The notes below the pieces were generated by a model. The model was not told where the DNA came from. It worked only from the letters and a program-made list of their open reading frames with translations, and did no database searches. A DNA stretch of 64,000 nucleotides, taken from the sequence record OQ873415.1; one strand, given 5' to 3'. Source of the stretch: Escherichia phage PECP20. The translations under genes and the position numbers were made by a program. Of the stretch, positions 1 through 64,000 are shown in pieces; position 1 is the stretch's first letter, and every line of letters starts with the position of its first letter.

Positions 1-145
1 AGACATGAACTGCTTTAACTTCATTGCCTTCAACGCGTAATGGCTCAATCCAATACTTGATAGTGTTCTCGAATCCATCATCATCTTTAACGTCTATTTC
101 AACTTCAAGCCCGAGCCCAGCATTATTAAATTCATCTAAAGTCAT
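1..145 (-). CDS. Hypothetical protein, N-terminal fragment (gene runs off the window); start overlaps gene 47 stop (ATGA)
   Basis: Minus-strand ATG at 143-145 overlapping the gp47 stop; translation MTLDEFNNAGLGLEVEIDVKDDDGFEN... has no P-loop, so it is not gp46 and is more likely a small 46.x-like ORF. Confidence 0.3.
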   Translation of the reverse strand, partial: MTLDEFNNAGLGLEVEIDVKDDDGFENTIKYWIEPLRVEGNEVKAVHV

Positions 146-1161
146 TGTGTTGCCTCAATATAAAGTTCGTTGGAATATTTGACCAGCGCTTCTCTGTCTT
201 CGTCTGAGATATCTGGAATCGCGTCAATATATTCTTTAATGATATCTTGAAGTGATTTAATCTCGATTTCCTGGTCGTCATCAGATTCAACACTGTTATC
301 AACTTTAGAAACCATACGAAGAGAGTGAACTACTTTTTCAAGTTCAGATTCAAACTTAGTCAACTCTGAATCAATTTCTGATACTATAACACGTACGGCT
401 AGATTAGTATAATCAGAATAATTGATTTTGCCTTTAAATGGATAAGTGATTCGTCGATGCCATGTTGTTTCATTAGGAATAAATTCCATACGTTCAACAT
501 CAGTGTCAAATACCCAGAATCCACGTGGGTCGTTCTCGTCACCTGCAGTAAGGGTCCATGGTGTCCCAATATATTTGACGTTAGCAGCTTCAGAGATTGT
601 GTGGAAGTGGCCGGACCAGACTTGTTTATAGGTCTTTAAGAAATCAGGTTCAAGCCCATGGGACTTCATTCCTTTATAGAAATAAAAGCCGTTCAGTTCC
701 CAGTGACCAACACAATACGCAGCAGAAGAAGTCTTGATGTGCTCTAAGATTTCACCTGTATTTTCTTCACACATCCATGGAACGATATCAATCAGACATC
801 CGTCAAAATCTACAGTAGTTGGATGCTCGTAAATAGTAAAGTTTTCAAATTGAGTTAACAATTCAGAAACAGTGTTAGGTGTTATTGTATTCTTAAACGC
901 CATGTCATGGTTTCCTATCGTGACATGAACGTGAATGCCTGCTTTAGAAATCATATCAACGATTTCACGATTGAATTCCATTGTACGATGTGTTATTGCT
1001 TTACGGACGTCAAACCAATCACCGTACTGAATCCAAGTTTTAATCCCGTGTTTCTTAGAGTATTCAATTGCTTGTCGAATACCATCACGTTGAATATCTT
1101 GAACCCATGGGTCGTCTTGTTTGACTCCGATATGGAAGTCGCCTAAGTGCAAAATTTTCAT
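142..1161 (-). CDS. 47: Recombination endonuclease subunit gp47 (Mre11/SbcD-like calcineurin-type phosphoesterase)
   Basis: 339-aa ORF; N-terminus MKILHLGDFHIG and GNHD metallophosphoesterase motifs; same length as T4 gp47. Confidence 0.9.
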   Translation of the reverse strand: MKILHLGDFHIGVKQDDPWVQDIQRDGIRQAIEYSKKHGIKTWIQYGDWFDVRKAITHRTMEFNREIVDMISKAGIHVHVTIGNHDMAFKNTITPNTVSELLTQFENFTIYEHPTTVDFDGCLIDIVPWMCEENTGEILEHIKTSSAAYCVGHWELNGFYFYKGMKSHGLEPDFLKTYKQVWSGHFHTISEAANVKYIGTPWTLTAGDENDPRGFWVFDTDVERMEFIPNETTWHRRITYPFKGKINYSDYTNLAVRVIVSEIDSELTKFESELEKVVHSLRMVSKVDNSVESDDDQEIEIKSLQDIIKEYIDAIPDISDEDREALVKYSNELYIEATQ

Positions 1162-1204
1162 ATTATTTCCTCATTAGTTAATTCATTCTATCATCCGTTT
1201 ATAA

Positions 1205-1231
1205 AGCAAAAAAGGAACTCCGAAGAGTTCC
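1205..1231 (-). terminator. Intrinsic terminator-like hairpin (GGAACTC-TTCG-GAGTTCC followed by a U-run on the minus strand)
   Basis: Perfect 7-bp stem with 4-nt loop followed by TTTTTTG, read on the minus strand. Confidence 0.5.
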
Positions 1232-1404
1232 TATCCACATAGTACACCGTACAGAGGCTCATTTGAACTTTTAAATCGAATGGGCTTGTACGTAATAGTT
1301 CCTTCGGCTTTAGCTTTATCATAAGACTCTTTAAAACGTCTCATTCTTTCTGCTTTGCCTTTACGGATTTTATCGAAATTTTCAGAAGTCGGGATGTTCG
1401 TCAT
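1231..1404 (-). CDS. Small hypothetical protein (57 aa), not in the ORF track
   Basis: Hand translation MTNIPTSENFDKIRKGKAERMRRFKESYDKAKAEGTITYKPIRFKSSNEPLYGVLCG; GAGGTG upstream; terminator directly after. Confidence 0.35.
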   Translation of the reverse strand: MTNIPTSENFDKIRKGKAERMRRFKESYDKAKAEGTITYKPIRFKSSNEPLYGVLCG

Positions 1405-1443
1405 GCATAAGCACCTCTCAGAAAATACCTAAATCGATTTCTC

Positions 1444-1650
1444 TCATCGTTTCCACCATTTCTTAACTTGAAATGAATCGACCCACACGAGTTGTTTTGG
1501 GTCTGCCTTTACAATAGGCGGACAAATTTCTGTAATAGAACCGTCGTGATATTCCTTTTCAGAAATTTTAACGCAAAGAGGACCACCCAATTTAACGGTG
1601 AACCCTGCGTTCAGCTTCAGACGTTTAAACTTTGTTTGAACTAGCGCCAT
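1444..1650 (-). CDS. Hypothetical protein (~68 aa)
   Basis: ORF track; internal ATG with GAGGA ribosome-binding site; first codon of the track ORF is TTG. Confidence 0.45.
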   Translation of the reverse strand: MALVQTKFKRLKLNAGFTVKLGGPLCVKISEKEYHDGSITEICPPIVKADPKQLVWVDSFQVKKWWKR

Positions 1651-1948
1651 TAATGATGTCCTCAATAGCCTGACGAGTAGTAACCCACTGGATTTTAATT
1701 AACTTGTCATTATACGGTTGTCGTAGAATATCCCGAGATTTCTTAATAGCATATTCGTAAGCTTCGAAGTTGTTTTGAATTGCTGCTTCTTGAGCATGTG
1801 CATAAAGACGGTTTAGTTCAAAACGATTCTTTTTAAGAATCTTTTCGGATTTTTTACGTGCTTCAGCTTCATTTTTCTTTTGGATTTCTTGTAGCATTTT
1901 AGCTACTGCATCTTCTGCTTCTTTATTTTCAATAATCTCGGTAGTCAT
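1625..1948 (-). CDS. Hypothetical protein (107 aa), charged/helical
   Basis: ORF track; packed head-to-tail in the minus-strand operon. Confidence 0.5.
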   Translation of the reverse strand: MTTEIIENKEAEDAVAKMLQEIQKKNEAEARKKSEKILKKNRFELNRLYAHAQEAAIQNNFEAYEYAIKKSRDILRQPYNDKLIKIQWVTTRQAIEDIINGASSNKV

Positions 1949-1949
1949 A

Positions 1950-2165
1950 TTATCTCATTAAATTAAAATAAAAACGTCCATCCTCTTCAATACAGAACTC
2001 GTACTCAACTGGAGTCCCATTTATCGAAAATGACACGTCATGTGGGTTCAAAGGGTCGATGTCAAAATTAATTTTAAATTCACGACCCAACAGTTTTACC
2101 AAATAAGGGATTGCTTCGTCAAAAGGTTCTTCTAAGTAGTTAGAGATGTCAATTGTCATCCTCAT
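1950..2165 (-). CDS. Hypothetical protein (~71 aa)
   Basis: ORF track, start moved to an internal ATG to limit overlap with gene 55. Confidence 0.4.
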
Positions 2166-2706
2166 ATAAAAAATCCAAACTAGGCGAATCGCTAACAACT
2201 TCCTTCTTTTCAGCCCCAGGAGCTTTATAAGCGGATTCTTCATAATGCGTCATTTTATCGTAGATGTCTTGAATAAACGTTTCATCTACCAACGCTACCA
2301 TATCATCGTCATGACTGTCGTAGACATTATGAACGAAGTAACTATATTTCTTTGCAACTTCCTTACGTTCTTTTTTGATACGTTGGACAAAAGCATTAAA
2401 ACAAGCTCGAGTTATGTATGCATGTGGGTTATTGTACTTAGTTTCGTCGAAATTATGAAGTCCCTTAATAGAGGCTTCAATCCCATCTGCAATCATCTCC
2501 TGCTTCCAAGACTGGGTATATCCTGAAAAGTTGAAACGTTTGGACAGGCCTTCGGCGATAAGCATAATTGCTAAACCGATGGTATCATTCTGACGAATAA
2601 TTTTGTTTGGGTCTTTATTATTTAAGAGCTCCTTTTTCCACTCGATTATAGCAGCGAGAAGCTCTTTATTATTCACATAGTTATTTTTAGGTTTTTGTTC
2701 AGTCAT
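2149..2706 (-). CDS. 55: Late-transcription sigma factor gp55
   Basis: Translation ...[79 protein letters not shown]... is near-identical to T4 gp55 as I remember it; start placed at the internal ATG (185 aa). Confidence 0.9.
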
Positions 2707-2778
2707 AAGTACCTCTTGGCTCAATTCATAGGTCTATTATATCATAATATTTAGAGACCTATCTTAAAGCACGAGATA

Positions 2779-3048
2779 CTATCGGAGCAAACAATAAGCC
2801 TGAAACACTTTTTCCATTAAACGTTTGAACTCATGGATATCGATATAAAGCTCAGTAAGACCGGCATTATAAAGAAAATCTAAAAAGTTCTCATGTGTTT
2901 CGTTATAGTCGCCTTCGTTTAATTGAGATACATGAGTTTCCCAAAAACCGACACCTTTAACAAATGGAAAATACGTAACTTTCATAAAGTTGTCGACGTA
3001 AAATTCGCCCAGCTTTTCTTCAGTTATACTGATTCGAGTTAATTTCAT
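2779..3048 (-). CDS. Hypothetical protein (89 aa)
   Basis: ORF track; ATGA overlap with neighbour. Confidence 0.5.
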   Translation of the reverse strand: MKLTRISITEEKLGEFYVDNFMKVTYFPFVKGVGFWETHVSQLNEGDYNETHENFLDFLYNAGLTELYIDIHEFKRLMEKVFQAYCLLR

Positions 3049-3272
3049 TCTAGTTCCTTTGCTGCAAATAAGGCAGCATCCAATGAATCAAATTGGTCAA
3101 CGAAATCAATATTCAACGCATCGTCAACCGTAGCATATAGCCACCATTGTTTGAATTCGTATTCTAGAATAAATCCAGGACCTTCGATCTGAGGAAGACC
3201 TAGACTATTTGTACCAACTTCGTAACCAGCTAGACGCAGGTCATTAATCAAAGTTTCTGTTAATACGCTCAT
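3045..3272 (-). CDS. Hypothetical protein (75 aa)
   Basis: ORF track. Confidence 0.5.
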   Translation of the reverse strand: MSVLTETLINDLRLAGYEVGTNSLGLPQIEGPGFILEYEFKQWWLYATVDDALNIDFVDQFDSLDAALFAAKELE

Positions 3273-3601
3273 TTTACCGCCTTAACAATTTTAAGGTCAA
3301 CGAATTTTTTCTTACGTTGATTTTTCATACGACGGATAGTCTTTTCAGAGATTTCATGTTTCTGATAAGCTTTAGATTCAACACCAAATGCAGCAACGTC
3401 AAATTCAGAAAGAATATATTGTACTAGAATTTCACGAATAGAATTACGTCCAATTTTCTGGTCGTGTTTTTGCATGATTTCATAAAGACGGAATTCCCAC
3501 GCGTCAAGAACTTGAGGAGTAACAATATTGCCGGATTCCAGAAGAGCAACAACTTTATCGAAAGCGAAAGAATTAACTACGTTTTTGATTTTAGTAGACA
3601 T
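3269..3601 (-). CDS. Hypothetical protein (~110 aa)
   Basis: ORF track; internal ATG preceded by GAGGAAAATAAT. Confidence 0.5.
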   Translation of the reverse strand: MSTKIKNVVNSFAFDKVVALLESGNIVTPQVLDAWEFRLYEIMQKHDQKIGRNSIREILVQYILSEFDVAAFGVESKAYQKHEISEKTIRRMKNQRKKKFVDLKIVKAVK

Positions 3602-3638
3602 ATTATTTTCCTCGGTTATTTTATTATCCAACGAGAGA

Positions 3639-3667
3639 ATTATACTCATCTCTCAAGAGTTTGTATA
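3639..3667 (-). promoter_or_regulatory. T4-type early promoter (-35 TATACA, 17 nt, -10 TATAAT) with the -10 inside a GAGAGA/TCTCTC inverted repeat
   Basis: Read on the minus strand; the ~50-nt element recurs at 33090-33140. Confidence 0.5.
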
Positions 3668-3907
3668 TTATTTTTTAAGCATGAAAAGTAAGTAATTTGT
3701 ATCACGTGGAGTAATATCAACACCCATATCAAAGATGCCTTTATAGATTGGGTATTTGTTTTCGGTTGTATCGAAGCTGAAACTATTTCCATCACAACTA
3801 ACAGTAATAGCATCTGTTAAAATGTCATACTCAATCCTAACAATTGAATTCCCAATTTTAACGTCGAGGTGTTTTTTGAATTTGATAAAATCTAATTCTT
3901 GGGCCAT
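3668..3907 (-). CDS. Hypothetical protein (79 aa)
   Basis: ORF track; GAGGAAAATATC ribosome-binding site upstream. Confidence 0.5.
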   Translation of the reverse strand: MAQELDFIKFKKHLDVKIGNSIVRIEYDILTDAITVSCDGNSFSFDTTENKYPIYKGIFDMGVDITPRDTNYLLFMLKK

Positions 3908-3970
3908 GATATTTTCCTCATTTTAAGACGATAGAAAGATAATAACATGTCTTCCTATCGTTGTACATTA

Positions 3971-4171
3971 TTAACCGAACTTTTTAGCGCCTTTCCAGCC
4001 TTCGTACATAGCTGCACAAGTCAATAGTACAGCGTGCTGGCATTCTTTGTATTTGTAAATCCAGAACCAGCGTAAGAAGTCTTCATCCTCAACGCCGTTG
4101 AGTTTCATATTGGCAAAGAATTCGGCACGTTCTTCACGAAGCTTTTGCGATAACATAGATTCAGGATTCAT
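3971..4171 (-). CDS. Hypothetical protein (~66 aa)
   Basis: ORF track; start set to the first ATG (track start is GTG). Confidence 0.4.
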   Translation of the reverse strand: MNPESMLSQKLREERAEFFANMKLNGVEDEDFLRWFWIYKYKECQHAVLLTCAAMYEGWKGAKKFG

Positions 4172-4302
4172 TTTGTATTCCACGCCCCATTTTCATCGAT
4201 GAACTTAATCCAGTCATTTACAGACCATTTAGTTGTATCACCCTTTGGATTAACATTTAAAGTATATAATCCTTGCTTAAAAAGCATTCGTTTAATATTC
4301 AT
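4168..4302 (-). CDS. Small hypothetical protein (~44 aa)
   Basis: Internal ATG of track ORF 4168..4395 with GAGGAA ribosome-binding site; the upstream part of the track ORF overlaps the next gene. Confidence 0.3.
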   Translation of the reverse strand: MNIKRMLFKQGLYTLNVNPKGDTTKWSVNDWIKFIDENGAWNTK

Positions 4303-4309
4303 AATTTCC

Positions 4310-4603
4310 TCAACTGTAACGATAACATTCGTTAGCTTTACGTTTGGCTTCAGTATGAGAAGTATTATAATCATACTCTTCTTTACTGTAAACATCTTTT
4401 TTCAACTTACGAACCTCTTTGCGGAGTTGTCGATTCATTTCATTCTTGACTTCAGAATCAACACCTTTCATACGTTTCCATTTATCTGAGCGGAAGATGT
4501 TTTCAACCATGTCTTTGTGGCTAACACCGTCAGGAGCTTTACGCTTACCAAAATAGTCGTAATCGCGAACTTTCAAATCTTTACGACGATATGTTTTACC
4601 CAT
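4310..4603 (-). CDS. Hypothetical basic (Lys/Arg-rich) protein (~97 aa)
   Basis: ORF track; internal ATG with GAGGT ribosome-binding site. Confidence 0.45.
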   Translation of the reverse strand: MGKTYRRKDLKVRDYDYFGKRKAPDGVSHKDMVENIFRSDKWKRMKGVDSEVKNEMNRQLRKEVRKLKKDVYSKEEYDYNTSHTEAKRKANECYRYS

Positions 4604-4610
4604 AAGTACC

Positions 4611-4859
4611 TCAGAGGTTGATTGATACAATGCGTTTGATAAAATTCACTTCACTTACTGAAAGGTCTTTAAGACCGATTGATTCTAAACGCTGAGTAAG
4701 CGTCAACATTGGGATATAGTCCCATTGAGTTTTAGACATTTGATAAGTACGAACGCCATTAGCAATTTCAACATGCAAATCTGAAATGGTAACGAATACC
4801 GGTCGCTCATCATTAACTTTAAGGGTTAGAACAACTTTCTTTGAATCTAAACTAATCAT
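4611..4859 (-). CDS. Hypothetical protein (82 aa)
   Basis: ORF track. Confidence 0.45.
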   Translation of the reverse strand: MISLDSKKVVLTLKVNDERPVFVTISDLHVEIANGVRTYQMSKTQWDYIPMLTLTQRLESIGLKDLSVSEVNFIKRIVSINL

Positions 4860-5038
4860 AGTTTAATTTCCTTCGCAATTGAACAGAAGATACTACGGTC
4901 ACAAAGCATTTCACCAATTTCTGGATATTTGATTGAACGGTACCAAACATCCAGGCTTGAAACTCTGGTTATCTGTACTGCATTACCGTTGACAGAATAG
5001 TACTGGTCAACCTTAATTTCTTTATCTTCAATTGTCAT
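4856..5038 (-). CDS. Hypothetical protein (~60 aa)
   Basis: Internal ATG with AGAGGAAAACAAA ribosome-binding site; track start is TTG. Confidence 0.4.
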   Translation of the reverse strand: MTIEDKEIKVDQYYSVNGNAVQITRVSSLDVWYRSIKYPEIGEMLCDRSIFCSIAKEIKL

Positions 5039-5066
5039 TTTGTTTTCCTCTATAGCAGATGGTTTA

Positions 5067-5095
5067 ATCTTAACACATCTATCGAGGATGTAAAC
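5067..5095 (-). promoter_or_regulatory. T4-type early promoter candidate (-35 GTTTAC, -10 TAAGAT)
   Basis: Minus-strand GTTTAC followed 17 nt later by a TAAGAT hexamer. Confidence 0.35.
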
Positions 5096-5175
5096 TGTTT
5101 TATGAAAAATATTTTTGATTTGAGAGGGGCGCAAGGAGATAGTGAAGTGAAGATTCCAATGGATTATATTAGAAA

Positions 5176-5207
5176 TAGGATAAAGAAGACCAGGCGCCGC
5201 CTGGTCA
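5176..5207 (-). terminator. Intrinsic terminator-like hairpin (GACCAGGCG-CCG-CCTGGTC) at the stop of the redoxin gene
   Basis: Palindrome followed by a T-rich tract on the minus strand. Confidence 0.45.
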
Positions 5208-5528
5208 ATCTTCTATGATATCAGAGTCATATCCTAATGAAATCAAGGACTTTTTAAACTCTGCAATATTCTTTTGTTTCTTATCATTTAAAAATATGAC
5301 AGGATAACGAATATTAAGTGAAGTGAATCCTGCACGTTTAGCAAGAGATACGATTAAAGGACGGTCGTATTCAATCTTACCATTATTAGTGAGGACTTTA
5401 TAAAATGTATAAGGAACATTGAGCTCCTTTAAAAGTTTTGTAACAGTATAACATCCTGGACAACGTCCAACTTCTTCAGGGATGCCATAAATTTCAATCT
5501 TGTTCTTTAAGTTCGAGTTTTGTTCCAC
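5205..5528 (-). CDS. Glutaredoxin/NrdH-like small redoxin (CPGC active site)
   Basis: Motif ...KIEIYGIPEEVGRCPGCYTVTKLL... typical of the thioredoxin-fold N-terminus; no in-frame ATG near the domain start; GTG at 5526-5528 with AAGGAA upstream proposed as start. Confidence 0.5.
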   Translation of the reverse strand: MEQNSNLKNKIEIYGIPEEVGRCPGCYTVTKLLKELNVPYTFYKVLTNNGKIEYDRPLIVSLAKRAGFTSLNIRYPVIFLNDKKQKNIAEFKKSLISLGYDSDIIED

Positions 5529-5811
5529 GAGAAATAATTCCTTGATAAGCCCAATAAGGAGGATTAACAGAATCATCACCAGAGTTTTCTTCAGGAAAAT
5601 AAACCTGGATAACAAATCCAGATGCATCAAATGTAAAATAAACTGTAGGCAGTTCACCTAACAATTCGACACGAGCATTAATTTCTTCGAGATCTCGTTC
5701 GCGTCCAGCCCAAAAACTAGGATTTAGATTACATTCGTAAAAATAATAGTCATTACCGAACATATCAAACCCATTCCAACTCTCTACCACGTACCGCTCA
5801 AAACTAATCAT
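5494..5811 (-). CDS. Hypothetical protein (105 aa)
   Basis: ORF track; 3' end overlaps the redoxin gene in another frame. Confidence 0.45.
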   Translation of the reverse strand: MISFERYVVESWNGFDMFGNDYYFYECNLNPSFWAGRERDLEEINARVELLGELPTVYFTFDASGFVIQVYFPEENSGDDSVNPPYWAYQGIISRGTKLELKEQD

Positions 5812-5813
5812 AA

Positions 5814-6029
5814 TTAAGCCTTTTTATCAAGAACAGCATTCAGCTTGTTAGTAATTTTATCCAGACGCTCATTGAACTCACTAGAAGATAAGCCCTTTTC
5901 TGGAGAAATTAAACTAATCACGAAAAATACACCAGTAAAAGGAATAAGAAAAATAGCTCCAACTGCCATAAACAAAAAGAACGTTACAGTTGTAAGAAAA
6001 TCAGCTAAACCTTTACGAAATTTATACAT
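5814..6029 (-). CDS. Small membrane protein (71 aa, one predicted transmembrane helix)
   Basis: Hydrophobic stretch TVTFFLFMAVGAIFLIPFTGVFFVISLI. Confidence 0.5.
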   Translation of the reverse strand: MYKFRKGLADFLTTVTFFLFMAVGAIFLIPFTGVFFVISLISPEKGLSSSEFNERLDKITNKLNAVLDKKA

Positions 6030-6140
6030 ATTTACCCCTAATTAATTAACCAAGCATTGATAAGCAAACCATATTGCGAATAAAATTCTGGACCAAAATG
6101 AAAAATCATATCATTTATAGTATCCATAATGTAATTCAAT

Positions 6141-6611
6141 TTAATCATGTTTCCACACCCCATCGGTATTTGACCAAAGTCGCTGATTATCTGATCCTCG
6201 CCACAGCTTTTTGGTCGGAAGATTTTTCTCATACTTCCCATCAATAATAACATCAACATATTTAAGCATTTCTAGCTGTTTAATATCTTCAAACTTATAT
6301 CCTGTCCACAACCAAATGCTTTTATTGGGATAAAGATTTTTAATAGTTTGAACTACAGAGTGAATAACATCTCGGTTATCAGGATAGAGAGGGTCTCCTC
6401 CGGTTATAGTCAATCCTTCTATATAATCATTATTCAAACATTCAATTAATTGTTCTAGTGTTTCACCAGTGAATGGAATACCATTTCTAGCATTCCATGT
6501 TGATTTATTATAACACCCTTCGCATTTATGCAAACAACCTGTAACGAAAAGAACGACCCTGCAACCAGGGCCATTAACAAAATCGCAAGGATAAAATCTA
6601 TCATAATTCAT
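6141..6611 (-). CDS. nrdG: Anaerobic ribonucleotide reductase activating protein NrdG (radical SAM)
   Basis: N-terminal CLHKCEGC cluster (CxxxCxxC); 156 aa; directly downstream of nrdD. Confidence 0.9.
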   Translation of the reverse strand: MNYDRFYPCDFVNGPGCRVVLFVTGCLHKCEGCYNKSTWNARNGIPFTGETLEQLIECLNNDYIEGLTITGGDPLYPDNRDVIHSVVQTIKNLYPNKSIWLWTGYKFEDIKQLEMLKYVDVIIDGKYEKNLPTKKLWRGSDNQRLWSNTDGVWKHD

Positions 6612-8425
6612 TGGTGTTTAACCCTATGCATGATTTCTTTATTTTTACCGAGATTAAATCCGCGTTCGTTCGGATTTCCCAAATAACCGCATGTCCTTCT
6701 TATAGTGTTCATCTTTTTAGGATCAGTTTCTCCACAAACTGAACAAACAAATCCGTTTTCAGTAGGAGTCATTTCATGAGTACTTCCACACGTAAAACAT
6801 TTATCTACTGGCATATTAACACCAAAATAATCTAAATGTTGTGCAGCATAATCCCACACGGCCTCAAGACCTTTTAGGTTATTTTTCATATCAGGAAGTT
6901 CAACATAAGAAATGTGACCACCTGTCGCAATGAAATGATATGGCGCTTCACGAGAAATCTTTTCAAACGGAGTAATATTTTCTTCTACTGAAACGTGGAA
7001 ACTATTAGTGTACCAGCCTTTATCGGTAACATCTTTTACGCTTCCATATTTTTCTGTATCAAGTTTACAGAAACGATAACACAAGTTTTCAGCAGGAGTA
7101 GAATATAAACTAAAAGCAAATCCAGTTCTTTCGGTCCACTGTTTAAGATGAGCATTCATTTTAGTTAAAATTTCTTGCCCAATATCACGACCGACAAGAA
7201 TATTCAATTCGTGAATACCAATGTATCCCAAAGACACTGAACTTCTACCGTTTTTAAATAACTCAATTATATCGTCGTCAGGTTTAAGACGAACCCCAAA
7301 TGCACCTTCTTGGTAAAGAATAGGAGCAACAGTCGCTTTAACTCCTTTTAAGGAACTAATTCTACACATCAAGGCTTCAAAGCACAGATCCATTCGTTCA
7401 TTAAATAACTCAACAAATTTCTGTTCATTGAACTGTGTTCCAATATAAGAATCTAACGCGATGCGAGGAAGATTCAGTGTTACAACACCGAGATTATTAC
7501 GTCCATCAAGAATTTCATTACCAGTCGAATCTTTCCATACACTCAAGAAACTACGGCAACCCATTGGAGAAACTGGAACTGAAGAACCAGTAATAGCTTT
7601 ATTATTCTTAACCGAAATAATGTCAGGATACATTCTTTTGCTTGCACATTCTAACGCAAGTTGTTTAATATCATAGTTCGGATCATCTTTATAAAGATTA
7701 ACACCTTCTTCAACAAACATAACAAGTTTAGGAAAAATAGGAGTTATTCCATCACGACCAAGACCTTTAATCCGATTTTTCAGAATTGCTTTCTGAATCA
7801 TTCGTTCGGTCCAATCAGTTCCAGTACCAAATGTAATTGTTACAAAAGGCGTTTGCCCGTTTGAACTAAAAAGAGTATTTACCTCATACTCATAAGCTTG
7901 AAATGCGTCATATACATCTTTTTCTGTTTTAGATTGAGCATAATTCAGAATGTCTGGTATTTGCCATTTTTCTGCATCTTCAACATGTTTAGCGTATGTA
8001 CGTTTAACATAAGGAGAAAGAACTTTATCGACATTCGCAAATGTAGTTCCGCCGTACTGATGTGAAGCAACTTGTGCAGTAATTTGTGCCATAATTGCAG
8101 TAGCAACACCAATCGATTTAGGCGTTTCAATTTGAGCATTGCCCAATTTAAATCCGTTCTCAAGCATCCCCTTTAAATCGACTAAACAGCAATTGGTAAA
8201 CGGAAGAGCAGGAGAATAATCAATATCATGCATGTGGATAATTCCACTTTCATGCGCATTCATAATAAAAGACGGGACCATATTTTTGGCAATGTGCTTA
8301 GACACAATACCAGCCATAAGGTCCCGTTGAGTTGGAAAAACACGAGAATCTTTATTAGCATTCTCGTTCAAAAGATCTTTATTAGTTTTATAAATTAATC
8401 CTTCAATTTCTTTTTCAATTTTCAT
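6608..8425 (-). CDS. nrdD: Anaerobic ribonucleoside-triphosphate reductase NrdD (glycyl radical enzyme), uninterrupted
   Basis: 605 aa; C-terminal glycyl-radical motif RRTCGYLG and Zn-ribbon cysteines; same length as T4 NrdD; one continuous ORF, no intron. Confidence 0.95.
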   Translation of the reverse strand: MKIEKEIEGLIYKTNKDLLNENANKDSRVFPTQRDLMAGIVSKHIAKNMVPSFIMNAHESGIIHMHDIDYSPALPFTNCCLVDLKGMLENGFKLGNAQIETPKSIGVATAIMAQITAQVASHQYGGTTFANVDKVLSPYVKRTYAKHVEDAEKWQIPDILNYAQSKTEKDVYDAFQAYEYEVNTLFSSNGQTPFVTITFGTGTDWTERMIQKAILKNRIKGLGRDGITPIFPKLVMFVEEGVNLYKDDPNYDIKQLALECASKRMYPDIISVKNNKAITGSSVPVSPMGCRSFLSVWKDSTGNEILDGRNNLGVVTLNLPRIALDSYIGTQFNEQKFVELFNERMDLCFEALMCRISSLKGVKATVAPILYQEGAFGVRLKPDDDIIELFKNGRSSVSLGYIGIHELNILVGRDIGQEILTKMNAHLKQWTERTGFAFSLYSTPAENLCYRFCKLDTEKYGSVKDVTDKGWYTNSFHVSVEENITPFEKISREAPYHFIATGGHISYVELPDMKNNLKGLEAVWDYAAQHLDYFGVNMPVDKCFTCGSTHEMTPTENGFVCSVCGETDPKKMNTIRRTCGYLGNPNERGFNLGKNKEIMHRVKHQ

Positions 8426-8895
8426 TTTAAACTCTTTCTAAGCTGCTTTTTGAATGAAGCTATTAATTGTGTTTTAGTATCAGATTCATTATATTCAAAT
8501 CCTCTTTGAAGCATCTCAGTCATCATTTCCTCTTTACCTAGTCTTGAGAACTCTTTAGTTTTGTCTGGAACAAAATTAGGATGGATATTATTATCAGAAT
8601 AATCTTGTTTCAAATAAGCAAGAAGAGCTTCAAGCCATTCGAGGTAGTCGACATCACGACCTTTAAGACCAGAACGGTTGAACTTATGCTTCATTTGGCC
8701 TTCTGCTGCGTTGCACAGATTACAGAGTAATCCACGAACTCTACCGGCTTTTGGCCCGTTTAACTCGTGGTCGTGGTCAAGATGGTTACCTTGAACATCA
8801 GGGTCTAATTCACGGTGGCAAATAGGACACTTACCGTTCTGTGCATCATAAAATTTTTGTTTTTCTTCTTTATATTTTGCGCCTGATAATAACAT
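8422..8895 (-). CDS. 49: Endonuclease VII gp49 (Holliday-junction resolvase)
   Basis: 157 aa; N-terminus MLLSGAKYKEEKQKFYDAQNGKCPICHREL... matches T4 endo VII as I remember it. Confidence 0.9.
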   Translation of the reverse strand: MLLSGAKYKEEKQKFYDAQNGKCPICHRELDPDVQGNHLDHDHELNGPKAGRVRGLLCNLCNAAEGQMKHKFNRSGLKGRDVDYLEWLEALLAYLKQDYSDNNIHPNFVPDKTKEFSRLGKEEMMTEMLQRGFEYNESDTKTQLIASFKKQLRKSLK

Positions 8896-8924
8896 GATAA
8901 ACCCTTACCTTAAATAGATAAGGG

Positions 8925-8932
8925 TATTTATA
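8925..8932 (-). promoter_or_regulatory. T4 late promoter (TATAAATA) upstream of gene 49
   Basis: Exact TATAAATA on the minus strand about 30 nt upstream of the gp49 ATG. Confidence 0.6.
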
Positions 8933-8934
8933 AT

Positions 8935-9105
8935 TTAGTAAATGTTATAAAAGTTACGATGAGAACGTTTAGCTTTGCGAAGCTGACGTTTAGTAGGACG
9001 AACTGTAAATGGTTGTCCAGAGAAAAAATTCGGATCGGTTTTAATAAGCAAATACCAATCACGCTTGCCATTTTTTAATAAACGGTACAATAATTTAACT
9101 TGCAT
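8935..9105 (-). CDS. Small basic hypothetical protein (56 aa), not in the ORF track
   Basis: Hand translation MQVKLLYRLLKNGKRDWYLLIKTDPNFFSGQPFTVRPTKRQLRKAKRSHRNFYNIY; GGAAGAG ribosome-binding site. Confidence 0.35.
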   Translation of the reverse strand: MQVKLLYRLLKNGKRDWYLLIKTDPNFFSGQPFTVRPTKRQLRKAKRSHRNFYNIY

Positions 9106-9233
9106 AATAATCTCTTCCCATTTCCATATCGATTAATTCATTTATTGAAGGTTCATCATAACATGGTTCTTCGTCGTTGTAAACTGTTTCGACGTCTGGC
9201 TCGACAGTCTCCCATCGAGCAGAATACCACGGT

Positions 9234-9590
9234 TTAACCCCGGAGTTTATTGAGCTCTTCATAATCAATCCAGGATTCTAGCCCTGACGGCAGGTCACAT
9301 TCAATGTTCCACAGAAGCTCTTCAATGGCTTGCAGGCGATTATATTCTTCAACGGTAATGGTAACCATTGGTGCAACCGGTTCTGCCTTTTTAACCATCA
9401 TGTCATTCATCAGGACATACAAGTCATCACGAACGACGGTGTCGTTCCAACCCCATGATTTGGCTTCATACGCTAATGATGAAGGGAGCACATTTAAAAC
9501 TTCAATAATAGATGGAGATTCAGGACCAAGCTCTGATACACAAACTTCGTATGCATCTTGGAAATCTTTAAGATTTAATGAATATGTCAT
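9234..9590 (-). CDS. Hypothetical protein (118 aa)
   Basis: ORF track. Confidence 0.5.
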   Translation of the reverse strand: MTYSLNLKDFQDAYEVCVSELGPESPSIIEVLNVLPSSLAYEAKSWGWNDTVVRDDLYVLMNDMMVKKAEPVAPMVTITVEEYNRLQAIEELLWNIECDLPSGLESWIDYEELNKLRG

Positions 9591-9609
9591 TTAAAATATT
9601 CTCGCAGTT
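9588..9609. repeat. 22-bp direct repeat CATTTAAAATATTCTCGCAGTT, copy 1 (gene junction)
   Basis: Exact match to 9903-9924. Confidence 0.8.
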
Positions 9610-9905
9610 TATTGTTCTACCCAGGCATAGGAAACTTCGAAATCAGGACCACCGTATTCCCAGTGATATTCACCAACAGGAATCCAGTCACCGTGCTCGT
9701 TTTCTTCATAGTCCTCAGCCTCAAGGCCAACGAATCGCCATTGGACACCGATGATTCGATTACCCATCATTACTCTAAATTCACCCCATGGATTATCGAT
9801 AGCATATTGGATATCGTTCTTAGCACGAGAACACATTTCTTGATATAACAAAGCTTCTAATTTACCCTGGTCATAAGAGCCCGGGAAAGTTAAATCAATA
9901 CTCAT
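9609..9905 (-). CDS. Hypothetical protein (98 aa), flanked by the 22-bp direct repeats
   Basis: ORF track. Confidence 0.5.
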   Translation of the reverse strand: MSIDLTFPGSYDQGKLEALLYQEMCSRAKNDIQYAIDNPWGEFRVMMGNRIIGVQWRFVGLEAEDYEENEHGDWIPVGEYHWEYGGPDFEVSYAWVEQ

Positions 9906-10165
9906 TTAAAATATTCTCGCAGTTGGTCAAATCCACCAATATGACTTCCATCAGGAGCAAACACTTGAGGCATAGTCAATCCGACTTGTGATTCACGTCC
10001 AAGCTTAACCAGAAGCTCAGCAATTTTCTCATCATCAAAAACACCTTTTTCTGGCATAACATTAATGAATTCGAATGGCTGTTTCTTAACAGTCAGCAAT
10101 CGTTTCGCATTATCACAATAAATGCATTTATGAATAGTAGAGTCATACCCGTACACTTTAAACAT
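9902..10165 (-). CDS. nrdC: Glutaredoxin NrdC (phage thioredoxin), CIYC active site
   Basis: MFKVYGYDSTIHKCIYCDNAKRLLTVKKQPFEFINV... near-identical to T4 NrdC; 87 aa from the internal ATG. Confidence 0.9.
   Translation of the reverse strand: MFKVYGYDSTIHKCIYCDNAKRLLTVKKQPFEFINVMPEKGVFDDEKIAELLVKLGRESQVGLTMPQVFAPDGSHIGGFDQLREYFK
9903..9924. repeat. 22-bp direct repeat CATTTAAAATATTCTCGCAGTT, copy 2 (encodes the nrdC C-terminus ...REYFK and stop)
   Basis: Exact match to 9588-9609. Confidence 0.8.
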
Positions 10166-10571
10166 TATTTTTCCTTTCATCGATTAAATATGCAATGCCA
10201 AATACAATACATGTAATAAAACCTGTGATACAGATAGAAACCAACAACACTGTACCAAAGAACCAAATCAAGTTATCTTTAGTAGTTTGTTTGATATCCA
10301 TCTCACGAATTTCTATAGCTATCGTATCACCTTTATTCAGAAGCGTATAAAACGACGGTGATACACGCCTGTCAAAAACTCGTCCTTGCTCATCTTTATA
10401 GACTGCAATAAATTCTAATTTAGAATATTTTCCTGTAGATTGGCCTGAGATTAATTCCACTACCTCCACAGGAATTACTTTAGTTTCCATGTAAGTATTC
10501 TGGCTGTTCCAAATGAATGGAATAATGGCAAAAACTAAAGCTGCGATAAAACAACGAAGGCTATATCTCAT
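10158..10571 (-). CDS. Hypothetical membrane protein (137 aa; N- and C-terminal transmembrane helices)
   Basis: Hydrophobic segments in the translation. Confidence 0.5.
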   Translation of the reverse strand: MRYSLRCFIAALVFAIIPFIWNSQNTYMETKVIPVEVVELISGQSTGKYSKLEFIAVYKDEQGRVFDRRVSPSFYTLLNKGDTIAIEIREMDIKQTTKDNLIWFFGTVLLVSICITGFITCIVFGIAYLIDERKNNV

Positions 10572-10876
10572 TATAATGTTCTCTCAAATTTGTGGAAGCA
10601 TTTACGGCATTTCAATTTCAAGTTATCAGTGGTCCAGTTAACCAGTTGGACTTGGATAGTTCCACATTCCGGGCATGGATGTTTTGCTGCTGATTTGGCA
10701 GCATTTTCACGTCGTTCAACCATTTTCATTATTTCGTTCCATGCTGGAGGAACGAACTCTTCTTCACCGTGGATTTTATCTCGCTGAACAAATTCAATCT
10801 TTGAACTATCGTCAATAAACTTAACCAAGCCATGATTAGTGCTCATATCAATATCCTCTAAAAGACGTAGTTTCAT
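10571..10876 (-). CDS. Hypothetical protein with C-terminal zinc-ribbon (CPEC...CRKC), 101 aa
   Basis: Cys pairs CPEC and CRKC about 20 aa apart. Confidence 0.5.
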   Translation of the reverse strand: MKLRLLEDIDMSTNHGLVKFIDDSSKIEFVQRDKIHGEEEFVPPAWNEIMKMVERRENAAKSAAKHPCPECGTIQVQLVNWTTDNLKLKCRKCFHKFERTL

Positions 10877-11826
10877 TATAACACCTCAATGGCATTTCGT
10901 AAACCGTCCGCTTTCGCATTCAGAGTTTTTAACGATTTAGTCTGTTCTTTAATCTGGGCTTCGACTTCTTTCAGACGAGATTTGAGATATTCACGTTCTT
11001 CGCTCAAGTTGTCAACTTTTTCTACTTTAGGTTCTTTAATAGTCTTAAGTTTATACTCGTTAGGGTTCTTCAGCTTAATTCGGGTGCGAGAACTGTATAA
11101 CATTGAACCGTTATCTTCGGATTCGTCGAACGTTTCAACAACATCCATAGTCTCTAACAATGTAATAAGTTTATAAGACAATGAACGAACGGTTTTATTA
11201 TGCTTATTAATTTCTTCAGCTTTCATGGTACCGAGATTACGTGAGTAGTAATAAGGAACCTGGATATCAATTGATAATGATGCGTTACCATTACCGGTCG
11301 GTTTGAATACTGCAGTAACCCAATCTTTAACATGAACTTTATTTGTACGACAATCACCGCCCGTGAATAATTTACGAGAATGTTTAAAAAGCATATTCAC
11401 TTGGTTATTGAATTCACAAGCAAATTTATCAGCGAATTTAGTTTCAGGAATGGTAGATAACCAATCAGCCAAATGAGTCTTTTTAACATCATTAACAATA
11501 GTGAATTCAACCAAATCAGTTTTAGATGTCACAGATTTAATAAAGCTCGGTTTCATAAAGTTTTTAATGTTATCGCGAGCTACAGTAGAAGATAATAAAC
11601 GAGAACGTTTGAACCATTGAAGCAGTGTCCCTAATGAATGAGAATACGCATTCTGAGTATCTTTACAGATATGATTTTCTTGACCTGTGTATGTACCAAA
11701 ATCGCGAAGAATACCACTTACTACATCTCGGTGTGGAACATCAAATCCTAGTGCACCAACAGCGCGCTGGGCACGAACGTTAGCGATAAGACCGGCAAAG
11801 TATTCAATGTAATGTGAACGTGTCAT
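10876..11826 (-). CDS. Hypothetical protein (316 aa) with C-terminal coiled coil
   Basis: ORF track; own promoter; no recognisable catalytic motif. Confidence 0.55.
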   Translation of the reverse strand: MTRSHYIEYFAGLIANVRAQRAVGALGFDVPHRDVVSGILRDFGTYTGQENHICKDTQNAYSHSLGTLLQWFKRSRLLSSTVARDNIKNFMKPSFIKSVTSKTDLVEFTIVNDVKKTHLADWLSTIPETKFADKFACEFNNQVNMLFKHSRKLFTGGDCRTNKVHVKDWVTAVFKPTGNGNASLSIDIQVPYYYSRNLGTMKAEEINKHNKTVRSLSYKLITLLETMDVVETFDESEDNGSMLYSSRTRIKLKNPNEYKLKTIKEPKVEKVDNLSEEREYLKSRLKEVEAQIKEQTKSLKTLNAKADGLRNAIEVL

Positions 11827-11854
11827 AATATTTTCCTCTCGTTAAGATAGATTT

Positions 11855-11883
11855 ATTATACTCCAACCATCCTTGGTTGTAAA
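11855..11883 (-). promoter_or_regulatory. T4-type early promoter (-35 TTTACA, 17 nt, -10 TATAAT) inside a 30-bp repeat
   Basis: The 30-mer ATTTATTATACTCCAACCATCCTTGGTTGT (11851-11880) is identical to 12871-12900. Confidence 0.55.
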
Positions 11884-11888
11884 CCGTT

Positions 11889-12848
11889 TTATGATTTTAA
11901 TGCATTCATTGCATTAAAAAGTTTAGAGTACTGCAACTGGAGATTCGTTACAACACTTTGAGCATCACGAAGCTTAGCTTGTGCTTTGTCAAGTTCAACG
12001 GACAGTTGGTCTGCAGTAGCCTTGATTTGGTTGTAATGATAATCTTCGGCCGGAAGAAGGTCATTAGAAACATTTAGTTTTACTGCCGACAGTTTGCACA
12101 CATTTGGCAAACCTTTAAACATACCGGGTTGTGTCGGAGAATATGCGCTTAGAACCTCTGCATTACCGACTGGTGTTGCTGTGATATTGCCTTCGAACGT
12201 TGCATTTTCCTTTTTAAGATTTTGATAGTATTCAGAGTCTTTGTGCCACCATGGCGCAGGAACCTTTTTACCAATAGATACACGAGCCTGGATAGCGATA
12301 TGGCCCTTATTCTTGATAGGGTCGATAATATTAAGCTCACGAGAATAAATTGCTTTAATCTGGTGGATATTATCACCTAAAACTTCTAACGCTTGGTGGA
12401 ATACACGAGCAACGTTATCGTTCTTAGGTTTATACGTGAGAGTGAACTCGTTCTCGCTGATAACCATGATTTCCAACTTATCGTAAGTATATTTCAAATG
12501 TTTCATGTTAATTGCTTGAGGACGAATACGAGAAGCAATGGCCATCAGATTGTTAAGGTTATTCCGGAACTGCTTAGCGAAATATTGTCCTTCACCGCCA
12601 ATACAAAAATTACGAAGTTTCTGTTTGGCTAATAAACGGCTGAACTCACCATTTTTAATGAACTCTTTAACGGGCGTGTTAGTAACACATTCAAATTGAG
12701 TAAACATACGAGAAGTAATCCCATAATACGAACAGACTTCCTCAATCTCTTCAGGAGTTTTTACAGGCATACGGATAGGATTAGGTCCTGGAGTATATGC
12801 GTTCGAGGTAAATTCTTTGATAAGTTCTCTACGTGTAATAAAAGCCAT
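11889..12848 (-). CDS. Hypothetical protein (319 aa) with C-terminal coiled coil
   Basis: ORF track; own promoter. Confidence 0.55.
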   Translation of the reverse strand: MAFITRRELIKEFTSNAYTPGPNPIRMPVKTPEEIEEVCSYYGITSRMFTQFECVTNTPVKEFIKNGEFSRLLAKQKLRNFCIGGEGQYFAKQFRNNLNNLMAIASRIRPQAINMKHLKYTYDKLEIMVISENEFTLTYKPKNDNVARVFHQALEVLGDNIHQIKAIYSRELNIIDPIKNKGHIAIQARVSIGKKVPAPWWHKDSEYYQNLKKENATFEGNITATPVGNAEVLSAYSPTQPGMFKGLPNVCKLSAVKLNVSNDLLPAEDYHYNQIKATADQLSVELDKAQAKLRDAQSVVTNLQLQYSKLFNAMNALKS

Positions 12849-12874
12849 TTTATATTCCTCATGTTGAAAAATTT

Positions 12875-12903
12875 ATTATACTCCAACCATCCTTGGTTGT
12901 ACA
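12875..12903 (-). promoter_or_regulatory. T4-type early promoter (-35 TGTACA, 17 nt, -10 TATAAT) inside the second copy of the 30-bp repeat
   Basis: Identical 30-mer at 12871-12900. Confidence 0.55.
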
Positions 12904-13899
12904 TCATTCCTTAAGAAGTTTTACTACTTGAATAAGATTAGCTCGTTCTGTTTTATTTTTACCATTTAAGCCTGCTAATCGTGAGATTTCATCGTCAGTC
13001 TGTTGAATAGTTACATTAAGTTCGTTAATCAAAGCTTCAAAGTATTTGATTTGCTCAGCATGTTTTGATTCAAATTTCTGAACCGGAATAACGTCTTGGT
13101 TCAGTTCATCAATAAGGTCTTTAAGAGCATCTTCTTGGTTGATATCGTATTCAACTTCTTTTATTTCTTCAACGAACTCGTTTTTATATCTAACATCTTT
13201 TAGTCCTGGTGCCGGTCCTGAAATCTCTTCTTTAAGAGTACAAACATACCCAATACGGTATTGGATACCGTCTCGCTTGATATCAACTTCGTCGATAAAT
13301 CCGCAATGTTTAAGACCAGAGCCGATTAGGTCAAAATATCCTTGACGTCGTCCTTCAAACGTTACACGAACTACTAAGACAGTTTTGCCAGCGACCTTTT
13401 GAAGCTCACATTTATAAAAGTTCGTTGAACCTGAATAACGTGGATGAGTTTTAAAGTTCATCTGACGATCTAGGCCCATTTGTAAACGTGCTGTTACGGC
13501 CATAAAACGTGTTTGGTTCTCGTTAAGATGAGCAACAATCCATTTCAAAGGCATTTTACCCTGTTCACGACCGAACAAATCAGTACATCCTAGATTACGC
13601 AGGATGTTGTTAGAGTTAATCATCGACAGAACGTTAAGTTTATTCAGCGCGCTGAAGATTCCATCAGCCATTGATTTTCCATAACCTTTACACGCTTTAA
13701 TAAGTGCTCGCGGCAGATTAGTATAGATTTCAGACGGCATATGAAAATCAAATTTACTAGTCAGTAATTGATGAACTTGGATAGCAATTTGCTCGTAATT
13801 AAGTGCTCTGCGATCATTATGGTCTTTAAACCACACTTTAATCTGTGAAGCACATAAACCGTTAATTTCATGTTTTACCGCATCAGATGTAATGCTCAT
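12904..13899 (-). CDS. Hypothetical protein (331 aa) with C-terminal coiled coil
   Basis: ORF track; related CCNTCCTTGG promoter element upstream. Confidence 0.55.
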   Translation of the reverse strand: MSITSDAVKHEINGLCASQIKVWFKDHNDRRALNYEQIAIQVHQLLTSKFDFHMPSEIYTNLPRALIKACKGYGKSMADGIFSALNKLNVLSMINSNNILRNLGCTDLFGREQGKMPLKWIVAHLNENQTRFMAVTARLQMGLDRQMNFKTHPRYSGSTNFYKCELQKVAGKTVLVVRVTFEGRRQGYFDLIGSGLKHCGFIDEVDIKRDGIQYRIGYVCTLKEEISGPAPGLKDVRYKNEFVEEIKEVEYDINQEDALKDLIDELNQDVIPVQKFESKHAEQIKYFEALINELNVTIQQTDDEISRLAGLNGKNKTERANLIQVVKLLKE

Positions 13900-13961
13900 A
13901 ACTATTTCCTCAGATTGAATTGGAACTCAAAACCATTATAACCCGTCCTTGGGTAAAGCGT

Positions 13962-14489
13962 TTATGCGTGAACCGTCTTTAAACGTTCTTCAAATTTCCG
14001 AAGAGTACTAATACGTTCTGCTTTCTGTTTTGTATAGTTTGCAATACGTTCTGAAGTGAGAGCGTATCGTTCGTTTACTGTTTCTTTCATGAAGTCAGGG
14101 ATTTCACGAGAAGCTTTAATTTCATCAAACTTGTCGAGTACTGCCTGGTCTTCAGCGATTAAATTTTCATACATCTCGATATCTTTCTTGATAAACTCGA
14201 TATCTTCCTGGGTTACTTTGGATAAACGAGACGCTTTATCCTTTTTGTACTGCTCGTTAGTTTCACGAGACCAGAATAATGTACGTTTTTTGTTAGTGTT
14301 TTTGTAGACTTCCACAATTCCAACTGAATCGATGATAACAATCCAATTCCAGCGAGATTTGAAAATCTGACCTCCGTCCACGGTAATCTCGTTATCATAA
14401 GCAACGTCATTAAAGAACTTGCTTTGTGCTTCAGATTTAAATTTACCGTCGTTATAATTTACCAGGTTGAAAATATCTTTAGCGTTCAT
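13962..14489 (-). CDS. Hypothetical protein (175 aa)
   Basis: ORF track; GGAGG ribosome-binding site; early promoter upstream. Confidence 0.55.
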   Translation of the reverse strand: MNAKDIFNLVNYNDGKFKSEAQSKFFNDVAYDNEITVDGGQIFKSRWNWIVIIDSVGIVEVYKNTNKKRTLFWSRETNEQYKKDKASRLSKVTQEDIEFIKKDIEMYENLIAEDQAVLDKFDEIKASREIPDFMKETVNERYALTSERIANYTKQKAERISTLRKFEERLKTVHA

Positions 14490-14516
14490 GTTTTACCTCC
14501 AGTAGTTGATAGGTCT

Positions 14517-14545
14517 ATAATAACATAACCATAGACCTTGTAAAC
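14517..14545 (-). promoter_or_regulatory. T4-type early promoter (GTTTACA ... TATTAT) with AGGTCTAT/ATAGACCT inverted repeat in the spacer
   Basis: Minus-strand GTTGTTTACA, 17 nt, TATTAT. Confidence 0.5.
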
Positions 14546-14547
14546 AA

Positions 14548-14835
14548 CTAAAAGAAACTTTTTTCAGTATTTTTTCCACTGAACCAAACAGACTTCGGGA
14601 TTTTTTGTAATTTTTCAGACTTAAGTTTCTCTTCCTGTTCTTTCTTATATACTCCCTTGTCGTACTGGAGCATCTCTAGGGCATTCTTTTGCAAACGATC
14701 TAAGGTAATTAAGGCTTTAGTTTTTCCTTTCAAGGAAGAGTCCTGGCGAACTTCCTCGCTATATTGCATCGTAGAACTAACCATACGATGTGCATACAGT
14801 TCGACTGCGGCTTTGATTTTTTGCATAAAATCCAT
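14548..14835 (-). CDS. Hypothetical protein (95 aa)
   Basis: ORF track. Confidence 0.45.
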   Translation of the reverse strand: MDFMQKIKAAVELYAHRMVSSTMQYSEEVRQDSSLKGKTKALITLDRLQKNALEMLQYDKGVYKKEQEEKLKSEKLQKIPKSVWFSGKNTEKSFF

Positions 14836-14973
14836 AACATATCCTCTTTGATTTGTACATCATTATTTTTAAATATTTCTATGCCCTCAGTAGGTTCCTG
14901 GTGTCCTTCTTTGAGGTAAGCCATATGGTTATTAATCTTTGTGGCTTTTGTTACCTCAGGACTTCCTGTAAGC

Positions 14974-15954
14974 TTATTTCAGTAAAGTTACTTCAGAGAT
15001 TTCCTCCCAACCATCTTTATCGGTTGAAATAAAATCTGCTACATAAAGAGCCGTACGTAATGATACATTGCGAAGACGAGATACATTAGCCTTCATCCAG
15101 GACAATGCTTTATACGTTTCAGCATCAGTCAAGCCACGTTTCTGCATCATATCAGTAGATAATATTACATCTTCAACTCGAACCATAATCTCTTCATTAG
15201 AGTGTACTCCAAGGTCGAGATACACTGAACGAGATACTAAAGCTTGAAGGTGTGGAGCAAGTTTCGAACCCCGTTCTAACTCTTTATCGATATCAACGTT
15301 TGTAATGAAAACGATAGTACCTTCAAACTCAAATTCTTTATCAATACCCTTATCCTCGAGATAAGATGACGCAGTGCTCCAACAAACTTTGCGTTTATCT
15401 CCGGTATCTAATGCTGCTTTAAGAAGGTTCAGGATGTCCATATCTGAGAATACGTCAACGTCATCGATTAAGAGAACGCTGTCTTCATCACGGTTGAGCC
15501 AAAGTTGTTCGTAAAGGCCAATACCGGAGATTTTACCATTAATGCTTTTGTATTTGATGAAACCATTATCATTAGCATTATTAAGTGCTTTATCCAGAGA
15601 ATACGTCTTACCAATACCAGCTGCACCTGAAATAATGAGTGAACGAATTTTGCCATCAATAATGCCATTCGTCATCATGTTCATTACTTTAAAGCGTTTG
15701 TTGATACGAGTTTTCATATCTTCAGTGCTTTCAACAACTGCAACTGGTGACGTCTCAACTCCTTCCATTACGATGTCTGATTTGAAGACCCATACTCCAC
15801 GTTCAGAACCATCAATCATAACGAAAATTTTACCATCACCTAAGTGGGAACATTCAGGATTAAGCTTTGCCGGGAACCATGTCTTTGTGGCAACATAAGA
15901 ACCAGAGATTTCGTTATTACGATAGATACCTTTTTTGATTTGAACGTTGAACAT
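14974..15954 (-). CDS. P-loop NTPase, AAA-like (Walker A GAAGIGKT, Walker B LLIDDVD)
   Basis: Motifs read in the translation; start at internal ATG with GGAG ribosome-binding site. Confidence 0.6.
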   Translation of the reverse strand: MFNVQIKKGIYRNNEISGSYVATKTWFPAKLNPECSHLGDGKIFVMIDGSERGVWVFKSDIVMEGVETSPVAVVESTEDMKTRINKRFKVMNMMTNGIIDGKIRSLIISGAAGIGKTYSLDKALNNANDNGFIKYKSINGKISGIGLYEQLWLNRDEDSVLLIDDVDVFSDMDILNLLKAALDTGDKRKVCWSTASSYLEDKGIDKEFEFEGTIVFITNVDIDKELERGSKLAPHLQALVSRSVYLDLGVHSNEEIMVRVEDVILSTDMMQKRGLTDAETYKALSWMKANVSRLRNVSLRTALYVADFISTDKDGWEEISEVTLLK

Positions 15955-15992
15955 TTTATTCTCCAATTTACTCATTTCGTTTCGATAGGTCT

Positions 15993-16020
15993 ATAGTATC
16001 ATATCCTAAAAGCATGTACA
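15993..16020 (-). promoter_or_regulatory. T4-type early promoter candidate (TGTACA ... TACTAT); also carries a TGCTTTTA MotA-box-like sequence
   Basis: Minus-strand read. Confidence 0.4.
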
Positions 16021-16041
16021 CTACTTTTTAAAAATATTTTG

Positions 16042-16069
16042 ACCCCCTAAAGGGACCCGAAGGTCCCCA
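16042..16069 (-). repeat. Dual-hairpin element ACCCCCTAAAGGGACCCGAAGGTCCCC (possible terminator half of a promoter/stem-loop cassette), copy 1
   Basis: GC-rich palindromes; near-identical element at 34001-34026. Confidence 0.5.
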
Positions 16070-16144
16070 CATTTACTTATCGCACTTAGCAACATAATTA
16101 GGCATATCACAGAATACGGAGCGTGTAACTACTCGACCCTTTGA

Positions 16145-16333
16145 CTATGCTTCAGTTGCTTGTCCGGCAGTGCTATTAATATAGCTCGATTTGATATTCT
16201 CAATACCCTGAGAATGTGATGCATTTACCGAACCGTTGGAAGGCCCAGAAGACTGGTTACCACCAGCTCCTGTGGTAGCACCAACAGAGAATGCCATCAT
16301 TACTGCGAATAAACCAATTGCTAATTTTTTCAT
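16145..16333 (-). CDS. Small secreted Ser/Gly/Asn-rich protein (62 aa) with N-terminal signal peptide
   Basis: MKKLAIGLFAVMMAFSVGA followed by a low-complexity tail. Confidence 0.45.
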   Translation of the reverse strand: MKKLAIGLFAVMMAFSVGATTGAGGNQSSGPSNGSVNASHSQGIENIKSSYINSTAGQATEA

Positions 16334-16364
16334 ATTTACCTCAAGTTAAGGGTTATTTATCTAC

Positions 16365-17354
16365 TTATTTATAGTAAGAATTATGATTTTCGAGATAGAC
16401 TTGCTCAAGGAAATCATCCCAGAAACTCATATCTACTTTTTGTTGCATACCATTCTTGGCAGCTTGTTCTGACGCATGTTCAACTTGGTCAACGATATCT
16501 TCTAGGAATTCTTGTACAGTTTTAAACGTATGTTTACCAAGCTTAACATCGAGAATAAATGGAGCATCCTGAAGTGGGTAAACCAGGTCGCCGGTTTTGT
16601 AAATTTCCAATAATTGAAGTCCACCACGACATGCATGACTCAATGCTTTCCAGTCAATACCTTCGTTAGCTTCTGCTTTACGAGCACGTTCACCATAGTT
16701 CTCTTCCAGTTTAACCAGGATAGCATTGAACTCTTTATTGGTTAACGTGTCTTGGAATTTACGGTCTAACAGACTATAGAATGTTTGCTTACCTGTTTTC
16801 TCGTTTTCGGTTTCAACCCATGAAGCAAATTCACCTACAGGTAGAACATTCTTCATATGTGATAAACGAATTACTGCACCATTATCAAAGTATTGTCCCC
16901 ATTCATTAGAACGTTTAAGGGCTTGACGAAGAACAGCCAGTCGAGAACCCTTGACACCGTATTTAGAAGCTTGCTTACGGACGTACCCTAAATAAGATTT
17001 CATGTTAGTGGTATAGAAACGAGACCTGTTATCTTGAATATACTTCCATACATCAGGCAAATCAGATTTAACTACTAGACTTGGTGGAGTATGAAGCATA
17101 TCTAATGCGACGGTTTCACCATCTGCAGCTAGTTTAAAGAAATATTTGAGACTATATAACTCATGGTCTACGTCGTCTTTTGTGTTCTTAGAAGATGTGT
17201 TATTCGTGTTCTTGCTCATATGTTCTTTAACGTTACCGGTCAAAATATCACGAGCATGAGGGACATAAATTTCTTTAAAATCGACGTCAGATTCAGGAGT
17301 AGACGTTCCATAAAGGTGGCTACCAAAGTAGCTTTTCATAATTGTTTTCATCAT
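16365..17354 (-). CDS. Predicted nucleotidyltransferase-fold protein (Pol-beta-like GS...DVD motif), 329 aa
   Basis: N-terminal YFGSHLYGTSTPESDVDF matches the hG[GS]x(9-13)DhD signature of the minimal nucleotidyltransferase fold; rest helical. Confidence 0.55.
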   Translation of the reverse strand: MMKTIMKSYFGSHLYGTSTPESDVDFKEIYVPHARDILTGNVKEHMSKNTNNTSSKNTKDDVDHELYSLKYFFKLAADGETVALDMLHTPPSLVVKSDLPDVWKYIQDNRSRFYTTNMKSYLGYVRKQASKYGVKGSRLAVLRQALKRSNEWGQYFDNGAVIRLSHMKNVLPVGEFASWVETENEKTGKQTFYSLLDRKFQDTLTNKEFNAILVKLEENYGERARKAEANEGIDWKALSHACRGGLQLLEIYKTGDLVYPLQDAPFILDVKLGKHTFKTVQEFLEDIVDQVEHASEQAAKNGMQQKVDMSFWDDFLEQVYLENHNSYYK

Positions 17355-17824
17355 TTAGCCTTATATTCAAGAGTAGGACAGACTTTTTCTTTACGAGCTT
17401 TAAGGTATTCACCTATTAATGATTTCTTACGTTCAATAGGCTCAAGTCCATTTTTAATTCGTTCTTGGTTTTGCGCAATGAGCTCAATTTCTTTATAATA
17501 TTTTCTGTCGTTATATTTGTCTAACAACCAAGACGGACCAATTACCAACCCGGTAGCAATAAAAGCCATGACTGCTACAATTAAAATGCCTACACCAATT
17601 GAGGCTGGAACTAATGTCCATAGACTGCTAAAAACAAAGAATTTAGTTAAAATTTCCTGGCCAATGATTGTGACTGCTGCTAAAATCGCAAATCCAATAA
17701 TTGAAACAGCCAATACCGGGATTAACGTTTTCCAAAAATAAGCACACAACGTTTTCGGACGATTCCATGTACTATTGAACGCGGCATAAATTTTAAAGTG
17801 CCAAGAGTTTTCATTGATAATCAT
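17351..17824 (-). CDS. Hypothetical membrane protein (157 aa, 2-3 transmembrane helices); stop overlaps the nucleotidyltransferase start (ATGA)
   Basis: Hydrophobic segments LIPVLAVSIIGFAILAAVTII and GVGILIVAVMAFIATGLVIG. Confidence 0.5.
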   Translation of the reverse strand: MIINENSWHFKIYAAFNSTWNRPKTLCAYFWKTLIPVLAVSIIGFAILAAVTIIGQEILTKFFVFSSLWTLVPASIGVGILIVAVMAFIATGLVIGPSWLLDKYNDRKYYKEIELIAQNQERIKNGLEPIERKKSLIGEYLKARKEKVCPTLEYKAK

Positions 17825-17833
17825 AATAATTCC

Positions 17834-18364
17834 TTATTTCAAAGTTGGGATAATAGAATCGAGATAAGCTTTAAGAGCAACTGCTTCATCTTTGTCTAAT
17901 GTAACGATATGTTGACGAAGGTCATCAATTTGACGAATAACTACAACATCGCCATCTTCATAAGAAGGATTAACGCCTAGGACCGTTGTATAGTCAGGGC
18001 GGTCCTGATTTGTAATAAAAGCATTACGGCATTTAGCCCATTGAAGTTTGGCCTTTTTGGCTATTTCAGATTCCATTAATTCTTTCACCTTAGTGACGAA
18101 TGTTTTCCAATTATTGATAGAAAGGCATTCATCTTCTGTTTCGATATTAACCCCACTATAAAGACCGTGATAAAAACGAACTTGAAGGTCTTCATCGATG
18201 TTAATTACAGATGCATGGCCCGGCGGATTGAGTTTCAAAATCTTGTCCAGTTCCATAGGAAGAATAGTAACAGAATCATCTTCTTGTGTCAGAACGTAAG
18301 CATAACCACGTTTTTCGATACATAAATCACCAAACAACTCGGTTGTTTCAATTACAATTTTCAT
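17834..18364 (-). CDS. Hypothetical protein (~176 aa)
   Basis: ORF track, start at internal ATG. Confidence 0.45.
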   Translation of the reverse strand: MKIVIETTELFGDLCIEKRGYAYVLTQEDDSVTILPMELDKILKLNPPGHASVINIDEDLQVRFYHGLYSGVNIETEDECLSINNWKTFVTKVKELMESEIAKKAKLQWAKCRNAFITNQDRPDYTTVLGVNPSYEDGDVVVIRQIDDLRQHIVTLDKDEAVALKAYLDSIIPTLK

Positions 18365-18376
18365 ATTATTCACCAA

Positions 18377-18544
18377 TTAAAGTTTCAACAAAATTCACCA
18401 AAGCATTCTGGCACGCATCAACCTGATTTTCATAAAAGTCTCCGTTATCATTTACCGCGTGATAAGCTACATCATTCAAATCTGAATCGGCTTCACGTAG
18501 GTCACGGATAAGGTCCATCAATTTATTAGCTTGTTCACGGGTCA
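18377..18544 (-). CDS. Small hypothetical protein (55 aa), not in the ORF track
   Basis: Hand translation MTREQANKLMDLIRDLREADSDLNDVAYHAVNDNGDFYENQVDACQNALVNFVETLIGE. Confidence 0.3.
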
Positions 18545-18680
18545 TTTTACCATACTCGTTTCAATAAGATTCACTATGCCGTTTACCATGTTATAAGTAA
18601 ACATCGGATAATTGTATTGTACTACAACATAAGCGATAAGCAAAAGTTTCATTTTGTTCTCCGTTCGTTTTGGTAGGACT

Positions 18681-18710
18681 ACTATAACATAGTCCTACCA
18701 AGATGTAAAC
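18681..18710 (-). promoter_or_regulatory. T4-type early promoter (GTTTAC ... TATAGT) with perfect 10-bp inverted repeat GGTAGGACTA/TAGTCCTACC around the -10
   Basis: Minus-strand read. Confidence 0.5.
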
Positions 18711-18916
18711 TACCGATTGTGTTTTAAATGTTGATAAAGTTCTTCAACTTGTTTAGGGTCCAAAACAATTAGGTCATTTTCTTGACGAAGATAAATCCAT
18801 CCCTTATCCCCAGGGCCATTTTTACAAAACATCACCACCATATCATCATCTTCAGCGCTTTCAGGCAAAAGTTCAAGTACACCGTCTTCAGATTTTCCAG
18901 TATAATCGTAAAGCAT
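18710..18916 (-). CDS. Hypothetical acidic protein (~68 aa)
   Basis: ORF track, start at internal ATG. Confidence 0.4.
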   Translation of the reverse strand: MLYDYTGKSEDGVLELLPESAEDDDMVVMFCKNGPGDKGWIYLRQENDLIVLDPKQVEELYQHLKHNR

Positions 18917-18923
18917 AATGTCC

Positions 18924-19103
18924 TCACATAATCTCGTTAACATACATTTGCAATTCGGTGTGGGCGTCGGCCATCTTTTTCATAGCTCTGTTAATGTCGA
19001 TGTCTCCATCTTCGCAACCATGAGCATTTTCCCAATCAGATACCGCATTAGCGTACTCTTCAATCAAAAACATCAACTTAGAAATCTTTTCTTTACGTGT
19101 CAT
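18924..19103 (-). CDS. Hypothetical protein (~59 aa), at the T4 rI.-1 position
   Basis: Internal ATG with GAGGAG ribosome-binding site; lies downstream of rI. Confidence 0.4.
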   Translation of the reverse strand: MTRKEKISKLMFLIEEYANAVSDWENAHGCEDGDIDINRAMKKMADAHTELQMYVNEIM

Positions 19104-19130
19104 AACGTTCTCCTCTAGTAAGTAAGGACT

Positions 19131-19159
19131 ACTATAACACATCTCAAGGAGAAGTAAAC
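19131..19159 (-). promoter_or_regulatory. T4-type early promoter (GTTTAC, 17 nt, TATAGT)
   Basis: Minus strand: GTTTACTTCTCCTTGAGATGTGTTATAGT. Confidence 0.55.
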
Positions 19160-19170
19160 TGTTAAATACC

Positions 19171-19198
19171 AAAAAGCCCCAACCATAAGGAAGGGGCT
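19171..19198 (-). terminator. Intrinsic terminator after rI (AGCCCC stem, then TTTTTGG)
   Basis: Hairpin plus U-run on the minus strand just past the rI stop. Confidence 0.6.
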
Positions 19199-19204
19199 AG
19201 TAAA

Positions 19205-19507
19205 TTAGATAGATGTAGGCTCTAATTTTATTTTCATGAACTCAGCAAATTGTCTGGCAGTTTTTATGCCTTGTTCATGACATTCAAATGCATCATCACA
19301 GGGGCTATTTTTGTAATGCTTTGCCATATACTTATAGAATTTTTCAGAATTCTCGACATTTTGAATTTCAAACAAAGTATATACGTTTTTAATCCCTGAT
19401 TCCATAAAGTTATCAAAATATGGGTCAATATGTGCAGTACCAACGATAGGAGTTGTTGCTGCAAAAAACCCCAGCATCGCCATGACAGCTATCGCTCTTA
19501 AGGCCAT
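19205..19507 (-). CDS. rI: Lysis-inhibition regulator rI (signal-anchored periplasmic protein)
   Basis: MALRAIAVMAMLGFFAATTPIVGTAHIDPYFDNFMESGIKNVY... matches T4 rI in length (100 aa) and sequence as I remember it. Confidence 0.8.
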   Translation of the reverse strand: MALRAIAVMAMLGFFAATTPIVGTAHIDPYFDNFMESGIKNVYTLFEIQNVENSEKFYKYMAKHYKNSPCDDAFECHEQGIKTARQFAEFMKIKLEPTSI

Positions 19508-19519
19508 ATAGGCCTCCTG

Positions 19520-19732
19520 TTAATTTTGGCCAGTATTTATTTTTCGCCTTTGGACGGCCTTAACATCTGTGAGGTATTTTTCCAGCTTGCGCTTGCGTGT
19601 ATAATCAGCTTTAGAACCAGTTTGACGGATATCCTCGTTTAAATGAGAAATAGAATGTCCTAATTCTCTTCGGATTTCATCCAATTGGGTTACAGTAAGA
19701 TTACGAAGTTGTCTTTCGTTTAATTGCTGCAT
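19520..19732 (-). CDS. Hypothetical protein (70 aa), at the T4 rI.1 position
   Basis: ORF track; synteny. Confidence 0.45.
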
Positions 19733-19759
19733 ATATACCTCTTGGTTAGATATTAGTAT

Positions 19760-20341
19760 TTATAACAACCCTGTCAAATCATTCCAATGCTTCCGGCATA
19801 ATGACACATATCTATCGGTATCACCAATTTCAATTTGACTGCCATCTGTAATTGGAAGTCCGTCTTCCGTGACTCTAGCTACCATTGTGGCCTTTTTACC
19901 ACAATGACAGACACCTTTAAGTTCAACAAGCTTATCGGCAATAGCCATTAATGCTTGAGAACCTTCAAATAGATTACCTTTAAAATCTGTTCGTAGTCCA
20001 TATGCCATTACCGGCACATTGTATACGTCAACAATACGACTAAGTTGATACACCTTTTCAGTAGTTAAGAACTGAGCTTCGTCAACAAATACGCAGTGAA
20101 TATCCTTTTGTGCTGCAGCCCATTTATAGAATTCAAAGATATCCATGTCTTTTGTAATTATATTGGCATCCTGACGAATACCAATACGAGAGACTATTTC
20201 ACCTTTTGAATCACGAGTATCAATAGCCGGTTTAAGAACTAATACACCCATGCCACGTTCTTTATAGTTATGTGCGGCAGTAAGTAATGAAGCAGACTTA
20301 CCAGCGTTCATAGCGGCATAGGTAAAAATTAAACTAGCCAT
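19760..20341 (-). CDS. tk: Thymidine kinase
   Basis: 193 aa; P-loop NAGKSASLL; same length as T4 Tk. Confidence 0.9.
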   Translation of the reverse strand: MASLIFTYAAMNAGKSASLLTAAHNYKERGMGVLVLKPAIDTRDSKGEIVSRIGIRQDANIITKDMDIFEFYKWAAAQKDIHCVFVDEAQFLTTEKVYQLSRIVDVYNVPVMAYGLRTDFKGNLFEGSQALMAIADKLVELKGVCHCGKKATMVARVTEDGLPITDGSQIEIGDTDRYVSLCRKHWNDLTGLL

Positions 20342-20350
20342 AAGAGTCCC

Positions 20351-20533
20351 TTATAGTGAATTCACGTAGTCAATGAGTTCTTGTTCTTTCCTGTCAAATG
20401 ATTCCATCAATGCTTGATATTCTTCGTCTGTTAAAGGAGCATATTCATCGTACGCATTAGTGGCTGCTTGCTCATCCAATAGGTCATGGATAAGTTCGAA
20501 CAGTTTAGTTTTCTCTTCTTTAGTCAATTTCAT
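20351..20533 (-). CDS. Hypothetical acidic protein (60 aa), tk.1 position
   Basis: ORF track; synteny. Confidence 0.45.
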   Translation of the reverse strand: MKLTKEEKTKLFELIHDLLDEQAATNAYDEYAPLTDEEYQALMESFDRKEQELIDYVNSL

Positions 20534-20736
20534 TTAGGTTCACCTTCTTTAACGAAATCTGGGTAAGGGTAAAATCCTGAGTAAAACCCTTCACCTTTAT
20601 GATTGCTACAACCTTTGTTCGAACAGTAACACCAATAATCAAAATCACAAGCCATTTCGTCATTGCATAAAGCAAAAACTACAGGCCATTCGCATTTTTC
20701 GCATTTAGCACCTGTAAGAATTTTTGTTTGACTCAT
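20530..20736 (-). CDS. Small Cys-rich protein (~68 aa; CEKC...C...C), tk.2 position
   Basis: ORF track; multiple Cys pairs suggest metal binding. Confidence 0.4.
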   Translation of the reverse strand: MSQTKILTGAKCEKCEWPVVFALCNDEMACDFDYWCYCSNKGCSNHKGEGFYSGFYPYPDFVKEGEPK

Positions 20737-20945
20737 AACCATTTGACCTGCATGCAATATTCTTCGACATGCTTTTTACGACATTTCTTATCAATAAAGG
20801 TATATTCCATAAAGCGTCCATGATAACGACGTTCAACATCGTGAGGGGTGTTAATAGGACACTTAGTCTGGCGAATTTCTTCCCATTCACGAATAATAAC
20901 TGCTTTATTCTTTGGGTCATACGGGTGAGGATAATGCACATTCAT
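20733..20945 (-). CDS. Hypothetical protein (~70 aa), tk.3 position
   Basis: ORF track. Confidence 0.4.
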   Translation of the reverse strand: MNVHYPHPYDPKNKAVIIREWEEIRQTKCPINTPHDVERRYHGRFMEYTFIDKKCRKKHVEEYCMQVKWL

Positions 20946-21409
20946 AACAATGGTTCCCAATCAACAATCACAATTTCTAGTTTAGTGGAATACGTATCTA
21001 AAATCTCTTCGATGACATCCCAGTTTCCACCACCAATACCTGCACCAATTCTTGGCATATAAATTACAGGCTTTGTTATCTTATTTTTTCCGAATTCATT
21101 TAATTCTATTATACAATTCATTAAAGCAGAGTACTCAAAATTAGGTCCCGGCTCAAACTGTGTATAAAGATTAAAGCAATAAGCTTTATGGGTCTTAAAA
21201 TATTTTTCATAAACCGAATAAGTCCCGAGTTTAGACTCGTCTCCGAATTCGGTTTGAAGTTTATCGGCTTCTAAAATTTTTGGATAAGCCTTTGCCAATT
21301 GACCTGCTACACCGGCACCCATTGTATGAAAACAATTGCACCCATGAGCAATATTATTACCTTTAGAAAACAGGGCGACAATATCGCCCTTGATATAGTT
21401 TTTAATCAC
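20942..21409 (-). CDS. Macro-domain-like protein (candidate ADP-ribose binding/processing), 155 aa
   Basis: Gly-rich motifs HGCNCFHTMGAGVAGQLAKAY and GAGIGGGNW resemble macrodomain signatures. Confidence 0.45.
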   Translation of the reverse strand: MIKNYIKGDIVALFSKGNNIAHGCNCFHTMGAGVAGQLAKAYPKILEADKLQTEFGDESKLGTYSVYEKYFKTHKAYCFNLYTQFEPGPNFEYSALMNCIIELNEFGKNKITKPVIYMPRIGAGIGGGNWDVIEEILDTYSTKLEIVIVDWEPLL

Positions 21410-21749
21410 TTGCTACAAGTCCTCTAGTATAAGAGTCAACTAGACGGTCCACCATAGAATTGCATGCTGCCTTATCTTTAGGTTCCGCCACCGAGCATTC
21501 TAATATTTGCCATTTTTTATAGTATCTTTTAATTAAGGTAGACGCCTTGAACCTACTAGACGCCCCATCTTTTTCTCCGTCTTTATACGCATATAACAAT
21601 TTTTGTGAAAAATCTACTTTACACTCTTGACTTTTACCACAATAATCAGACGCCGTTCTGTTTGTATACTCCGTTACATCAGTATATGTAGTATTAGCAA
21701 GAGCGTTAAATGAAACCAAGCCAACTATTAAAGCTAACATTTTGGTCAT
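21402..21749 (-). CDS. Secreted protein with signal peptide (115 aa); position and length match T4 vs
   Basis: MTKMLALIVGLVSFNALA signal peptide; synteny only. Confidence 0.4.
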   Translation of the reverse strand: MTKMLALIVGLVSFNALANTTYTDVTEYTNRTASDYCGKSQECKVDFSQKLLYAYKDGEKDGASSRFKASTLIKRYYKKWQILECSVAEPKDKAACNSMVDRLVDSYTRGLVASD

Positions 21750-22288
21750 TCTTTTATTTCCAGTAGTTTATTTGATTTAAGGTAATTAGCCTTTTCTAGG
21801 ACTTCAGAAGCATATTTACTTCCAGCACTTGTCTTCCACCCCGCATTATATGAGGATATAGCTTTTCTTATATCCCCGTTATGTATATTTAACCAATAAG
21901 AAAATTCGATATAAGCCCATCTGGCCGAATTAGACCGCTTAGATAGCATTTTCTTAATTTGGGCATCAGACATATTATAACCAAGCTGGTTAATTCTTGC
22001 CCTCATTGTTGGTAGATAGTTTTGGAACATTCCATACGCATGGTGACCTTTCTTATCTTTAAGATTAATACCGGCAGATGATTCTTGCCATAGTATTGCG
22101 GCCATTATGTATCCAAGTCCTTTCTTATGCATATTTTCATGCGTTTTAAATTTTCCGTCCTTAGAAAACTGTTCCCCAAACTGATAAGCATAATTCAAGT
22201 TATCGAGTTGGACATTACTAAAAGTATGCTCGGAGCTATGTGCTGATAACGAAAGAGCAAATAGACCAGCGAGTAGTGCTTTTCTCAT
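21746..22288 (-). CDS. Secreted lytic transglycosylase-like protein (SLT domain; ES, GMFQ and SYNAG motifs), 180 aa
   Basis: Signal peptide MRKALLAGLFALSLSA plus motifs WQESSAG / YGMFQ / SYNAGW. Confidence 0.55.
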   Translation of the reverse strand: MRKALLAGLFALSLSAHSSEHTFSNVQLDNLNYAYQFGEQFSKDGKFKTHENMHKKGLGYIMAAILWQESSAGINLKDKKGHHAYGMFQNYLPTMRARINQLGYNMSDAQIKKMLSKRSNSARWAYIEFSYWLNIHNGDIRKAISSYNAGWKTSAGSKYASEVLEKANYLKSNKLLEIKE

Positions 22289-22296
22289 GTTTACCT

Positions 22297-22755
22297 CTAG
22301 ATTTTAATCACTGCTTTAGAAGCTTTTCCTGGTAGTCGTTTACTGTTAATAATAGCCATTCTACATTGAAGAGTCTTCATTTTGAATGTTGGATTTTCGC
22401 GACAGACTGTAAGTCCTAACCAAAGATTTCCATCAGTTATTTCTAAACGGCCTGGGCGATATTCGACACCTTCGACAAAATCTTCATCAACATCTGGACG
22501 TGCCGGCATTGATAAAAATTCTGCAACTTCTTTAACATGATTTTTTACTTTATGAAATAATTCAAAAACGTAATTCTCATCTATTTCTCTCTGGATGGCG
22601 CGATCTAAGAGATGTTGAGAATACTTGATATGAAAGCCTGGTAGTCCAAAAGACTTTGCAGCATCTTTTATACCGGCATTTATTTTGCGGAACTCCGTTT
22701 CAAAGATTCGACGGAGTTTATTACGGCGGATAAAAACTTCCGAATTGATAGTCAT
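22297..22755 (-). CDS. regB: Site-specific RNA endonuclease RegB
   Basis: MTINSEVFIRRNKLRRIFETEFRKIN...HLLDRAIQREIDE...QCRMAIINSKRLPGKASKAVIK is near-identical to T4 RegB as I remember it. Confidence 0.9.
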   Translation of the reverse strand: MTINSEVFIRRNKLRRIFETEFRKINAGIKDAAKSFGLPGFHIKYSQHLLDRAIQREIDENYVFELFHKVKNHVKEVAEFLSMPARPDVDEDFVEGVEYRPGRLEITDGNLWLGLTVCRENPTFKMKTLQCRMAIINSKRLPGKASKAVIKI

Positions 22756-22783
22756 TTTGATTTCTCCTCTAGTTGACAGGTCT

Positions 22784-22812
22784 ATAGTAACACAACTAGA
22801 GGAGAAGTAAAC
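22784..22812 (-). promoter_or_regulatory. T4-type early promoter (GTTTAC, 17 nt, TACTAT) with 11-bp inverted repeat TCCTCTAGTTG/CAACTAGAGGA around the -10
   Basis: Minus-strand read; upstream of regB. Confidence 0.55.
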
Positions 22813-23111
22813 TACTCTTTGAAAGGAATTAACTTTTTAACTGCTTTAGATACTTCGTCACGAACCTGATGGAAGTTCTTGAGCTGTTCAAGGCGTTGTT
22901 CGTAATACGCAATCTCATCTTCTTCAAGACAATCGTCAGCGTCTTCTTTCAGATATGCCTTGTACTCATTAAAGAGGGCCCATAGGCGGTTCTCAAAGTC
23001 ATCAAGGCTTTGAATTTTCTTGTGCTTCGGAACAAGGCCAAAAGGATTGCTTTCAGTTATGCGTCTAGATGCTTCATAATGAGTTCCAAAGCCTGATAGG
23101 ATTTGAGCCAT
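22812..23111 (-). CDS. Hypothetical protein (99 aa), vs.3 position
   Basis: ORF track. Confidence 0.45.
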
Positions 23112-23377
23112 TAGTATTTTTCCTCAGGTCGAAATACTGCACGACAGGCCCACATGCTGGCTTCTTTTAGATGTTGCTTAGCATACTTAAGAGCCTGTAC
23201 TGCATCCATATCTTCTTTGGTTTGTTGCTCTGTTTCATTTTCTTTCAAGATATATGCTTCTTCAATCAGAGCATCAAACAACAATCCAAGACGGACTTCT
23301 GCATCTTTAATAGCGTTCACTTTACCGATTTTATCGTCGGTATGTGGCTTGTAGCCTTTAATATCTTCAATCGACAT
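23111..23377 (-). CDS. Small protein at the T4 vs.4 position; candidate Acb2-like cyclic-oligonucleotide sponge
   Basis: Synteny (regB - vs.3 - this gene) and size (~88 aa); start at internal ATG with GAGGAA ribosome-binding site; identity not confirmed. Confidence 0.4.
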
Positions 23378-23591
23378 AAGGAATTTCCTCATCGGTGGCA
23401 AGGTCATATTCGACCAATTGGATAGGCTCATTAATACCATATCCACGTACAGTGATATCAGTTGCCGGATAGTTTCCAGTAATATCACCCATTCTAAATG
23501 CTTCAATGAATGATTGCTCGCCTGAGCAACTAAACCAGGCGGCAAAACATTTTAAAACATCTTCAGACCCTTCTATAATCAATTTAGCCAT
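23367..23591 (-). CDS. Hypothetical protein (74 aa)
   Basis: ORF track. Confidence 0.45.
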   Translation of the reverse strand: MAKLIIEGSEDVLKCFAAWFSCSGEQSFIEAFRMGDITGNYPATDITVRGYGINEPIQLVEYDLATDEEIPYVD

Positions 23592-23953
23592 TATAGACTC
23601 TCAGTAAAGGTACGAGCGATAACGTCACGCTGCTGTTCCGGAGTCAGAGAGTTAAAGCGAACTGCATAACCGGATACACGGATGGTCAGCTGCGGATATT
23701 TTTCCGGATGCTTAACTGCATCTTCCAGAGTTTCACGACGCAGAACATTAACGTTCAGGTGTTGACCACCTTCAATTTTAACTTTAGGTTGATGTTCAAT
23801 TTCAATTTCGCGGGCATGTAAACCGTAGAAAATTTCCGGGTCTACAATAGCGTCTTCTTTAAAAGTCTTAGAGACAATAATCCGGGCTTGAGTACCGTCT
23901 TCAAAATAAATAGTGCCTTTGTGTGTGCCTTCAAGAATTTGATATGCTTTCAT
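23591..23953 (-). CDS. Autonomous glycyl radical cofactor (GrcA/YfiD-like)
   Basis: C-terminal half ...[60 protein letters not shown] carries the glycyl-radical signature RVSGY and matches E. coli GrcA as I remember it. Confidence 0.8.
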
Positions 23954-23959
23954 ATAACC

Positions 23960-24268
23960 TCAATTAGAAAATAAATTTATCCAAGTTTTTTCTTTAATCA
24001 AAAATGGGTCGGAATTAAACGCCATTAAACTTTGAGTGATTAATCCCTTAAATGGCCCATCAATAAATTCCATTTTGAAATGCGGAATACTAGTCATCAA
24101 CCGTGCATTAGGAGCAGTACAAAGAACCTGCTGCCCTGCGAACGGACCTTTAGTCAAACGGTATCGTTTAGGTTTAAAATGGTAAATCTCGTAATTTTCT
24201 ACAAGAGCCCTTTTATTGCATACTGGGCTGTTATAACAATACTCAAAAACTTCAATAGTGGTCATCAT
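23960..24268 (-). CDS. Hypothetical protein (102 aa)
   Basis: ORF track. Confidence 0.45.
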   Translation of the reverse strand: MMTTIEVFEYCYNSPVCNKRALVENYEIYHFKPKRYRLTKGPFAGQQVLCTAPNARLMTSIPHFKMEFIDGPFKGLITQSLMAFNSDPFLIKEKTWINLFSN

Positions 24269-24804
24269 TGCATTCCAATCACAAAAAATTGAGGACGAGC
24301 ATTACCGCCGATGCAATATTTGCTTTTGCAACAGTGTTGGACTGTTTTAATATGTACATTGTAAATCTTATCCATATCAGGAGCTTTAATAGGCTCGTCA
24401 ATTATATACAGAATACGAGAAAGCGTTAATCCACGGAATTTAGAACCTTCATTGCCAATAAAACTACGAACAGAATCAGTAAATAAACGGAATCGAATAT
24501 CGTCGCTAGAATAACGAGAAAATTCTTTTTTAATGTTGCCAGCAGAAATTTTAGAATAAGCTGAAGTATTAGAAAGAACAATAACTGTTCCACCATCATA
24601 CAGCCAATTAACAGCAAAATTAGTTACTGCGGTCGATTTACCTGATTGTCGGCCGCCGTCTAAACGAAGTGTACAGTACTGCTTGAGTACGTCTTCAAAC
24701 GGTGGGATATAACCGTTCTTACAAATTTCTTCTACTCTAGCATCAGAATGGTGTGTAAAAGCATTCATCAGGGATAGATAAGGTCCAGTTAAAAATGTTC
24801 TCAT
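24265..24804 (-). CDS. Hypothetical P-loop protein (Walker A GGRQSGKST), 179 aa
   Basis: Walker A motif in the translation. Confidence 0.5.
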   Translation of the reverse strand: MRTFLTGPYLSLMNAFTHHSDARVEEICKNGYIPPFEDVLKQYCTLRLDGGRQSGKSTAVTNFAVNWLYDGGTVIVLSNTSAYSKISAGNIKKEFSRYSSDDIRFRLFTDSVRSFIGNEGSKFRGLTLSRILYIIDEPIKAPDMDKIYNVHIKTVQHCCKSKYCIGGNARPQFFVIGMQ

Positions 24805-24976
24805 TTAGTTTCTCTTAAGGTTGGGGCCATTCCATGGCACATGTTAGGTCCTTCGACTCGCTATGTAAACCCATTACCGCATTGCGCTCGACCTTATTAC
24901 AGGTTGGAAAAGGTACATCACTCAGAGGACTCGACGTTCATGAGGAGAGGTTGCGTTTCCCTTTATTAGGCAAGAA

Positions 24977-25306
24977 TTATACTCTAGGCTTTTGAGCTTG
25001 TTTGGTATTGGATTCCCATGTGGCTTTGGTAATTTTGTTAGCGGCATAACCAAAGGCATTAGATAGAACACCTTTAGAGTTGAATACATCCAATCCAATA
25101 AGTACACCGGCTGTGTTAAATTTAGGAGCAAAGTACGCATTAGTTTTAGAAAGAGCTTTTTTCAATTCAGGGTCTTGAACCAAGTCATCAAAAACGCCTT
25201 TACTATTTACTTTATATGTTACTTTGGGATTTTTACTTTCTTCGATAGCAGCTTTCTGTTCCGCAGATAATGTAACTTCAGTGATAAACTCTTGATATGT
25301 TTTCAT
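24977..25306 (-). CDS. Internal-protein-like head protein with N-terminal capsid-targeting sequence (MKTYQEFITE...)
   Basis: N-terminus matches the T4 internal-protein targeting consensus MKTYQEFIAE; AAGGAAAAA ribosome-binding site. Confidence 0.55.
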   Translation of the reverse strand: MKTYQEFITEVTLSAEQKAAIEESKNPKVTYKVNSKGVFDDLVQDPELKKALSKTNAYFAPKFNTAGVLIGLDVFNSKGVLSNAFGYAANKITKATWESNTKQAQKPRV

Positions 25307-25313
25307 TTTTTCC

Positions 25314-25727
25314 TTAGTAAATTGATTTACCATAGTATTTGTACCAAGTCGGACGTTGAGCAATTTTTTCATCTAAGCGTGCTTGACTTATCGCAATGGA
25401 CACTTCGGACGGGACATAATTATTACGAAATTCGGCAGGAATGTCGGAAATATCCTGGACTGTCGTGTCCTTGATTTTGAAACCACGTTTCAAACATTCA
25501 GCGATTAGCTCGATTTGTCGTAAACGTAAAAATTCAAGTTTGTCGTAAAAGAATGTTACGTGACCTGTGCCTAAGATAAATGTTGGAGAGATTTTAAAAT
25601 CCTTTACACGTTTACCGTTTTGAACATGTTTACGGACTGCACCAAATACGCGTGGTAATTCACGATACTCAGCCATAAGATGTTGGTCGGACAGTTCAGA
25701 AACAAGTGTTAAATTGATACGAGTCAT
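25314..25727 (-). CDS. denV: Endonuclease V (pyrimidine-dimer DNA glycosylase) DenV
   Basis: [34 protein letters not shown]... near-identical to T4 DenV; 138 aa. Confidence 0.9.
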
Positions 25728-25754
25728 AATTTCCTCCAAGTAGTTGATGAATGT

Positions 25755-25784
25755 ATAGTATCAAAACCCTTGGAGGAAGTAAAC
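25755..25784 (-). promoter_or_regulatory. T4-type early promoter (GTTTAC, 18 nt, TACTAT) upstream of denV
   Basis: Minus-strand read. Confidence 0.5.
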
Positions 25785-25785
25785 A

Positions 25786-26067
25786 CTATTTTTCTGAAGC
25801 GCCTGAAATATATTTTTCAAGACGTTGTTTCATCAGCGAGCCGTTCTTAGCGATTTCTTCTGGTTTATCGCACATACGCAACAAGGCTTCAAGCTTAGCG
25901 ATATCGCTGGTACGTTCAAATTTGCGAGTATCTATCTTACTAGCAAGTTCAGAAATACGTGCTAATAGACTTTCAGCTTCAACCAAAGCTGCACCTAGCT
26001 TAGTTGCAAATGTGTCAGTAGCTTCGTTAAGAATAGATTCTGATAAAAATTCACTATATGTTTTCAT
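25786..26067 (-). CDS. Internal-protein-like head protein with capsid-targeting N-terminus ([10 protein letters not shown]...)
   Basis: Capsid-targeting consensus; start ATG overlaps the e stop (ATGA). Confidence 0.55.
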
Positions 26068-26552
26068 ATATACGCTTTCCAAGTTCCTGTTTTAAATGTT
26101 GAGATTACGCGTTTCGCGCGATTAGGTGTCTGACGATACCATTTAGATTGAGCTAGATTTACTGCCGCTTCATCCCAACGTTTCTGTTTAAGCATACGAA
26201 GAGAATTAGTAAAACCGGCGACTCCTGCTACACCCATTTGGAAGACCATATTGACCAATGCACACCGACGAACTGCATCTAAAGAATCATATACCGGTTT
26301 AAGTTTAGCATTACCCAAGATTCCGCGAACGGCTTTATCGACGTCTTCATTAAATAGCTTTTCAGCCTCATCAAGGGTAATTGTACCGTTGCATTTACGA
26401 CCGATCATTCTGTCAAGTTCAGCTTTAGCTACGGCTAAAGACTGGTTCTTTGTTACCAAGTGGCCTATGCCAATCGTCCAAAAGCCTTCAGTGTCTTTGT
26501 ATAAAGTCAGTCTAAGACCTTCGTCATTACGAAGCATTTCAAATATATTCAT
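26064..26552 (-). CDS. e: Lysozyme (endolysin) e
   Basis: [32 protein letters not shown]... roughly 80% identical to T4 lysozyme by eye. Confidence 0.95.
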
Positions 26553-26554
26553 AA

Positions 26555-26578
26555 TACCTCCCACGTTTATAGGAGGTA
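26555..26578 (-). promoter_or_regulatory. Hairpin that sequesters the gene e ribosome-binding site (TACCTCC ... GGAGGTA), with a late-promoter-like TATAAACG in its loop
   Basis: 7-bp inverted repeat whose 3' arm is the Shine-Dalgarno sequence; same arrangement as described for T4 gene e. Confidence 0.6.
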
Positions 26579-26586
26579 TTTATTAC

Positions 26587-27045
26587 TTATAGGATGGTAG
26601 TGAGCACCTTATATAATGATTTGCCCATTACATATTCCCATTGAGAAGGTTTAATTAAAGCGAATGCATCAAATTCAGGAATCTGTCGTCCGTCTGGGAA
26701 TGTATGATAGGAATTACAAACACTGTTTCTGAATTGCTCGTGCTCTACAGGGATGGTATATAGGAACAGATGAATATTCTTATTATCTGAGTAATGATGT
26801 TCACCTAGGTCTTTCAGGAAGACAGGGTCATATTGTGTAAACCCAGTTTCTTCTTCGCATTCACGAATAGCGGCTTCAATAGGAGATTCGCCAGGTTCGA
26901 CATGGTCTTTAGGAATATCCCACCGATGAGCTAAAGAACCTTTAGGACGAGAACCAGTTACACGACCCATGAATAACTCTTTATCTTTTGTCATGAAGAT
27001 AATACCGGCTGATAGTTCTTTCACTTTATTTTTCTTACTCATCAT
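26587..27045 (-). CDS. nudE: Nudix hydrolase NudE
   Basis: Nudix box ...GESPIEAAIRECEEETG; 152 aa. Confidence 0.85.
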   Translation of the reverse strand: MMSKKNKVKELSAGIIFMTKDKELFMGRVTGSRPKGSLAHRWDIPKDHVEPGESPIEAAIRECEEETGFTQYDPVFLKDLGEHHYSDNKNIHLFLYTIPVEHEQFRNSVCNSYHTFPDGRQIPEFDAFALIKPSQWEYVMGKSLYKVLTTIL

Positions 27046-27271
27046 ATCGGTCCCATGATTTGGCCATCAATTCGGACATAAATTCTTCAATGCGCGTTTC
27101 TTTAGATGGACTTTCACTATTAGAGACCGCAAGTTTGTAATCTGCAATAGGACAGAACATATCAAGGTCCATATTAAGATCGTCTTTGATTTTTTCTTCT
27201 GACACATCTTTATCATACGTGTACAGATAACTATCGCATGATTCTGATTTAATGTAAATTGCTATACTCAT
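27035..27271 (-). CDS. Hypothetical acidic protein (~78 aa)
   Basis: ORF track; internal ATG with AGGAAT ribosome-binding site. Confidence 0.4.
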   Translation of the reverse strand: MSIAIYIKSESCDSYLYTYDKDVSEEKIKDDLNMDLDMFCPIADYKLAVSNSESPSKETRIEEFMSELMAKSWDRYDE

Positions 27272-27759
27272 CTCAAATTCCTGCATTCGGTAATAAAACG
27301 TTCAACTTCGTTATTCTTGGCCTTTATCTTGTCTTTACGTTCCTGTAAACTACTTTTAACAAGATTAATAATGATGGCGGCGGTACCGCCGCCAATGATG
27401 CCACCAACAACACTTACGATACTAGATGCTAATAAGATAGCAATAATATCAACAAAACCGAAAGAACTCACCTTAGTACTGAAAAACCATACCGACGGTA
27501 CAAATATAATCCATCCTGTTATCCATTGGCACTTATTGAAAAACTTTTCAAGCTCAGCTTGAGTTGTTCGTATTACTTCATCGATAGGTTGATATCCATT
27601 AATGTATCTGTTCACGATAATACCTGCTGGCTGGTCGATTTTAAATTCTTGGCAAATACGTTTCACTAAGTAGGATGGACATCCTGTCCAATCCACTGAA
27701 TAGTACGAAATACCTTCGTTGCCATCGTCTATATTAGACCAATATGTTTTGTTAATCAT
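27268..27759 (-). CDS. Membrane protein, C-terminal ...ERFITECRNLR (FIxECR-tail family member 1)
   Basis: Transmembrane segments plus conserved C-terminal motif shared with ORFs at 28447, 31113, 31451 and 31815. Confidence 0.5.
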   Translation of the reverse strand: MINKTYWSNIDDGNEGISYYSVDWTGCPSYLVKRICQEFKIDQPAGIIVNRYINGYQPIDEVIRTTQAELEKFFNKCQWITGWIIFVPSVWFFSTKVSSFGFVDIIAILLASSIVSVVGGIIGGGTAAIIINLVKSSLQERKDKIKAKNNEVERFITECRNLR

Positions 27760-28445
27760 TACCAGCCTTCCATAGGGAATTCCAGATAAACTTGAGCATT
27801 GACACGAATTTCATTGGTAATCTTTTTAACTCGGTCTGTATTACGAGATACACGTCCGAACCAACGCCATCCATTACTAATTGCACGAGAACCAGTGTGC
27901 CATGTTTGCCAATCAAACTGAAGAAGAGTACGGTCCGGAGCTTCCCATTTCTCTAGTTCACCTTTTTCAATTTTTTCGAGGACTTCTTTGTGCCACTGGC
28001 GATAGATAAGTTCGCCATCAGGAATCTGACTGAACTCTGCAGTTCCTGTTGCAAAATGAGTAGGACACACATCAGCGTTAACAAGACCAAGAATATGTTC
28101 AGACAAATAGCGAGGATTGTCATAGTCAGGTTGTCCTGCAGTAATAAAATGTTGACCAACCGGAATATCCGGGCGTGGTACGTCATCATGGTGATAACCA
28201 GGAATAGCAGGATACCAACCAGGCATCAGCATATGGACTCGTGAATCAAATACTACATCTGAGTCTTTCCAATCGTCAGGGAGATTTTGGATAAAGCTAC
28301 GAGTAATTGGACCGCCGTTATCAAAAGCAAAATTCAAATCGCAATTAAAGAACATAGGCTCGTTTTTAATCTGGTCATTTTTAATCGCATGAGCAAAACC
28401 ACCTACTGCACGAGCTTGACTATTAAACACTTTAGAACTATTCAT
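27759..28445 (-). CDS. Hypothetical protein (228 aa)
   Basis: ORF track. Confidence 0.5.
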   Translation of the reverse strand: MNSSKVFNSQARAVGGFAHAIKNDQIKNEPMFFNCDLNFAFDNGGPITRSFIQNLPDDWKDSDVVFDSRVHMLMPGWYPAIPGYHHDDVPRPDIPVGQHFITAGQPDYDNPRYLSEHILGLVNADVCPTHFATGTAEFSQIPDGELIYRQWHKEVLEKIEKGELEKWEAPDRTLLQFDWQTWHTGSRAISNGWRWFGRVSRNTDRVKKITNEIRVNAQVYLEFPMEGW

Positions 28446-28446
28446 A

Positions 28447-28752
28447 TTATTTTCCTCGACATTCTTTAATGAAATTTTCTAGATTGGTAGATTCAATAGC
28501 TTTTTTACGAGCTTCTGCGTGTTCTTCTTCAGACAATTTACATTTATAATTGACCCAGACGTTATGGTCGAAACTAGTCGTGGCATATAATAACAATGCT
28601 CCAACGAATAGCAAAAACGGCGATAAGAATACAAAACCAGGAACACCATCCATACTGTAAGCCTTTTGTAATACTGCAACAGAAAGAGCTGCGTAAAAAA
28701 GTGATACAAATATTGTTAAAAGACCAATTCGGTTGGTTTCGCCTAATTTCAT
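28447..28752 (-). CDS. Membrane protein, C-terminal ...ENFIKECRGK (FIxECR-tail family member 2)
   Basis: Two transmembrane helices plus conserved tail. Confidence 0.5.
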   Translation of the reverse strand: MKLGETNRIGLLTIFVSLFYAALSVAVLQKAYSMDGVPGFVFLSPFLLFVGALLLYATTSFDHNVWVNYKCKLSEEEHAEARKKAIESTNLENFIKECRGK

Positions 28753-28780
28753 AATATTCTCCTCATGTTTTAATAGGACT

Positions 28781-28809
28781 ACTATAACATAGTCCTATCA
28801 GTTTGTACA
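28781..28809 (-). promoter_or_regulatory. T4-type early promoter (TGTACA, 17 nt, TATAGT) with inverted repeat ATAGGACTA/TAGTCCTAT around the -10
   Basis: Minus-strand read. Confidence 0.5.
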
Positions 28810-28810
28810 C

Positions 28811-29011
28811 TTATTTTGACATTTCTTCGATGTCACGACGATACCCATCACGAACTTCACGAAGAGCTTCAAGGCCACACATAGGCTCGATACCAGTAAT
28901 GTGAACTTGATTAATCTGATACTCTACATCTTCTAACTGAGCGAAAACATAACGACGTTCTGCTGCACAACCAGGTTTAGCTTTACCGAAACGTTTATTC
29001 AAAGTAGTCAT
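28811..29011 (-). CDS. Hypothetical protein (~66 aa)
   Basis: ORF track, internal ATG. Confidence 0.4.
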   Translation of the reverse strand: MTTLNKRFGKAKPGCAAERRYVFAQLEDVEYQINQVHITGIEPMCGLEALREVRDGYRRDIEEMSK

Positions 29012-29049
29012 TTTTATATCTCCATTCACTCATTTGTTTTGATAGGTCT

Positions 29050-29079
29050 ATAGTATCAACAACTACAGACCTTGTAAAC
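29050..29079 (-). promoter_or_regulatory. T4-type early promoter (GTTTAC ... TACTAT) with AGGTCT/AGACCT inverted repeat
   Basis: Minus-strand read. Confidence 0.45.
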
Positions 29080-29091
29080 TGTTTTGTGAAA

Positions 29092-30048
29092 TTATTTGAA
29101 AGGTTTTACCATATGAAAGTTTTGTTTGAAACGCTTGACGTAATCGTCGTGTCCTAAGCTTTGGTACATACTTACTACTTTGTTATAATTTTCCCAAGCG
29201 AACTCACGGAACCATCCTGATGTGATTGATGTACAGACCTTTTCAAGGGCCATCATAAAACTATCACGTGGATGGATTTCAAAGTTATTAGGAATCTGAG
29301 AACGTTCTAACGCTAGTACACATGATTCTTCGTATACGCCGGCCAATTTGACCATTTCTGGTAATGATTCGAACTTCTCGCGTGAGGTCATGACTTCAGA
29401 ACCATCTTTCATATAAAATGTATACGCTGGACGGTCTGTTAGTGCAATGGCTTCATGAATAGTATCATGGTCATATGTATAGATGTCATCTTTAAAGAAC
29501 GCACTTTTAGAAGTGTCAAGAACTGGGTGAGCATAATTCAAGGTTTCTTTCTGGCGTTTCAGCATAATTTCAGTAAGTTCATCGTTCAGTGTAACACCTT
29601 TACCACGAAGATACTGAATATGGTTCATAGTCTTTAAAAAGAATGGATTATTTTTCTTGAAACGATGAGACATCTTAATTGCAAGACATATCTCAGGAGT
29701 TGCCCAGTAAAACCCGTTCAAACGGTCTTTAGTCAAATTTTTCTTGGCGTATTTTAAAAGGTCATAAGAAGACGTGAAATCTTCAGGAGTGAGTTCACCG
29801 ACTAGTTCGCGAACGTTAGTGATAGCCGGAACGATGTATGCTTCAAAATGAGTTTCGCGTCCATTATGGAAGCATTTGAAAACTTGGACATCAGGGTTAT
29901 CTTGGTGAACATATACACCCATCATTTGATTTTTGAATGCATTCCAAGAACCTTGGTCCGCAATAAAGTCCCAATCACTATTTTTAATAGCGCTAGAATC
30001 AATAAGACCGTGATAGTGAAGTGCACGAGAACCAATAACTAACATCAT
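29092..30048 (-). CDS. Hypothetical protein (318 aa); weak nucleotidyltransferase-like N-terminal motif (IGSRALHYHG...SDWDF)
   Basis: GS ... DxD spacing is 17 residues, longer than canonical, so the fold call is tentative. Confidence 0.5.
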   Translation of the reverse strand: MMLVIGSRALHYHGLIDSSAIKNSDWDFIADQGSWNAFKNQMMGVYVHQDNPDVQVFKCFHNGRETHFEAYIVPAITNVRELVGELTPEDFTSSYDLLKYAKKNLTKDRLNGFYWATPEICLAIKMSHRFKKNNPFFLKTMNHIQYLRGKGVTLNDELTEIMLKRQKETLNYAHPVLDTSKSAFFKDDIYTYDHDTIHEAIALTDRPAYTFYMKDGSEVMTSREKFESLPEMVKLAGVYEESCVLALERSQIPNNFEIHPRDSFMMALEKVCTSITSGWFREFAWENYNKVVSMYQSLGHDDYVKRFKQNFHMVKPFK

Positions 30049-30076
30049 AATATTTTCCTCGGATTAATTCATTAAC

Positions 30077-30328
30077 TTAAATTTCACGACATGCGATATT
30101 ATATTCATCCCAGAGGTCATCATGTGAAGCCTCTACCAATGGAACGATTGTACCGTTTATGTCTTCATTATAAGGGCAAATTGTACAGTGCGCATCTTCG
30201 AATCGGATGCCTTTGTGTTCAGATTTTTTATAACGCATATCGAATATCTTTGCAAACTTTTCACGAGTAATGGTTTTACCAACCACTTTGGTTCCGATAC
30301 TTTCGTAATAAATCATTGTGGACTCCAT
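30077..30328 (-). CDS. Hypothetical protein (83 aa)
   Basis: ORF track. Confidence 0.45.
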   Translation of the reverse strand: MESTMIYYESIGTKVVGKTITREKFAKIFDMRYKKSEHKGIRFEDAHCTICPYNEDINGTIVPLVEASHDDLWDEYNIACREI

Positions 30329-30344
30329 TTGTTTTGATAGGACT

Positions 30345-30374
30345 ACTATAACATAGCCCTATCTTGTTGTAAAC
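30345..30374 (-). promoter_or_regulatory. T4-type early promoter (GTTTAC ... TATAGT) with inverted repeat ATAGGGCTA/TAGTCCTAT
   Basis: Minus-strand read. Confidence 0.5.
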
Positions 30375-30378
30375 TGTT

Positions 30379-30576
30379 TTAGCAAGAATAACTAGATGAT
30401 ACCCAGCCTTGAACAGTGATACTATTGTGGGATAATGAGATCGCGTCCTGGAGATTCAGACCTGCGTTATCTTCAATCCATAATGTAACTTCTTCGCGTT
30501 CTTCTGCTGCAATTTGGAACAGGTTTTCCAGAGCAGCTACTGCCGTACGTACAGCACAATCTAATTCACGAGACAT
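30379..30576 (-). CDS. Small acidic protein, C-terminal ...GWVSSSYSC (SSSxxC-tail family member 1)
   Basis: C-terminal motif shared with the two genes upstream. Confidence 0.5.
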   Translation of the reverse strand: MSRELDCAVRTAVAALENLFQIAAEEREEVTLWIEDNAGLNLQDAISLSHNSITVQGWVSSSYSC

Positions 30577-30585
30577 ATTGTTTCC

Positions 30586-30813
30586 TTAGCAAGACATAGA
30601 GGAAGAGAACCAGAAACCTTTGCCTTCCGGAATTCCATAATCGTTACGGATCCAGCCATATTCATCATATTCTGAACTGGTCGCCGGAATATATCGGTTA
30701 AGTCCTTCAGCATACACATGAAAATACTCGCCGGTTTTATCAGCTAATTGTTGGCCTTCACAGATTAGTGCTCGAATTTGGTCTTCAATTTCTTTAACGG
30801 TTTTAGTGGTCAT
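30586..30813 (-). CDS. Small acidic protein, C-terminal ...GFWFSSSMSC (SSSxxC-tail family member 2)
   Basis: Conserved tail; junction TGCTAAGGAAACAATATG. Confidence 0.5.
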   Translation of the reverse strand: MTTKTVKEIEDQIRALICEGQQLADKTGEYFHVYAEGLNRYIPATSSEYDEYGWIRNDYGIPEGKGFWFSSSMSC

Positions 30814-30822
30814 TTTATTTCC

Positions 30823-31116
30823 TTAACATATTTGAGAAGAGGAGATCCATACACCGGAAGTAACGATACCATTTTCGTCAACTTCACCGCCATAGTTTTC
30901 AATTTCATCGCGCATCCAGCGACTACATTCATAACCAACAGGATAGTAAGTACGACCTGAACCATATTCACCTACATCAAATGAAACACCATACTTATCT
31001 GCGATAATAGTAGCTTCATTCTCGATATGGTCTTGAGCACGAAGAAGTTTGCTGATTGCTTCTTCTGCAGATTTAGCGTCATTGTATTCAGGGATTACGA
31101 TTTCAATTTTACTCAT
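30823..31116 (-). CDS. Small acidic protein, C-terminal ...GVWISSSQIC (SSSxxC-tail family member 3)
   Basis: Conserved tail; junction TGTTAAGGAAATAAAATG. Confidence 0.5.
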   Translation of the reverse strand: MSKIEIVIPEYNDAKSAEEAISKLLRAQDHIENEATIIADKYGVSFDVGEYGSGRTYYPVGYECSRWMRDEIENYGGEVDENGIVTSGVWISSSQIC

Positions 31117-31472
31117 TTTCTACATTCCTTAATAAAGTTTTCGATTGTTTCATTTTCACGTTTAGCTAGGAGTTCATTATAACTAATCATTTGAGAAGCG
31201 TAAACCTTTTTATTTTTCTTGTTGTGGTTTATAAAATCGTAGTAAAAATAGACTACAGTACAAAATGATGCGATGGATGCAAAGGCTTGGGTATACCGTA
31301 AGTCCTGCCATTGGTCTGTGAATCCACCAGTGTTCCCTATAAATCCTAACACAACGCCGTCAATAAGAAATCCAACTAATCCAAAGGCAAATCCCATGCC
31401 AATACTCATAATAAAAATTAGAATGTTCTCACCAAGAGAAGGCCATACGGTTAAGAGTTGAGGCTTTTGCAT
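31113..31472 (-). CDS. Membrane protein, C-terminal ...ENFIKECRK (FIxECR-tail family member 3)
   Basis: Transmembrane segments plus conserved tail; stop overlaps the next start. Confidence 0.5.
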   Translation of the reverse strand: MQKPQLLTVWPSLGENILIFIMSIGMGFAFGLVGFLIDGVVLGFIGNTGGFTDQWQDLRYTQAFASIASFCTVVYFYYDFINHNKKNKKVYASQMISYNELLAKRENETIENFIKECRK

Positions 31473-31846
31473 CTTATTTCCTTAACGAATTCCATAGCTT
31501 CTTCATATTCATACTTTTTAACAGCTTCATCATACTGAGCTTGGGCTTTTGCGCACTGAACTTTCCATTCTCTTAATCGGGCTCTGTGATGACGGCCTTG
31601 GTGCCAATATCCTACCCAATTAATAGGCATTAATAAAAACGGTACAATAAGTGGTGCGACGAACATTAATGAAAATGCTGCATCAGACGATATAACTTCA
31701 CTAGAATCTAAAACAGCTCCTATAATCATAAAGATTAAAAATGCTAAAGCTAAAATAGGACCAAATAATACTTCATACGGGATTAATTTACGTTTGTATT
31801 CGTAGGCCCAGGGCTTACTTGGCATGTATAGGGTTGGCTTTGACAT
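31451..31846 (-). CDS. Membrane protein, C-terminal ...EFVKEIRCKSLNS (FIxECR-like tail, family member 4)
   Basis: Transmembrane segments; related tail. Confidence 0.45.
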   Translation of the reverse strand: MSKPTLYMPSKPWAYEYKRKLIPYEVLFGPILALAFLIFMIIGAVLDSSEVISSDAAFSLMFVAPLIVPFLLMPINWVGYWHQGRHHRARLREWKVQCAKAQAQYDEAVKKYEYEEAMEFVKEIRCKSLNS

Positions 31847-32438
31847 ATTCTCTACATTCCATAATAAATTGCTCAAGGATTAAATTGTTAGTGAAATTAG
31901 GACTAACAACCATAGTTTCATAAAGCGCATCAATAGCACTTAAAGCATCAACTCTTTTAAGCAAAGGCTTGCCTTCATACATAGTTTCAGAATCGATGAT
32001 TAACGTAAAGTAATATTTTTTATTATCGACTAGAACTTCTGTATCGATATAAAACATATTAGACCTCAGAAGCTTATCTCTAAAACCATAATAATCTTCA
32101 GAGCGTTCGCTGATATATTCCCATTCAGTGTTTAAACAACAAACAGACCACGTAGGAGCAACGAAATCAGTGAATCTAATATCATGGTCTGCAACTAGTT
32201 TAGCAATAGCTCCGATATCATGAATCATAATACCTGGGGCTAATAAAGATTTTCTGCTATGGCTAGCCGTTTTCTCGGTGGTCTCATAAGAAGACGACCA
32301 GTACCATTTACGTCCGGTTGCAACATATCGTAATGAATCAACTAAAGACGTAGGTGGATTTACCTTATCTCGGAACTCTTCGAACATTGAGTCAATATCA
32401 TTATTTTGGTTTCGCATGTTAGCTCCTTTATTATCCAA
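31815..32438 (-). CDS. Hypothetical protein (207 aa) with internal ...EQFIMECREYVK motif
   Basis: ORF track; start uncertain. Confidence 0.45.
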   Translation of the reverse strand: MDNKGANMRNQNNDIDSMFEEFRDKVNPPTSLVDSLRYVATGRKWYWSSSYETTEKTASHSRKSLLAPGIMIHDIGAIAKLVADHDIRFTDFVAPTWSVCCLNTEWEYISERSEDYYGFRDKLLRSNMFYIDTEVLVDNKKYYFTLIIDSETMYEGKPLLKRVDALSAIDALYETMVVSPNFTNNLILEQFIMECREYVKANPIHAK

Positions 32439-32466
32439 AAGGAGGACCGGAGTCCTCCGTATTATT

Positions 32467-33060
32467 TTATTTCAAAGAGTTAATATATTCTTGTACATCA
32501 GCAGAAGTGGTTTCGACACCAGCTGGAGTGCCATTGAACGTTTCAACACGAGTCAGAGTGTCTTCGATATCAACCTTAGTCAGTGCAGCGATTTCAATTA
32601 CATCGTCAGCGGTAGAGATACCAAGGGCATTGGCTGCTCGAGTTTCACGAATGTATTCGAGTTTGATTGCCAGGTTCTGACGAGCATCGTCAAGTTCAAC
32701 CACCTTACGAGCAATTTCAATTCGCATAGCGGCATACCCGTCAGCTTTTGTATTAAGTTGTTCGGCAGTTCGACGATACAGAAGACCAAGCTTAGCATGC
32801 ATGGTAACATCTTGTCCTTCAGCCAGGAGTTTACGAATTTCACGTTCCTTAGAAGCGGCTTGCTTGTTCTTTTCATTAACAAGTTCGCGAATACGTTTTT
32901 CTTCATTAATAGATTTAACAGAAGCCGTTTTTAGTTCTTTGATTTGGGTAATCAACTTATCTGCAGCTGCGTTATACTGTTCTTCGACAGTCAGATTTTT
33001 AGCCATGGCAGTACCCAGTTTAGTGCGAATGAATTCAACAAGTTTCTTCAGAGTGTTCAT
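32467..33060 (-). CDS. Coiled-coil protein (197 aa)
   Basis: Long heptad-like charged helices; no catalytic motif. Confidence 0.5.
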
Positions 33061-33102
33061 ATTATTACCTTTTCAATTAGTGGGTTTATTATCCATGAGA
33101 GC

Positions 33103-33131
33103 ATTATACTCTGCTCTCAAGAGTTTGTAAA
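33103..33131 (-). promoter_or_regulatory. T4-type early promoter (-35 TTTACA, 17 nt, -10 TATAAT) with GAGAGC/GCTCTC inverted repeat around the -10
   Basis: Second copy of the ~50-nt element at 3615-3670. Confidence 0.55.
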
Positions 33132-33359
33132 TTATTTTTTAATCAAATTGACATAAAACTTGGCGTCTTCGGGGTGCATGCCTTCGCAGTATTCTTCAAC
33201 CATGAACTTCTTAACAGCTTCATAAGGACCACTCAGATTAAGCTCGGTTGTCCAGAACTTGGAATCTTGTACTGAATCGATACGAACTTCAGGGTGACGG
33301 TTGCGAATAACTTCTTCTGTGTATTCATAATCAACGACATCAATACTAACTTTAGCCAT
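33132..33359 (-). CDS. Hypothetical acidic protein (75 aa)
   Basis: ORF track. Confidence 0.45.
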   Translation of the reverse strand: MAKVSIDVVDYEYTEEVIRNRHPEVRIDSVQDSKFWTTELNLSGPYEAVKKFMVEEYCEGMHPEDAKFYVNLIKK

Positions 33360-33388
33360 TTTGTTTCTCCTCTTGATTTGATAGGTCT

Positions 33389-33417
33389 ATAGTAACACCA
33401 TCCTTGGCGTTTGTACA
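33389..33417 (-). promoter_or_regulatory. T4-type early promoter (TGTACA, 17 nt, TACTAT)
   Basis: Minus-strand read; contains the CCATCCTTGG core. Confidence 0.45.
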
Positions 33418-33921
33418 TCATTTATTTTTAATTTTACAAATTTTTCCAGCTTCGATACACGCGGCATAGATGATGCTCTGGGCAATTTTATTGCTAGTAG
33501 ACCTTGCAATCACACTAAGAACAATTTCTTTTTCTTCACCACCCCATCCCCAGCTATTTTGTCCATAGGTACCTTTAACTACGGCCGAAACTTCAACAGA
33601 ACGTCCACCATCAGAAGTTTTAACATCTACAACCCAATCGCCATCTTTCTCTTCAACTCGTGGTTTATCCCAAGAAATACTAATATATGATTCACTGCCG
33701 ATAGAAGTTGCCGGGTTTTTCTCTATCGTAAGCCCTTCACTTTCCAGCCATTCAATAGTATTTGCACATAAATCCGAAGAACACCTCATCGGAAAGCGGC
33801 AAGATTTTTCACCTTTAGAGGCGGCTTCATACGTCTTTTCTAAAATACGCTTTTGCACGTTTTTAAAAATAGTTTCAGCAGATTCTTCAGATTTTTTATT
33901 CAGTTCAGTATAAAGACTCAT
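33418..33921 (-). CDS. Hypothetical protein (167 aa)
   Basis: ORF track. Confidence 0.5.
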   Translation of the reverse strand: MSLYTELNKKSEESAETIFKNVQKRILEKTYEAASKGEKSCRFPMRCSSDLCANTIEWLESEGLTIEKNPATSIGSESYISISWDKPRVEEKDGDWVVDVKTSDGGRSVEVSAVVKGTYGQNSWGWGGEEKEIVLSVIARSTSNKIAQSIIYAACIEAGKICKIKNK

Positions 33922-33950
33922 AACATTTTCCTTTGTGGTTGATATGTCTT

Positions 33951-33979
33951 ATAGTATCATGTCCTTAGAAGAAGTAAAC
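33951..33979 (-). promoter_or_regulatory. T4-type early promoter (GTTTAC, 17 nt, TACTAT)
   Basis: Minus strand: GTTTACTTCTTCTAAGGACATGATACTAT. Confidence 0.5.
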
Positions 33980-34000
33980 AACTTTTTCAGTAAGTTGTAG

Positions 34001-34026
34001 ACCCCCTAATGGGGACCGAAGTCCCC
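34001..34026 (-). repeat. Dual-hairpin element ACCCCCTAATGGGGACCGAAGTCCCC, copy 2
   Basis: Near-identical to 16042-16069; directly upstream of an early promoter. Confidence 0.5.
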
Positions 34027-34031
34027 ATTCT

Positions 34032-34658
34032 TTACTTACGAGTTTTTGCATACTGAGCAGCGTCAGCAGCCAAACGACCTGCTTGTCGAAGTTTTTCTTT
34101 AATCTCATCATGAAGTGGTTGAGTATACTTCAAACCTTCGATAGTCAAATAAAGACGATAAAGGTCTGGGGTATCAAGGTTGTTGATATGTTGGCCATTA
34201 CGAAGACTATTGAATTCACGAACGAGTGAAGATGTATCAGATTCAATATCACGAACAAGCGAAGATAGTTGTTTATATTTTTTTTCCAGGCTAGAAGTAT
34301 CAAACTTAAGAGCAGGAGCTTTAGGAGTTGCTTTTACTTCCGGCTTAGGCTCAGGTTTTGCTACTGCTTTAGGGGTCGCAGGTTTAGGAGTGGTAGGAGC
34401 AGGTTTTACTTTAGGCGAACCAGATTTAGCAGAAACACCACCACTAACAATATCTTTGAATGCTTTAGAAGCTCTGTAATATTCTTTTTGGCTGGAAGTG
34501 TCGATACCGTACATGGCTTGAACGTTTTTGAAAAACTCTGTACTAGTTTTTGTACCAGAAATAGCATCGTAAGCAGCTTGCCATTTCTCTTTTGTCATAC
34601 GTACACCGGCTTCGGTGATTACTTCCGTTTCGGCTAAAAATTCATTAAAAGTATACAT
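34032..34658 (-). CDS. Internal-protein-like head protein (208 aa) with capsid-targeting N-terminus (MYTFNEFLAE...) and Pro/Lys-rich low-complexity core
   Basis: Capsid-targeting consensus; preceded by late promoter TATAAATA. Confidence 0.55.
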   Translation of the reverse strand: MYTFNEFLAETEVITEAGVRMTKEKWQAAYDAISGTKTSTEFFKNVQAMYGIDTSSQKEYYRASKAFKDIVSGGVSAKSGSPKVKPAPTTPKPATPKAVAKPEPKPEVKATPKAPALKFDTSSLEKKYKQLSSLVRDIESDTSSLVREFNSLRNGQHINNLDTPDLYRLYLTIEGLKYTQPLHDEIKEKLRQAGRLAADAAQYAKTRK

Positions 34659-34693
34659 TGATGGTCCTTAGAAAGTAGGTTTATTGTTTACTA

Positions 34694-34701
34694 TATTTAT
34701 A
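34694..34701 (-). promoter_or_regulatory. T4 late promoter TATAAATA for the internal-protein gene
   Basis: Exact octamer on the minus strand about 35 nt upstream of the ATG. Confidence 0.6.
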
Positions 34702-34702
34702 C

Positions 34703-34731
34703 AAAAAAGCCCCAACCTTTCGGAAGGGGCT
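34703..34731 (-). terminator. Intrinsic terminator (GCCCC stem, then TTTTTTG) ending the tRNA/small-RNA transcription unit
   Basis: Hairpin plus U-run on the minus strand. Confidence 0.6.
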
Positions 34732-34740
34732 ATATACCTT

Positions 34741-34900
34741 GTCGGGGTTTCCACCTACTAGGTAAGTGTTTGTACGAAACGCCGGGATTCGAACCCGGTT
34801 ATTAAGCAGTTGACGCTACTCAATATTTTTAAAAGGCCATATCTCTACCATATCCGAACGTCCCGTCAAAAACGCTACTCGGCTTACGGCAAAGATATTT
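34741..34900 (-). ncRNA. tRNA-like element with canonical T-arm (CCGGG-TTCGAAT-CCCGG) but no canonical acceptor stem; possible small stable RNA or tRNA remnant
   Basis: T-loop consensus at complement(34781..34799); I could not fold a full cloverleaf; sits in a 330-nt non-coding stretch. Confidence 0.3.
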
Positions 34901-35033
34901 CCTCGAATCGATAATTCTGTGCGCCGTTTCTGCTGTGATGTAAGGGGATATTAACGAATCATAAAGATTTATTAAGACCAGTCCCTACTCAGGGAACATC
35001 AGTCCGACGACTTGCCGGTAGCGACCCGGCTTC

Positions 35034-35378
35034 TTATTTTGGCATATCATCAATTTGCTCTCGACGCCGACGCCATAGATTAATCGCTTCATAGGCACAT
35101 TCTGCGTTTGGTATATGACGGCAATAATATAATGATTCGCGTTTCTGGAACCGATGTTGTAATGGAATTTCGTTTAAAAGGTCTTTACGGTCAAAGTATT
35201 CAAAACTAGTTAACCCAGAACGGTTTTTAAGAAACTTCCAATGTCCGAATTCATTTTGAACATAGATGTAATCGGCATGCTGATACAGCGAATTAATCAA
35301 TCGATGAGAAATAACTGTATCATATTCGTTAAAATAAAACGTTAAATCATGAACTACCAGATAAATATTGCCTTTCAT
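35034..35378 (-). CDS. Hypothetical protein (~114 aa)
   Basis: Internal ATG with GAGGAAAAT ribosome-binding site; track start is TTG and would run into the tRNA. Confidence 0.45.
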   Translation of the reverse strand: MKGNIYLVVHDLTFYFNEYDTVISHRLINSLYQHADYIYVQNEFGHWKFLKNRSGLTSFEYFDRKDLLNEIPLQHRFQKRESLYYCRHIPNAECAYEAINLWRRRREQIDDMPK

Positions 35379-35396
35379 ATTTTCCTCACTTAAAGT

Positions 35397-35473
35397 TGGT
35401 CGAGACAGAAGGATTCTAACCTTCAACCTACGGATTAGAAGTCCGTTGCTCCATACAATTGAGCTATGCCTCG
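35397..35473 (-). tRNA. tRNA-Arg (anticodon TCT), CCA encoded
   Basis: Hand fold: acceptor CGAGGCA/TGTCTCG, D-arm GCTC...GAGC, anticodon stem ACGGA/TCCGT with loop CTTCTAA, T-stem GAAGG/CCTTC, discriminator A plus CCA. Confidence 0.75.
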
Positions 35474-35479
35474 AATATA

Positions 35480-35553
35480 TGGCCCAGACCAGATTCGAAC
35501 TGGTAACCTTTCCCTTATGAGGGGACTGCTGCTAACCATTGAGCTACAGGGCC
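35480..35553 (-). tRNA. tRNA with anticodon CAT (Met, or Ile if lysidine-modified)
   Basis: Hand fold: acceptor GGCCCTG/CTGGGCC (one U-U mismatch), anticodon loop CTCATAA, T-arm ACCAG-TTCGAAT-CTGGT; no encoded CCA. Confidence 0.7.
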
Positions 35554-35632
35554 TAAATAACTTTCTATTATGAAAGGCACTTTAGAGCACCTTTGGTAAT
35601 AGAGAGTATGAATTAATAATAACACATAATTC

Positions 35633-36148
35633 TTAAAGCAAATCAATCATTTTAACGGTTGGCAAAACGATTTCTTCTTCAATATAAGCAAATTCGACAC
35701 GTTCAACTACACGCAAGAAATCGTAATCATAGTATTCAGAAGCATAGCCAAGAATATCAATAAGTCCTTGAGATATCTCATCGCCTTTCACAAAGAACAG
35801 GTCGAATACGCGGGCTTCGTCTTCTTCAGATTTATCACCAAGGTCTACTTCGATGCCAAAGACCTTTTTAATAAATTCCGGTTGGAGTTGGTCTGAGAAC
35901 AGTCCTTCAACCAGATATTCGTAGATAATAAGCGAGCAACGACCGAATGGTGTATTACCGCAATAACGTTCGGCTTTGGTGCTAGAATGACGGCTCTTAA
36001 ATTTCTTCAAGAGATATTTAAACTGTTGGAGCTCATGCTCTTCCACTTCAAACAATGTTTTGGTTTTATAGTTGTCACCATCACTTTCATAGGTAGTGAC
36101 ATCAATTACGTAGCCCTTAGGAATTGTACTGCCTAATCGAATATTCAT
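35633..36148 (-). CDS. Hypothetical protein (171 aa)
   Basis: ORF track. Confidence 0.5.
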   Translation of the reverse strand: MNIRLGSTIPKGYVIDVTTYESDGDNYKTKTLFEVEEHELQQFKYLLKKFKSRHSSTKAERYCGNTPFGRCSLIIYEYLVEGLFSDQLQPEFIKKVFGIEVDLGDKSEEDEARVFDLFFVKGDEISQGLIDILGYASEYYDYDFLRVVERVEFAYIEEEIVLPTVKMIDLL

Positions 36149-36152
36149 TTAA

Positions 36153-36443
36153 TCACCGTACCATATTAATGTAATTATATTCAATGCAACGTAATTTCAA
36201 AGGATTCTTGAAAATATCATATTCAAGAGGGCCTTTTTCTGTTTCAATAAAGAAATCAAAGTTAACTGTGTTAAATTTATCATCTTCACAGAGTAATTTA
36301 ACCTGTGAAGACGAACGGTCAATGTAAACCTTTTCAACTTCAAAATATGTTAAAATGCCATAATCATCGATCAATGCTTTAGCTGCACGTTGATCGCTTT
36401 CGTATCCATTCTCGACAGATTTTACTTTAGCATAAAGAATCAT
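36153..36443 (-). CDS. Hypothetical protein (96 aa)
   Basis: ORF track. Confidence 0.45.
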   Translation of the reverse strand: MILYAKVKSVENGYESDQRAAKALIDDYGILTYFEVEKVYIDRSSSQVKLLCEDDKFNTVNFDFFIETEKGPLEYDIFKNPLKLRCIEYNYINMVR

Positions 36444-36802
36444 GAGTGTTCCACCACTTCAAAAGTATGTGCATTTACAATCTGGTACCAGTCAAAATTT
36501 TCTTCAGCATTTTTGTAGATTTCACGAAGAGCTTCAGCAGTTTTTCCTGTAGCAACAAGATCGTCAATACCGCCAAGAGGATAACAGTCGTAACCAGCAA
36601 ACAGAAGGAAATTAATAGTTTCTGTAGGTTCTGGATGCAGTGTACCATTGTCATCGACTACTTCAAAGAACATATAACCAGGCGATTTAGATTTAATCCA
36701 AGCCCATGCTTGAGCTGCTGAATCAAATGGTCTGCGTATCAAACGACAATCAGGGTCTTTAGAAGGATTTGCTTCAAAATCTGCATATACATGATATTTC
36801 AT
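36440..36802 (-). CDS. Hypothetical protein (120 aa)
   Basis: ORF track. Confidence 0.45.
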   Translation of the reverse strand: MKYHVYADFEANPSKDPDCRLIRRPFDSAAQAWAWIKSKSPGYMFFEVVDDNGTLHPEPTETINFLLFAGYDCYPLGGIDDLVATGKTAEALREIYKNAEENFDWYQIVNAHTFEVVEHS

Positions 36803-37009
36803 TTACTCACCTTTTGCAATTTTATCCATAACGATAGCGATTAAGCCGATTAGAAATGCTACTACCAATGAGATAGAGTTTTCAGTTGTTGTCAGTAGTC
36901 CACAAATGAATCCTACAAACATCGAAAAGCTAAAAGCCATTGAAGCAATTACTACAGCAACATTACGAATCAGTTCAGCGCGTTTCATTTTATTTCTCCA
37001 TTTACTCAT
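36803..37009 (-). CDS. Small membrane protein (68 aa, two transmembrane helices)
   Basis: Hydrophobic segments. Confidence 0.45.
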   Translation of the reverse strand: MSKWRNKMKRAELIRNVAVVIASMAFSFSMFVGFICGLLTTTENSISLVVAFLIGLIAIVMDKIAKGE

Positions 37010-37026
37010 TTTGTTTTGATAGGACT

Positions 37027-37056
37027 ATTATAACATAGTCCTATCGGCATGTAAAC
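37027..37056 (-). promoter_or_regulatory. T4-type early promoter (-35 TTTACA, 17 nt, -10 TATAAT) with inverted repeat ATAGGACTA/TAGTCCTAT around the -10
   Basis: Minus-strand read. Confidence 0.55.
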
Positions 37057-37059
37057 TAC

Positions 37060-37347
37060 TTACAGAAGAGTTTTTGCAATAATTTTAAGCTGAGCTACAG
37101 AAATGTGCTTAGCTTTAAACAGTGCAGTCTCTTCAGCCGGAGAGATAACAATAGTAGCGCCATCTTTCTTAGCAGACCATCCGTCCCCTAAGTAAACAGT
37201 ACCTTTTACTTCTTCACCGTCAACCAGACTAATCATTGGTTTACCCTCACGTCCTTTATTTGTTTTAATAACTTCAGAAGTAAGGGATGCTTCGGTCAGA
37301 GTAGAAACGTTAGCAACAGGTGATATAAATTCTTTATAGGTTTTCAT
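37060..37347 (-). CDS. Internal protein I-like head protein (95 aa) with capsid-targeting N-terminus MKTYKEFISP...
   Basis: Capsid-targeting consensus; same length and position (next to 57B) as T4 IPI. Confidence 0.6.
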   Translation of the reverse strand: MKTYKEFISPVANVSTLTEASLTSEVIKTNKGREGKPMISLVDGEEVKGTVYLGDGWSAKKDGATIVISPAEETALFKAKHISVAQLKIIAKTLL

Positions 37348-37380
37348 TTTATTTCCTTGGGGCTGTTTATTTGATAGGAT

Positions 37381-37410
37381 GATAGTAACACACCATCATC
37401 TTTATGTAAA
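37381..37410 (-). promoter_or_regulatory. T4-type early promoter (GTTTAC ... TACTAT)
   Basis: Minus-strand read. Confidence 0.45.
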
Positions 37411-37424
37411 CTGTTTTGTGAAAA

Positions 37425-38110
<686 letters not shown>

Positions 38111-38114
38111 TTTA

Positions 38115-38849
38115 TTACCTTAAGATTTTTTCAATTTTAGAATAAAGCTCTTCTAACGAGCCGTCGTTTGTAATAACTAAGTCGCCTTCTTCAATAGGCA
38201 ACCCAGCTTCTGTAATATGTTTATCAGTGGATTCCGTACCAGAGCGAACCACATGAATAACTGTAGCACCCATCGCTCTAGCGGTTTCCATTTCATGGAC
38301 TTGGCGTGTATCGGTCACAACGTAGTAATCGAAATCACTTCCAATATAATCCATATAGTTTAATGCAAAAAGCTTAACCCAATACATACGGTCAAATAAA
38401 TTAACGACAACATCCGTACCGAGGGCTTGCATAAGACGGCGGATCGACCATGTGTCGTTGATATTATTTATAGCTTCACGCAGGGCTTCATATGGTTTAA
38501 TATCTAGATATGAATATCCACCTTCTAACGATGATAATACTTTAACATTATTAATTGGTAAATATTGACTTTGTAAATAAATTAGCGCTTCTTCCAATAA
38601 TTCAATAACATCCAACTTATTGAGATTTAATGGTGTTTCACGGTCGTATCCAATGCCTTCAAAGTATTCGTATTTCAACTCTGTGAATACATCAGGATTT
38701 TCAGCATGTCTACGTCCCCAGGCTATTGCTAGAGCGTCTTTAATTGGATATGCTAATTGGTATTTTACGGATTTAAAGTTTGAATTGATGTAATCAGCAG
38801 TAGTGTCTTTACCACTACGTTTGATGCCACTTAAAAAGATTAGCTCCAT
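38115..38849 (-). CDS. 1: Deoxynucleoside monophosphate kinase gp1
   Basis: MELIFLSGIKRSGKDTTADYI... P-loop; similar in length to T4 gp1. Confidence 0.85.
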   Translation of the reverse strand: MELIFLSGIKRSGKDTTADYINSNFKSVKYQLAYPIKDALAIAWGRRHAENPDVFTELKYEYFEGIGYDRETPLNLNKLDVIELLEEALIYLQSQYLPINNVKVLSSLEGGYSYLDIKPYEALREAINNINDTWSIRRLMQALGTDVVVNLFDRMYWVKLFALNYMDYIGSDFDYYVVTDTRQVHEMETARAMGATVIHVVRSGTESTDKHITEAGLPIEEGDLVITNDGSLEELYSKIEKILR

Positions 38850-38902
38850 AGGTTTTCCTCATATAATTTATAAGTGATTATAACATACGGAGCTAGAAGC
38901 GA

Positions 38903-39487
38903 TTAACGCAAGGAAGGGTGTCTAGAAATGGATTTAGATTCGGCTGCTTGACGAGGCTGTTGAGATACAATGACTTCGCCGTCTTTTTCTATCGTCATAT
39001 ACGCGTAGTGAATAGTTGCTACGCACGTAACGGCAGGATCAGAATCTTCAGTGTAACTAAATTCAATTTCGCTCAAATCGGAAATCCATGGTTTATAGAA
39101 ATTTGCCGTCAAAACGACTTCAGTCTTATTGTTGTTTAAAATGTGCAAAGTAACAAACTCAGGACCATCGGCATGGGCTGTATTATGACCGGTTATATAG
39201 TTATTAGTGCTGAGCATCCATTTATACATGTTCATCCAGGACGTCATGTCTTCATCAACTATAAATCGTACAATAAAAGGGTCATATTCAAATGTAGTGC
39301 CTGCGCGCATTGCACGTCCTAACCCCATTGTGCCTGTCACAGTTTCAACAACAGGAATTCTCACACCTGGCAATGGTGCCGTTTGGGCATTGAGCACAAA
39401 ACCTGAAGTTCGTGTACTATCTGGGATATCCACAACAAAGTTTGTTATATTTGTTTGGTTAAAAATCTGTCTCGTTGGACGAGTCAT
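38903..39487 (-). CDS. 3: Tail completion / sheath stabiliser protein gp3
   Basis: Position between genes 1 and 2; size; start uncertain. Confidence 0.65.
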   Translation of the reverse strand: MTRPTRQIFNQTNITNFVVDIPDSTRTSGFVLNAQTAPLPGVRIPVVETVTGTMGLGRAMRAGTTFEYDPFIVRFIVDEDMTSWMNMYKWMLSTNNYITGHNTAHADGPEFVTLHILNNNKTEVVLTANFYKPWISDLSEIEFSYTEDSDPAVTCVATIHYAYMTIEKDGEVIVSQQPRQAAESKSISRHPSLR

Positions 39488-39589
39488 AAGCACCTCAAAA
39501 ACGCTTTAATAAAAATACAGTATAATGGTTTTAGGTCTCTTCCATTAATCCGGTTCAACAGAATATCAGAAGAACGGAAGAGAATAGAA

Positions 39590-40411
39590 TTAAGATTTCC
39601 AAACAGTATTCGCAGAGAAACGTTTTCCTTTTGACATAAATTGCTGAGTAGGTAACATGATTATGTTAGCCCAGTCTTTAGGAGCGATTTCTGTTATTGT
39701 TCCTCTAATGTGGCCTGGCAGGTATGCTTTAATCATTTTGTCAGCACCTTGAAATCCTTTCACCTTGCTCCAGTCTATCTTCAACTTTGTGTTATTAGTA
39801 ATAGTAGTTGTGCTAGCATATTGCTTCAGCAATTCTTCAAGAAACTGTTGACGTGCTTTAGGTGGGATATAGTGCAAGTTTAACCCGTACATCAAATTAT
39901 GTTTACCTAATCCTAAATAAATAATCAAAGGATATCGGTCCCAGTATGGCAGAGTATCTTTATGTTTAGCATCATACACGTAAGTATAAATTTTGCCTGG
40001 CGTAGGCTTGACTACTTTATGACCTTTTACACTTTTCTTAATTGTTTCAACAAACCACTTAGATGATTTGTTGTTTACTGCTGCGCCTTCATTTCTAATC
40101 TTTTCTCGTATTGAACTGCGAAACGAGTTTATCATCAGAAGTTGACGTTCTTGCTTATTGAGTTTATTTTTAGGTTTAGATTCAAGCGTTTCAATTTTCT
40201 GTGCAGTCTTAATAGATGATGCATATCTAGACATTGCAGATGTAAACGACGAGTATTTTATTCCTTTTGATTCTGCAAATGCTTTTGCAGTGATTCCTTT
40301 CTCTTTAGCTTTCTTGTATTCTAATCCTATCTCAATCCATTTTCTTTCATTCATAGACTGAGCAATCTTAGGGGCTTGTACGCCTTCAGATATAATTTGG
40401 AATATACTCAT
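39590..40411 (-). CDS. 2: DNA end protector protein gp2
   Basis: 273 aa; synteny between genes 3 and 4. Confidence 0.8.
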
Positions 40412-40413
40412 AA

Positions 40414-40863
40414 TTACCCCTTGTATCCGAGTTTCCTAAGTCCGTCTTCGGTTAGAACTCGAAATTTTATATTTCTCTTTTCTGCGACAGCAGAAGCAGC
40501 TTTCCATTTGTCGCAGTTCACAGACCAGGTGTATATTTCATTCATATAACGTTTCTTTGCTGCGGTCGTAAGATTTGCAGGCTTAATAGGTGGTTGAGTT
40601 TCTTTCTTTGGTTTTATTTCTACAAAGAACTCTTGACCTGATGCATCTTTCATCCATATGTCCATATAGTATCGACGTTTCTTACCTTCAGCATTACAAA
40701 AATATGGAATTACGGCTGTTTCACTACCCCATGCAATAATTTCCGGATTTTTATCCAACCATTCGAAAAAGAATTTTTCCCAGTTTGAACGATACGTTAT
40801 TTTGGTATGGTCTCCACGGTATTTTTTTAAATTTTTTGGGACCCATTTACCAGAGTAGGCCAT
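40414..40863 (-). CDS. 4: Head completion protein gp4
   Basis: 149 aa; synteny; divergent from gene 53. Confidence 0.8.
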
Positions 40864-40874
40864 GTTGTCCTCCT

Positions 40875-40882
40875 TATAAATA
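40875..40882 (+). promoter_or_regulatory. T4 late promoter TATAAATA for gene 53
   Basis: Exact octamer about 40 nt upstream of the gp53 ATG. Confidence 0.65.
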
Positions 40883-40889
40883 GTATTAT

Positions 40890-40897
40890 TATTTATA
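40890..40897 (-). promoter_or_regulatory. T4 late promoter TATAAATA for gene 4 (divergent)
   Basis: Exact octamer on the minus strand upstream of gp4. Confidence 0.6.
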
Positions 40898-40924
40898 CCA
40901 ATTTAATATTGGAAGGAGACTATT

Positions 40925-41500
40925 TTGTTATTTACATTCTTCGACCCAATAGGATATAGTGCTAAAACAGTTGATAAGAATGCACCTACTATTCCTATGA
41001 CAGACATATTTCGTAACTATAAAGAGTACTTTAAACGTGTTGCTGCCAATTATAGATTACGTTCTTATTACATTAAAGGCTCTCCACGTCCTGAAGAACT
41101 AGCAAACATAATTTATGGCAACCCTCAATTATACTGGGTCCTTTTGATGTGTAATGATAACTATGATCCGTATTATGGTTGGATTACATCTCAGGAAGCA
41201 GCGTATCAAGCGTCTATTCAGAAATATGCAAATGCTGGCGGAGACCAAATTCTTTACCATATTAACGAGAACCGTGAGAAATTTTACAATTTAGTTTCAT
41301 ATCCAGACGAGCCTTTAGTGTGGTACGATAAAGGTGATGAAGCTCGTAAGTATCCGCAATATAAAGGACCTTTAGCTGCAGTAGATACTTATGAAGCGGC
41401 AATATTAGATAATGAAAAACTTCGTAAAATAAAAATTGTTGCAAAAGAAGATATAAACTCGTTTATTACTGATTTGATTCGTGAGATGGAGATTGCATAA
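40925..41500 (+). CDS. 53: Baseplate wedge protein gp53
   Basis: MLFTFFDPIGYSAKTVDKNAPTIPMTDIFRNYK... matches T4 gp53 N-terminus. Confidence 0.9.
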   Translation: MLFTFFDPIGYSAKTVDKNAPTIPMTDIFRNYKEYFKRVAANYRLRSYYIKGSPRPEELANIIYGNPQLYWVLLMCNDNYDPYYGWITSQEAAYQASIQKYANAGGDQILYHINENREKFYNLVSYPDEPLVWYDKGDEARKYPQYKGPLAAVDTYEAAILDNEKLRKIKIVAKEDINSFITDLIREMEIA

Positions 41501-43233
41501 TGGAAATGATTAGCAGTAGCCTTAATTGGTTCGTGGGTGTTGTTGAGGACAGAATGGACCCATTAAAACAAGGGCGAGTTCGAGTTCGAGTCGTTGGTCT
41601 TCATCCAGCACAGAGAGCACAAGGTGATGTACAAGGTATTCCTACAGAAAAACTTCCGTGGATGACTGTTATTCAACCTATTACGTCTGCATCAATTTCA
41701 GGTATTGGTGGTTCTGTTACAGGTCCTGTTGAAGGAACTCGAGTATACGGTCATTTCTTAGACAAATGGAAAACAAACGGGATTGTACTTGGTACATACG
41801 GCGGAATCGTACGTGAAAAGCCTAATAGACTTGAAGGTTTTTCAGACCCGACTGGCCAATATCCGCGACGTTTAGGTAATGATACGAACGTATTAAACCA
41901 AGGTGGTGAAGCTGGTTATTATTCAAACTCTAACGTAATTCAAGATAACAACTTGGATTATGGTATAAACCCAGATGATACAGATTTGGCAAATATTCCA
42001 GAAGATGATGACCCTAATTTTACAATAACAGAAATGTTACGTCGTGACGAAGGACTTCGTGATAAAGTGTATTGGGACCATCTAGGGTATCCTACAGTAG
42101 GTATTGGACACCTTATCGTAATGGAAAAGACCCGAGATATGTCTCGAATTAATAAATTGTTATCTGATCAAGTAGGGCGTGAAGTAACAGGAAATCCAGG
42201 GACTATTACATTAGAAGAAGCAACAGCGTTATTTGAGAAAGACCTTGCTAAGATGCAGAAAGATATTCGTTCTAATTCTAAAGTAGGTCCTGTTTATGCC
42301 AAAATGAATAGGTCTCGCCAAATGGCATTAGAAAACATGTGCTTCCAAATGGGTGTTGGCGGTGTAGCAAAATTCAATACTATGCTTAAAGCAATGGCCA
42401 CAGGTGATTGGAAAACTGCATACAAATCTGGGCGTGATTCGTTATGGTTCCAACAGACTAAAGGACGTGCTTCACGCGTAACAACAATTATTTTAACTGG
42501 TAACATGGAATCATACGGTGTTCCTGTTAAAACACCACCTTCGCCTGGTGTTGGTGCCGATTTAGTTACTAGAAATACAGATCCAGAAGACCCGGCTGGT
42601 CCTCCTGTTCCATTAGATTCGCGTATCCTTTTTAAAGAACCTGAATCAAGTTATCGCGGTGAATACCCGTATGTTCATGCTATGGAAACAGAAAGCGGTC
42701 ATATCCAAGAATTTGATGACACTCCAGGTAACGAACGTTATCGCTTAGTTCATCCAACAGGGTCATATGAGGAAGTTTCTCCATCCGGGCGTCGTACTCG
42801 TAAAACTGTAGAAGACCTTTTTGACATCACTAATGGTGATGGGAATTTCCTGGTTTCTGGTGATAAACTTGTTAACGTTGGTGCTAATGAAATATATTAT
42901 AACATGGCAGACCGCCTCCATCAAATAGATGGCAACGACACAATCTTTATTCGTGGCAACCAAGTTAAAACTGTTGAAGGCGATGGAACTCTTTACGTTA
43001 AGGGCAATATCAAAATAGTCGTTGACGGGAATGCAGATATTCTTGTTAAAGGCGATGCTAAAACTCAAGTTGAAGGGAATCATGACTATACTGTCAATGG
43101 TAATGTTAAATGGACTGTCAATGGTAATGTTGATATGACTGTTGCTGGTGATTGGTCGGAGACAATGACTACAATGAGCTCAATAGCTTCAGGACAATAT
43201 ACTGTTGACGGATCTCGTATTGATATTGGGTAA
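41500..43233 (+). CDS. 5: Baseplate central spike / tail lysozyme gp5
   Basis: 577 aa; internal lysozyme domain ...ITEMLRRDEGLRDKVYWDHLGYPTVGIGHL...; C-terminal beta-helix repeats VxGxxxxxV. Confidence 0.95.
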   Translation: MEMISSSLNWFVGVVEDRMDPLKQGRVRVRVVGLHPAQRAQGDVQGIPTEKLPWMTVIQPITSASISGIGGSVTGPVEGTRVYGHFLDKWKTNGIVLGTYGGIVREKPNRLEGFSDPTGQYPRRLGNDTNVLNQGGEAGYYSNSNVIQDNNLDYGINPDDTDLANIPEDDDPNFTITEMLRRDEGLRDKVYWDHLGYPTVGIGHLIVMEKTRDMSRINKLLSDQVGREVTGNPGTITLEEATALFEKDLAKMQKDIRSNSKVGPVYAKMNRSRQMALENMCFQMGVGGVAKFNTMLKAMATGDWKTAYKSGRDSLWFQQTKGRASRVTTIILTGNMESYGVPVKTPPSPGVGADLVTRNTDPEDPAGPPVPLDSRILFKEPESSYRGEYPYVHAMETESGHIQEFDDTPGNERYRLVHPTGSYEEVSPSGRRTRKTVEDLFDITNGDGNFLVSGDKLVNVGANEIYYNMADRLHQIDGNDTIFIRGNQVKTVEGDGTLYVKGNIKIVVDGNADILVKGDAKTQVEGNHDYTVNGNVKWTVNGNVDMTVAGDWSETMTTMSSIASGQYTVDGSRIDIG

Positions 43234-43236
43234 TAT

Positions 43237-43752
43237 ATGGCACAAATACTTCCTTTAAATACCGACTTAGGAGAAGACATGGAAGGGGCGTCTATTGACG
43301 TCCTTTTTACTCCGCAGCTAGAAACGTCCGAAACTTTAGTGTCAATAAATATAACAGATTATGAACCGACACAAGGCATTACGGTAGATGGTAATCGTTT
43401 ATATGGAACATATGAAAGTGTGTTTAGCTTTTCTTCGGATGCATTGAAATATCGATTAAATGATGATTTTAAAACTGCATCTTCATGGGATGATTTACCG
43501 AAAGATGAATCCGCACAGTTATATTTGTGGAGAGCTCCTCAGAATCTTCGTAAAGTGTTTAGTTATACGGTTGAAATGATTTATAACTACCAAGAAGAAA
43601 GTTCATCAGGCGGCTCAAGAAGTGACTCTAGTACAGAACCTCCGCCAGCTCCGGTACAAAAAACTCTTACTAAGGTTTATACAAAAACTATAGTAGGAAA
43701 TTGGAGCAAATGGGCCCAACAATTACGAAACTATGTTTATGCGAGGTCATAA
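43237..43752 (+). CDS. gp5.1-like protein (171 aa)
   Basis: Position between genes 5 and 5.4. Confidence 0.55.
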
Positions 43753-43754
43753 AA

Positions 43755-44048
43755 ATGTCTGGATTAAGTTACGACCAGTGCGTTACAACAGGTCATGAAG
43801 CATGGCCTCCTACAGTAATTAATGCTTCTCAATCTAAAGTATTCACAGGCGGTATTCCTGTTCTTGTAGCAGGAGACCAAATAACACCTCATACAGAAAT
43901 TAAAAAACCGTACGAGACTCATGGTGGTGTTACTGAACCTCGTACATCTAAAGTATATGTCACCGGTAAAAAGGCCGTTCAAATGGCTGACCCAATTTCA
44001 TGCGGGGACACTGTTTCTCAGGCCTCGTCAAAAGTCTTTATAAAATAG
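43755..44048 (+). CDS. 5.4: PAAR-repeat spike tip protein gp5.4
   Basis: 97 aa from the internal ATG with GAGGT ribosome-binding site; synteny. Confidence 0.7.
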
Positions 44049-44056
44049 GAATTAAA

Positions 44057-46027
44057 ATGGCAAACACTCCTGTAAATTATCAGTTAGTCAGAACGGCGAA
44101 TGCTATTCCCGAAATTTTTATCGGGGGCACATTTGCCGAAATTAAAACAAATATAATCGAATGGCTCAATGGACAGAACGAATTTCTTGATTATGATTTT
44201 GAAGGTTCGCGTTTAAACGTATTGTGCGACCTTTTAGCATATAATACTCTTTATATCCAACAGTTCAGTAATAGTGCGGTGTATGAAAGCTTTATGCGCA
44301 CTGCAAACTTGCGTAGCTCTGTTGTACAAGCGGCTCAAGATAACGGATACCTGCCTTCATCTAAATCGGCAGCACAAACAGAAATTATGCTCACATGTAC
44401 GGATGCATTAAATAGAAACTATATCACTATTCCACGTGGTACTCGTTTCCTGGCGTATGCTAAAGGTACTTCTGTAAATCCATATAACTTTGTTTCCACA
44501 GAAGACGTCATTGTAGTTAAAGACAAAAATAATCAATATTTCCCACGTCTTAGGTTAGCTCAGGGACGTATTGTTCGTACTGAATTAACATTTGATAAAT
44601 TAAAACCTATCATTATTCGTGATAAGAACATTGACCGTAATTTGGTTAAATTGTATGTTGACGGAGCAGAATGGATTAACTGGACTCGCAAATCGATGGT
44701 TCATGCTGGTTCTACTTCAACCATTTATTATATGCGAGAAACTGTTGACGGGAACACTGAATTTTATTTTGGTGAAGGTGAAATCTCTATTAACACGTCA
44801 GAAGGTGCTTTAACATCTAACTACATTGGCGGCCTTAAACCTGTCCAGGGTTCTAAAATCGTAATTGAATATATTTCTACTAATGGTGCTGAAGCAAATG
44901 GTGCAGTAGGATTCTCTTATGCTGATACATTAGCTAATATCACAGTTATTGGAATTAATGAAAACCCAAGTAATAACCCTGACTTCGTTGGTGCGGATGG
45001 CGGTGGCGACCCTGAAGATATTGAACGTATCCGTGAATTAGGTACAATTAAACGCGAAACTCAACAACGATGTGTGACTGCGACCGATTACGACACATTC
45101 GTCTCTGAACGATTTGGTTCTATTATTCAAGCGGTTCAGACATTTACGGATTCATCTAAGCCTGGGTACGCATTTATTGCTGCTAAACCTAAGTCTGGGC
45201 TATATTTGACTTCCGTCCAACGAGACGATATTAAAAATTATCTTAATGAGTATAACTTAGGGACGATAACTCCTGTTGTTATTTCTCCTGATTATTTGTT
45301 TATTAAAATGAATATTCGCGTTACGTATGCATTGAACAAATTACAAGAATCTGAACAATGGTTAGAAGGCCAAATTATTAATAAAATCGACCGGTATTAT
45401 ATTGAAGACGTGGAAATTTTTAACTCGTCATTCGCAAAATCTAAAATGCTAACGTATGTCGATGACGCAGATATTTCTATCATTGGTTCGTCTGCGACTA
45501 TTCAAATGGTTCGCGAGGTACAGAACTTCTACAAAACACCTGAAACAGGTATTAAATACAATAACCAGATTAAAGATAGAACATTAGAATCTAACGTGTT
45601 TTCATTTGATAGTTTACGCGTTGACCCTGAAACGGAAGATACTATTAAATATGACGTTCGCATTGTAGGTTCAGATAGAAATGACCGTGGCATTGGACAA
45701 GTTATTATTGGCCCGTTTGCAGATGGTGACGTTATAGAAAATGCTTATATTCAACCATATACTGGTGACGATTTTAATAAACTTCATGTTACGGACGGAA
45801 GAAACAAATATTACTCTATAGGTGAAGTAAATTATCCGGCTGATTCAATTTATTGGAATATAGCTAAAATTGATTTAACTTCCGATAGATTTGAAGTTCA
45901 AACTATTGAACTCTATTCAGACCCAGCTGATGATGTTATCTTTACTAAAGACGGGTCATTAATTGTATTTGAAAATGACTTACGTCCACAATATTTAACC
46001 ATAGATTTGGAGCCTATTTCACAATGA
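44057..46027 (+). CDS. 6: Baseplate wedge protein gp6
   Basis: About 656 aa from MANTPVNYQ...; synteny and size. Confidence 0.9.
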   Translation: MANTPVNYQLVRTANAIPEIFIGGTFAEIKTNIIEWLNGQNEFLDYDFEGSRLNVLCDLLAYNTLYIQQFSNSAVYESFMRTANLRSSVVQAAQDNGYLPSSKSAAQTEIMLTCTDALNRNYITIPRGTRFLAYAKGTSVNPYNFVSTEDVIVVKDKNNQYFPRLRLAQGRIVRTELTFDKLKPIIIRDKNIDRNLVKLYVDGAEWINWTRKSMVHAGSTSTIYYMRETVDGNTEFYFGEGEISINTSEGALTSNYIGGLKPVQGSKIVIEYISTNGAEANGAVGFSYADTLANITVIGINENPSNNPDFVGADGGGDPEDIERIRELGTIKRETQQRCVTATDYDTFVSERFGSIIQAVQTFTDSSKPGYAFIAAKPKSGLYLTSVQRDDIKNYLNEYNLGTITPVVISPDYLFIKMNIRVTYALNKLQESEQWLEGQIINKIDRYYIEDVEIFNSSFAKSKMLTYVDDADISIIGSSATIQMVREVQNFYKTPETGIKYNNQIKDRTLESNVFSFDSLRVDPETEDTIKYDVRIVGSDRNDRGIGQVIIGPFADGDVIENAYIQPYTGDDFNKLHVTDGRNKYYSIGEVNYPADSIYWNIAKIDLTSDRFEVQTIELYSDPADDVIFTKDGSLIVFENDLRPQYLTIDLEPISQ

Positions 46028-49000
46028 CAGTAAAAGCGCCAGCAGTCACGAGTCTCAGATTATCTAAATTGTCCGCAAACCAAGTTCAAATTCGCTGGGA
46101 TGAGGTTGGCGCTAATTTCTACTATTTTGTGGAAATAGCTGAGACCAAAACAGCTAACGGGGAAGAAATTCCCCGTAATAGCTATAGATGGACTAATTTA
46201 GGATATACCGCTGATAACAATTTCTTTGAGTCTGGTTTAAATTCATTAACAACATATATGATGCGTGTGGCTACAGCAGCGGAGGGATTTGAGCAGTCTG
46301 ATTGGAGATACACTGAAGAGTTTGAAACATTTGAAATAAACGCTTACACATTCCAACATATGATTGAAATGCAATTAGCTAACGAGTTTATTTCTGAAAA
46401 ATTTACAAAAAATAATACAAACTACGTTGATTTTAATAATGACACGATCATGGCAGCACTGATGAGCGAGTCGTTCCAATTTAGTCCTGCATACACCGAT
46501 GTGTCGTCGATTAGAAATTTTATAATTGGTGAAAATCAGTATCATGAAATCCAGGGGCATATCCAGGATGTATGTAAAGATATAAATCGAGTATATCTAA
46601 TGGAATCTGAAGGAATTCTTTACCTTTTTGAAAGATTCCAACCTATTGTAAAAGTATCTAATGATAAAGGCCAAACATGGAAAGCGGTTAAATTGCTTAA
46701 TGACCGTGTAGGATATCCACTTTCACGAACCGTATATTACCAATCAGAATATACGACGTATTTGCTCGGCTATGATAAGATTTTTTACGGGCGTAAATCA
46801 TCGGATATTCGTTGGTCTGCTGATGATGTTCGTTTCAGTTCACAAGACGTAACATTTGCTAAAATCGGGGACCAATTAAATTTAGGTTTTGATGTAGAGA
46901 TTTTCGGTACATACGCGTCATTACCAGGAAACGTATCACGTATTGCAGAAGCTATTACTTGTAATGATGACTATGTTTATATTGCGGCCAGAGATAAAGT
47001 TCGCTTCGTTAAAACCAGTAACGCTCCTATTGATTCAGATCCATTATCTCCGACCTATTCCGAACGGTTGTTTGAACCTGAGACGTTTACAATAACAGGC
47101 AACCCTAAAGCAGTTTGTTATAAAATGGATTCTGTTGGTGGAAGAATATTCGCTCTTATTATTGGTGAAGTTGAAAACGTTAATGACGACCCAAGAACAA
47201 AGCCTATTTTGGATTCCGTTGATAAAGGTGTATACGTTTTAGACCATGACGCTGGAACATTTAAAAGGATATTTGGTAATACCGAAGAAGAACGCCGTCG
47301 TATAGAACCGGCTTTCACCAATATGTCTACTGATGGTGTTGAGCTTTATATCTCTTCTAGTAATTTTAAATTTTTAGAATCTGATATTGTTGACGACCCA
47401 GAAACGCAATCTAAGTACGGACTTTTTGGAGCAGTTAAGTATGAATATCCTAGAGAATGGCTCGCAGATAAACATTACCATATGATGATTTTCGCATCAA
47501 ACGAAGAAAGTAATTGGGAAACTTTTTCACCAACTCCTATGCAGTATTATGCAGAACCTTTCTTTAGTTATTCTAGAAAATCAGGCACACGTTCTTGGAT
47601 TAATAACTCTGATAGAGCGGTAGTGATTTATTCTGATTTGCTTTACACAAAGGTAGTGGAAAGCTACCCTAGCACTTCACCTGATCGTAAAGTTCACGAA
47701 TACTGGAATGATGGCGATTGTAAGATTGTTATGCCGAATATAGAATTCACTGGATTTAAAAAATACGCATCTGGTATGTTGTTTTATAAATCATCAGGTG
47801 AAATAATTTCATATTATGATTTTAGTTATCGTGTTAGAGATAACGTTTCTATAATTTGGAAGCCCACTAACGTATTTTTGACCGCCTCATTACAAAACCA
47901 AGAAAAAGAAACTTCTTGGGTTCCTGTTGAAGAGACAGGTCTAGCTGACCCGGATTTACGCCCATTACTCACTACAATGATGCCAGAGTCTTATCTGTTG
48001 GATAGTACAAACTTTGAAGCATTTTGTGAAGCGTATATTCAATATCTTTCTGATGGATACGGGACTCATTATAATAACTTATTGAATTTGATTAAAAATA
48101 AATACCCACGAGAAGAACACGCATGGGAATATCTTTGGTCTGAAATTTATAAACGGAACATTTATTTGAATGCTGAGAAACGTGATTTAGTTTCTAGGTT
48201 CTTTGAGTCCAGAAGTTATGATTTTTATTCTACTAAAGGAACTGAAGCGTCGTATAAGTTTTTGTTTAAAGTTCTTTATAACGAAGACGTTGAAGTGGAA
48301 ATTGAGTCATCTGCTGGAACAGAGTACGATATCATAATTCAATCTGATTCTATAAGTGAAGATTTGGTTGGACAAACTATATACACCGCTACAGGTAGAT
48401 GTAATGTTACATATTTAGAAAGAAGCTATTCTAAAGGTAAATTACAATGGACTGTGACTATTCATAACCTTTTAGGTAGGCTTTTAGTCGGTCAAGAAGT
48501 AAAAGCCGAAAGACTAGCAGATTTTGAAGGTGAAATAGTTCGCGGTATTAAAGGTAAAGAACTTGCCCAAAACACTATCGATTATTTTAATCGTGGTAGA
48601 GCTTATTACGTCATGAAAATAAAGTCAAATCTTCCATCCTCTCGTTGGAAATCTGACGTACTACGTTTTGTACATCCGGTAGGATTTGGATTTATTGCAA
48701 TAACCTTATTAACAATGTTTATTAATACAGGATTAACGCTTAAACATGTTGAAACTATTATTAATAAATATAAAAATTATAAGTGGGATTCCGGACTGCC
48801 TACGGAATATGCAGACCGCGTCGCTCGTTTAGACCCTCAAGGTAATGTAGAATTCAATCCTGTTACAGGTGAAGTAATTTATGATGCTGGTCCTTATGCC
48901 GGTATCGAATACCCTTTACCTGCAAATTATAATGAAGAAAATGATAACTCTATTTTCCAAGGACAATTACCGTCCGAACGACGCAAGCCAATGAGCCCAT

Positions 49001-49122
49001 TATTTGATGCATCAGGTACAACGTTCTCTAGATTTAGAGAGCTTGTTAATGAAAGATTGTTAGATAACGTGGGAAATCCTAGAGACCCGATTAATCCACC
49101 ACAGGTTAAATTAGATGAATGA
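46024..49122 (+). CDS. 7: Baseplate wedge initiator gp7
   Basis: 1032 aa, identical in length to T4 gp7. Confidence 0.9.
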   Translation: MTVKAPAVTSLRLSKLSANQVQIRWDEVGANFYYFVEIAETKTANGEEIPRNSYRWTNLGYTADNNFFESGLNSLTTYMMRVATAAEGFEQSDWRYTEEFETFEINAYTFQHMIEMQLANEFISEKFTKNNTNYVDFNNDTIMAALMSESFQFSPAYTDVSSIRNFIIGENQYHEIQGHIQDVCKDINRVYLMESEGILYLFERFQPIVKVSNDKGQTWKAVKLLNDRVGYPLSRTVYYQSEYTTYLLGYDKIFYGRKSSDIRWSADDVRFSSQDVTFAKIGDQLNLGFDVEIFGTYASLPGNVSRIAEAITCNDDYVYIAARDKVRFVKTSNAPIDSDPLSPTYSERLFEPETFTITGNPKAVCYKMDSVGGRIFALIIGEVENVNDDPRTKPILDSVDKGVYVLDHDAGTFKRIFGNTEEERRRIEPAFTNMSTDGVELYISSSNFKFLESDIVDDPETQSKYGLFGAVKYEYPREWLADKHYHMMIFASNEESNWETFSPTPMQYYAEPFFSYSRKSGTRSWINNSDRAVVIYSDLLYTKVVESYPSTSPDRKVHEYWNDGDCKIVMPNIEFTGFKKYASGMLFYKSSGEIISYYDFSYRVRDNVSIIWKPTNVFLTASLQNQEKETSWVPVEETGLADPDLRPLLTTMMPESYLLDSTNFEAFCEAYIQYLSDGYGTHYNNLLNLIKNKYPREEHAWEYLWSEIYKRNIYLNAEKRDLVSRFFESRSYDFYSTKGTEASYKFLFKVLYNEDVEVEIESSAGTEYDIIIQSDSISEDLVGQTIYTATGRCNVTYLERSYSKGKLQWTVTIHNLLGRLLVGQEVKAERLADFEGEIVRGIKGKELAQNTIDYFNRGRAYYVMKIKSNLPSSRWKSDVLRFVHPVGFGFIAITLLTMFINTGLTLKHVETIINKYKNYKWDSGLPTEYADRVARLDPQGNVEFNPVTGEVIYDAGPYAGIEYPLPANYNEENDNSIFQGQLPSERRKPMSPLFDASGTTFSRFRELVNERLLDNVGNPRDPINPPQVKLDE

Positions 49123-50119
49123 TTCAAGTGTTGTCTATCGTGCGATAGTTACTTCAAAATTTAGAACTGAAAAAATGTTGAATTTTTACAATTCAATAGG
49201 TGATGGCGATAATAAAAACACCATCTTTATAACGTTTGGTCGGTCTGAACCATGGGCTGCTAATGAAAATGAGGTGGGCTTCGCCCCACCGTATCCAACA
49301 GACTCGGTTTTAGGTGTAACAGATATGTGGACTAACATGATGGGTTTAGTTAAAGTTATCCCATCTATGTTAGACTCGGTTATTCCTAGACGTGACTGGG
49401 GAGATATTCGTTATCCGGACCCTTATACATTCAAAATAAATGATATAGTCGTATGTAATACAGCCCCATATAATGCCACTGAAGTCGGAGCTGGATGGTT
49501 AGTATACCGTTGCGTAGATGTTCCTGATGTTGGGATGTGTTCTATTGAGTCTCTCGACAACAAAGAAGAATGTCTTAAATTAGGCGGTAAATGGACTCCA
49601 TCTGTTAGGTCTTTAACCCCTCCTGAAGGCCGTGGAGACGCTGAAGGGATTATCGAAGTTGGTGATGGATATATATGGGAGTATCTTTATGAGATTCCAC
49701 CCGATGTGTCTATAAACCGATGTACTAATGAATATATAGTCGTTCCATGGCCGGAAGAAGTTAAAGAAGACCCTGCTCGGTGGGGATATGAAAACAATCT
49801 AACCTGGCAACAAGATGATTTTGGCCTTGTGTATAGAGTTAAAGCAAACATAATTCGTTTTAAAGCCTATTTAGACTCAGTTTATTTCCCTAATGCAGCA
49901 CTGCCTGGTAATAAAGGATTTAGACAAATTTCTATTATCACAAACCCCTTGGAAGCTAAACTCCGTCCTAATGACCCTAATATAAAAGCTGAAAAGGATT
50001 ATTATGACCCCAGAGATTTACAGCGTCATTCGGGTGAAATGATTTATATGGAAAACCGTCCACCTATTATTATGGCAATGGACCAAACCGAAGAGATCAA
50101 TATTTTGTTTATGTTCTAA
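49115..50119 (+). CDS. 8: Baseplate wedge protein gp8
   Basis: 334 aa; synteny. Confidence 0.9.
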   Translation: MNDSSVVYRAIVTSKFRTEKMLNFYNSIGDGDNKNTIFITFGRSEPWAANENEVGFAPPYPTDSVLGVTDMWTNMMGLVKVIPSMLDSVIPRRDWGDIRYPDPYTFKINDIVVCNTAPYNATEVGAGWLVYRCVDVPDVGMCSIESLDNKEECLKLGGKWTPSVRSLTPPEGRGDAEGIIEVGDGYIWEYLYEIPPDVSINRCTNEYIVVPWPEEVKEDPARWGYENNLTWQQDDFGLVYRVKANIIRFKAYLDSVYFPNAALPGNKGFRQISIITNPLEAKLRPNDPNIKAEKDYYDPRDLQRHSGEMIYMENRPPIIMAMDQTEEINILFMF

Positions 50120-50123
50120 TTTA

Positions 50124-50147
50124 GGGAGACTTCGGTCTCCCTTTCGT
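50124..50147 (+). terminator. Terminator-like hairpin (GGGAGAC-TTCG-GTCTCCC) after gene 8
   Basis: Perfect 7-bp stem followed by TTTCGTG. Confidence 0.5.
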
Positions 50148-50148
50148 G

Positions 50149-50156
50149 TATAAATA
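50149..50156 (+). promoter_or_regulatory. T4 late promoter TATAAATA for gene 9
   Basis: Exact octamer 26 nt upstream of the gp9 ATG. Confidence 0.65.
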
Positions 50157-50181
50157 GTATAAACTATTAAGGATTAGCCAC

Positions 50182-51045
50182 ATGTATATTCAAACTCCAA
50201 AACAATTGATTGACGTTGGCGAAATTGGTAACGCTTCTACAGGCGATATCCTTTTTGACGGCGGTGTTAAAATAAACAATGATATAAATGCTATTTACAA
50301 TGCGTTTGGCGACCAACGAAAAATGGCAACTGCTAATGGGACAGGACCAAATGGACAAATAATCCATGCTACTGGATACTACCAAAAAGGAGGTCCTACT
50401 GATTATTTCACCCCTGTTCCAGTAGGAAGTAGACACGACATAGATGCTTCCACCGGTGGTGTTATTGTTACTGTTGCTAGAGGTGAACTCGGTGATTCCG
50501 TGGAATTTATAAATTCAAACGGGTCAATTTCGGTAAACAACCCATTAAGTATCCAAGCATTAGATTCTATTAAAGGTGTTGCAGGTAATTTAGTTATAAC
50601 CACACCTTATACTAAAGTTACTCTTCGTTGTATTTCTTCTGGTACAGGCGGCTCAATATGGGATTATTCTACAGAAAGTATGTTTAGTCATACCGAAATT
50701 CCTGTAGACGGGACATGGAATATTATTTCAGACTATGTCAATATTCCTCTATTTTATAAAACTGAATATAATGCTGCTAAACTTTTGGTTACATGCCAAT
50801 CTGCCAACGGCAGAAAAATTAAATCATGCGAAATAAATATTCTAATAGATACAATTAATTCAAGAGTTATTTCAACCGAATACGCAGTGATGCGCGTTGG
50901 TAATGATAACGAAGAAGATGAAATTGCGAATATTAGTTTTTCGATAATTAACAATTTTGCCACTATGACAGTTTCTTCACATATAAATGGTCTTCGAGTG
51001 GCAGCTAAAGTTATTTCAACTCAGAAAATTAGGGTCGCTCAATAA
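50182..51045 (+). CDS. 9: Baseplate wedge / long-tail-fibre socket protein gp9
   Basis: 287 aa; synteny. Confidence 0.85.
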   Translation: MYIQTPKQLIDVGEIGNASTGDILFDGGVKINNDINAIYNAFGDQRKMATANGTGPNGQIIHATGYYQKGGPTDYFTPVPVGSRHDIDASTGGVIVTVARGELGDSVEFINSNGSISVNNPLSIQALDSIKGVAGNLVITTPYTKVTLRCISSGTGGSIWDYSTESMFSHTEIPVDGTWNIISDYVNIPLFYKTEYNAAKLLVTCQSANGRKIKSCEINILIDTINSRVISTEYAVMRVGNDNEEDEIANISFSIINNFATMTVSSHINGLRVAAKVISTQKIRVAQ

Positions 51046-52859
51046 TGAAACAAAATATTAAAATTGGGAACGTCGTTGATGACGGACAAGGCGATTACCT
51101 TCGTCGTGGTGGTGCAAAAATTAATGAAAACTTTGATGAGTTGTATTATGAATTAGGCGATGGCGAAGTTCCATATTCCGCTGGTGCCTGGAAAACATAC
51201 CATTCTTCAGATGGACTTAATTTAGCTGCTGAATGGGGTAAATCATACGCAATTGATACTTCAACAGGGCGTGTTTCTATAAATTTACCTAAAGGAACAG
51301 TGGAAGATTATAATAAAGTAATTAGAGCCCGTGATGTATTCGCCACGTGGAATATTAACCCTGTAACATTAATTGCTGCCAGCGGTGATACTATTAAAGG
51401 TTCTTCCAGCCCAGTAGAAATCAATGTGCAGTTTTCAGACTTAGAATTAGTTTACTGTTCTCCTGGGCGCTGGGAATACGTTAAAAATAAACAAATAGAC
51501 AAAATTACTAGTTCTGATATTAGTAGTGTAGCTCGTAAAGAATTTTTAGTCGAAGTTCAAGGTCAAACTGATTTTCTTGATGTATTTGGGTCTGTTTCTT
51601 ATAATGTGAATAATATCCGTGTAAAACATCGTGGTAACGAATTATACTACGGTGATGCGTTCAGTGACAATAGCGACTTTGGTTCTCCAGGAGCTAATCC
51701 TGGAGAAATCGTTGCATTAGATGGTAAAAACATCCGTTTAAGACAACCATGTAATATTGGCGACACCGTACAAATTGAAACCTTTTTGGATGGGATTACA
51801 CAATTACGCAGTTCTTATTCTCGCCGCCAAATACGTATTTTAGATTCGAAATTAACAACCCGTCCTTCCTTAGAAGGAAGTGTATATGTCGCTGATTTGT
51901 CAACTTTGAAATCTATTCCTTTTTCCGCATTTGGAGTTAATCCTTCAGAACCGGTCAATACCAATTCTTTAGAAGTTCGTTTTAACGGTATTCTTCAAGA
52001 ATTAGCTGGTACTGTTGGTTTACCTATGTTCAGGTGCGAAGGTGCTGATGCAGAAACTTCTACCGAGTGTTCAGCTTTAGGTGGGACTTGGGTTACATCT
52101 AATACCGATTATTCTATTGAATATGATGATAATGATGCAACTATTGCACGTGCTTTAGTCTTTGACCGTAAGTTTGAAGACCAAGACATTATTGATATTA
52201 CATGGTTTAATAACGATTTAGGCACTTTATTAAGTATCGATGACATTTTAGATACAACTGATGAAAGGTATGTCGCACAAGGCGCAACCGTAAATGTGAC
52301 AGGCGATGTGGCTTTGACCGATTTCAATAATATCGGATGGCCTAATGTAGAACCTGTTCCGACATATAGCAGGGAATTCTCGTCTATTGCAAATATTTTT
52401 AACACCATTTACCCTGTCGGTACTATTTACGAAAATGCAGTGAACCCTAATAACCCAGCCACATATTTAGGATTTGGCTCTTGGAAATTATGGGGACAAG
52501 GAAAAGTATTAGTTGGATGGAACGACGATATTAGCGATCCTAATTTTGCATTAAATAATAACGACCTTGATTCTAGCGGGAATCCTACACATACCGCCGG
52601 TGGAACAGTCGGAACAACGTCTAACACACTAACTAATTCTGATTTACCTCCTACTCAAACTGACGAGAAAGTTCTTATTTCCGATGAGAACGGTACAATT
52701 ATTATTGGTGGTTGTCAATACGACCCTGATGCGGAAGGTCCTATATACACCAAATACCGTGAAGGCCACGCCACAACGAATAGTACACACGTACCGCCTC
52801 AAGCTGTAAATAATATTCAACCGTCAATTACCGTATACCGTTGGGTAAGGATTGCATAA
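51045..52859 (+). CDS. 10: Baseplate wedge / short-tail-fibre attachment protein gp10
   Basis: 604 aa; synteny. Confidence 0.85.
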
Positions 52860-53518
52860 TGACCATACTTAATACTAAAGCGGGAGTAATATCCCGCGAA
52901 GCAGATTTTTTAGGATTTAGAAAAAATCCTACTCAAATTGATATTTTAAACAACCAAGGCGTAGGTTCTGTAACTATTTCTCAATTGGCAAAAGGATTCT
53001 ACGATGATAACGTGGAATCTGCAATAAACGATGTTCATAATATTGCTAGAGCAGATGTAGGAACAGTTACAATTAACACCTCAGGTGTATCTCCTGAAGG
53101 AACTTCACAGGTAGATTATTGGTCATTTAGTGGAAGTGTAACTGACCCTAGTTTGCCCGATGGAAGCCCTGTTATTGTAAAAGTTTACGGGCTTCCTGTT
53201 AACGCTACTGTAGGTATGACAGCCGACGAATTTGTTGTACAATTACGTACTACTCTCCGGAATGCGATTTCCGACCAATTGGCTATTGCAGAGTATAAAG
53301 ATGACCCTACTGTTGGGACTAAATTACAAATAACATATTTAGATAACCAAAGACACATACTCCCAACGTATTCCGCTTATGGTATCACGGTTTCTCAAGA
53401 AATAGTGTCTCAGGCTAAGTCCGGATACGGCACTTGGAATTTACTAGGTGCGCAAACCATTACTCTTGACAACCATACTTCACCTACAACCTTTTATTAT
53501 TTTGTGAGAAGCGCATGA
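52859..53518 (+). CDS. 11: Baseplate wedge protein gp11
   Basis: 219 aa from the ATG overlapping the gp10 stop (TAATG). Confidence 0.85.
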
Positions 53519-55065
53519 GTAACAATACATATCAACACGTTTCGAATGAATCGGTATATGTTGAATTTGACCCTGCAGGGTCAAATTTTGATAGTTCAAT
53601 AACCAATGTCCAGGCAGCCTTAGCCTCAATTAGCGCATATGGTGTTAAAGGTGTTCCGGACGCAAGCGAAGCAGAAAAAGGTGTAATTCAATTAGCGACA
53701 GAACAAGAAGTTCTTGATGGATTTAATAGTACTAAAGCCGTTACACCCGCCACATTAAATGCAAGACTTCAGTATCCGAACGCGTCAGAAACACAATACG
53801 GTGTAACTAAATATGCAACACAAGAGGAAGCCATTGCCGGCACTTTAGACACTGTTTCTATTACTCCACTTAAATTAAACCAAACTATTGATAACACGTT
53901 CTCTACTCGTTATTCCACCGAAACAACTAATGGTGTTATTAAAATTGCAACTCAAACCGCTGCACTTGCCGGGTCTGATGATACCACGGCAATGACACCG
54001 CTTAAAACTCAGCAATTAGCAATAAAATTAATTTCTCAAATAGCTCCTAATAACGACCCGGCTTCAGAATCTATTACCGGTGTTGTGCGTTTAGCTACGG
54101 TGGCTCAAACACGTCAAGGAACTCTTCGCGAAGGATATGCAATTTCCCCATACACCTTTATGAATTCTGTTGCAACACAAGAATATAAAGGTGTTATACG
54201 TCTAGGAACACAAGCGGAAATTAATAGTAATTTAGGAGATGTTGCTGTAACAGGTGAAACGCTAAATGGTAGAGGAGCTACCGGTTCTATGCGTGGAGTC
54301 GTAAAATTAACGACGCAGGCCGGTGTTGCACCCGAAGGCGATAACTCTGGAGCATTAGCATGGAACGCGGATGTAATTAATACACGCGGTGGGCAAACTA
54401 TTAATGGTTCTTTAAATTTAGCCCATCTCACAGCAAATGGAATTTGGTCACGTGGCGGAATGTGGAAAAACGGTGACCAGCCGGTTGCAACAGAGCGATA
54501 TGCATCTGAACGTGTTCCTGTTGGAACAATTCAAATGTTCGCAGGTGATAGCGCTCCTCCAGGTTGGGTTTTATGTCATGGCGGGACCGTTTCTGGGAAC
54601 CAATTTCCGGACTATCGAAATGTGGTTGGAACGAGATTTGGTGGTGATTGGAATAATCCTGGAATTCCAGACATGCGCGGTCTTTTTGTTAGAGGAGCTG
54701 GTACAGGCAGCCATATTTTAAATAATCGCGGTCAAGACGGCTATGGAAAGGATAGATTAGGTGTAGGATGTGACGGTATGCATGTTGGTGGTGTCCAAGC
54801 ACAGCAAATGTCATATCATAAACACGCTGGTGGATGGGGCGAATATCAACGTCATGAGGCACCATTCGGAGCATCCGTATATCAAGGTTATTTGGGTACT
54901 AGAAAATACGCTGATTGGGATAACGCATCATATTTCACAAATGACGGCTTCGAATTAGGTGGTCACCGCGACGCAACAGGCACTCTTAACCGTGAAGGAC
55001 TTATCGGATATGAGACTCGTCCATGGAATATATCTTTAAATTATATTATTAAAGTCCATTACTAA
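53515..55065 (+). CDS. 12: Short tail fibre gp12
   Basis: 516 aa; synteny. Confidence 0.85.
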
Positions 55066-55074
55066 GGGTAAAAA

Positions 55075-56517
55075 ATGATCGAATTAAAAAGTCTACCATA
55101 CGTTGATGGCCCTCCTGATGAGGGTCAAAAACGTTTAAACTGGATTAAAAATTCAGAAGAAATAACTGGCGCTGATACGTTATACGGTTCTGAAGGAGTA
55201 ATGAACCGTCCAATAACAGAAGTTCAACGAAATGTAGAAACAATTAACGATAACGTTAAGACTATCGCAGAATCTTTAGATACCGCTAATGCTGATATTG
55301 TCACAATTAAAAGTATCTTGGATGTTTCTGGTGACGTAGATGCTTTAGCACAAATTGGACATAACACTGATGATATTGAAGTATTAAAACACACTGTAAA
55401 TTCACACGGTGTTGATATTTTAAACACTGAAGAAAAACTAGATGATACTATTGCTAATATCGGAGTAGTTAATCCAGAAACAGATTCAGTGTATCGTACG
55501 GTGCGTAACGACCTTCTTTGGATTAAAACCGAATTAGGGCAATATACTGGACAAGATATTAATGGTGTTCCGACCGAAGGTAATGAAAGCACCGGGATGA
55601 AACGACGTATTATTACTAACAGCTCAGTGTTGGTTGACCAAGGCGTTCGTTTAACCGAGTTAGAAAATAAATTTGCCGATTCTGATGTTGGGGCTCTGAC
55701 AACCGAAGTTGAAAACCTCCGTCAAGAAATAGGTCCTAGACCATCGTTAACAGTACCGGTTTACACTCGTTTATCCGGTATTGATTCATCCATTTCTATC
55801 CAAACCAGAGATATTGCGGCATTAAAAGATTTTGTTGGATATCCTAATTCAACCGCTATTAAAACTCAAGACGAGGCCAATCGTCTTTCTATATCAACAA
55901 TAAATTCAGACATTAACTCGCCTGGTGGTATTAAACCACGTTTGACAACGTTAGAAACTACTATAGGCTCTCCAGATTTACCAACTACTCTTCAGGGTAA
56001 GATCAAATTAAATACCGATTCCATTTCAGGTATTAACACAGTTTTAGGTGTTGATTCTTCTAGTGGTTTACGTTTTAATGTAGCATGGCTTAATCAGGTG
56101 GTTGGAGTTGATTCAAACGGTGGACAACCTGAACCGGTTGGTTCACTTTTATATAGGACTCGTATTCTTGAAACCGGTGTTACCGACCTAGGCAATAACA
56201 TTCAAAACGTTCAAACTGAATTGGGAACTAATTCGTCTGGTATTAAAGGACAAGTAACTAGTTTAAATAAACTTATAAGCGGCACTAACCCAAACGGTCA
56301 AACCATAGAAGAACGTGGTATATTGCCAACAGTTAAAAACCACGACACGACAATTACGGATTTAACTACGCGTGTTACCACTTTAGAAACAGACCTTGCT
56401 GCAGCAGAAGCAGAAATTCAAGCCCTTAAAGAGGCTGGATATATCGAAGATGCTCCTTCAGACGGTAAATTCTATGTTCGTAAAGATGGTGCTTGGGTTG
56501 AACTTCCTACAGCTTAA
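55075..56517 (+). CDS. wac: Fibritin (whisker antigen control, wac)
   Basis: 480 aa with segmented coiled coil and C-terminal foldon-like ...GYIEDAPSDGKFYVRKDGAWVELP. Confidence 0.85.
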   Translation: MIELKSLPYVDGPPDEGQKRLNWIKNSEEITGADTLYGSEGVMNRPITEVQRNVETINDNVKTIAESLDTANADIVTIKSILDVSGDVDALAQIGHNTDDIEVLKHTVNSHGVDILNTEEKLDDTIANIGVVNPETDSVYRTVRNDLLWIKTELGQYTGQDINGVPTEGNESTGMKRRIITNSSVLVDQGVRLTELENKFADSDVGALTTEVENLRQEIGPRPSLTVPVYTRLSGIDSSISIQTRDIAALKDFVGYPNSTAIKTQDEANRLSISTINSDINSPGGIKPRLTTLETTIGSPDLPTTLQGKIKLNTDSISGINTVLGVDSSSGLRFNVAWLNQVVGVDSNGGQPEPVGSLLYRTRILETGVTDLGNNIQNVQTELGTNSSGIKGQVTSLNKLISGTNPNGQTIEERGILPTVKNHDTTITDLTTRVTTLETDLAAAEAEIQALKEAGYIEDAPSDGKFYVRKDGAWVELPTA

Positions 56518-56523
56518 TGAAAA

Positions 56524-56537
56524 GGGCCTTCGGGCCC
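56524..56537 (+). other. RNA hairpin GGGCC-TTCG-GGCCC between wac and gene 13
   Basis: Perfect palindrome; no clear U-run. Confidence 0.4.
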
Positions 56538-56549
56538 TAAAGGATTTAT

Positions 56550-57476
56550 ATGTCAGGTTATAATGCACAAAACCCTAAAGAATTAAAGGATGTAATATTA
56601 CGTCGTTTAGGCGCTCCTATTGTAAATGTTGAATTAACTGCAGACCAAATTTATGATTGTATTTCACGGGCGTTAGAACTTTATGGCGAATATCATTTTG
56701 ATGGATTGAATAAAGGTTTCCACGTATTTTTTGTTGACGACGAAGAAAAATATCGTCATGGCGTATTTGATATGCGTGGTTCTAATGTATTTGCTGTAAC
56801 AAGAATTATAAGAACAAACGTTGGCTCTATTACTTCAATGGACGGTAATGCAACTTATCCTTGGTTCACTGATTTCCTTTTAGGAATGGCCGGTGTTTCT
56901 GGTGGTATGGGTAGTAATTGTGGTAAATTCTACGGTCCGAACGCTTTTGGTGCCGACCTCGGGTATTATTCTCAATTAGTATCTTATATGGGTATGCTTC
57001 AAGATATGATTGCTCCTCTTCCGGATTTTTGGTTTAACTCTGCAAACGAGCAATTAAAAGTAATGGGTAATTTTAGACAGAAAGATGTCATTATCGTTGA
57101 ATCGTATGTTCGCTCTTATATCGAGACCCATAAGATGGTAGGAAATACAGTAGGGTACGGACAGGTCGGTCCTCGTGATTCATGGTCTCTTTCTGAACGT
57201 TATGACAACCCAGACCATAATTTGGACGGACGACGAGTCGGTGAAGATCCTGCAACCAAACAAGGCGCATATAACAACCGCTGGGTTAAAGATTATGCGA
57301 CTGCATTAGCTAAAGAGCTTAATGGACAAATTCTTGCTAAACATCAAGGTATGATGTTACCTGGTGGTGTCACTGTTGATGGTGTTCGATTAATTGAAGA
57401 AGCTCGTTTAGAGAAAGAAGCTTTACGAGAAGAGTTATATTTACTAGACCCTCCTGCAGGTATTTTGGTAGGTTAA
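56550..57476 (+). CDS. 13: Neck protein gp13
   Basis: 308 aa; synteny. Confidence 0.85.
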
Positions 57477-57477
57477 T

Positions 57478-58242
57478 ATGGCGACTTATGATAAAAATCT
57501 TTTCGCCAAACTAGAAAATCGTGGCGGGTATTCTCAGACAAATGAGACCGAAATCCTCAATCCATTTGTCAATTTTAATAACTATGAGAATAGTCAGACA
57601 TTAGCTGATGTTCTAGTGGCAGAAAGCATACAAATGCGCGGTATTGAATGTTTTTATGTTCCACGTGAATATGTTGCTGTGGATCTTATCTTTGGTGAGG
57701 ACCTTAAAAATAAATTTACTAAAGCATGGAAATTTGCTGCGTATCTGAACTCTTTTGAAGGTTATGAAGGAGCGAAATCGTTCTTCAGCAACTTCGGAAT
57801 GCAAGTTCAAGATGAAGTTACATTATCTATTAACCCGGGTCTTTTCAAACACCAGGTCAACAATCAGGAGCCTAAGGAAGGTGATTTAATATACTTCCCA
57901 ATGGACAACAGTTTGTTTGAGATTAACTGGGTTGAACCATATGACCCGTTCTATCAAGTAGGTAAAAATGCGATTCGTAAAATTACTGCAGGCAAGTTTA
58001 TTTACTCTGGCGAAGAAATCAATCCGGTGCTTCAGAAAAATGAAGGTATCAATATACCTGAATTTAGTGACTTGGAACTTAACCCTGTTAGAAATCTTGA
58101 CGGTATCCATGACATTAATATCGATGAATATTCTGAAGTTGAGCAAATCAATTCAGAGGCAAGTGAATACGTTGAACCATATGTAGTAGTTAACAACCGT
58201 GGTAGACAAAATTCACCATTTGACGATGGGTTTATGAATTAA
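57478..58242 (+). CDS. 14: Neck protein gp14
   Basis: 254 aa; synteny. Confidence 0.85.
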
Positions 58243-58294
58243 TAAATAGATAAGATAAAGCAAACACCGGTCGAAAGGCCGGTTAGGAGAAATG

Positions 58295-59116
58295 ATGTTT
58301 GGTTATTTTTACAACTCGTCGTTCAGGCGATATATCACAATGATGGGCGATTTGTTTTCAAATATCCAAGTTAACCGTCAATTGACTACAGGCAATAAAT
58401 TAATTAGAGTTCCTATTACGTATGCATCTAAAGAGCACTTTATGATGAAACTTAATAAATGGACCTCTATAAACTCACAAGAAGATGTGGCTAAAGTCGA
58501 AACTATTCTACCACGTATAAATCTCCAAATGGTAGATTTCGTTTATAACCCGACTTTTAAAACGAATATATTGAATAACTCTCTTTTGAGTAAATCGACT
58601 AAGGATATTGTAGACCAATACAACCCATCACCAATTAAAATGATTTTTGAACTGAGCATCTTTACTCGTTACGAAGATGATATGTTCCAAATCGTTGAGC
58701 AAATTATTCCATATTTTCAGCCGCATTTTAATACGACTATGATTGAGCAATATGGGCAGGATATTCCATTTGAAAGGGATATTAAAGTCGTATGGATGGC
58801 GGCAGCAATGGATGAACAAATAGACGGTGATAATTTATCCCGTCGACGTTTAGAGTGGTCATTAACATTTGAAGTAAATGGATGGATGTATCCTCCGGTA
58901 GGCGCAGCTGAAGGCCTTATTAAAACGACTTATCTTGATTTTCATGCTAATGAACGAGACCTTCAAACAGCCGCCAGCGTTTTTGAATCAGTTGATACAG
59001 AAATTAAACCGAGAGACGTTGAAGCACAAGATTGGAATGGTGAAGTTGAACAAACTTATACTCATGATATTCCAATCCCGACTCCACCAACCCCTCCTGG
59101 TCCTAGAAAACAATAA
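58295..59116 (+). CDS. 15: Tail sheath stabiliser / tail terminator gp15
   Basis: MFGYFYNSSFRRYITMMGDLFSNIQ... near-identical to T4 gp15. Confidence 0.9.
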   Translation: MFGYFYNSSFRRYITMMGDLFSNIQVNRQLTTGNKLIRVPITYASKEHFMMKLNKWTSINSQEDVAKVETILPRINLQMVDFVYNPTFKTNILNNSLLSKSTKDIVDQYNPSPIKMIFELSIFTRYEDDMFQIVEQIIPYFQPHFNTTMIEQYGQDIPFERDIKVVWMAAAMDEQIDGDNLSRRRLEWSLTFEVNGWMYPPVGAAEGLIKTTYLDFHANERDLQTAASVFESVDTEIKPRDVEAQDWNGEVEQTYTHDIPIPTPPTPPGPRKQ

Positions 59117-59125
59117 GAGGTAAAT

Positions 59126-61441
<2,316 letters not shown>

Positions 61442-61469
61442 AAAATAAAGCAAATTAAGAGGAATTAAA

Positions 61470-63452
61470 ATGTCACTTCTCTCTCCGGGCGTTGAGCTCA
61501 AAGAAACTACCGTACAGAGTACTGTAGTTAATAACTCCACTGGTACTGCTGCTCTGGCTGGAAAATTCCAATGGGGCCCTGCATTCCAGATTAAACAAAT
61601 CACCGATGAAGTTGCATTGGTTGATATGTTTGGTACTCCTAATACGGATACAGCAGATTATTTCATGTCTGCTATGAACTTCCTTCAATACGGTAATGAC
61701 CTTCGTGTTGTACGCGCAGTTGATCGTGATACTGCTAAGAACTCATCTCCTGTAGCAGGCAATATCGAATTCACAATCTCAGCTGCAGGTAGTAACTATG
61801 CGGTTGGTGATAAAATTATCGTTAAGTATTTGTCCGAAACTGTTGAAGCAGATGGTTATGTCACTTCAGTTGATGTCGATGGTAAAATCCTTAACATTTA
61901 TATCCCAACCGGTAAAATTATTGCTCGTGCAAAAGAAATTAATGAATATCCGGCATTAGGTTCTAACTGGACCGCCGAAGTTGCCGGTTCTTCTTCTGGA
62001 CTCTCTGGCGTTATTACAATTGGTTCTATCGTAACCGATTCAGGTATTCTGTTGACTGAAGTTGAAACTTCAGAAGAAGCTATTACTTCTCTAACTTTCC
62101 AAGAATCTATTAAAAAATATGGTGTCCCAGGCGTAGTTGCTCTTTATCCTGGTGAACTTGGCGACCGGCTCGAAATTGAAATCGTATCTAAAGCAGACTA
62201 TGACAAAGGTGCTTCAGCCCAGTTAAAAATTTATCCTGATGGTGGTACTCGCGCATCTACTGCTAAAGCAATCTTTGGGTATGGCCCACAAACTGATGAC
62301 CAATATGCGATTATCGTTCGTCGTAACGATGCTGTAGTCCAGAGTGTAGTTCTTTCTACTAAACGCGGTGAACGCGATATTTATGGTAGTAATATCTTTA
62401 TTGATGATTTCTTTGCTAAAGGCGCAAGCAATTATATTTTCGCTACTGCACAAGGTTGGCCAAAAGGTTTCTCTGGTGTAATCAAACTGAGTGGTGGCTT
62501 ATCATCTAATGAAACGGTTGACGCTGGTGATTTAATGGAAGCTTGGGATTTGTTTGCGGACCGCGAATCTGTTAATGCGCAGTTGTTTATTGCCGGTTCT
62601 TGTGCAGGTGAATCTTTAGAAGTTGCTTCTACAGTTCAGAAACATGTTGTAGCAATTGGTGATTCTCGTCAAGATTGCTTGGTTCTTTGCTCACCACCAC
62701 GTGCAACTATAGTCGGTATTCCTGTTAATCGTGCAGTTGATAATCTGGTTGATTGGCGTACTGCATCAGGATCTTACACTGATAATAACTTTAATGTAAG
62801 TTCTACTTATGCTGCTATTGACGGTAACTATAAATATCAATACGACAAATATAACGATGTGAATCGTTGGGTTCCGTTAGCTGCTGATATTGCCGGTCTT
62901 TGTGCTCGCACAGACAATATTTCTCAGCCTTGGATGTCTCCGGCCGGTTATAACCGTGGACAAATTCTTAACGTTATTAAGCTTGCAATTGAAACTCGTC
63001 AACCACAACGTGATCGTTTGTATCAGGAAGCTATTAACCCTGTTACTGGTACCGGTGGTGACGGATATGTTCTGTACGGCGATAAAACTGCCACTTCCGT
63101 TCCTTCACCATTTGACCGTATTAACGTTCGTCGTTTGTTCAATATGGTTAAAACGAACATTGGTTCAGCATCTAAATATCGCCTGTTTGAATTGAACAAC
63201 GCATTTACCCGTTCTTCTTTCCGTACAGAGACTTCTCAATATCTACAGGGTATTAAAGCTCTCGGTGGTGTATATAACTTTAAAGTTGTTTGTGATACTA
63301 CCAATAACACCCCAGCAGTTATCGACCGTAATGAATTTGTAGCTACTTTCTACTTACAACCTGCCCGCTCGATAAATTATATTACGTTGAACTTTGTAGC
63401 AACAGCAACTGGTGCCGATTTCGACGAACTGATTGGTGCTGTAGGTGGTTAA
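61470..63452 (+). CDS. 18: Tail sheath protein gp18
   Basis: 660 aa; MSLLSPGVELKETTVQS... Confidence 0.95.
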   Translation: MSLLSPGVELKETTVQSTVVNNSTGTAALAGKFQWGPAFQIKQITDEVALVDMFGTPNTDTADYFMSAMNFLQYGNDLRVVRAVDRDTAKNSSPVAGNIEFTISAAGSNYAVGDKIIVKYLSETVEADGYVTSVDVDGKILNIYIPTGKIIARAKEINEYPALGSNWTAEVAGSSSGLSGVITIGSIVTDSGILLTEVETSEEAITSLTFQESIKKYGVPGVVALYPGELGDRLEIEIVSKADYDKGASAQLKIYPDGGTRASTAKAIFGYGPQTDDQYAIIVRRNDAVVQSVVLSTKRGERDIYGSNIFIDDFFAKGASNYIFATAQGWPKGFSGVIKLSGGLSSNETVDAGDLMEAWDLFADRESVNAQLFIAGSCAGESLEVASTVQKHVVAIGDSRQDCLVLCSPPRATIVGIPVNRAVDNLVDWRTASGSYTDNNFNVSSTYAAIDGNYKYQYDKYNDVNRWVPLAADIAGLCARTDNISQPWMSPAGYNRGQILNVIKLAIETRQPQRDRLYQEAINPVTGTGGDGYVLYGDKTATSVPSPFDRINVRRLFNMVKTNIGSASKYRLFELNNAFTRSSFRTETSQYLQGIKALGGVYNFKVVCDTTNNTPAVIDRNEFVATFYLQPARSINYITLNFVATATGADFDELIGAVGG

Positions 63453-63464
63453 TAAGACGCCTGA

Positions 63465-63484
63465 TGGGCTATTTCGGTAGCCCA
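63465..63484 (+). other. Hairpin TGGGCTA-TTTCGG-TAGCCCA between genes 18 and 19
   Basis: 7-bp palindrome immediately before a late promoter. Confidence 0.45.
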
Positions 63485-63492
63485 TATAAATA
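63485..63492 (+). promoter_or_regulatory. T4 late promoter TATAAATA for gene 19
   Basis: Exact octamer about 70 nt upstream of the gp19 ATG. Confidence 0.55.
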
Positions 63493-63563
63493 TACTATAT
63501 CGTTTAAAAATTAATTCTATGGGCATCTGGTTAATCCTAAGCCCATATTACTACAGAGGCTAA

Positions 63564-64000
63564 TATGTTTGTAGATGATGTAACTCGCGCCTTCGAATCT
63601 GGTGATTTCGCTCGCCCTAACCTGTTCGAAGTAGAAATCTCTTATCTTGGGCAAAACTTTAGCTTCCAGTGTCGTGCTACGGCTCTTCCTGCTGCAATTG
63701 TTGAAAAGGTTCCTGTTTCTTATATGAACCGTAAAATTAACGTGGCCGGTGATCGTACATTCGATGATTGGACTATTACAGTAATGAACGACGATGCTCA
63801 TAGTATTCGTCAGAAATTTGTTGATTGGCAAGGTATTGCAGCAGGCCAAGGTAATGAAATTACCGGTGGTAAACCTGCTGAATATAAAAAGACTGCTATC
63901 GTTCGTCAATTTGCTCGTGATGCTAAAACGGTCACTAAAGAAGTTGAAATTGTTGGCTTGTGGCCTACTAACGTTGGTGAAGTATCTCTTGACTGGGATT
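63564..64000 (+). CDS. 19: Tail tube protein gp19, N-terminal part (runs off the window)
   Basis: MFVDDVTRAFESGDFARPNLFEVEISYLGQNF... matches T4 gp19 N-terminus. Confidence 0.9.

What the first reader, a model, noticed from the sequence alone, without database searches (positions are those of the whole stretch)
34032..34658. Large internal-protein-like gene with Pro/Lys-rich low-complexity core driven by a late promoter
A 208-aa protein with capsid-targeting N-terminus MYTFNEFLAE and a central tract (SPKVKPAPTTPKPATPKAVAKPEPKPEVKATPKAPALK). It sits immediately downstream of a terminator-plus-TATAAATA unit. Together with the genes at 24977, 25786 and 37060 the window carries four internal-protein-like genes, more dispersed than in T4.
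Basis: partly seen in the sequence, partly recalled or inferred. Interest (0 to 1): 0.4.

Follow-up and report, generated by a model that had tools for sequence, protein, structure and literature searches.

The report
Unannotated T4-type injected head protein
This gene in an RB69-like (T4-family) phage most likely encodes a new kind of "internal protein", packed into the phage head and injected with the DNA, which every database so far labels only as hypothetical.

Summary
A 208-aa ORF lies at 34032-34658, on the minus strand. It has the stated N-terminus and Pro/Lys tract, and a hairpin plus TATAAATA directly upstream.

The window is a Mosigvirus (RB69-like T-even phage). The protein belongs to PHROG 2280, "unknown function", and is "hypothetical" in all listed phage records.

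- In 20 of 22 relatives across several genera, the N-terminus keeps the residues that direct T4 capsid targeting (aromatic-4, Phe/Ile-7). It also keeps those for prohead-protease cleavage (Leu/Ile-8, Glu-10), and most have a second [LIV]xE-Ala/Ser site.
- A hairpin plus late-promoter motif (exact in three genera, one mismatch in two) is found in five genera.
- The mature product is about 21 kDa with pI 9.7. It has two small helical domains joined by a disordered Lys/Pro linker.
- There is no homology to T4 IPIII or IPII beyond the leader, and no informative fold match.
- The gene sits between rnaC and the e.x genes, a position empty in T4. That makes a third ip locus.
- The locus is hypervariable, and the N and C domains reassort independently.

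Most likely it is a capsid-targeted, injected internal protein, plausibly anti-defence. Virion presence is untested. It is a new member of a known kind and of moderate interest.

The parts
34032..34658 (-). Coding sequence, 208 aa. Precursor of the putative internal head protein (PHROG 2280).
   Evidence: ORF list and translation. PHROG 2280 at E=2e-58. 138 phage records match by tblastn; those listed with an annotation say 'hypothetical protein'.
34629..34658 (-). Codons 1-10, MYTFNEFLAE. A capsid-targeting-sequence-like leader ending in the first protease motif, L8-A9-E10.
   Evidence: T4 IPIII/IPII begin MKTYQEFIAE and T4 IPI begins MKTFKEF. 20 of 22 relatives keep aromatic-4, F/I-7, L/I-8 and E-10 (one residue earlier in two members that lack residue 2). 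The roles of residues 4, 7, 8 and 10 are from PMC9026906.
34611..34628 (-). Codons 11-16, TEVITE. A second consensus prohead-protease site, I14-T15-E16, followed by Ala17. The predicted mature N-terminus is A17.
   Evidence: An [LIV]xE[AS] site at residues 12-18 is present in most members. It is the same ITE|A motif at which, from memory, T4 IPI is cut.
34440..34610 (-). N-terminal helical domain, residues 17-73.
   Evidence: AlphaFold2 helices at 23-31, 39-50 and 57-72, with pLDDT about 85. The domain is retained even where the C-domain is replaced.
34305..34439 (-). Disordered Lys/Pro/Ala-rich linker, residues 74-118. Net charge +8, 11 Pro, 10 basic residues, all of them Lys.
   Evidence: pLDDT 32-49 with no secondary structure. 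Composition. Length and sequence vary among relatives.
34035..34304 (-). C-terminal three-helix domain, residues 119-208. It stays the better-conserved module in the more distant relatives of this allele.
   Evidence: Helices at 122-153, 164-177 and 180-206, with pLDDT about 87. It is 66-78% identical across the main clade. Only generic helical-bundle fold matches were found.
34694..34701 (-). TATAAATA, a T4-type late-promoter motif. Its 3' end lies 35 nt upstream of the ATG.
   Evidence: The motif sits at the same place, exact or with one mismatch, in Dhaka-, Karam-, Kanagawa- and Marfavirus homologues.
34665..34669 (-). Shine-Dalgarno AAGGA, 6 nt before the ATG.
   Evidence: Read directly from the sequence.
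34703..34730 (-). Intrinsic terminator: a GAAA-loop hairpin at 34709-34730 and a T6 run at 34703-34708. It ends the upstream tRNA/rnaD/rnaC unit and directly abuts the late promoter.
   Evidence: Sequence. It aligns with the 3' end of the T4 rnaC region. A hairpin precedes the promoter in all five genera examined.
34008..34029 (-). Stable UUCG-loop hairpin (GGGGAC-UUCG-GUCCCC) 3 nt after the stop codon. It marks the 3' end of a monocistronic late unit.
   Evidence: Scan hit and the sequence itself. By my reading of the sequence, the next gene (33921) has its own early-type GTTTAC...TACTAT promoter; the scan did not list a site there.

Best explanation
The gene encodes a T4-type internal head protein of a family not yet recognised as such.

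Inferred mechanism:
1. It is transcribed late from its own TATAAATA promoter as a monocistronic unit.
2. The 10-residue leader MYTFNEFLAE targets the precursor to the scaffolding core of the prohead.
3. The prohead protease (a gp21 homologue) removes the leader at LAE10 and/or ITE16|A17.
4. This leaves a basic ~21 kDa protein of two small helical domains joined by a flexible Lys/Pro-rich linker. It stays among the packaged DNA, with the linker lysines probably contacting phosphates.
5. It is injected with the genome.

By analogy with T4 Ip1, Ip2 and Ip3, all of which block distinct GmrSD type IV restriction enzymes, its job in the newly infected cell is most likely to neutralise a host defence. 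The domains would act as the specificity modules.

Shown here: the ORF, the leader and cleavage motifs and their conservation, the conserved late-promoter motif, the domain architecture, the hypervariability and the domain shuffling.

Inferred: packaging, cleavage, injection and the anti-defence role.
For: 1. Leader. The window protein shares 6 of 10 residues with the T4 CTS, with conservative changes at 3 more. Homologues in Dhakavirus begin MKTYNEFLNES, close to canonical.
2. Conservation of the functional residues. In 20 of 22 family members from Mosig-, Dhaka-, Karam-, Kanagawa- and Marfavirus, Yersinia phage fHe-Yen9-01 and unnamed database clusters, positions 4 (F/Y), 7 (F/I), 8 (L/I) and 10 (E) are kept while positions 2, 3, 5 and 9 vary; in two of them the motif sits one residue earlier. 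The nucleotides differ. These are the residues shown experimentally to direct targeting (4, 7) and processing (8, 10) (PMC9026906).
3. Second site. A second [LIV]xE-[AS] site lies at residues 12-18. L/IxE motifs elsewhere are sparse and not conserved in position, so the body should survive the protease.
4. Specificity. The CTS pattern occurs only four times in six frames of 64 kb. The other three hits are the IPI homologue (86% identical to T4 IPI) and two small ORFs, two of the three lying in PHROGs annotated as internal head or virion protein.
5. Promoter. Hairpin plus TATAAATA is exact in three genera and has one mismatch in two, about 30-40 nt before the ATG. The same motif precedes gp18 at 61435, with the ATG at 61470.
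6. Product. The mature protein is 21.3 kDa with pI 9.7, against pI 9.65 computed for T4 IPIII after its 10-residue leader. The window has no IPIII or IPII homologue. In T4 heads only lysines of the internal proteins contact DNA phosphates (PMC3012670).
7. Arms-race signature. Flanking genes are 88-100% identical to RB69, yet BLAST cannot find the RB69 allele of this gene (27-29% identity; same PHROG). N and C modules reassort. P0019 against P0023 is 94% identical in the N part and 22% in the C part. Q7622 against PG7 is 87% and 19%.
8. Precedent. Ip1-3 share only the leader and each inhibits a different GmrSD (PMC12373910).
Against: - No direct evidence that the protein is in virions. The only related virion proteome I could reach (Jiaodavirus ValerieMcCarty03/04) is truncated in the held supplement. 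Its main table of proteins with more than 15 spectra lists no candidate from this locus, and I did not confirm that those phages carry a homologue.
- TATAAATA alone is not statistically enriched in the window.
- Two homologues have a one-mismatch promoter.
- Position 2 is Tyr rather than Lys.
- No fold or sequence similarity to any characterised internal or anti-defence protein. The anti-defence role therefore rests on analogy only.
- The window's allele type is about as conserved between genera as backbone genes are (67.6% identical to the IME08 copy, against 46-73% for most shared neighbouring genes). That could equally point to a general packaging role rather than a strain-specific one.
Confidence: 0.65

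Rival explanations
1. The protein is packaged but acts mainly inside the head. It would be a histone-like DNA-condensing or charge-neutralising protein, or an aid to packaging and ejection, working through its Lys/Pro/Ala linker. It would have no specific host target.
For: - The linker has net charge +8, is Lys-only and is disordered.
- In T4, lysines of the internal proteins contact DNA phosphates (PMC3012670).
- The family occupies a fixed syntenic position in many genera.
- Between Mosigvirus and Dhakavirus it is about as conserved as most backbone genes.
- It is the only large basic CTS protein in a window that lacks IPIII.
Against: - A generic polycation would not need two folded domains that reassort independently, or be replaced by a 27-29% identical allele inside an otherwise 88-100% identical backbone.
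- T4 Ip2 and Ip3 were long assumed to be DNA-packing proteins. They turned out to be specific nuclease inhibitors.
- T4 does without this gene.
Confidence: 0.2
2. The protein is not packaged. It would be a cytoplasmic late protein whose N-terminus resembles the CTS only because ip-type 5' ends serve as recombination joints or good translation starts.
For: - No virion data exist.
- The gene lies outside the two classical ip loci.
- Conserved ip 5' ends have been proposed as recombination sites (Repoila et al. 1994, recalled from memory; the paper is not held).
Against: - Conservation is at the peptide level, with differing codons. It falls on the four residues known to matter for targeting and cleavage, while neighbouring positions vary.
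- A second, independently conserved cleavage motif follows.
- The pattern is found nowhere else in 64 kb.
Confidence: 0.08
3. It is a morphogenetic prohead-core or scaffold component, like gp22, gp67 or gp68. It would be needed transiently for head assembly and then degraded rather than retained and injected.
For: - CTS-like targeting and protease motifs are also features of core proteins.
- The helical, coiled-coil-like C-domain resembles scaffolding proteins in general character.
Against: - Only the N-terminal cleavage sites are conserved. The body has 0-1 non-conserved L/IxE motifs in most members, so it should persist.
- The gene is absent from T4, which assembles the same kind of head.
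- It is apparently frameshifted in the RB69 record.
- Its domains are freely swapped, which is unlike an essential scaffold.
Confidence: 0.07

Closest known systems
T4 internal protein III (IPIII / Ip3)
   Same: - A 10-residue leader of the MKTYQEFIAE type ending in (L/I)xE.
- Similar precursor size (193 against 208 aa) and a similar pI for the product after the leader is removed (9.65 against 9.73).
- A non-core, accessory-locus gene.
   Different: - No sequence similarity past about residue 26, and no IPIII homologue in the window.
- A different locus: downstream of rnaC rather than next to e and denV.
- A two-domain architecture with a disordered Lys/Pro linker.
- The target of Ip3 is known (GmrSD of ECOR17). 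Nothing is known for this protein.
T4 internal protein I (IPI / Ip1, the GmrSD inhibitor)
   Same: - Phe at leader position 4.
- An ITE|A cleavage motif, at residues 17-19 in IPI and 14-16 here.
- The window also carries a true IPI homologue at 37060 (86% identical). The same phage therefore has the machinery that handles such leaders.
   Different: - The processed form of IPI (IPI*) is a compact 76-residue fold of two beta-sheets flanked by helices (PMC3012670). This protein is predicted to be all-helical with two domains and is nearly three times larger.
- No sequence similarity beyond the leader.
Polymorphic ip genes of the ipI locus (Ip7, Ip9 and others in T-even phages)
   Same: - Unrelated bodies behind one conserved leader.
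- Allele replacement inside an otherwise conserved backbone.
- Such genes appear in GenBank notes for JK42 (Ip7) and IME08 (Ip9), and 'at least 10' are reported.
   Different: - Those genes lie between 57B and the tRNA cluster. This family lies on the other side of the tRNA/rnaC cluster.
- It is never annotated as Ip.
- It is larger.
- It shows intragenic module shuffling.
Lys/Pro/Ala-rich spacers (TonB-type Glu-Pro/Lys-Pro repeats, E2 acyltransferase linkers, histone H1 S/TPKK tails)
   Same: Composition and predicted disorder of residues 74-118. A profile search of solved structures gave weak hits to E2 acyltransferase linker regions and to DotF (E 0.05-0.3).
   Different: These are compositional resemblances only and not significant. 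No exact SPKK repeat is present. Function as a spacer or as a DNA-binding element is untested.

Membership tests
T4-type capsid-targeted internal proteins (Ip) | An N-terminal ~10-residue capsid-targeting sequence, with the targeting determinants at positions 4 (aromatic) and 7 (Phe). | tested here: met
   The leader is MYTFNEFLAE, with F4 and F7. These residues are kept in all but one of 22 relatives. The determinants are from PMC9026906. T4 IPI itself has F4.
T4-type capsid-targeted internal proteins (Ip) | A prohead-protease (gp21) cleavage motif (L/I)-x-E at the end of the leader. | tested here: met
   L8-A9-E10, plus I14-T15-E16 followed by Ala. 20 of 22 members keep the first site and most keep a second. 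Cleavage itself was not observed.
T4-type capsid-targeted internal proteins (Ip) | Synthesis late in infection, together with the other head proteins. | tested here: inconclusive
   TATAAATA lies 35 nt upstream of the ATG. It is exact or has one mismatch in five genera. The motif alone is not enriched in the window (11 against 8.7 expected), and no expression data are available.
T4-type capsid-targeted internal proteins (Ip) | Physical presence of the processed protein in mature heads, and injection into the host. | not testable with these tools
   I found no virion proteome of a phage shown to carry the gene. The ValerieMcCarty03/04 supplement is truncated after the 28th protein.
T4-type capsid-targeted internal proteins (Ip) | A dispensable accessory gene in a hypervariable locus, with the body unrelated to other Ips. 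| tested here: met
   The gene is absent from T4. The RB69 allele is 27-29% identical within an 88-100% identical backbone and is split by a frameshift in the record. Modules are shuffled.
T4 IPIII family | Sequence homology of the mature region to T4 IPIII. | tested here: not met
   BLASTP aligns only residues 1-26. tblastn of IPIII against the window hits only 13 leader residues of another gene.
IPI*-like GmrSD inhibitors | The IPI* fold (two beta-sheets flanked by helices) or sequence homology to it. | tested here: not met
Prohead scaffold/core proteins degraded at maturation (gp22, gp67, gp68 type) | Multiple internal gp21 cleavage sites, so that the protein is reduced to small peptides. 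| tested here: not met
   Only the two N-terminal sites are conserved. Internal L/IxE motifs number 0-1 in most members and are not conserved in position.
Histone H1-like S/TPKK DNA-binding repeats | Tandem S/T-P-K-K (or KPAA-type) motifs shown to bind DNA. | tested here: inconclusive
   The linker contains SPKV, TPKP and TPKA (twice), but no exact SPKK. It has net charge +8. DNA binding cannot be tested here.

The most novel reading that the evidence does not exclude
The family is a modular delivery system for injected effectors, not a single protein. A conserved leader directs packaging, and a flexible Lys/Pro linker acts as a recombination joint. Through that joint, small N- and C-terminal helical modules are exchanged between phage genera. 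Each module would neutralise a different host defence, for example variants of modification-dependent nucleases that attack arabinosyl-hmC DNA. This would be a phage-head counterpart of polymorphic toxin architecture, sited at a third ip hotspot next to rnaC that has so far gone unnoticed.
Probability: 0.25. Interest if true: 0.6.

Novelty: new member of a known kind. Interest (0 to 1): 0.42.

Why it matters
All three T4 internal proteins were recently shown to be injected inhibitors of distinct type IV restriction enzymes. Every further leader-bearing family is therefore a ready-made candidate for a new anti-defence protein.

This family occurs in well over a hundred sequenced therapeutic-type coliphages and Enterobacter/Klebsiella phages, labelled 'hypothetical' in every annotated record listed. 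It adds a third ip locus to the T-even map. Its independent swapping of N and C modules gives a natural experiment for mapping specificity.

Recognising it would improve annotation of Mosigvirus, Dhakavirus and Karamvirus genomes used in phage therapy. It would also give a short list of alleles to test against host-defence panels.

Tried and rejected
- **Homology to T4 IPIII or IPII.** Rejected. Only the leader aligns.
- **Pfam.** No domain found; the best hit, SIX1_SD, is below threshold.
- **PDB profile search.** Only low-complexity or coiled-coil noise, with E at or above 0.04.
- **Search of 1.8 billion representative proteins.** Only 16 hits. Two of them (P0028, P0029) are acyl-carrier-protein repeats with Ala/Pro linkers, which I judged compositional.
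- **Virion proteomics in the literature.**
  - The RB69 arabinosyl-hmC paper contains no protein mass spectrometry.
  - The ValerieMcCarty supplement is truncated, and peptide searches found nothing.
  - The ECLFM1 paper does not name its 'hypothetical' bands.
  - The Kosakonia Kc305 paper has no proteome.
  - Papers citing fHe-Yen9-01 and JS98 gave nothing useful.
  - Repoila et al. 1994 is not held.
- **A remnant of the gene in T4.** None. The gap between rnaC and e.8 holds only an early promoter.
- **A link to tRNA or rnaC function.** Rejected. T4 has those RNAs without this gene.

Full report
**Observation**

The ORF is real. It lies at 34032..34658 on the minus strand, starts with ATG and encodes 208 aa.

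Reading the minus strand upstream gives, in order:
- a GAAA-loop hairpin (34709-34730)
- a T6 run (34703-34708)
- one G
- TATAAATA (34694-34701)
- an AAGGA ribosome-binding site 6 nt before the ATG

Three nucleotides after the stop codon there is a GGGGAC-UUCG-GUCCCC hairpin (34008-34029). By my reading of the sequence, the next gene has its own early-type promoter. The target therefore looks like a monocistronic late unit set among early genes.

**What the window is**

The protein is 100% identical to hypothetical proteins of Shigella phage JK42 and Escherichia phages AV116, FP43 and CEV1. JK42 is classified in Mosigvirus, the RB69-like T-even phages.

The neighbourhood on the minus strand runs: gene 1, 57A, 57B, ipI, trna.4/.3/.2, one ORF, tRNA-Met, tRNA-Arg, one ORF, then the target, then a 167-aa ORF, frd.3, e.6 and onwards.

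The 375-nt 'gap' upstream of the target is not empty. It is 88% identical to the T4 stable RNAs rnaD and rnaC and their terminator. In T4 the same terminator is followed only by an early promoter and e.8. T4 has no copy or remnant of the gene.

**Is the leader more than chance?**

A relaxed capsid-targeting pattern was scanned in all six frames. It matches only four times in 64 kb, each time at the start of a real minus-strand ORF:
- 25306: MKTYQEFITE
- 26067: [10 protein letters not shown]
- 37347: MKTYKEFISP...LTE|A, the IPI homologue, 86% identical to T4 IPI
- 34658: the target

Two of the other three fall in PHROGs annotated as internal head or virion protein.

**The family**

The target belongs to PHROG 2280, 'unknown function' (E 2e-58). 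It has no Pfam domain. A search of 1.8 billion representative proteins finds only 16 relatives.

tblastn finds the family in 138-189 phage records. The hosts include Escherichia, Shigella, Enterobacter, Klebsiella, Cronobacter, Serratia, Erwinia, Kosakonia and Yersinia. Every annotated record listed calls it 'hypothetical protein'.

In Mosig-, Dhaka-, Karam-, Kanagawa- and Marfavirus the gene sits directly after the tRNA cluster. Where the downstream genes carry T4 names (Dhaka- and Karamvirus), e.8 and e.6 follow it.

**Conservation of the leader**

Dhakavirus homologues begin MKTYNEFLNES, close to the T4 consensus MKTYQEFIAE.

In 20 of 22 family members, positions 4 (F/Y), 7 (F/I), 8 (L/I) and 10 (E) are kept, one residue earlier in two of them. 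Positions 2, 3, 5 and 9 vary, and the codons differ. These are the residues that amber-suppressor work on IPIII identified as determining targeting (4, 7) and processing (8, 10) (PMC9026906).

Most members also have a second [LIV]xE-[Ala/Ser] site at residues 12-18. Here it is ITE16|A17, the same motif as ITE19|A in T4 IPI. Elsewhere in the proteins such motifs are few and not conserved in position. The body should therefore survive the prohead protease.

**Promoter**

TATAAATA is not enriched in the window overall (11 found against 8.7 expected), so on its own it proves nothing. However, a hairpin followed by TATAAATA precedes the gene by about 30-40 nt in all five genera examined. The motif is GATAAATA in one genus and CATAAATA in another. 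The same motif also sits 27 nt before gp18 in this window.

**The product**

After removal of 16 residues the protein is 21.3 kDa with pI 9.7. T4 IPIII after its leader has a computed pI of 9.65.

AlphaFold2, run with a 10-sequence alignment, gives:
- a small helical N-domain (residues 19-72, pLDDT about 85)
- a disordered linker (74-113, pLDDT below 50)
- a three-helix C-domain (119-208, pLDDT about 87)

The linker has net charge +8, 11 Pro, and Lys but no Arg.

**Evolutionary behaviour**

Against RB69, the flanking genes are 88-100% identical at the protein level, apart from the adjacent 167-aa ORF (73% over part of its length). BLAST does not find the target in RB69.

RB69 has at this position ORF149c plus ORF148c. 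This is a divergent PHROG-2280 member that starts MKTYAEFLTEA, is only 27-29% identical, and is split by a frameshift in the record.

The window's allele is nevertheless 67.6% identical to the Dhakavirus IME08 copy. That implies exchange of alleles between lineages.

The two domains also reassort:

| Pair | N part | C part |
|---|---|---|
| P0019 vs P0023 | 94% | 22% |
| Q7622 vs PG7 | 87% | 19% |
| window vs P0015/P0016/P0018 | 22-40% | 66-73% |

The variable-length linker is the obvious recombination joint.

**Interpretation**

The best-supported reading is a capsid-targeted, protease-processed, injected internal protein of a family not previously labelled as such. It lies at a third ip locus, whereas T4 has two.

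All three T4 Ips are now known to inhibit distinct GmrSD type IV restriction enzymes. RB69-type DNA carries arabinosyl-hmC and is cleaved by the type IV restriction enzyme GmrSD (PMC6024577). An anti-defence role is therefore the most plausible function, but it is inferred only.

The Lys-rich linker may also contact DNA in the head, since in T4 only lysines of the internal proteins touch phosphates (PMC3012670). A beads-on-a-string shape would suit passage through the tail; that last point is my inference.

The rivals are a purely DNA-packing role, a non-packaged late protein, and a transient scaffold component. They are weighed in the rival explanations.

**Limits**

I could not obtain any virion proteomics for a phage shown to carry the gene. 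Cleavage, packaging, injection and target are all untested. The promoter call rests on motif conservation.

**Verdict**

It is a new member of a known kind and of moderate interest, mainly as an anti-defence candidate and for its modular shuffling.

Noticed in passing
window ~34773-35037 (-), trailer and terminator to 34703: Homologues of the T4 stable RNAs rnaD (species 2) and rnaC (species 1), 88% identical to T4 over 352 nt. They are not annotated in the JK42 or RB69 records, and no Rfam family matches them. Rfam and ARAGORN report only tRNA-Arg and tRNA-Met.
   Followed up: partly
window 35034-35378 (-): A 114-aa ORF (RB69ORF150c type, PHROG 3355, unknown function) sits between tRNA-Arg and rnaD. 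In T4 these two RNAs are separated by a single nucleotide, so this looks like an insertion inside the tRNA/stable-RNA transcription unit.
   Followed up: no
L002 (RB69, NC_004928) 7429-7991 (-): RB69ORF149c and ORF148c together form one frameshift-split, divergent member of the same family (leader MKTYAEFLTEA). This is either a sequencing error or a pseudogene. Its upstream motif is AATAAATA rather than TATAAATA.
   Followed up: partly
window 24977-25306 (-): This gene's real start is the internal ATG at 25306 (MKTYQEFITE, 109 aa). It falls in PHROG 3966, 'unknown function', with only a weak link to an internal-head-protein PHROG. It is therefore probably a second unannotated internal-protein family, sitting next to denV.
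   Followed up: partly
window 33418-33921 (-): The 167-aa gene just downstream of the target is mosaic. Its N-half matches PHROG 18312 and its C-half PHROG 8232, and it is only 73% identical over 122 aa to RB69. It belongs to the same variable island between frd.3 and the tRNAs, whose flanks are 88-100% identical to RB69.
   Followed up: no
window 35397-35553 (-): Only two tRNA genes (Arg-UCU and Met-CAU) are present, where T4 has eight. segB is absent from this locus.
   Followed up: no
L004 (Kanagawavirus Q7622) 2501-3112; P0023; P0026: Some family members keep the leader, the N-domain and the linker but carry unrelated C-terminal domains with no PHROG match. Conversely, several members share the C-domain but have divergent N-domains.
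   Followed up: partly
window 37060-37347 (-) versus JK42 locus L001 2939-3250: JK42 has an extra 'Ip7' gene between 57B and ipI, and RB69 has an extra 'internal head protein' (RB69p156) there. This window lacks it. So the classical ipI locus is also polymorphic among near-identical Mosigviruses.
   Followed up: no

Follow-up and report, generated by a model that had tools for sequence, protein, structure and literature searches.

Bacteriophage T4 carries eight tRNA genes and RB69 two (PMC1524935). In T4, the tRNAs are transcribed together with the species I and II RNAs as one precursor, whose transcription ends downstream of the species I gene (PMC2330249). The genes of these two RNAs are annotated in the T4 genome as rnaC (misc_RNA T4s001, 139 nt) and rnaD (T4s002, 119 nt), and their products, RNAC and RNAD, are counted among the late RNAs; RNAC has been probed by Northern blot (PMC9697503). 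Phage tRNA genes can counter tRNA-cleaving defences, for example in the case of Septu and tRNA-Tyr (PMC13096335), and a T4-like phage that was adapting to a new host acquired a convergent SNP in rnaD (PMC12685909). The rnaC and rnaD genes, like the tRNA-Ile/tRNA-Arg pair of RB69-like phages, are already known.

Here, we analysed a 64,000-nt stretch of phage DNA (the window), which comes from a T4 relative of the Mosigvirus type. A preceding sequence-only reading of the window had noted a reduced tRNA complement followed by a tRNA-like remnant. As a whole, the locus is very probably best explained as a T4-type unit with rnaD and rnaC, in which rnaC is tRNA-like.

Results

All features of the tRNA and stable-RNA region lie on the minus strand (Table 1). 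They would form a single transcription unit comprising, in this order, tRNA-Ile(CAU), tRNA-Arg(UCU), a 114-aa ORF, rnaD, rnaC, a trailer hairpin and an intrinsic terminator. The terminator closes the tRNA/stable-RNA transcription unit; a consensus terminator scan did not list it, which we attribute to the tandem U-U mismatch within its stem. The strand logic is that of T4, and so is the placement of rnaC, which comes last among the genes of the tRNA operon and is followed by the trailer hairpin and terminator. The T4 trailer hairpin reads CACUUGC-CUUG-GCAGGUG, against CACUUAC-CUA-GUAGGUG in the window, and the hairpin is retained in Dhakavirus and in phage P896, both of which lack rnaC.

Table 1 Features of the tRNA and stable-RNA region of the window.
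Feature	Position	Strand	Evidence
tRNA(CAT), orthologue of T4 tRNA-Ile	35480..35553	(-)	ARAGORN; Rfam tRNA, 57 bits
tRNA-Arg, anticodon TCT, reads AGA	35397..35473	(-)	ARAGORN; Rfam, 67.6 bits; comparison with relatives
114-aa ORF, phrog_3355	35034..35378	(-)	ORF list; PHROGs E = 2.6e-50
rnaD orthologue (T4 species 2 RNA)	~34918..35037	(-)	BLAST to rnaD-annotated records; alignments; RNAalifold, RNAfold
rnaC orthologue (T4 species 1 RNA)	34773..34911	(-)	T4-annotation-equivalent coordinates; T4 identity; own covariance model, 160 bits
rnaC tRNA-like frame, 137 nt	34910..34774	(-)	RNAalifold, pair counts, single-sequence fold
rnaC acceptor stem, 7 bp	34910-34904 with 34781-34775	(-)	Covariation
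rnaC arm I, ~70 nt, ~19 bp with three internal loops, in place of D arm	34903..34834	(-)	Cloverleaf model
rnaC loop 1 UUGACG, arm I terminal loop	34864..34869	(-)	Exact reverse complement of loop 2
rnaC arm II, 10 bp, 6-nt loop, in place of anticodon arm	34825..34800	(-)	Cloverleaf model
rnaC loop 2 CGUCAA, arm II terminal loop	34810..34815	(-)	Kissing partner of loop 1
rnaC T arm CCGGG-TTCGAAT-CCCGG	34798..34782	(-)	Canonical T arm
rnaC U73	34774	(-)	Directly 3' of acceptor strand
3' trailer hairpin CACUUAC-CUA-GUAGGUG	34752..34768	(-)	Conserved; read from alignments
Intrinsic terminator GCCCCUUCC-GAAA-GGUUGGGGC, then UUUUUU	34703..34730	(-)	Sequence; terminator annotation in phage G53

Exactly two tRNAs were detected in the window by ARAGORN and by Rfam at the gathering threshold, CAT and Arg-TCT, which agrees with the two intact tRNA genes counted in the sequence-only reading. 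The reduction of the tRNA complement is real but is not peculiar to this phage: RB69, which we take to belong to the same genus as the window phage, also has two tRNAs, and the same pair, labelled Met(CAT) and Arg, is annotated in the closest Mosigvirus records. The tRNA(CAT) shares 72 of its 74 bases with the annotated T4 tRNA-Ile. In its acceptor stem (GGCCCUG/CUGGGCC), U6 faces U67, a position that the Rfam alignment flags as unpaired, and A73 is followed by UAUAUU, hence no CCA is encoded. Both peculiarities had been noticed before, and since T4 tRNA-Ile has the same mismatch, A73 and missing CCA, they are not signs of decay. The two substitutions relative to T4 lie in the T loop (UUCGAAU; UUCAAAU in T4) and at position 71 (C; U in T4). 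The tRNA-Arg genes of the window phage and T4 are strongly diverged; that of the window encodes its CCA and has the T loop UUAGAAU, with A at position 56.

The label Met given to tRNA(CAT) by ARAGORN is due solely to the unmodified anticodon. With its CAU anticodon, Ile-type body, orthology to T4 tRNA-Ile and C4-G69 and C5-G68 pairs, which are shared with T4, this tRNA has the features of a lysidine-type tRNA-Ile. The C4-G69 and C5-G68 pairs play a role in tRNAs of this type. The CAU tRNAs of T4-like phages bear a tRNA-Ile signature (PMC1524935), and conversion of C34 to lysidine has been demonstrated for a vibriophage tRNA(CAU) (PMC13191261). We presume that tRNA(CAT) is lysidine-modified and reads AUA. 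In the phage ORFs of the window, AUA and AGA occur at 11.6 and 7.8 per 1000, respectively. The two tRNAs would decode these codons, both of which are among the rarest in E. coli.

The 114-aa ORF, annotated as a CDS in Mosigvirus records, separates tRNA-Arg from rnaD, whereas the gap in T4 is 1 nt and neither T4 nor RB27 has an ORF at that position. Mosigvirus relatives share the tRNA-Arg/ORF/rnaD arrangement. The ORF is a lineage insertion and does not count against the orthology of rnaD. Its stop codon (35036..35034) overlaps the T4-equivalent 5' end of that gene. Pfam and PHROGs searches assigned no function to the ORF or to either flanking gene. From the stop codon to the terminator, an untranslated stretch of ~330 nt holds only two mechanical ORFs, of 37 and 34 aa, in line with its earlier description as non-coding.

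A 351-nt stretch from this region matches 806 phage records, and RB27 and RB9 annotate the match as rnaC/rnaD. In the feature tables of RB27 and T4, rnaD and rnaC come straight after tRNA-Arg. The window rnaC is 97.9% identical to T4 rnaC (NC_000866; 139 of 142 aligned positions), with just three base changes, at 34862, 34846 and 34807; one converts an A-U pair of arm I to G-U and another a U-A pair of arm II to U-G. For rnaD, identity amounts to 83.5% with T4 and 89.7% with RB27. We are highly confident both of the identity of the so-called remnant, as orthologues of T4 rnaD and rnaC, and of its fold. The suggestion of a small stable RNA analogous to the T4 species 1/2 RNAs was correct and understated, as the stretch is orthologous to both T4 genes. 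Elsewhere in public records, the region is labelled "hypothetical protein", "tRNA-Lys" or "tRNA-Met", and pipelines often miss or misname the genes.

The rnaD orthologue shares with T4 its 5' hairpin (GCCGG-GUCGCUA-CCGGC), which covaries between G-C and A-U, its closing stem (GUCGUCG/CGGCG(C)AC), which is invariant, and its position immediately upstream of rnaC, at a 6-nt spacer conserved in the alignment with T4 and RB27. Relatives carry one of three unrelated versions of the long central hairpin, and that of the window is of the T4 type. At the 3' end, the window reads CACAG, with no CCA encoded, and T4 reads CACCA; a CCA at the end of rnaD is encoded in T4 alone. A search of rnaD for a tRNA-like acceptor/T-arm with RNAalifold and RNAfold returned only the terminal invariant stem and the T-arm-like sequence of the 5' hairpin, and the connectivity of the RNA is not tRNA-like. 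Comparison of the loci shows rnaC and rnaD to be independent modules.

No Rfam tRNA match was found in 34700-35040 at E <= 10, and ARAGORN called no tRNA there. The sole clan match in the ~330-nt stretch was to tRNA-Sec (34774-34866), and its 15.2 bits fall short of the gathering score of 47. Rfam contains no family for rnaC, and its canonical tRNA models do not match rnaC. The perfect T arm reported earlier is present as described, and the accompanying statement that no complete cloverleaf exists holds for a canonical tRNA but not beyond, as a complete non-canonical cloverleaf of 137 nt surrounds this T arm. RNAalifold produced the cloverleaf unprompted from 22 sequences, with compensatory changes in 26 of 41 pairs. 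Our own covariance model was used to align 29 distinct sequences, which represent at least nine genera. In this alignment, 92.7% of cells were paired and 34 of 50 pairs had changed on both sides; none of 500 shuffles scored as high, and slid controls reached 34-47%. The acceptor stem occupies alignment columns 2-8/138-144 and the T stem columns 121-125/133-137. Pairs 3-70 (A-U in 13 sequences, G-C in 16) and 51-63 covary, and the tandem U-U of the acceptor stem becomes U-A/A-U in Jiaodavirus. Folded as a single sequence, the window rnaC adopts the same cloverleaf (MFE -53.2 kcal/mol, z = -4.9). An alternative pairing partner of the 3' acceptor strand in T4-like lineages is the internal segment ACGGAACG (85.8% of cells across the alignment), so these lineages may have a second conformer.

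The ends of rnaC follow the tRNA pattern, although the GenBank feature for T4 rnaC starts 1 nt upstream (U-1) and stops 1 nt downstream (A74) of the proposed tRNA-like frame. In Marfavirus and Jiaodavirus, U-CCA is encoded directly 3' of the acceptor strand; the CCA is absent in the window. In five other genera, rnaC is located between tRNA genes, preceded by a CCA and then six spacer nucleotides resembling AAUUAU (AAUUAU, AAUAAU, AAACAA and similar).

The 6-nt terminal loops of arms I and II are exact complements in each of three covarying versions, UUGACG/CGUCAA, UUGGCG/CGCCAA (Marfavirus) and UUGCAG/CUGCAA (Jiaodavirus). The loop-loop helix was 100% paired in the 29 sequences; pair 47-106 is A-U in 22, G-C in six and C-G in one, and pair 48-105 is C-G in 28 and A-U in one. 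This covariation represents two independent lineage events and is compatible with pairing within one molecule as well as between two. The conservation of the 6-bp complementarity in these sequences suggests that pairing of the loops locks the two inner arms together; the loops would kiss and no anticodon would be displayed. The motif GAGTAGCG, which had been singled out as repeated, indeed occurs twice on the minus strand (34880..34873 and 34821..34814), but its count is within chance, with 0.71 copies expected in the window and at least two copies in 15 of 100 shuffles. Its copies sit in the 5' strands that enter the two kissing loops, and the first is missing in the Gelderlandvirus, Marfavirus and Jiaodavirus forms. 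Pairing of GAGTAGCG with the rnaD loop CGCUA received no support above chance.

Like a canonical tRNA (RF00005), rnaC has a 7-bp acceptor stem that abuts a 5-bp T stem with a 7-nt UUCGAAU loop, one discriminator base ahead of the CCA (which two genera encode), a GG dinucleotide available for docking on the T loop and a place in tRNA operons, where a short spacer with U-1 precedes it. Unlike a canonical tRNA, it is 137 nt long, lacks a D arm of normal size, a 5-bp/7-nt anticodon arm and a conserved anticodon, carries a tandem U-U in its acceptor stem and has inner-arm loops that pair together. The tRNA-like domain of tmRNA, the bacterial Y RNA YrlA and the 3' tRNA-like structures of plant viruses likewise join an acceptor/T-arm mimic and a CCA-type end to a non-tRNA body and are handled by tRNA-processing enzymes. 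With none of these does rnaC share sequence similarity, and its body is instead a kissing hairpin pair. A tmRNA identity was rejected, as rnaC has no G3-U70 (pair 3-70 being A-U or G-C), no tag reading frame and no ARAGORN call. Rfam gave no tmRNA match over rnaC, and the sole YrlA match (14.5 bits, below threshold) fell over the true tRNAs.

Dhakavirus lacks precisely this gene, and in Gaprivervirus P896 an ORF takes its place, which indicates that rnaC is dispensable in nature; it is also dispensable in the laboratory. A loose pattern with both loops and the T loop fixed matched 59 loci and yielded no family members beyond those in hand; the remaining loci were either ordinary long-arm tRNAs or matches that arose by chance within coding DNA. 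Scans of metagenomes and IMG/VR with the loops left free returned only the two loop versions already seen; the third was recovered by searching tRNA regions of other genera with the covariance model. Among 185,579 genomes of bacterial and archaeal species, a single match was found and was rejected by the covariance model, and no host or prophage copy was detected.

Discussion

Whether the T arm of rnaC could simply be what survives of a functionless, decayed tRNA, the second possibility raised by the sequence-only reading, can be judged from its conservation. ARAGORN and the Rfam tRNA model call no canonical tRNA there, and relatives carry 8-20 tRNAs in the same region, from which we conclude that tRNA genes were lost in the window lineage. 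However, rnaC has remained nearly identical to its T4 counterpart while tRNA-Arg diverged strongly and rnaD is at 83.5%; the compensatory changes extend over at least nine genera, with a level of pairing that no shuffle attained; all four cloverleaf arms are intact; and T4 RNAC is reported as a stable RNA detected on Northern blots (PMC9697503). The probability of a pseudogene is therefore close to nil. It is also highly improbable that a genuine but unusual tRNA, with a long extra arm and an 8-bp acceptor stem, ACGGGACG/CGUUUCGU, is formed by the last 94 nt of rnaC (34866..34773). GenBank annotations of a 94-nt "tRNA-Lys" (phage 55) and a 95-nt "tRNA-Met" (PG7) follow this reading, as does the weak tRNA-Sec match, and 85.8% of cells can pair in the 8-bp stem. 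That stem, however, shows no compensatory change, scores under all 500 shuffles and breaks down in the Gelderlandvirus, Marfavirus and Jiaodavirus copies, in which it is the 5'-terminal strand that covaries with the 3' strand. Moreover, the annotations conflict on the amino acid, the candidate anticodon loop has 6 nt rather than 7 and is complementary to loop 1, and the T4 gene is annotated with 139 nt and not 94. For want of covariation, the 8-bp stem used by tRNA callers was rejected.

Two further explanations concern the role of the structures. They might belong to a cis-acting 3' UTR that stabilises or terminates the mRNA of the 114-aa ORF rather than to separate RNA genes, given that the stop codon of the ORF overlaps the T4-equivalent start of rnaD and that one terminator ends the whole unit. 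Yet T4, RB27 and other genera keep the RNAs with no ORF there, rnaC lies between tRNA genes elsewhere and the T4 RNAs are released as discrete species (PMC9697503, PMC2330249), which makes this explanation very improbable. A role of rnaC and rnaD as trans-acting, base-pairing regulatory RNAs, with the tRNA shape serving just operon processing and stability, is unlikely, though less so than the preceding alternatives. Both are abundant late T4 RNAs and have been termed "small regulatory RNAs", without evidence (PMC9697503); rnaC retains an A/U-rich single-stranded linker, UUUUAAAAAUA, and rnaD the invariant segments GGACUGAUGUUCCCUG and AUCACAGC; and the rnaD SNP was selected in host adaptation (PMC12685909). 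By contrast, those loops of rnaC that are most conserved covary as complements of one another, which points to mutual pairing rather than to an external target.

On the comparative model, then, rnaC is a tRNA mimic. Its 5' end (C1, which follows U-1 and an AAUUAU-type spacer) would pair with the 7 nt directly 3' of the T arm, and RNase P would cut the precursor at U-1/C1. The 3' end would be trimmed and CCA added by the host CCA-adding enzyme, so that the 137-nt frame with three added nucleotides reaches 140 nt, which equals the size of species 1 RNA.

The comparisons demonstrate the orthology of rnaC, its cloverleaf, the covarying complementarity of its loops and its location in tRNA operons; as to its function, we offer a tentative proposal. 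Mature rnaC may occupy a protein that recognises the acceptor/T-arm shape of tRNA, such as a host tRNA-directed defence or a processing enzyme, and would act as a decoy or competitor rather than as a decoder. Such a decoy function is possible, although we consider it clearly short of an even chance. Somewhat more doubtful still is the stricter version, in which rnaC would be a purpose-built tRNA decoy, matured like a tRNA through RNase P, CCA addition and T-loop modification, with its anticodon-like arm closed by the kiss with arm I so that only the acceptor/T-arm face is shown. To the same low degree of likelihood, a purpose-built decoy might titrate or misdirect a host factor, for instance a defence nuclease that cleaves tRNA or an enzyme of processing or charging. 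Laboratory dispensability, the patchy distribution over genera, the neighbourhood of tRNA genes, which as a class are now known to counter immunity directed at tRNA, and the host-adaptation SNP in rnaD are all compatible with a purpose-built decoy.

If this proposal is true, rnaC would count as an RNA-based gene for anti-defence or host takeover, and perhaps rnaD as well. For about fifty years, the T4 species 1/2 RNAs have been without an assigned function. The comparative model gives rnaC a defined architecture, with a tRNA shape, a CCA-type end and two kissing arms, and thereby makes the question of their function more testable.

rnaD and rnaC follow a reduced tRNA set

The 351-nt stretch that the sequence-only reading had taken for either a decayed tRNA or a small stable RNA analogous to the T4 species 1/2 RNAs matched 806 phage records, and RB27 and RB9 annotate the match as rnaC and rnaD. 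In RB27 and the T4 reference, rnaD (species 2 RNA) and rnaC (species 1 RNA) directly follow tRNA-Arg, and alignments with relatives are colinear from rnaD through rnaC and a trailer hairpin to the terminator. The two window genes are orthologous to T4 rnaC (97.9% identity) and rnaD (83.5%), which bears out the second alternative and makes the finding a rediscovery of known genes. In T4, a single precursor of ~1.75 kb spans the tRNAs and both RNAs and ends after species I (PMC2330249); RNAC and RNAD are assigned to the late-RNA class, with unknown function (PMC9697503, PMC3014915, PMC12685909). Public records mis-annotate rnaC/rnaD as a 94-nt 'tRNA-Lys' (phage 55, locus L002, 1735-1828) or a 95-nt 'tRNA-Met' (PG7, locus L008, 1551-1645), and hypothetical-protein CDSs cover them in G53 (locus L003, 1644-1772) and many other records.

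Features of the tRNA and stable-RNA region, all on the minus strand (window positions)
Feature	Position	Remarks
tRNA-Met(CAT)	35553..35480	ARAGORN; Rfam at gathering threshold
tRNA-Arg(TCT)	35473..35397	ARAGORN; Rfam at gathering threshold
114-aa ORF	35378..35034	phrog_3355, function unknown; between tRNA-Arg and rnaD
rnaD	35037..34918	T4-equivalent coordinates
rnaC	34911..34773	T4-equivalent coordinates
rnaC acceptor stem	34910-34904 with 34781-34775	CGAUUCG with CGUUUCG; adjoins T stem directly; mid-stem tandem U-U
rnaC arm I	34903..34834	long irregular hairpin; terminal loop UUGACG
rnaC arm II	34825..34800	10 bp; loop CGUCAA
rnaC T arm	34798..34782	CCGGG-UUCGAAU-CCCGG
rnaC U73	34774	ACA next in window copy
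Trailer hairpin	34752-34768	CACUUAC-CUA-GUAGGUG; downstream of rnaC
Terminator	34730..34703	hairpin and U-run, from sequence
Next gene	34658..34032	phrog_2280; Pro/Lys/Ala-rich middle

Across the 64-kb window ARAGORN called no tRNA genes other than Arg-TCT and CAT, and Rfam at gathering threshold returned these two and nothing beyond them. The U-U mismatch and missing CCA remarked on in the CAT tRNA are both real: its acceptor stem is GGCCCUG/CUGGGCC, with U6 facing U67, and A73 is followed by UAUAUU, so that CCA is not encoded; the tRNA-Arg(TCT) gene does encode CCA. The CAT tRNA is identical to the annotated T4 tRNA-Ile at 72/74 bases. Because T4 tRNA-Ile shares the mismatch and the absent CCA, these are ancestral traits of a working tRNA and not decay. 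Some T4 tRNAs require the host CCA-adding enzyme, according to the passage of PMC11143913 that cites Deutscher et al. 1974, and every T4-like genome that bears tRNAs retains one with a CAU anticodon and the lysidine-modified tRNA-Ile signature (PMC1524935).

Many Mosigvirus genomes, among them NHEP10, phage 55 and G53, match the 941-nt region at 94-98% identity, and the tRNA-Met(cat) and tRNA-Arg pair and the 114-aa ORF are likewise annotated in them. RB69 is placed in the same genus as the window phage (Mosigvirus type). It is reported to have two tRNAs versus eight in T4 (PMC1524935), the contrast that had been drawn for the window. The reduced set matches both what is reported for RB69 and the annotation of the closest relatives. 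The codons read by the kept tRNAs, AUA and AGA, occur at 11.6 and 7.8 per 1000 in window ORFs; E. coli uses each of them several-fold less often. The tRNA-Arg of Mosigvirus/Gaprivervirus type has the T loop UUAGAAU, with A at position 56, normally C (loci L002, L003 and L079), and its D loop holds one G in the window and no GG in phage 55 and G53, which points to a non-canonical elbow contact.

A non-canonical cloverleaf with complementary loops in rnaC

Homologues of rnaC were compared from T4 and Mosigvirus groups and from Gaprivervirus, Moonvirus, Karamvirus, Kanagawavirus, Gelderlandvirus and Marfavirus; several of these six genera carry the gene between tRNA genes. A covariance model built here also recovered the Jiaodavirus copy (82.5 bits, E about 1e-17). 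RNAalifold predicted a cloverleaf from 22 sequences, and energy minimisation of the window copy by itself gave that cloverleaf too (-53.2 kcal/mol, z = -4.9). Across 29 distinct sequences, 92.7% of cells pair and 34 of 50 pairs have changes on both sides, a level reached by none of 500 shuffles, with 34-47% in slid controls. At pair 3-70, 13 sequences have A-U and 16 have G-C, and the Jiaodavirus acceptor stem is a perfect CGGUAUG/CAUACCG. CCA is encoded after U73 in Marfavirus and Jiaodavirus, and the first internal loop of arm I holds a conserved GG.

The sequence-only reading had described a perfect T arm, which is present, and no complete cloverleaf. The latter stands for a canonical tRNA, since neither the tRNA covariance model nor ARAGORN matched rnaC, but not for the non-canonical fold given by RNAalifold and energy minimisation; arm II lacks a 7-nt anticodon loop. 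The GAGTAGCG repeat occurs in two copies (34880..34873 and 34821..34814), an ordinary count (0.71 expected; at least two in 15 of 100 shuffles). Decay of a former tRNA, to which such a T arm might have been owed, proved the wrong explanation: neutral decay is excluded because covariation is deep and the T4 and window copies are near-identical. The 94-95-nt 'tRNA-Lys' or 'tRNA-Met' of the two public records was also rejected, as its alternative 8-bp stem showed no compensatory change and fell below all shuffles.

In the rnaC cloverleaf, the 6-nt terminal loops of arms I and II match exactly as reverse complements. The corresponding loops are UUGGCG/CGCCAA in Marfavirus and UUGCAG/CUGCAA in Jiaodavirus, so that all 29 sequences pair throughout the loop-loop helix (100%), with two positions compensated in two independent lineages. 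Comparison thus directly supports pairing of the loops with each other, whether in one molecule or between two. A weaker hint comes from a single lineage, Kanagawavirus (loci L005 and L024), in which CG replaces the arm I GG and UGC replaces the T-loop UUC (UGCAUGC, versus UUCGAAU or the close variants UUCAAAU and UUCGAGU in other genera); these changes would keep a possible G18/G19-type tertiary contact (GU in 27 sequences, CG in 2).

Variation in rnaD and its surroundings

The 5' hairpin of rnaD, (G/A)CCGG-GUCGCUA-CCGG(C/U), has a covarying closing pair, and an invariant stem, GUCGUCG/CGGCG(C)AC, closes the remainder of the molecule. The central ~60 nt exist in three unrelated versions, each a long hairpin (loci L012, L014 and L075-L078), whose distribution cuts across genera: one version is common to Tequatrovirus HMD-9 and Dhakavirus IME540, suggesting that recombination has exchanged the versions like cassettes. 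At the rnaD end, CCA is encoded in T4 alone. The two RNAs occur independently of each other, as Dhakavirus keeps rnaD but lacks precisely the rnaC segment, an ORF stands in place of rnaC in the Gaprivervirus phage P896, and six genera have rnaC without rnaD. In Dhakavirus MX01 and IME540 (loci L076 and L077, about 435-505), tRNA-Arg and rnaD are separated by 70 additional nucleotides, which end in CACCGGCGCA(A/C)CAAAC. This end resembles the rnaD 3' end GAAACGGCGCACCGAAC, and the segment may represent a third small RNA or else a partial duplicate.

The stop codon of the 114-aa ORF overlaps the T4-equivalent rnaD 5' end, and the ~330 nt from there to the terminator hold no credible ORF, in keeping with the non-coding region first described. 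The same junction is occupied in P896 by another ORF, unrelated to this one, and in T4 segB lies one gene upstream; insertions seem to favour the junctions of this operon. The trailer hairpin is one compensated pair apart from that of T4 (CACUUGC-CUUG-GCAGGUG) and is kept in Dhakavirus and P896, both of which have lost rnaC; it thus seems to be conserved in its own right and may serve as a signal for processing or stability. Directly past the terminator, at 34694-34701 (minus) and 36 nt upstream of the next gene's ATG, lies TATAAATA, the T4 late-promoter consensus. A terminator scan also marked a terminator-like site on the plus strand at 35014-35030, where the rnaD 5' hairpin, read as its reverse complement, precedes TTCTTATTTT; the site may be an RNA-gene by-product or a bidirectional stop.

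Proposed maturation and role of rnaC

The orthology of the genes, the fold of rnaC, its covarying loop complementarity and the tRNA-operon context are demonstrated here. We propose that RNase P would cleave the precursor at U-1/C1, and that trimming of the 3' end and CCA addition would yield 140 nt, the size of species 1 RNA. The product would be a tRNA mimic showing the acceptor/T-arm face with no anticodon. The role we favour for it, though at low confidence, is that of a decoy or competitor against a tRNA-recognising host factor, an idea raised because tRNA genes carried by phages counteract defences that cleave tRNA (PMC13096335) and an rnaD SNP arose convergently in host adaptation (PMC12685909). 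The literature consulted on RNAC/RNAD assigns neither a function. What our analysis adds is a comparative structural model of rnaC, which matches no Rfam family and opens this old question of function to experiment.
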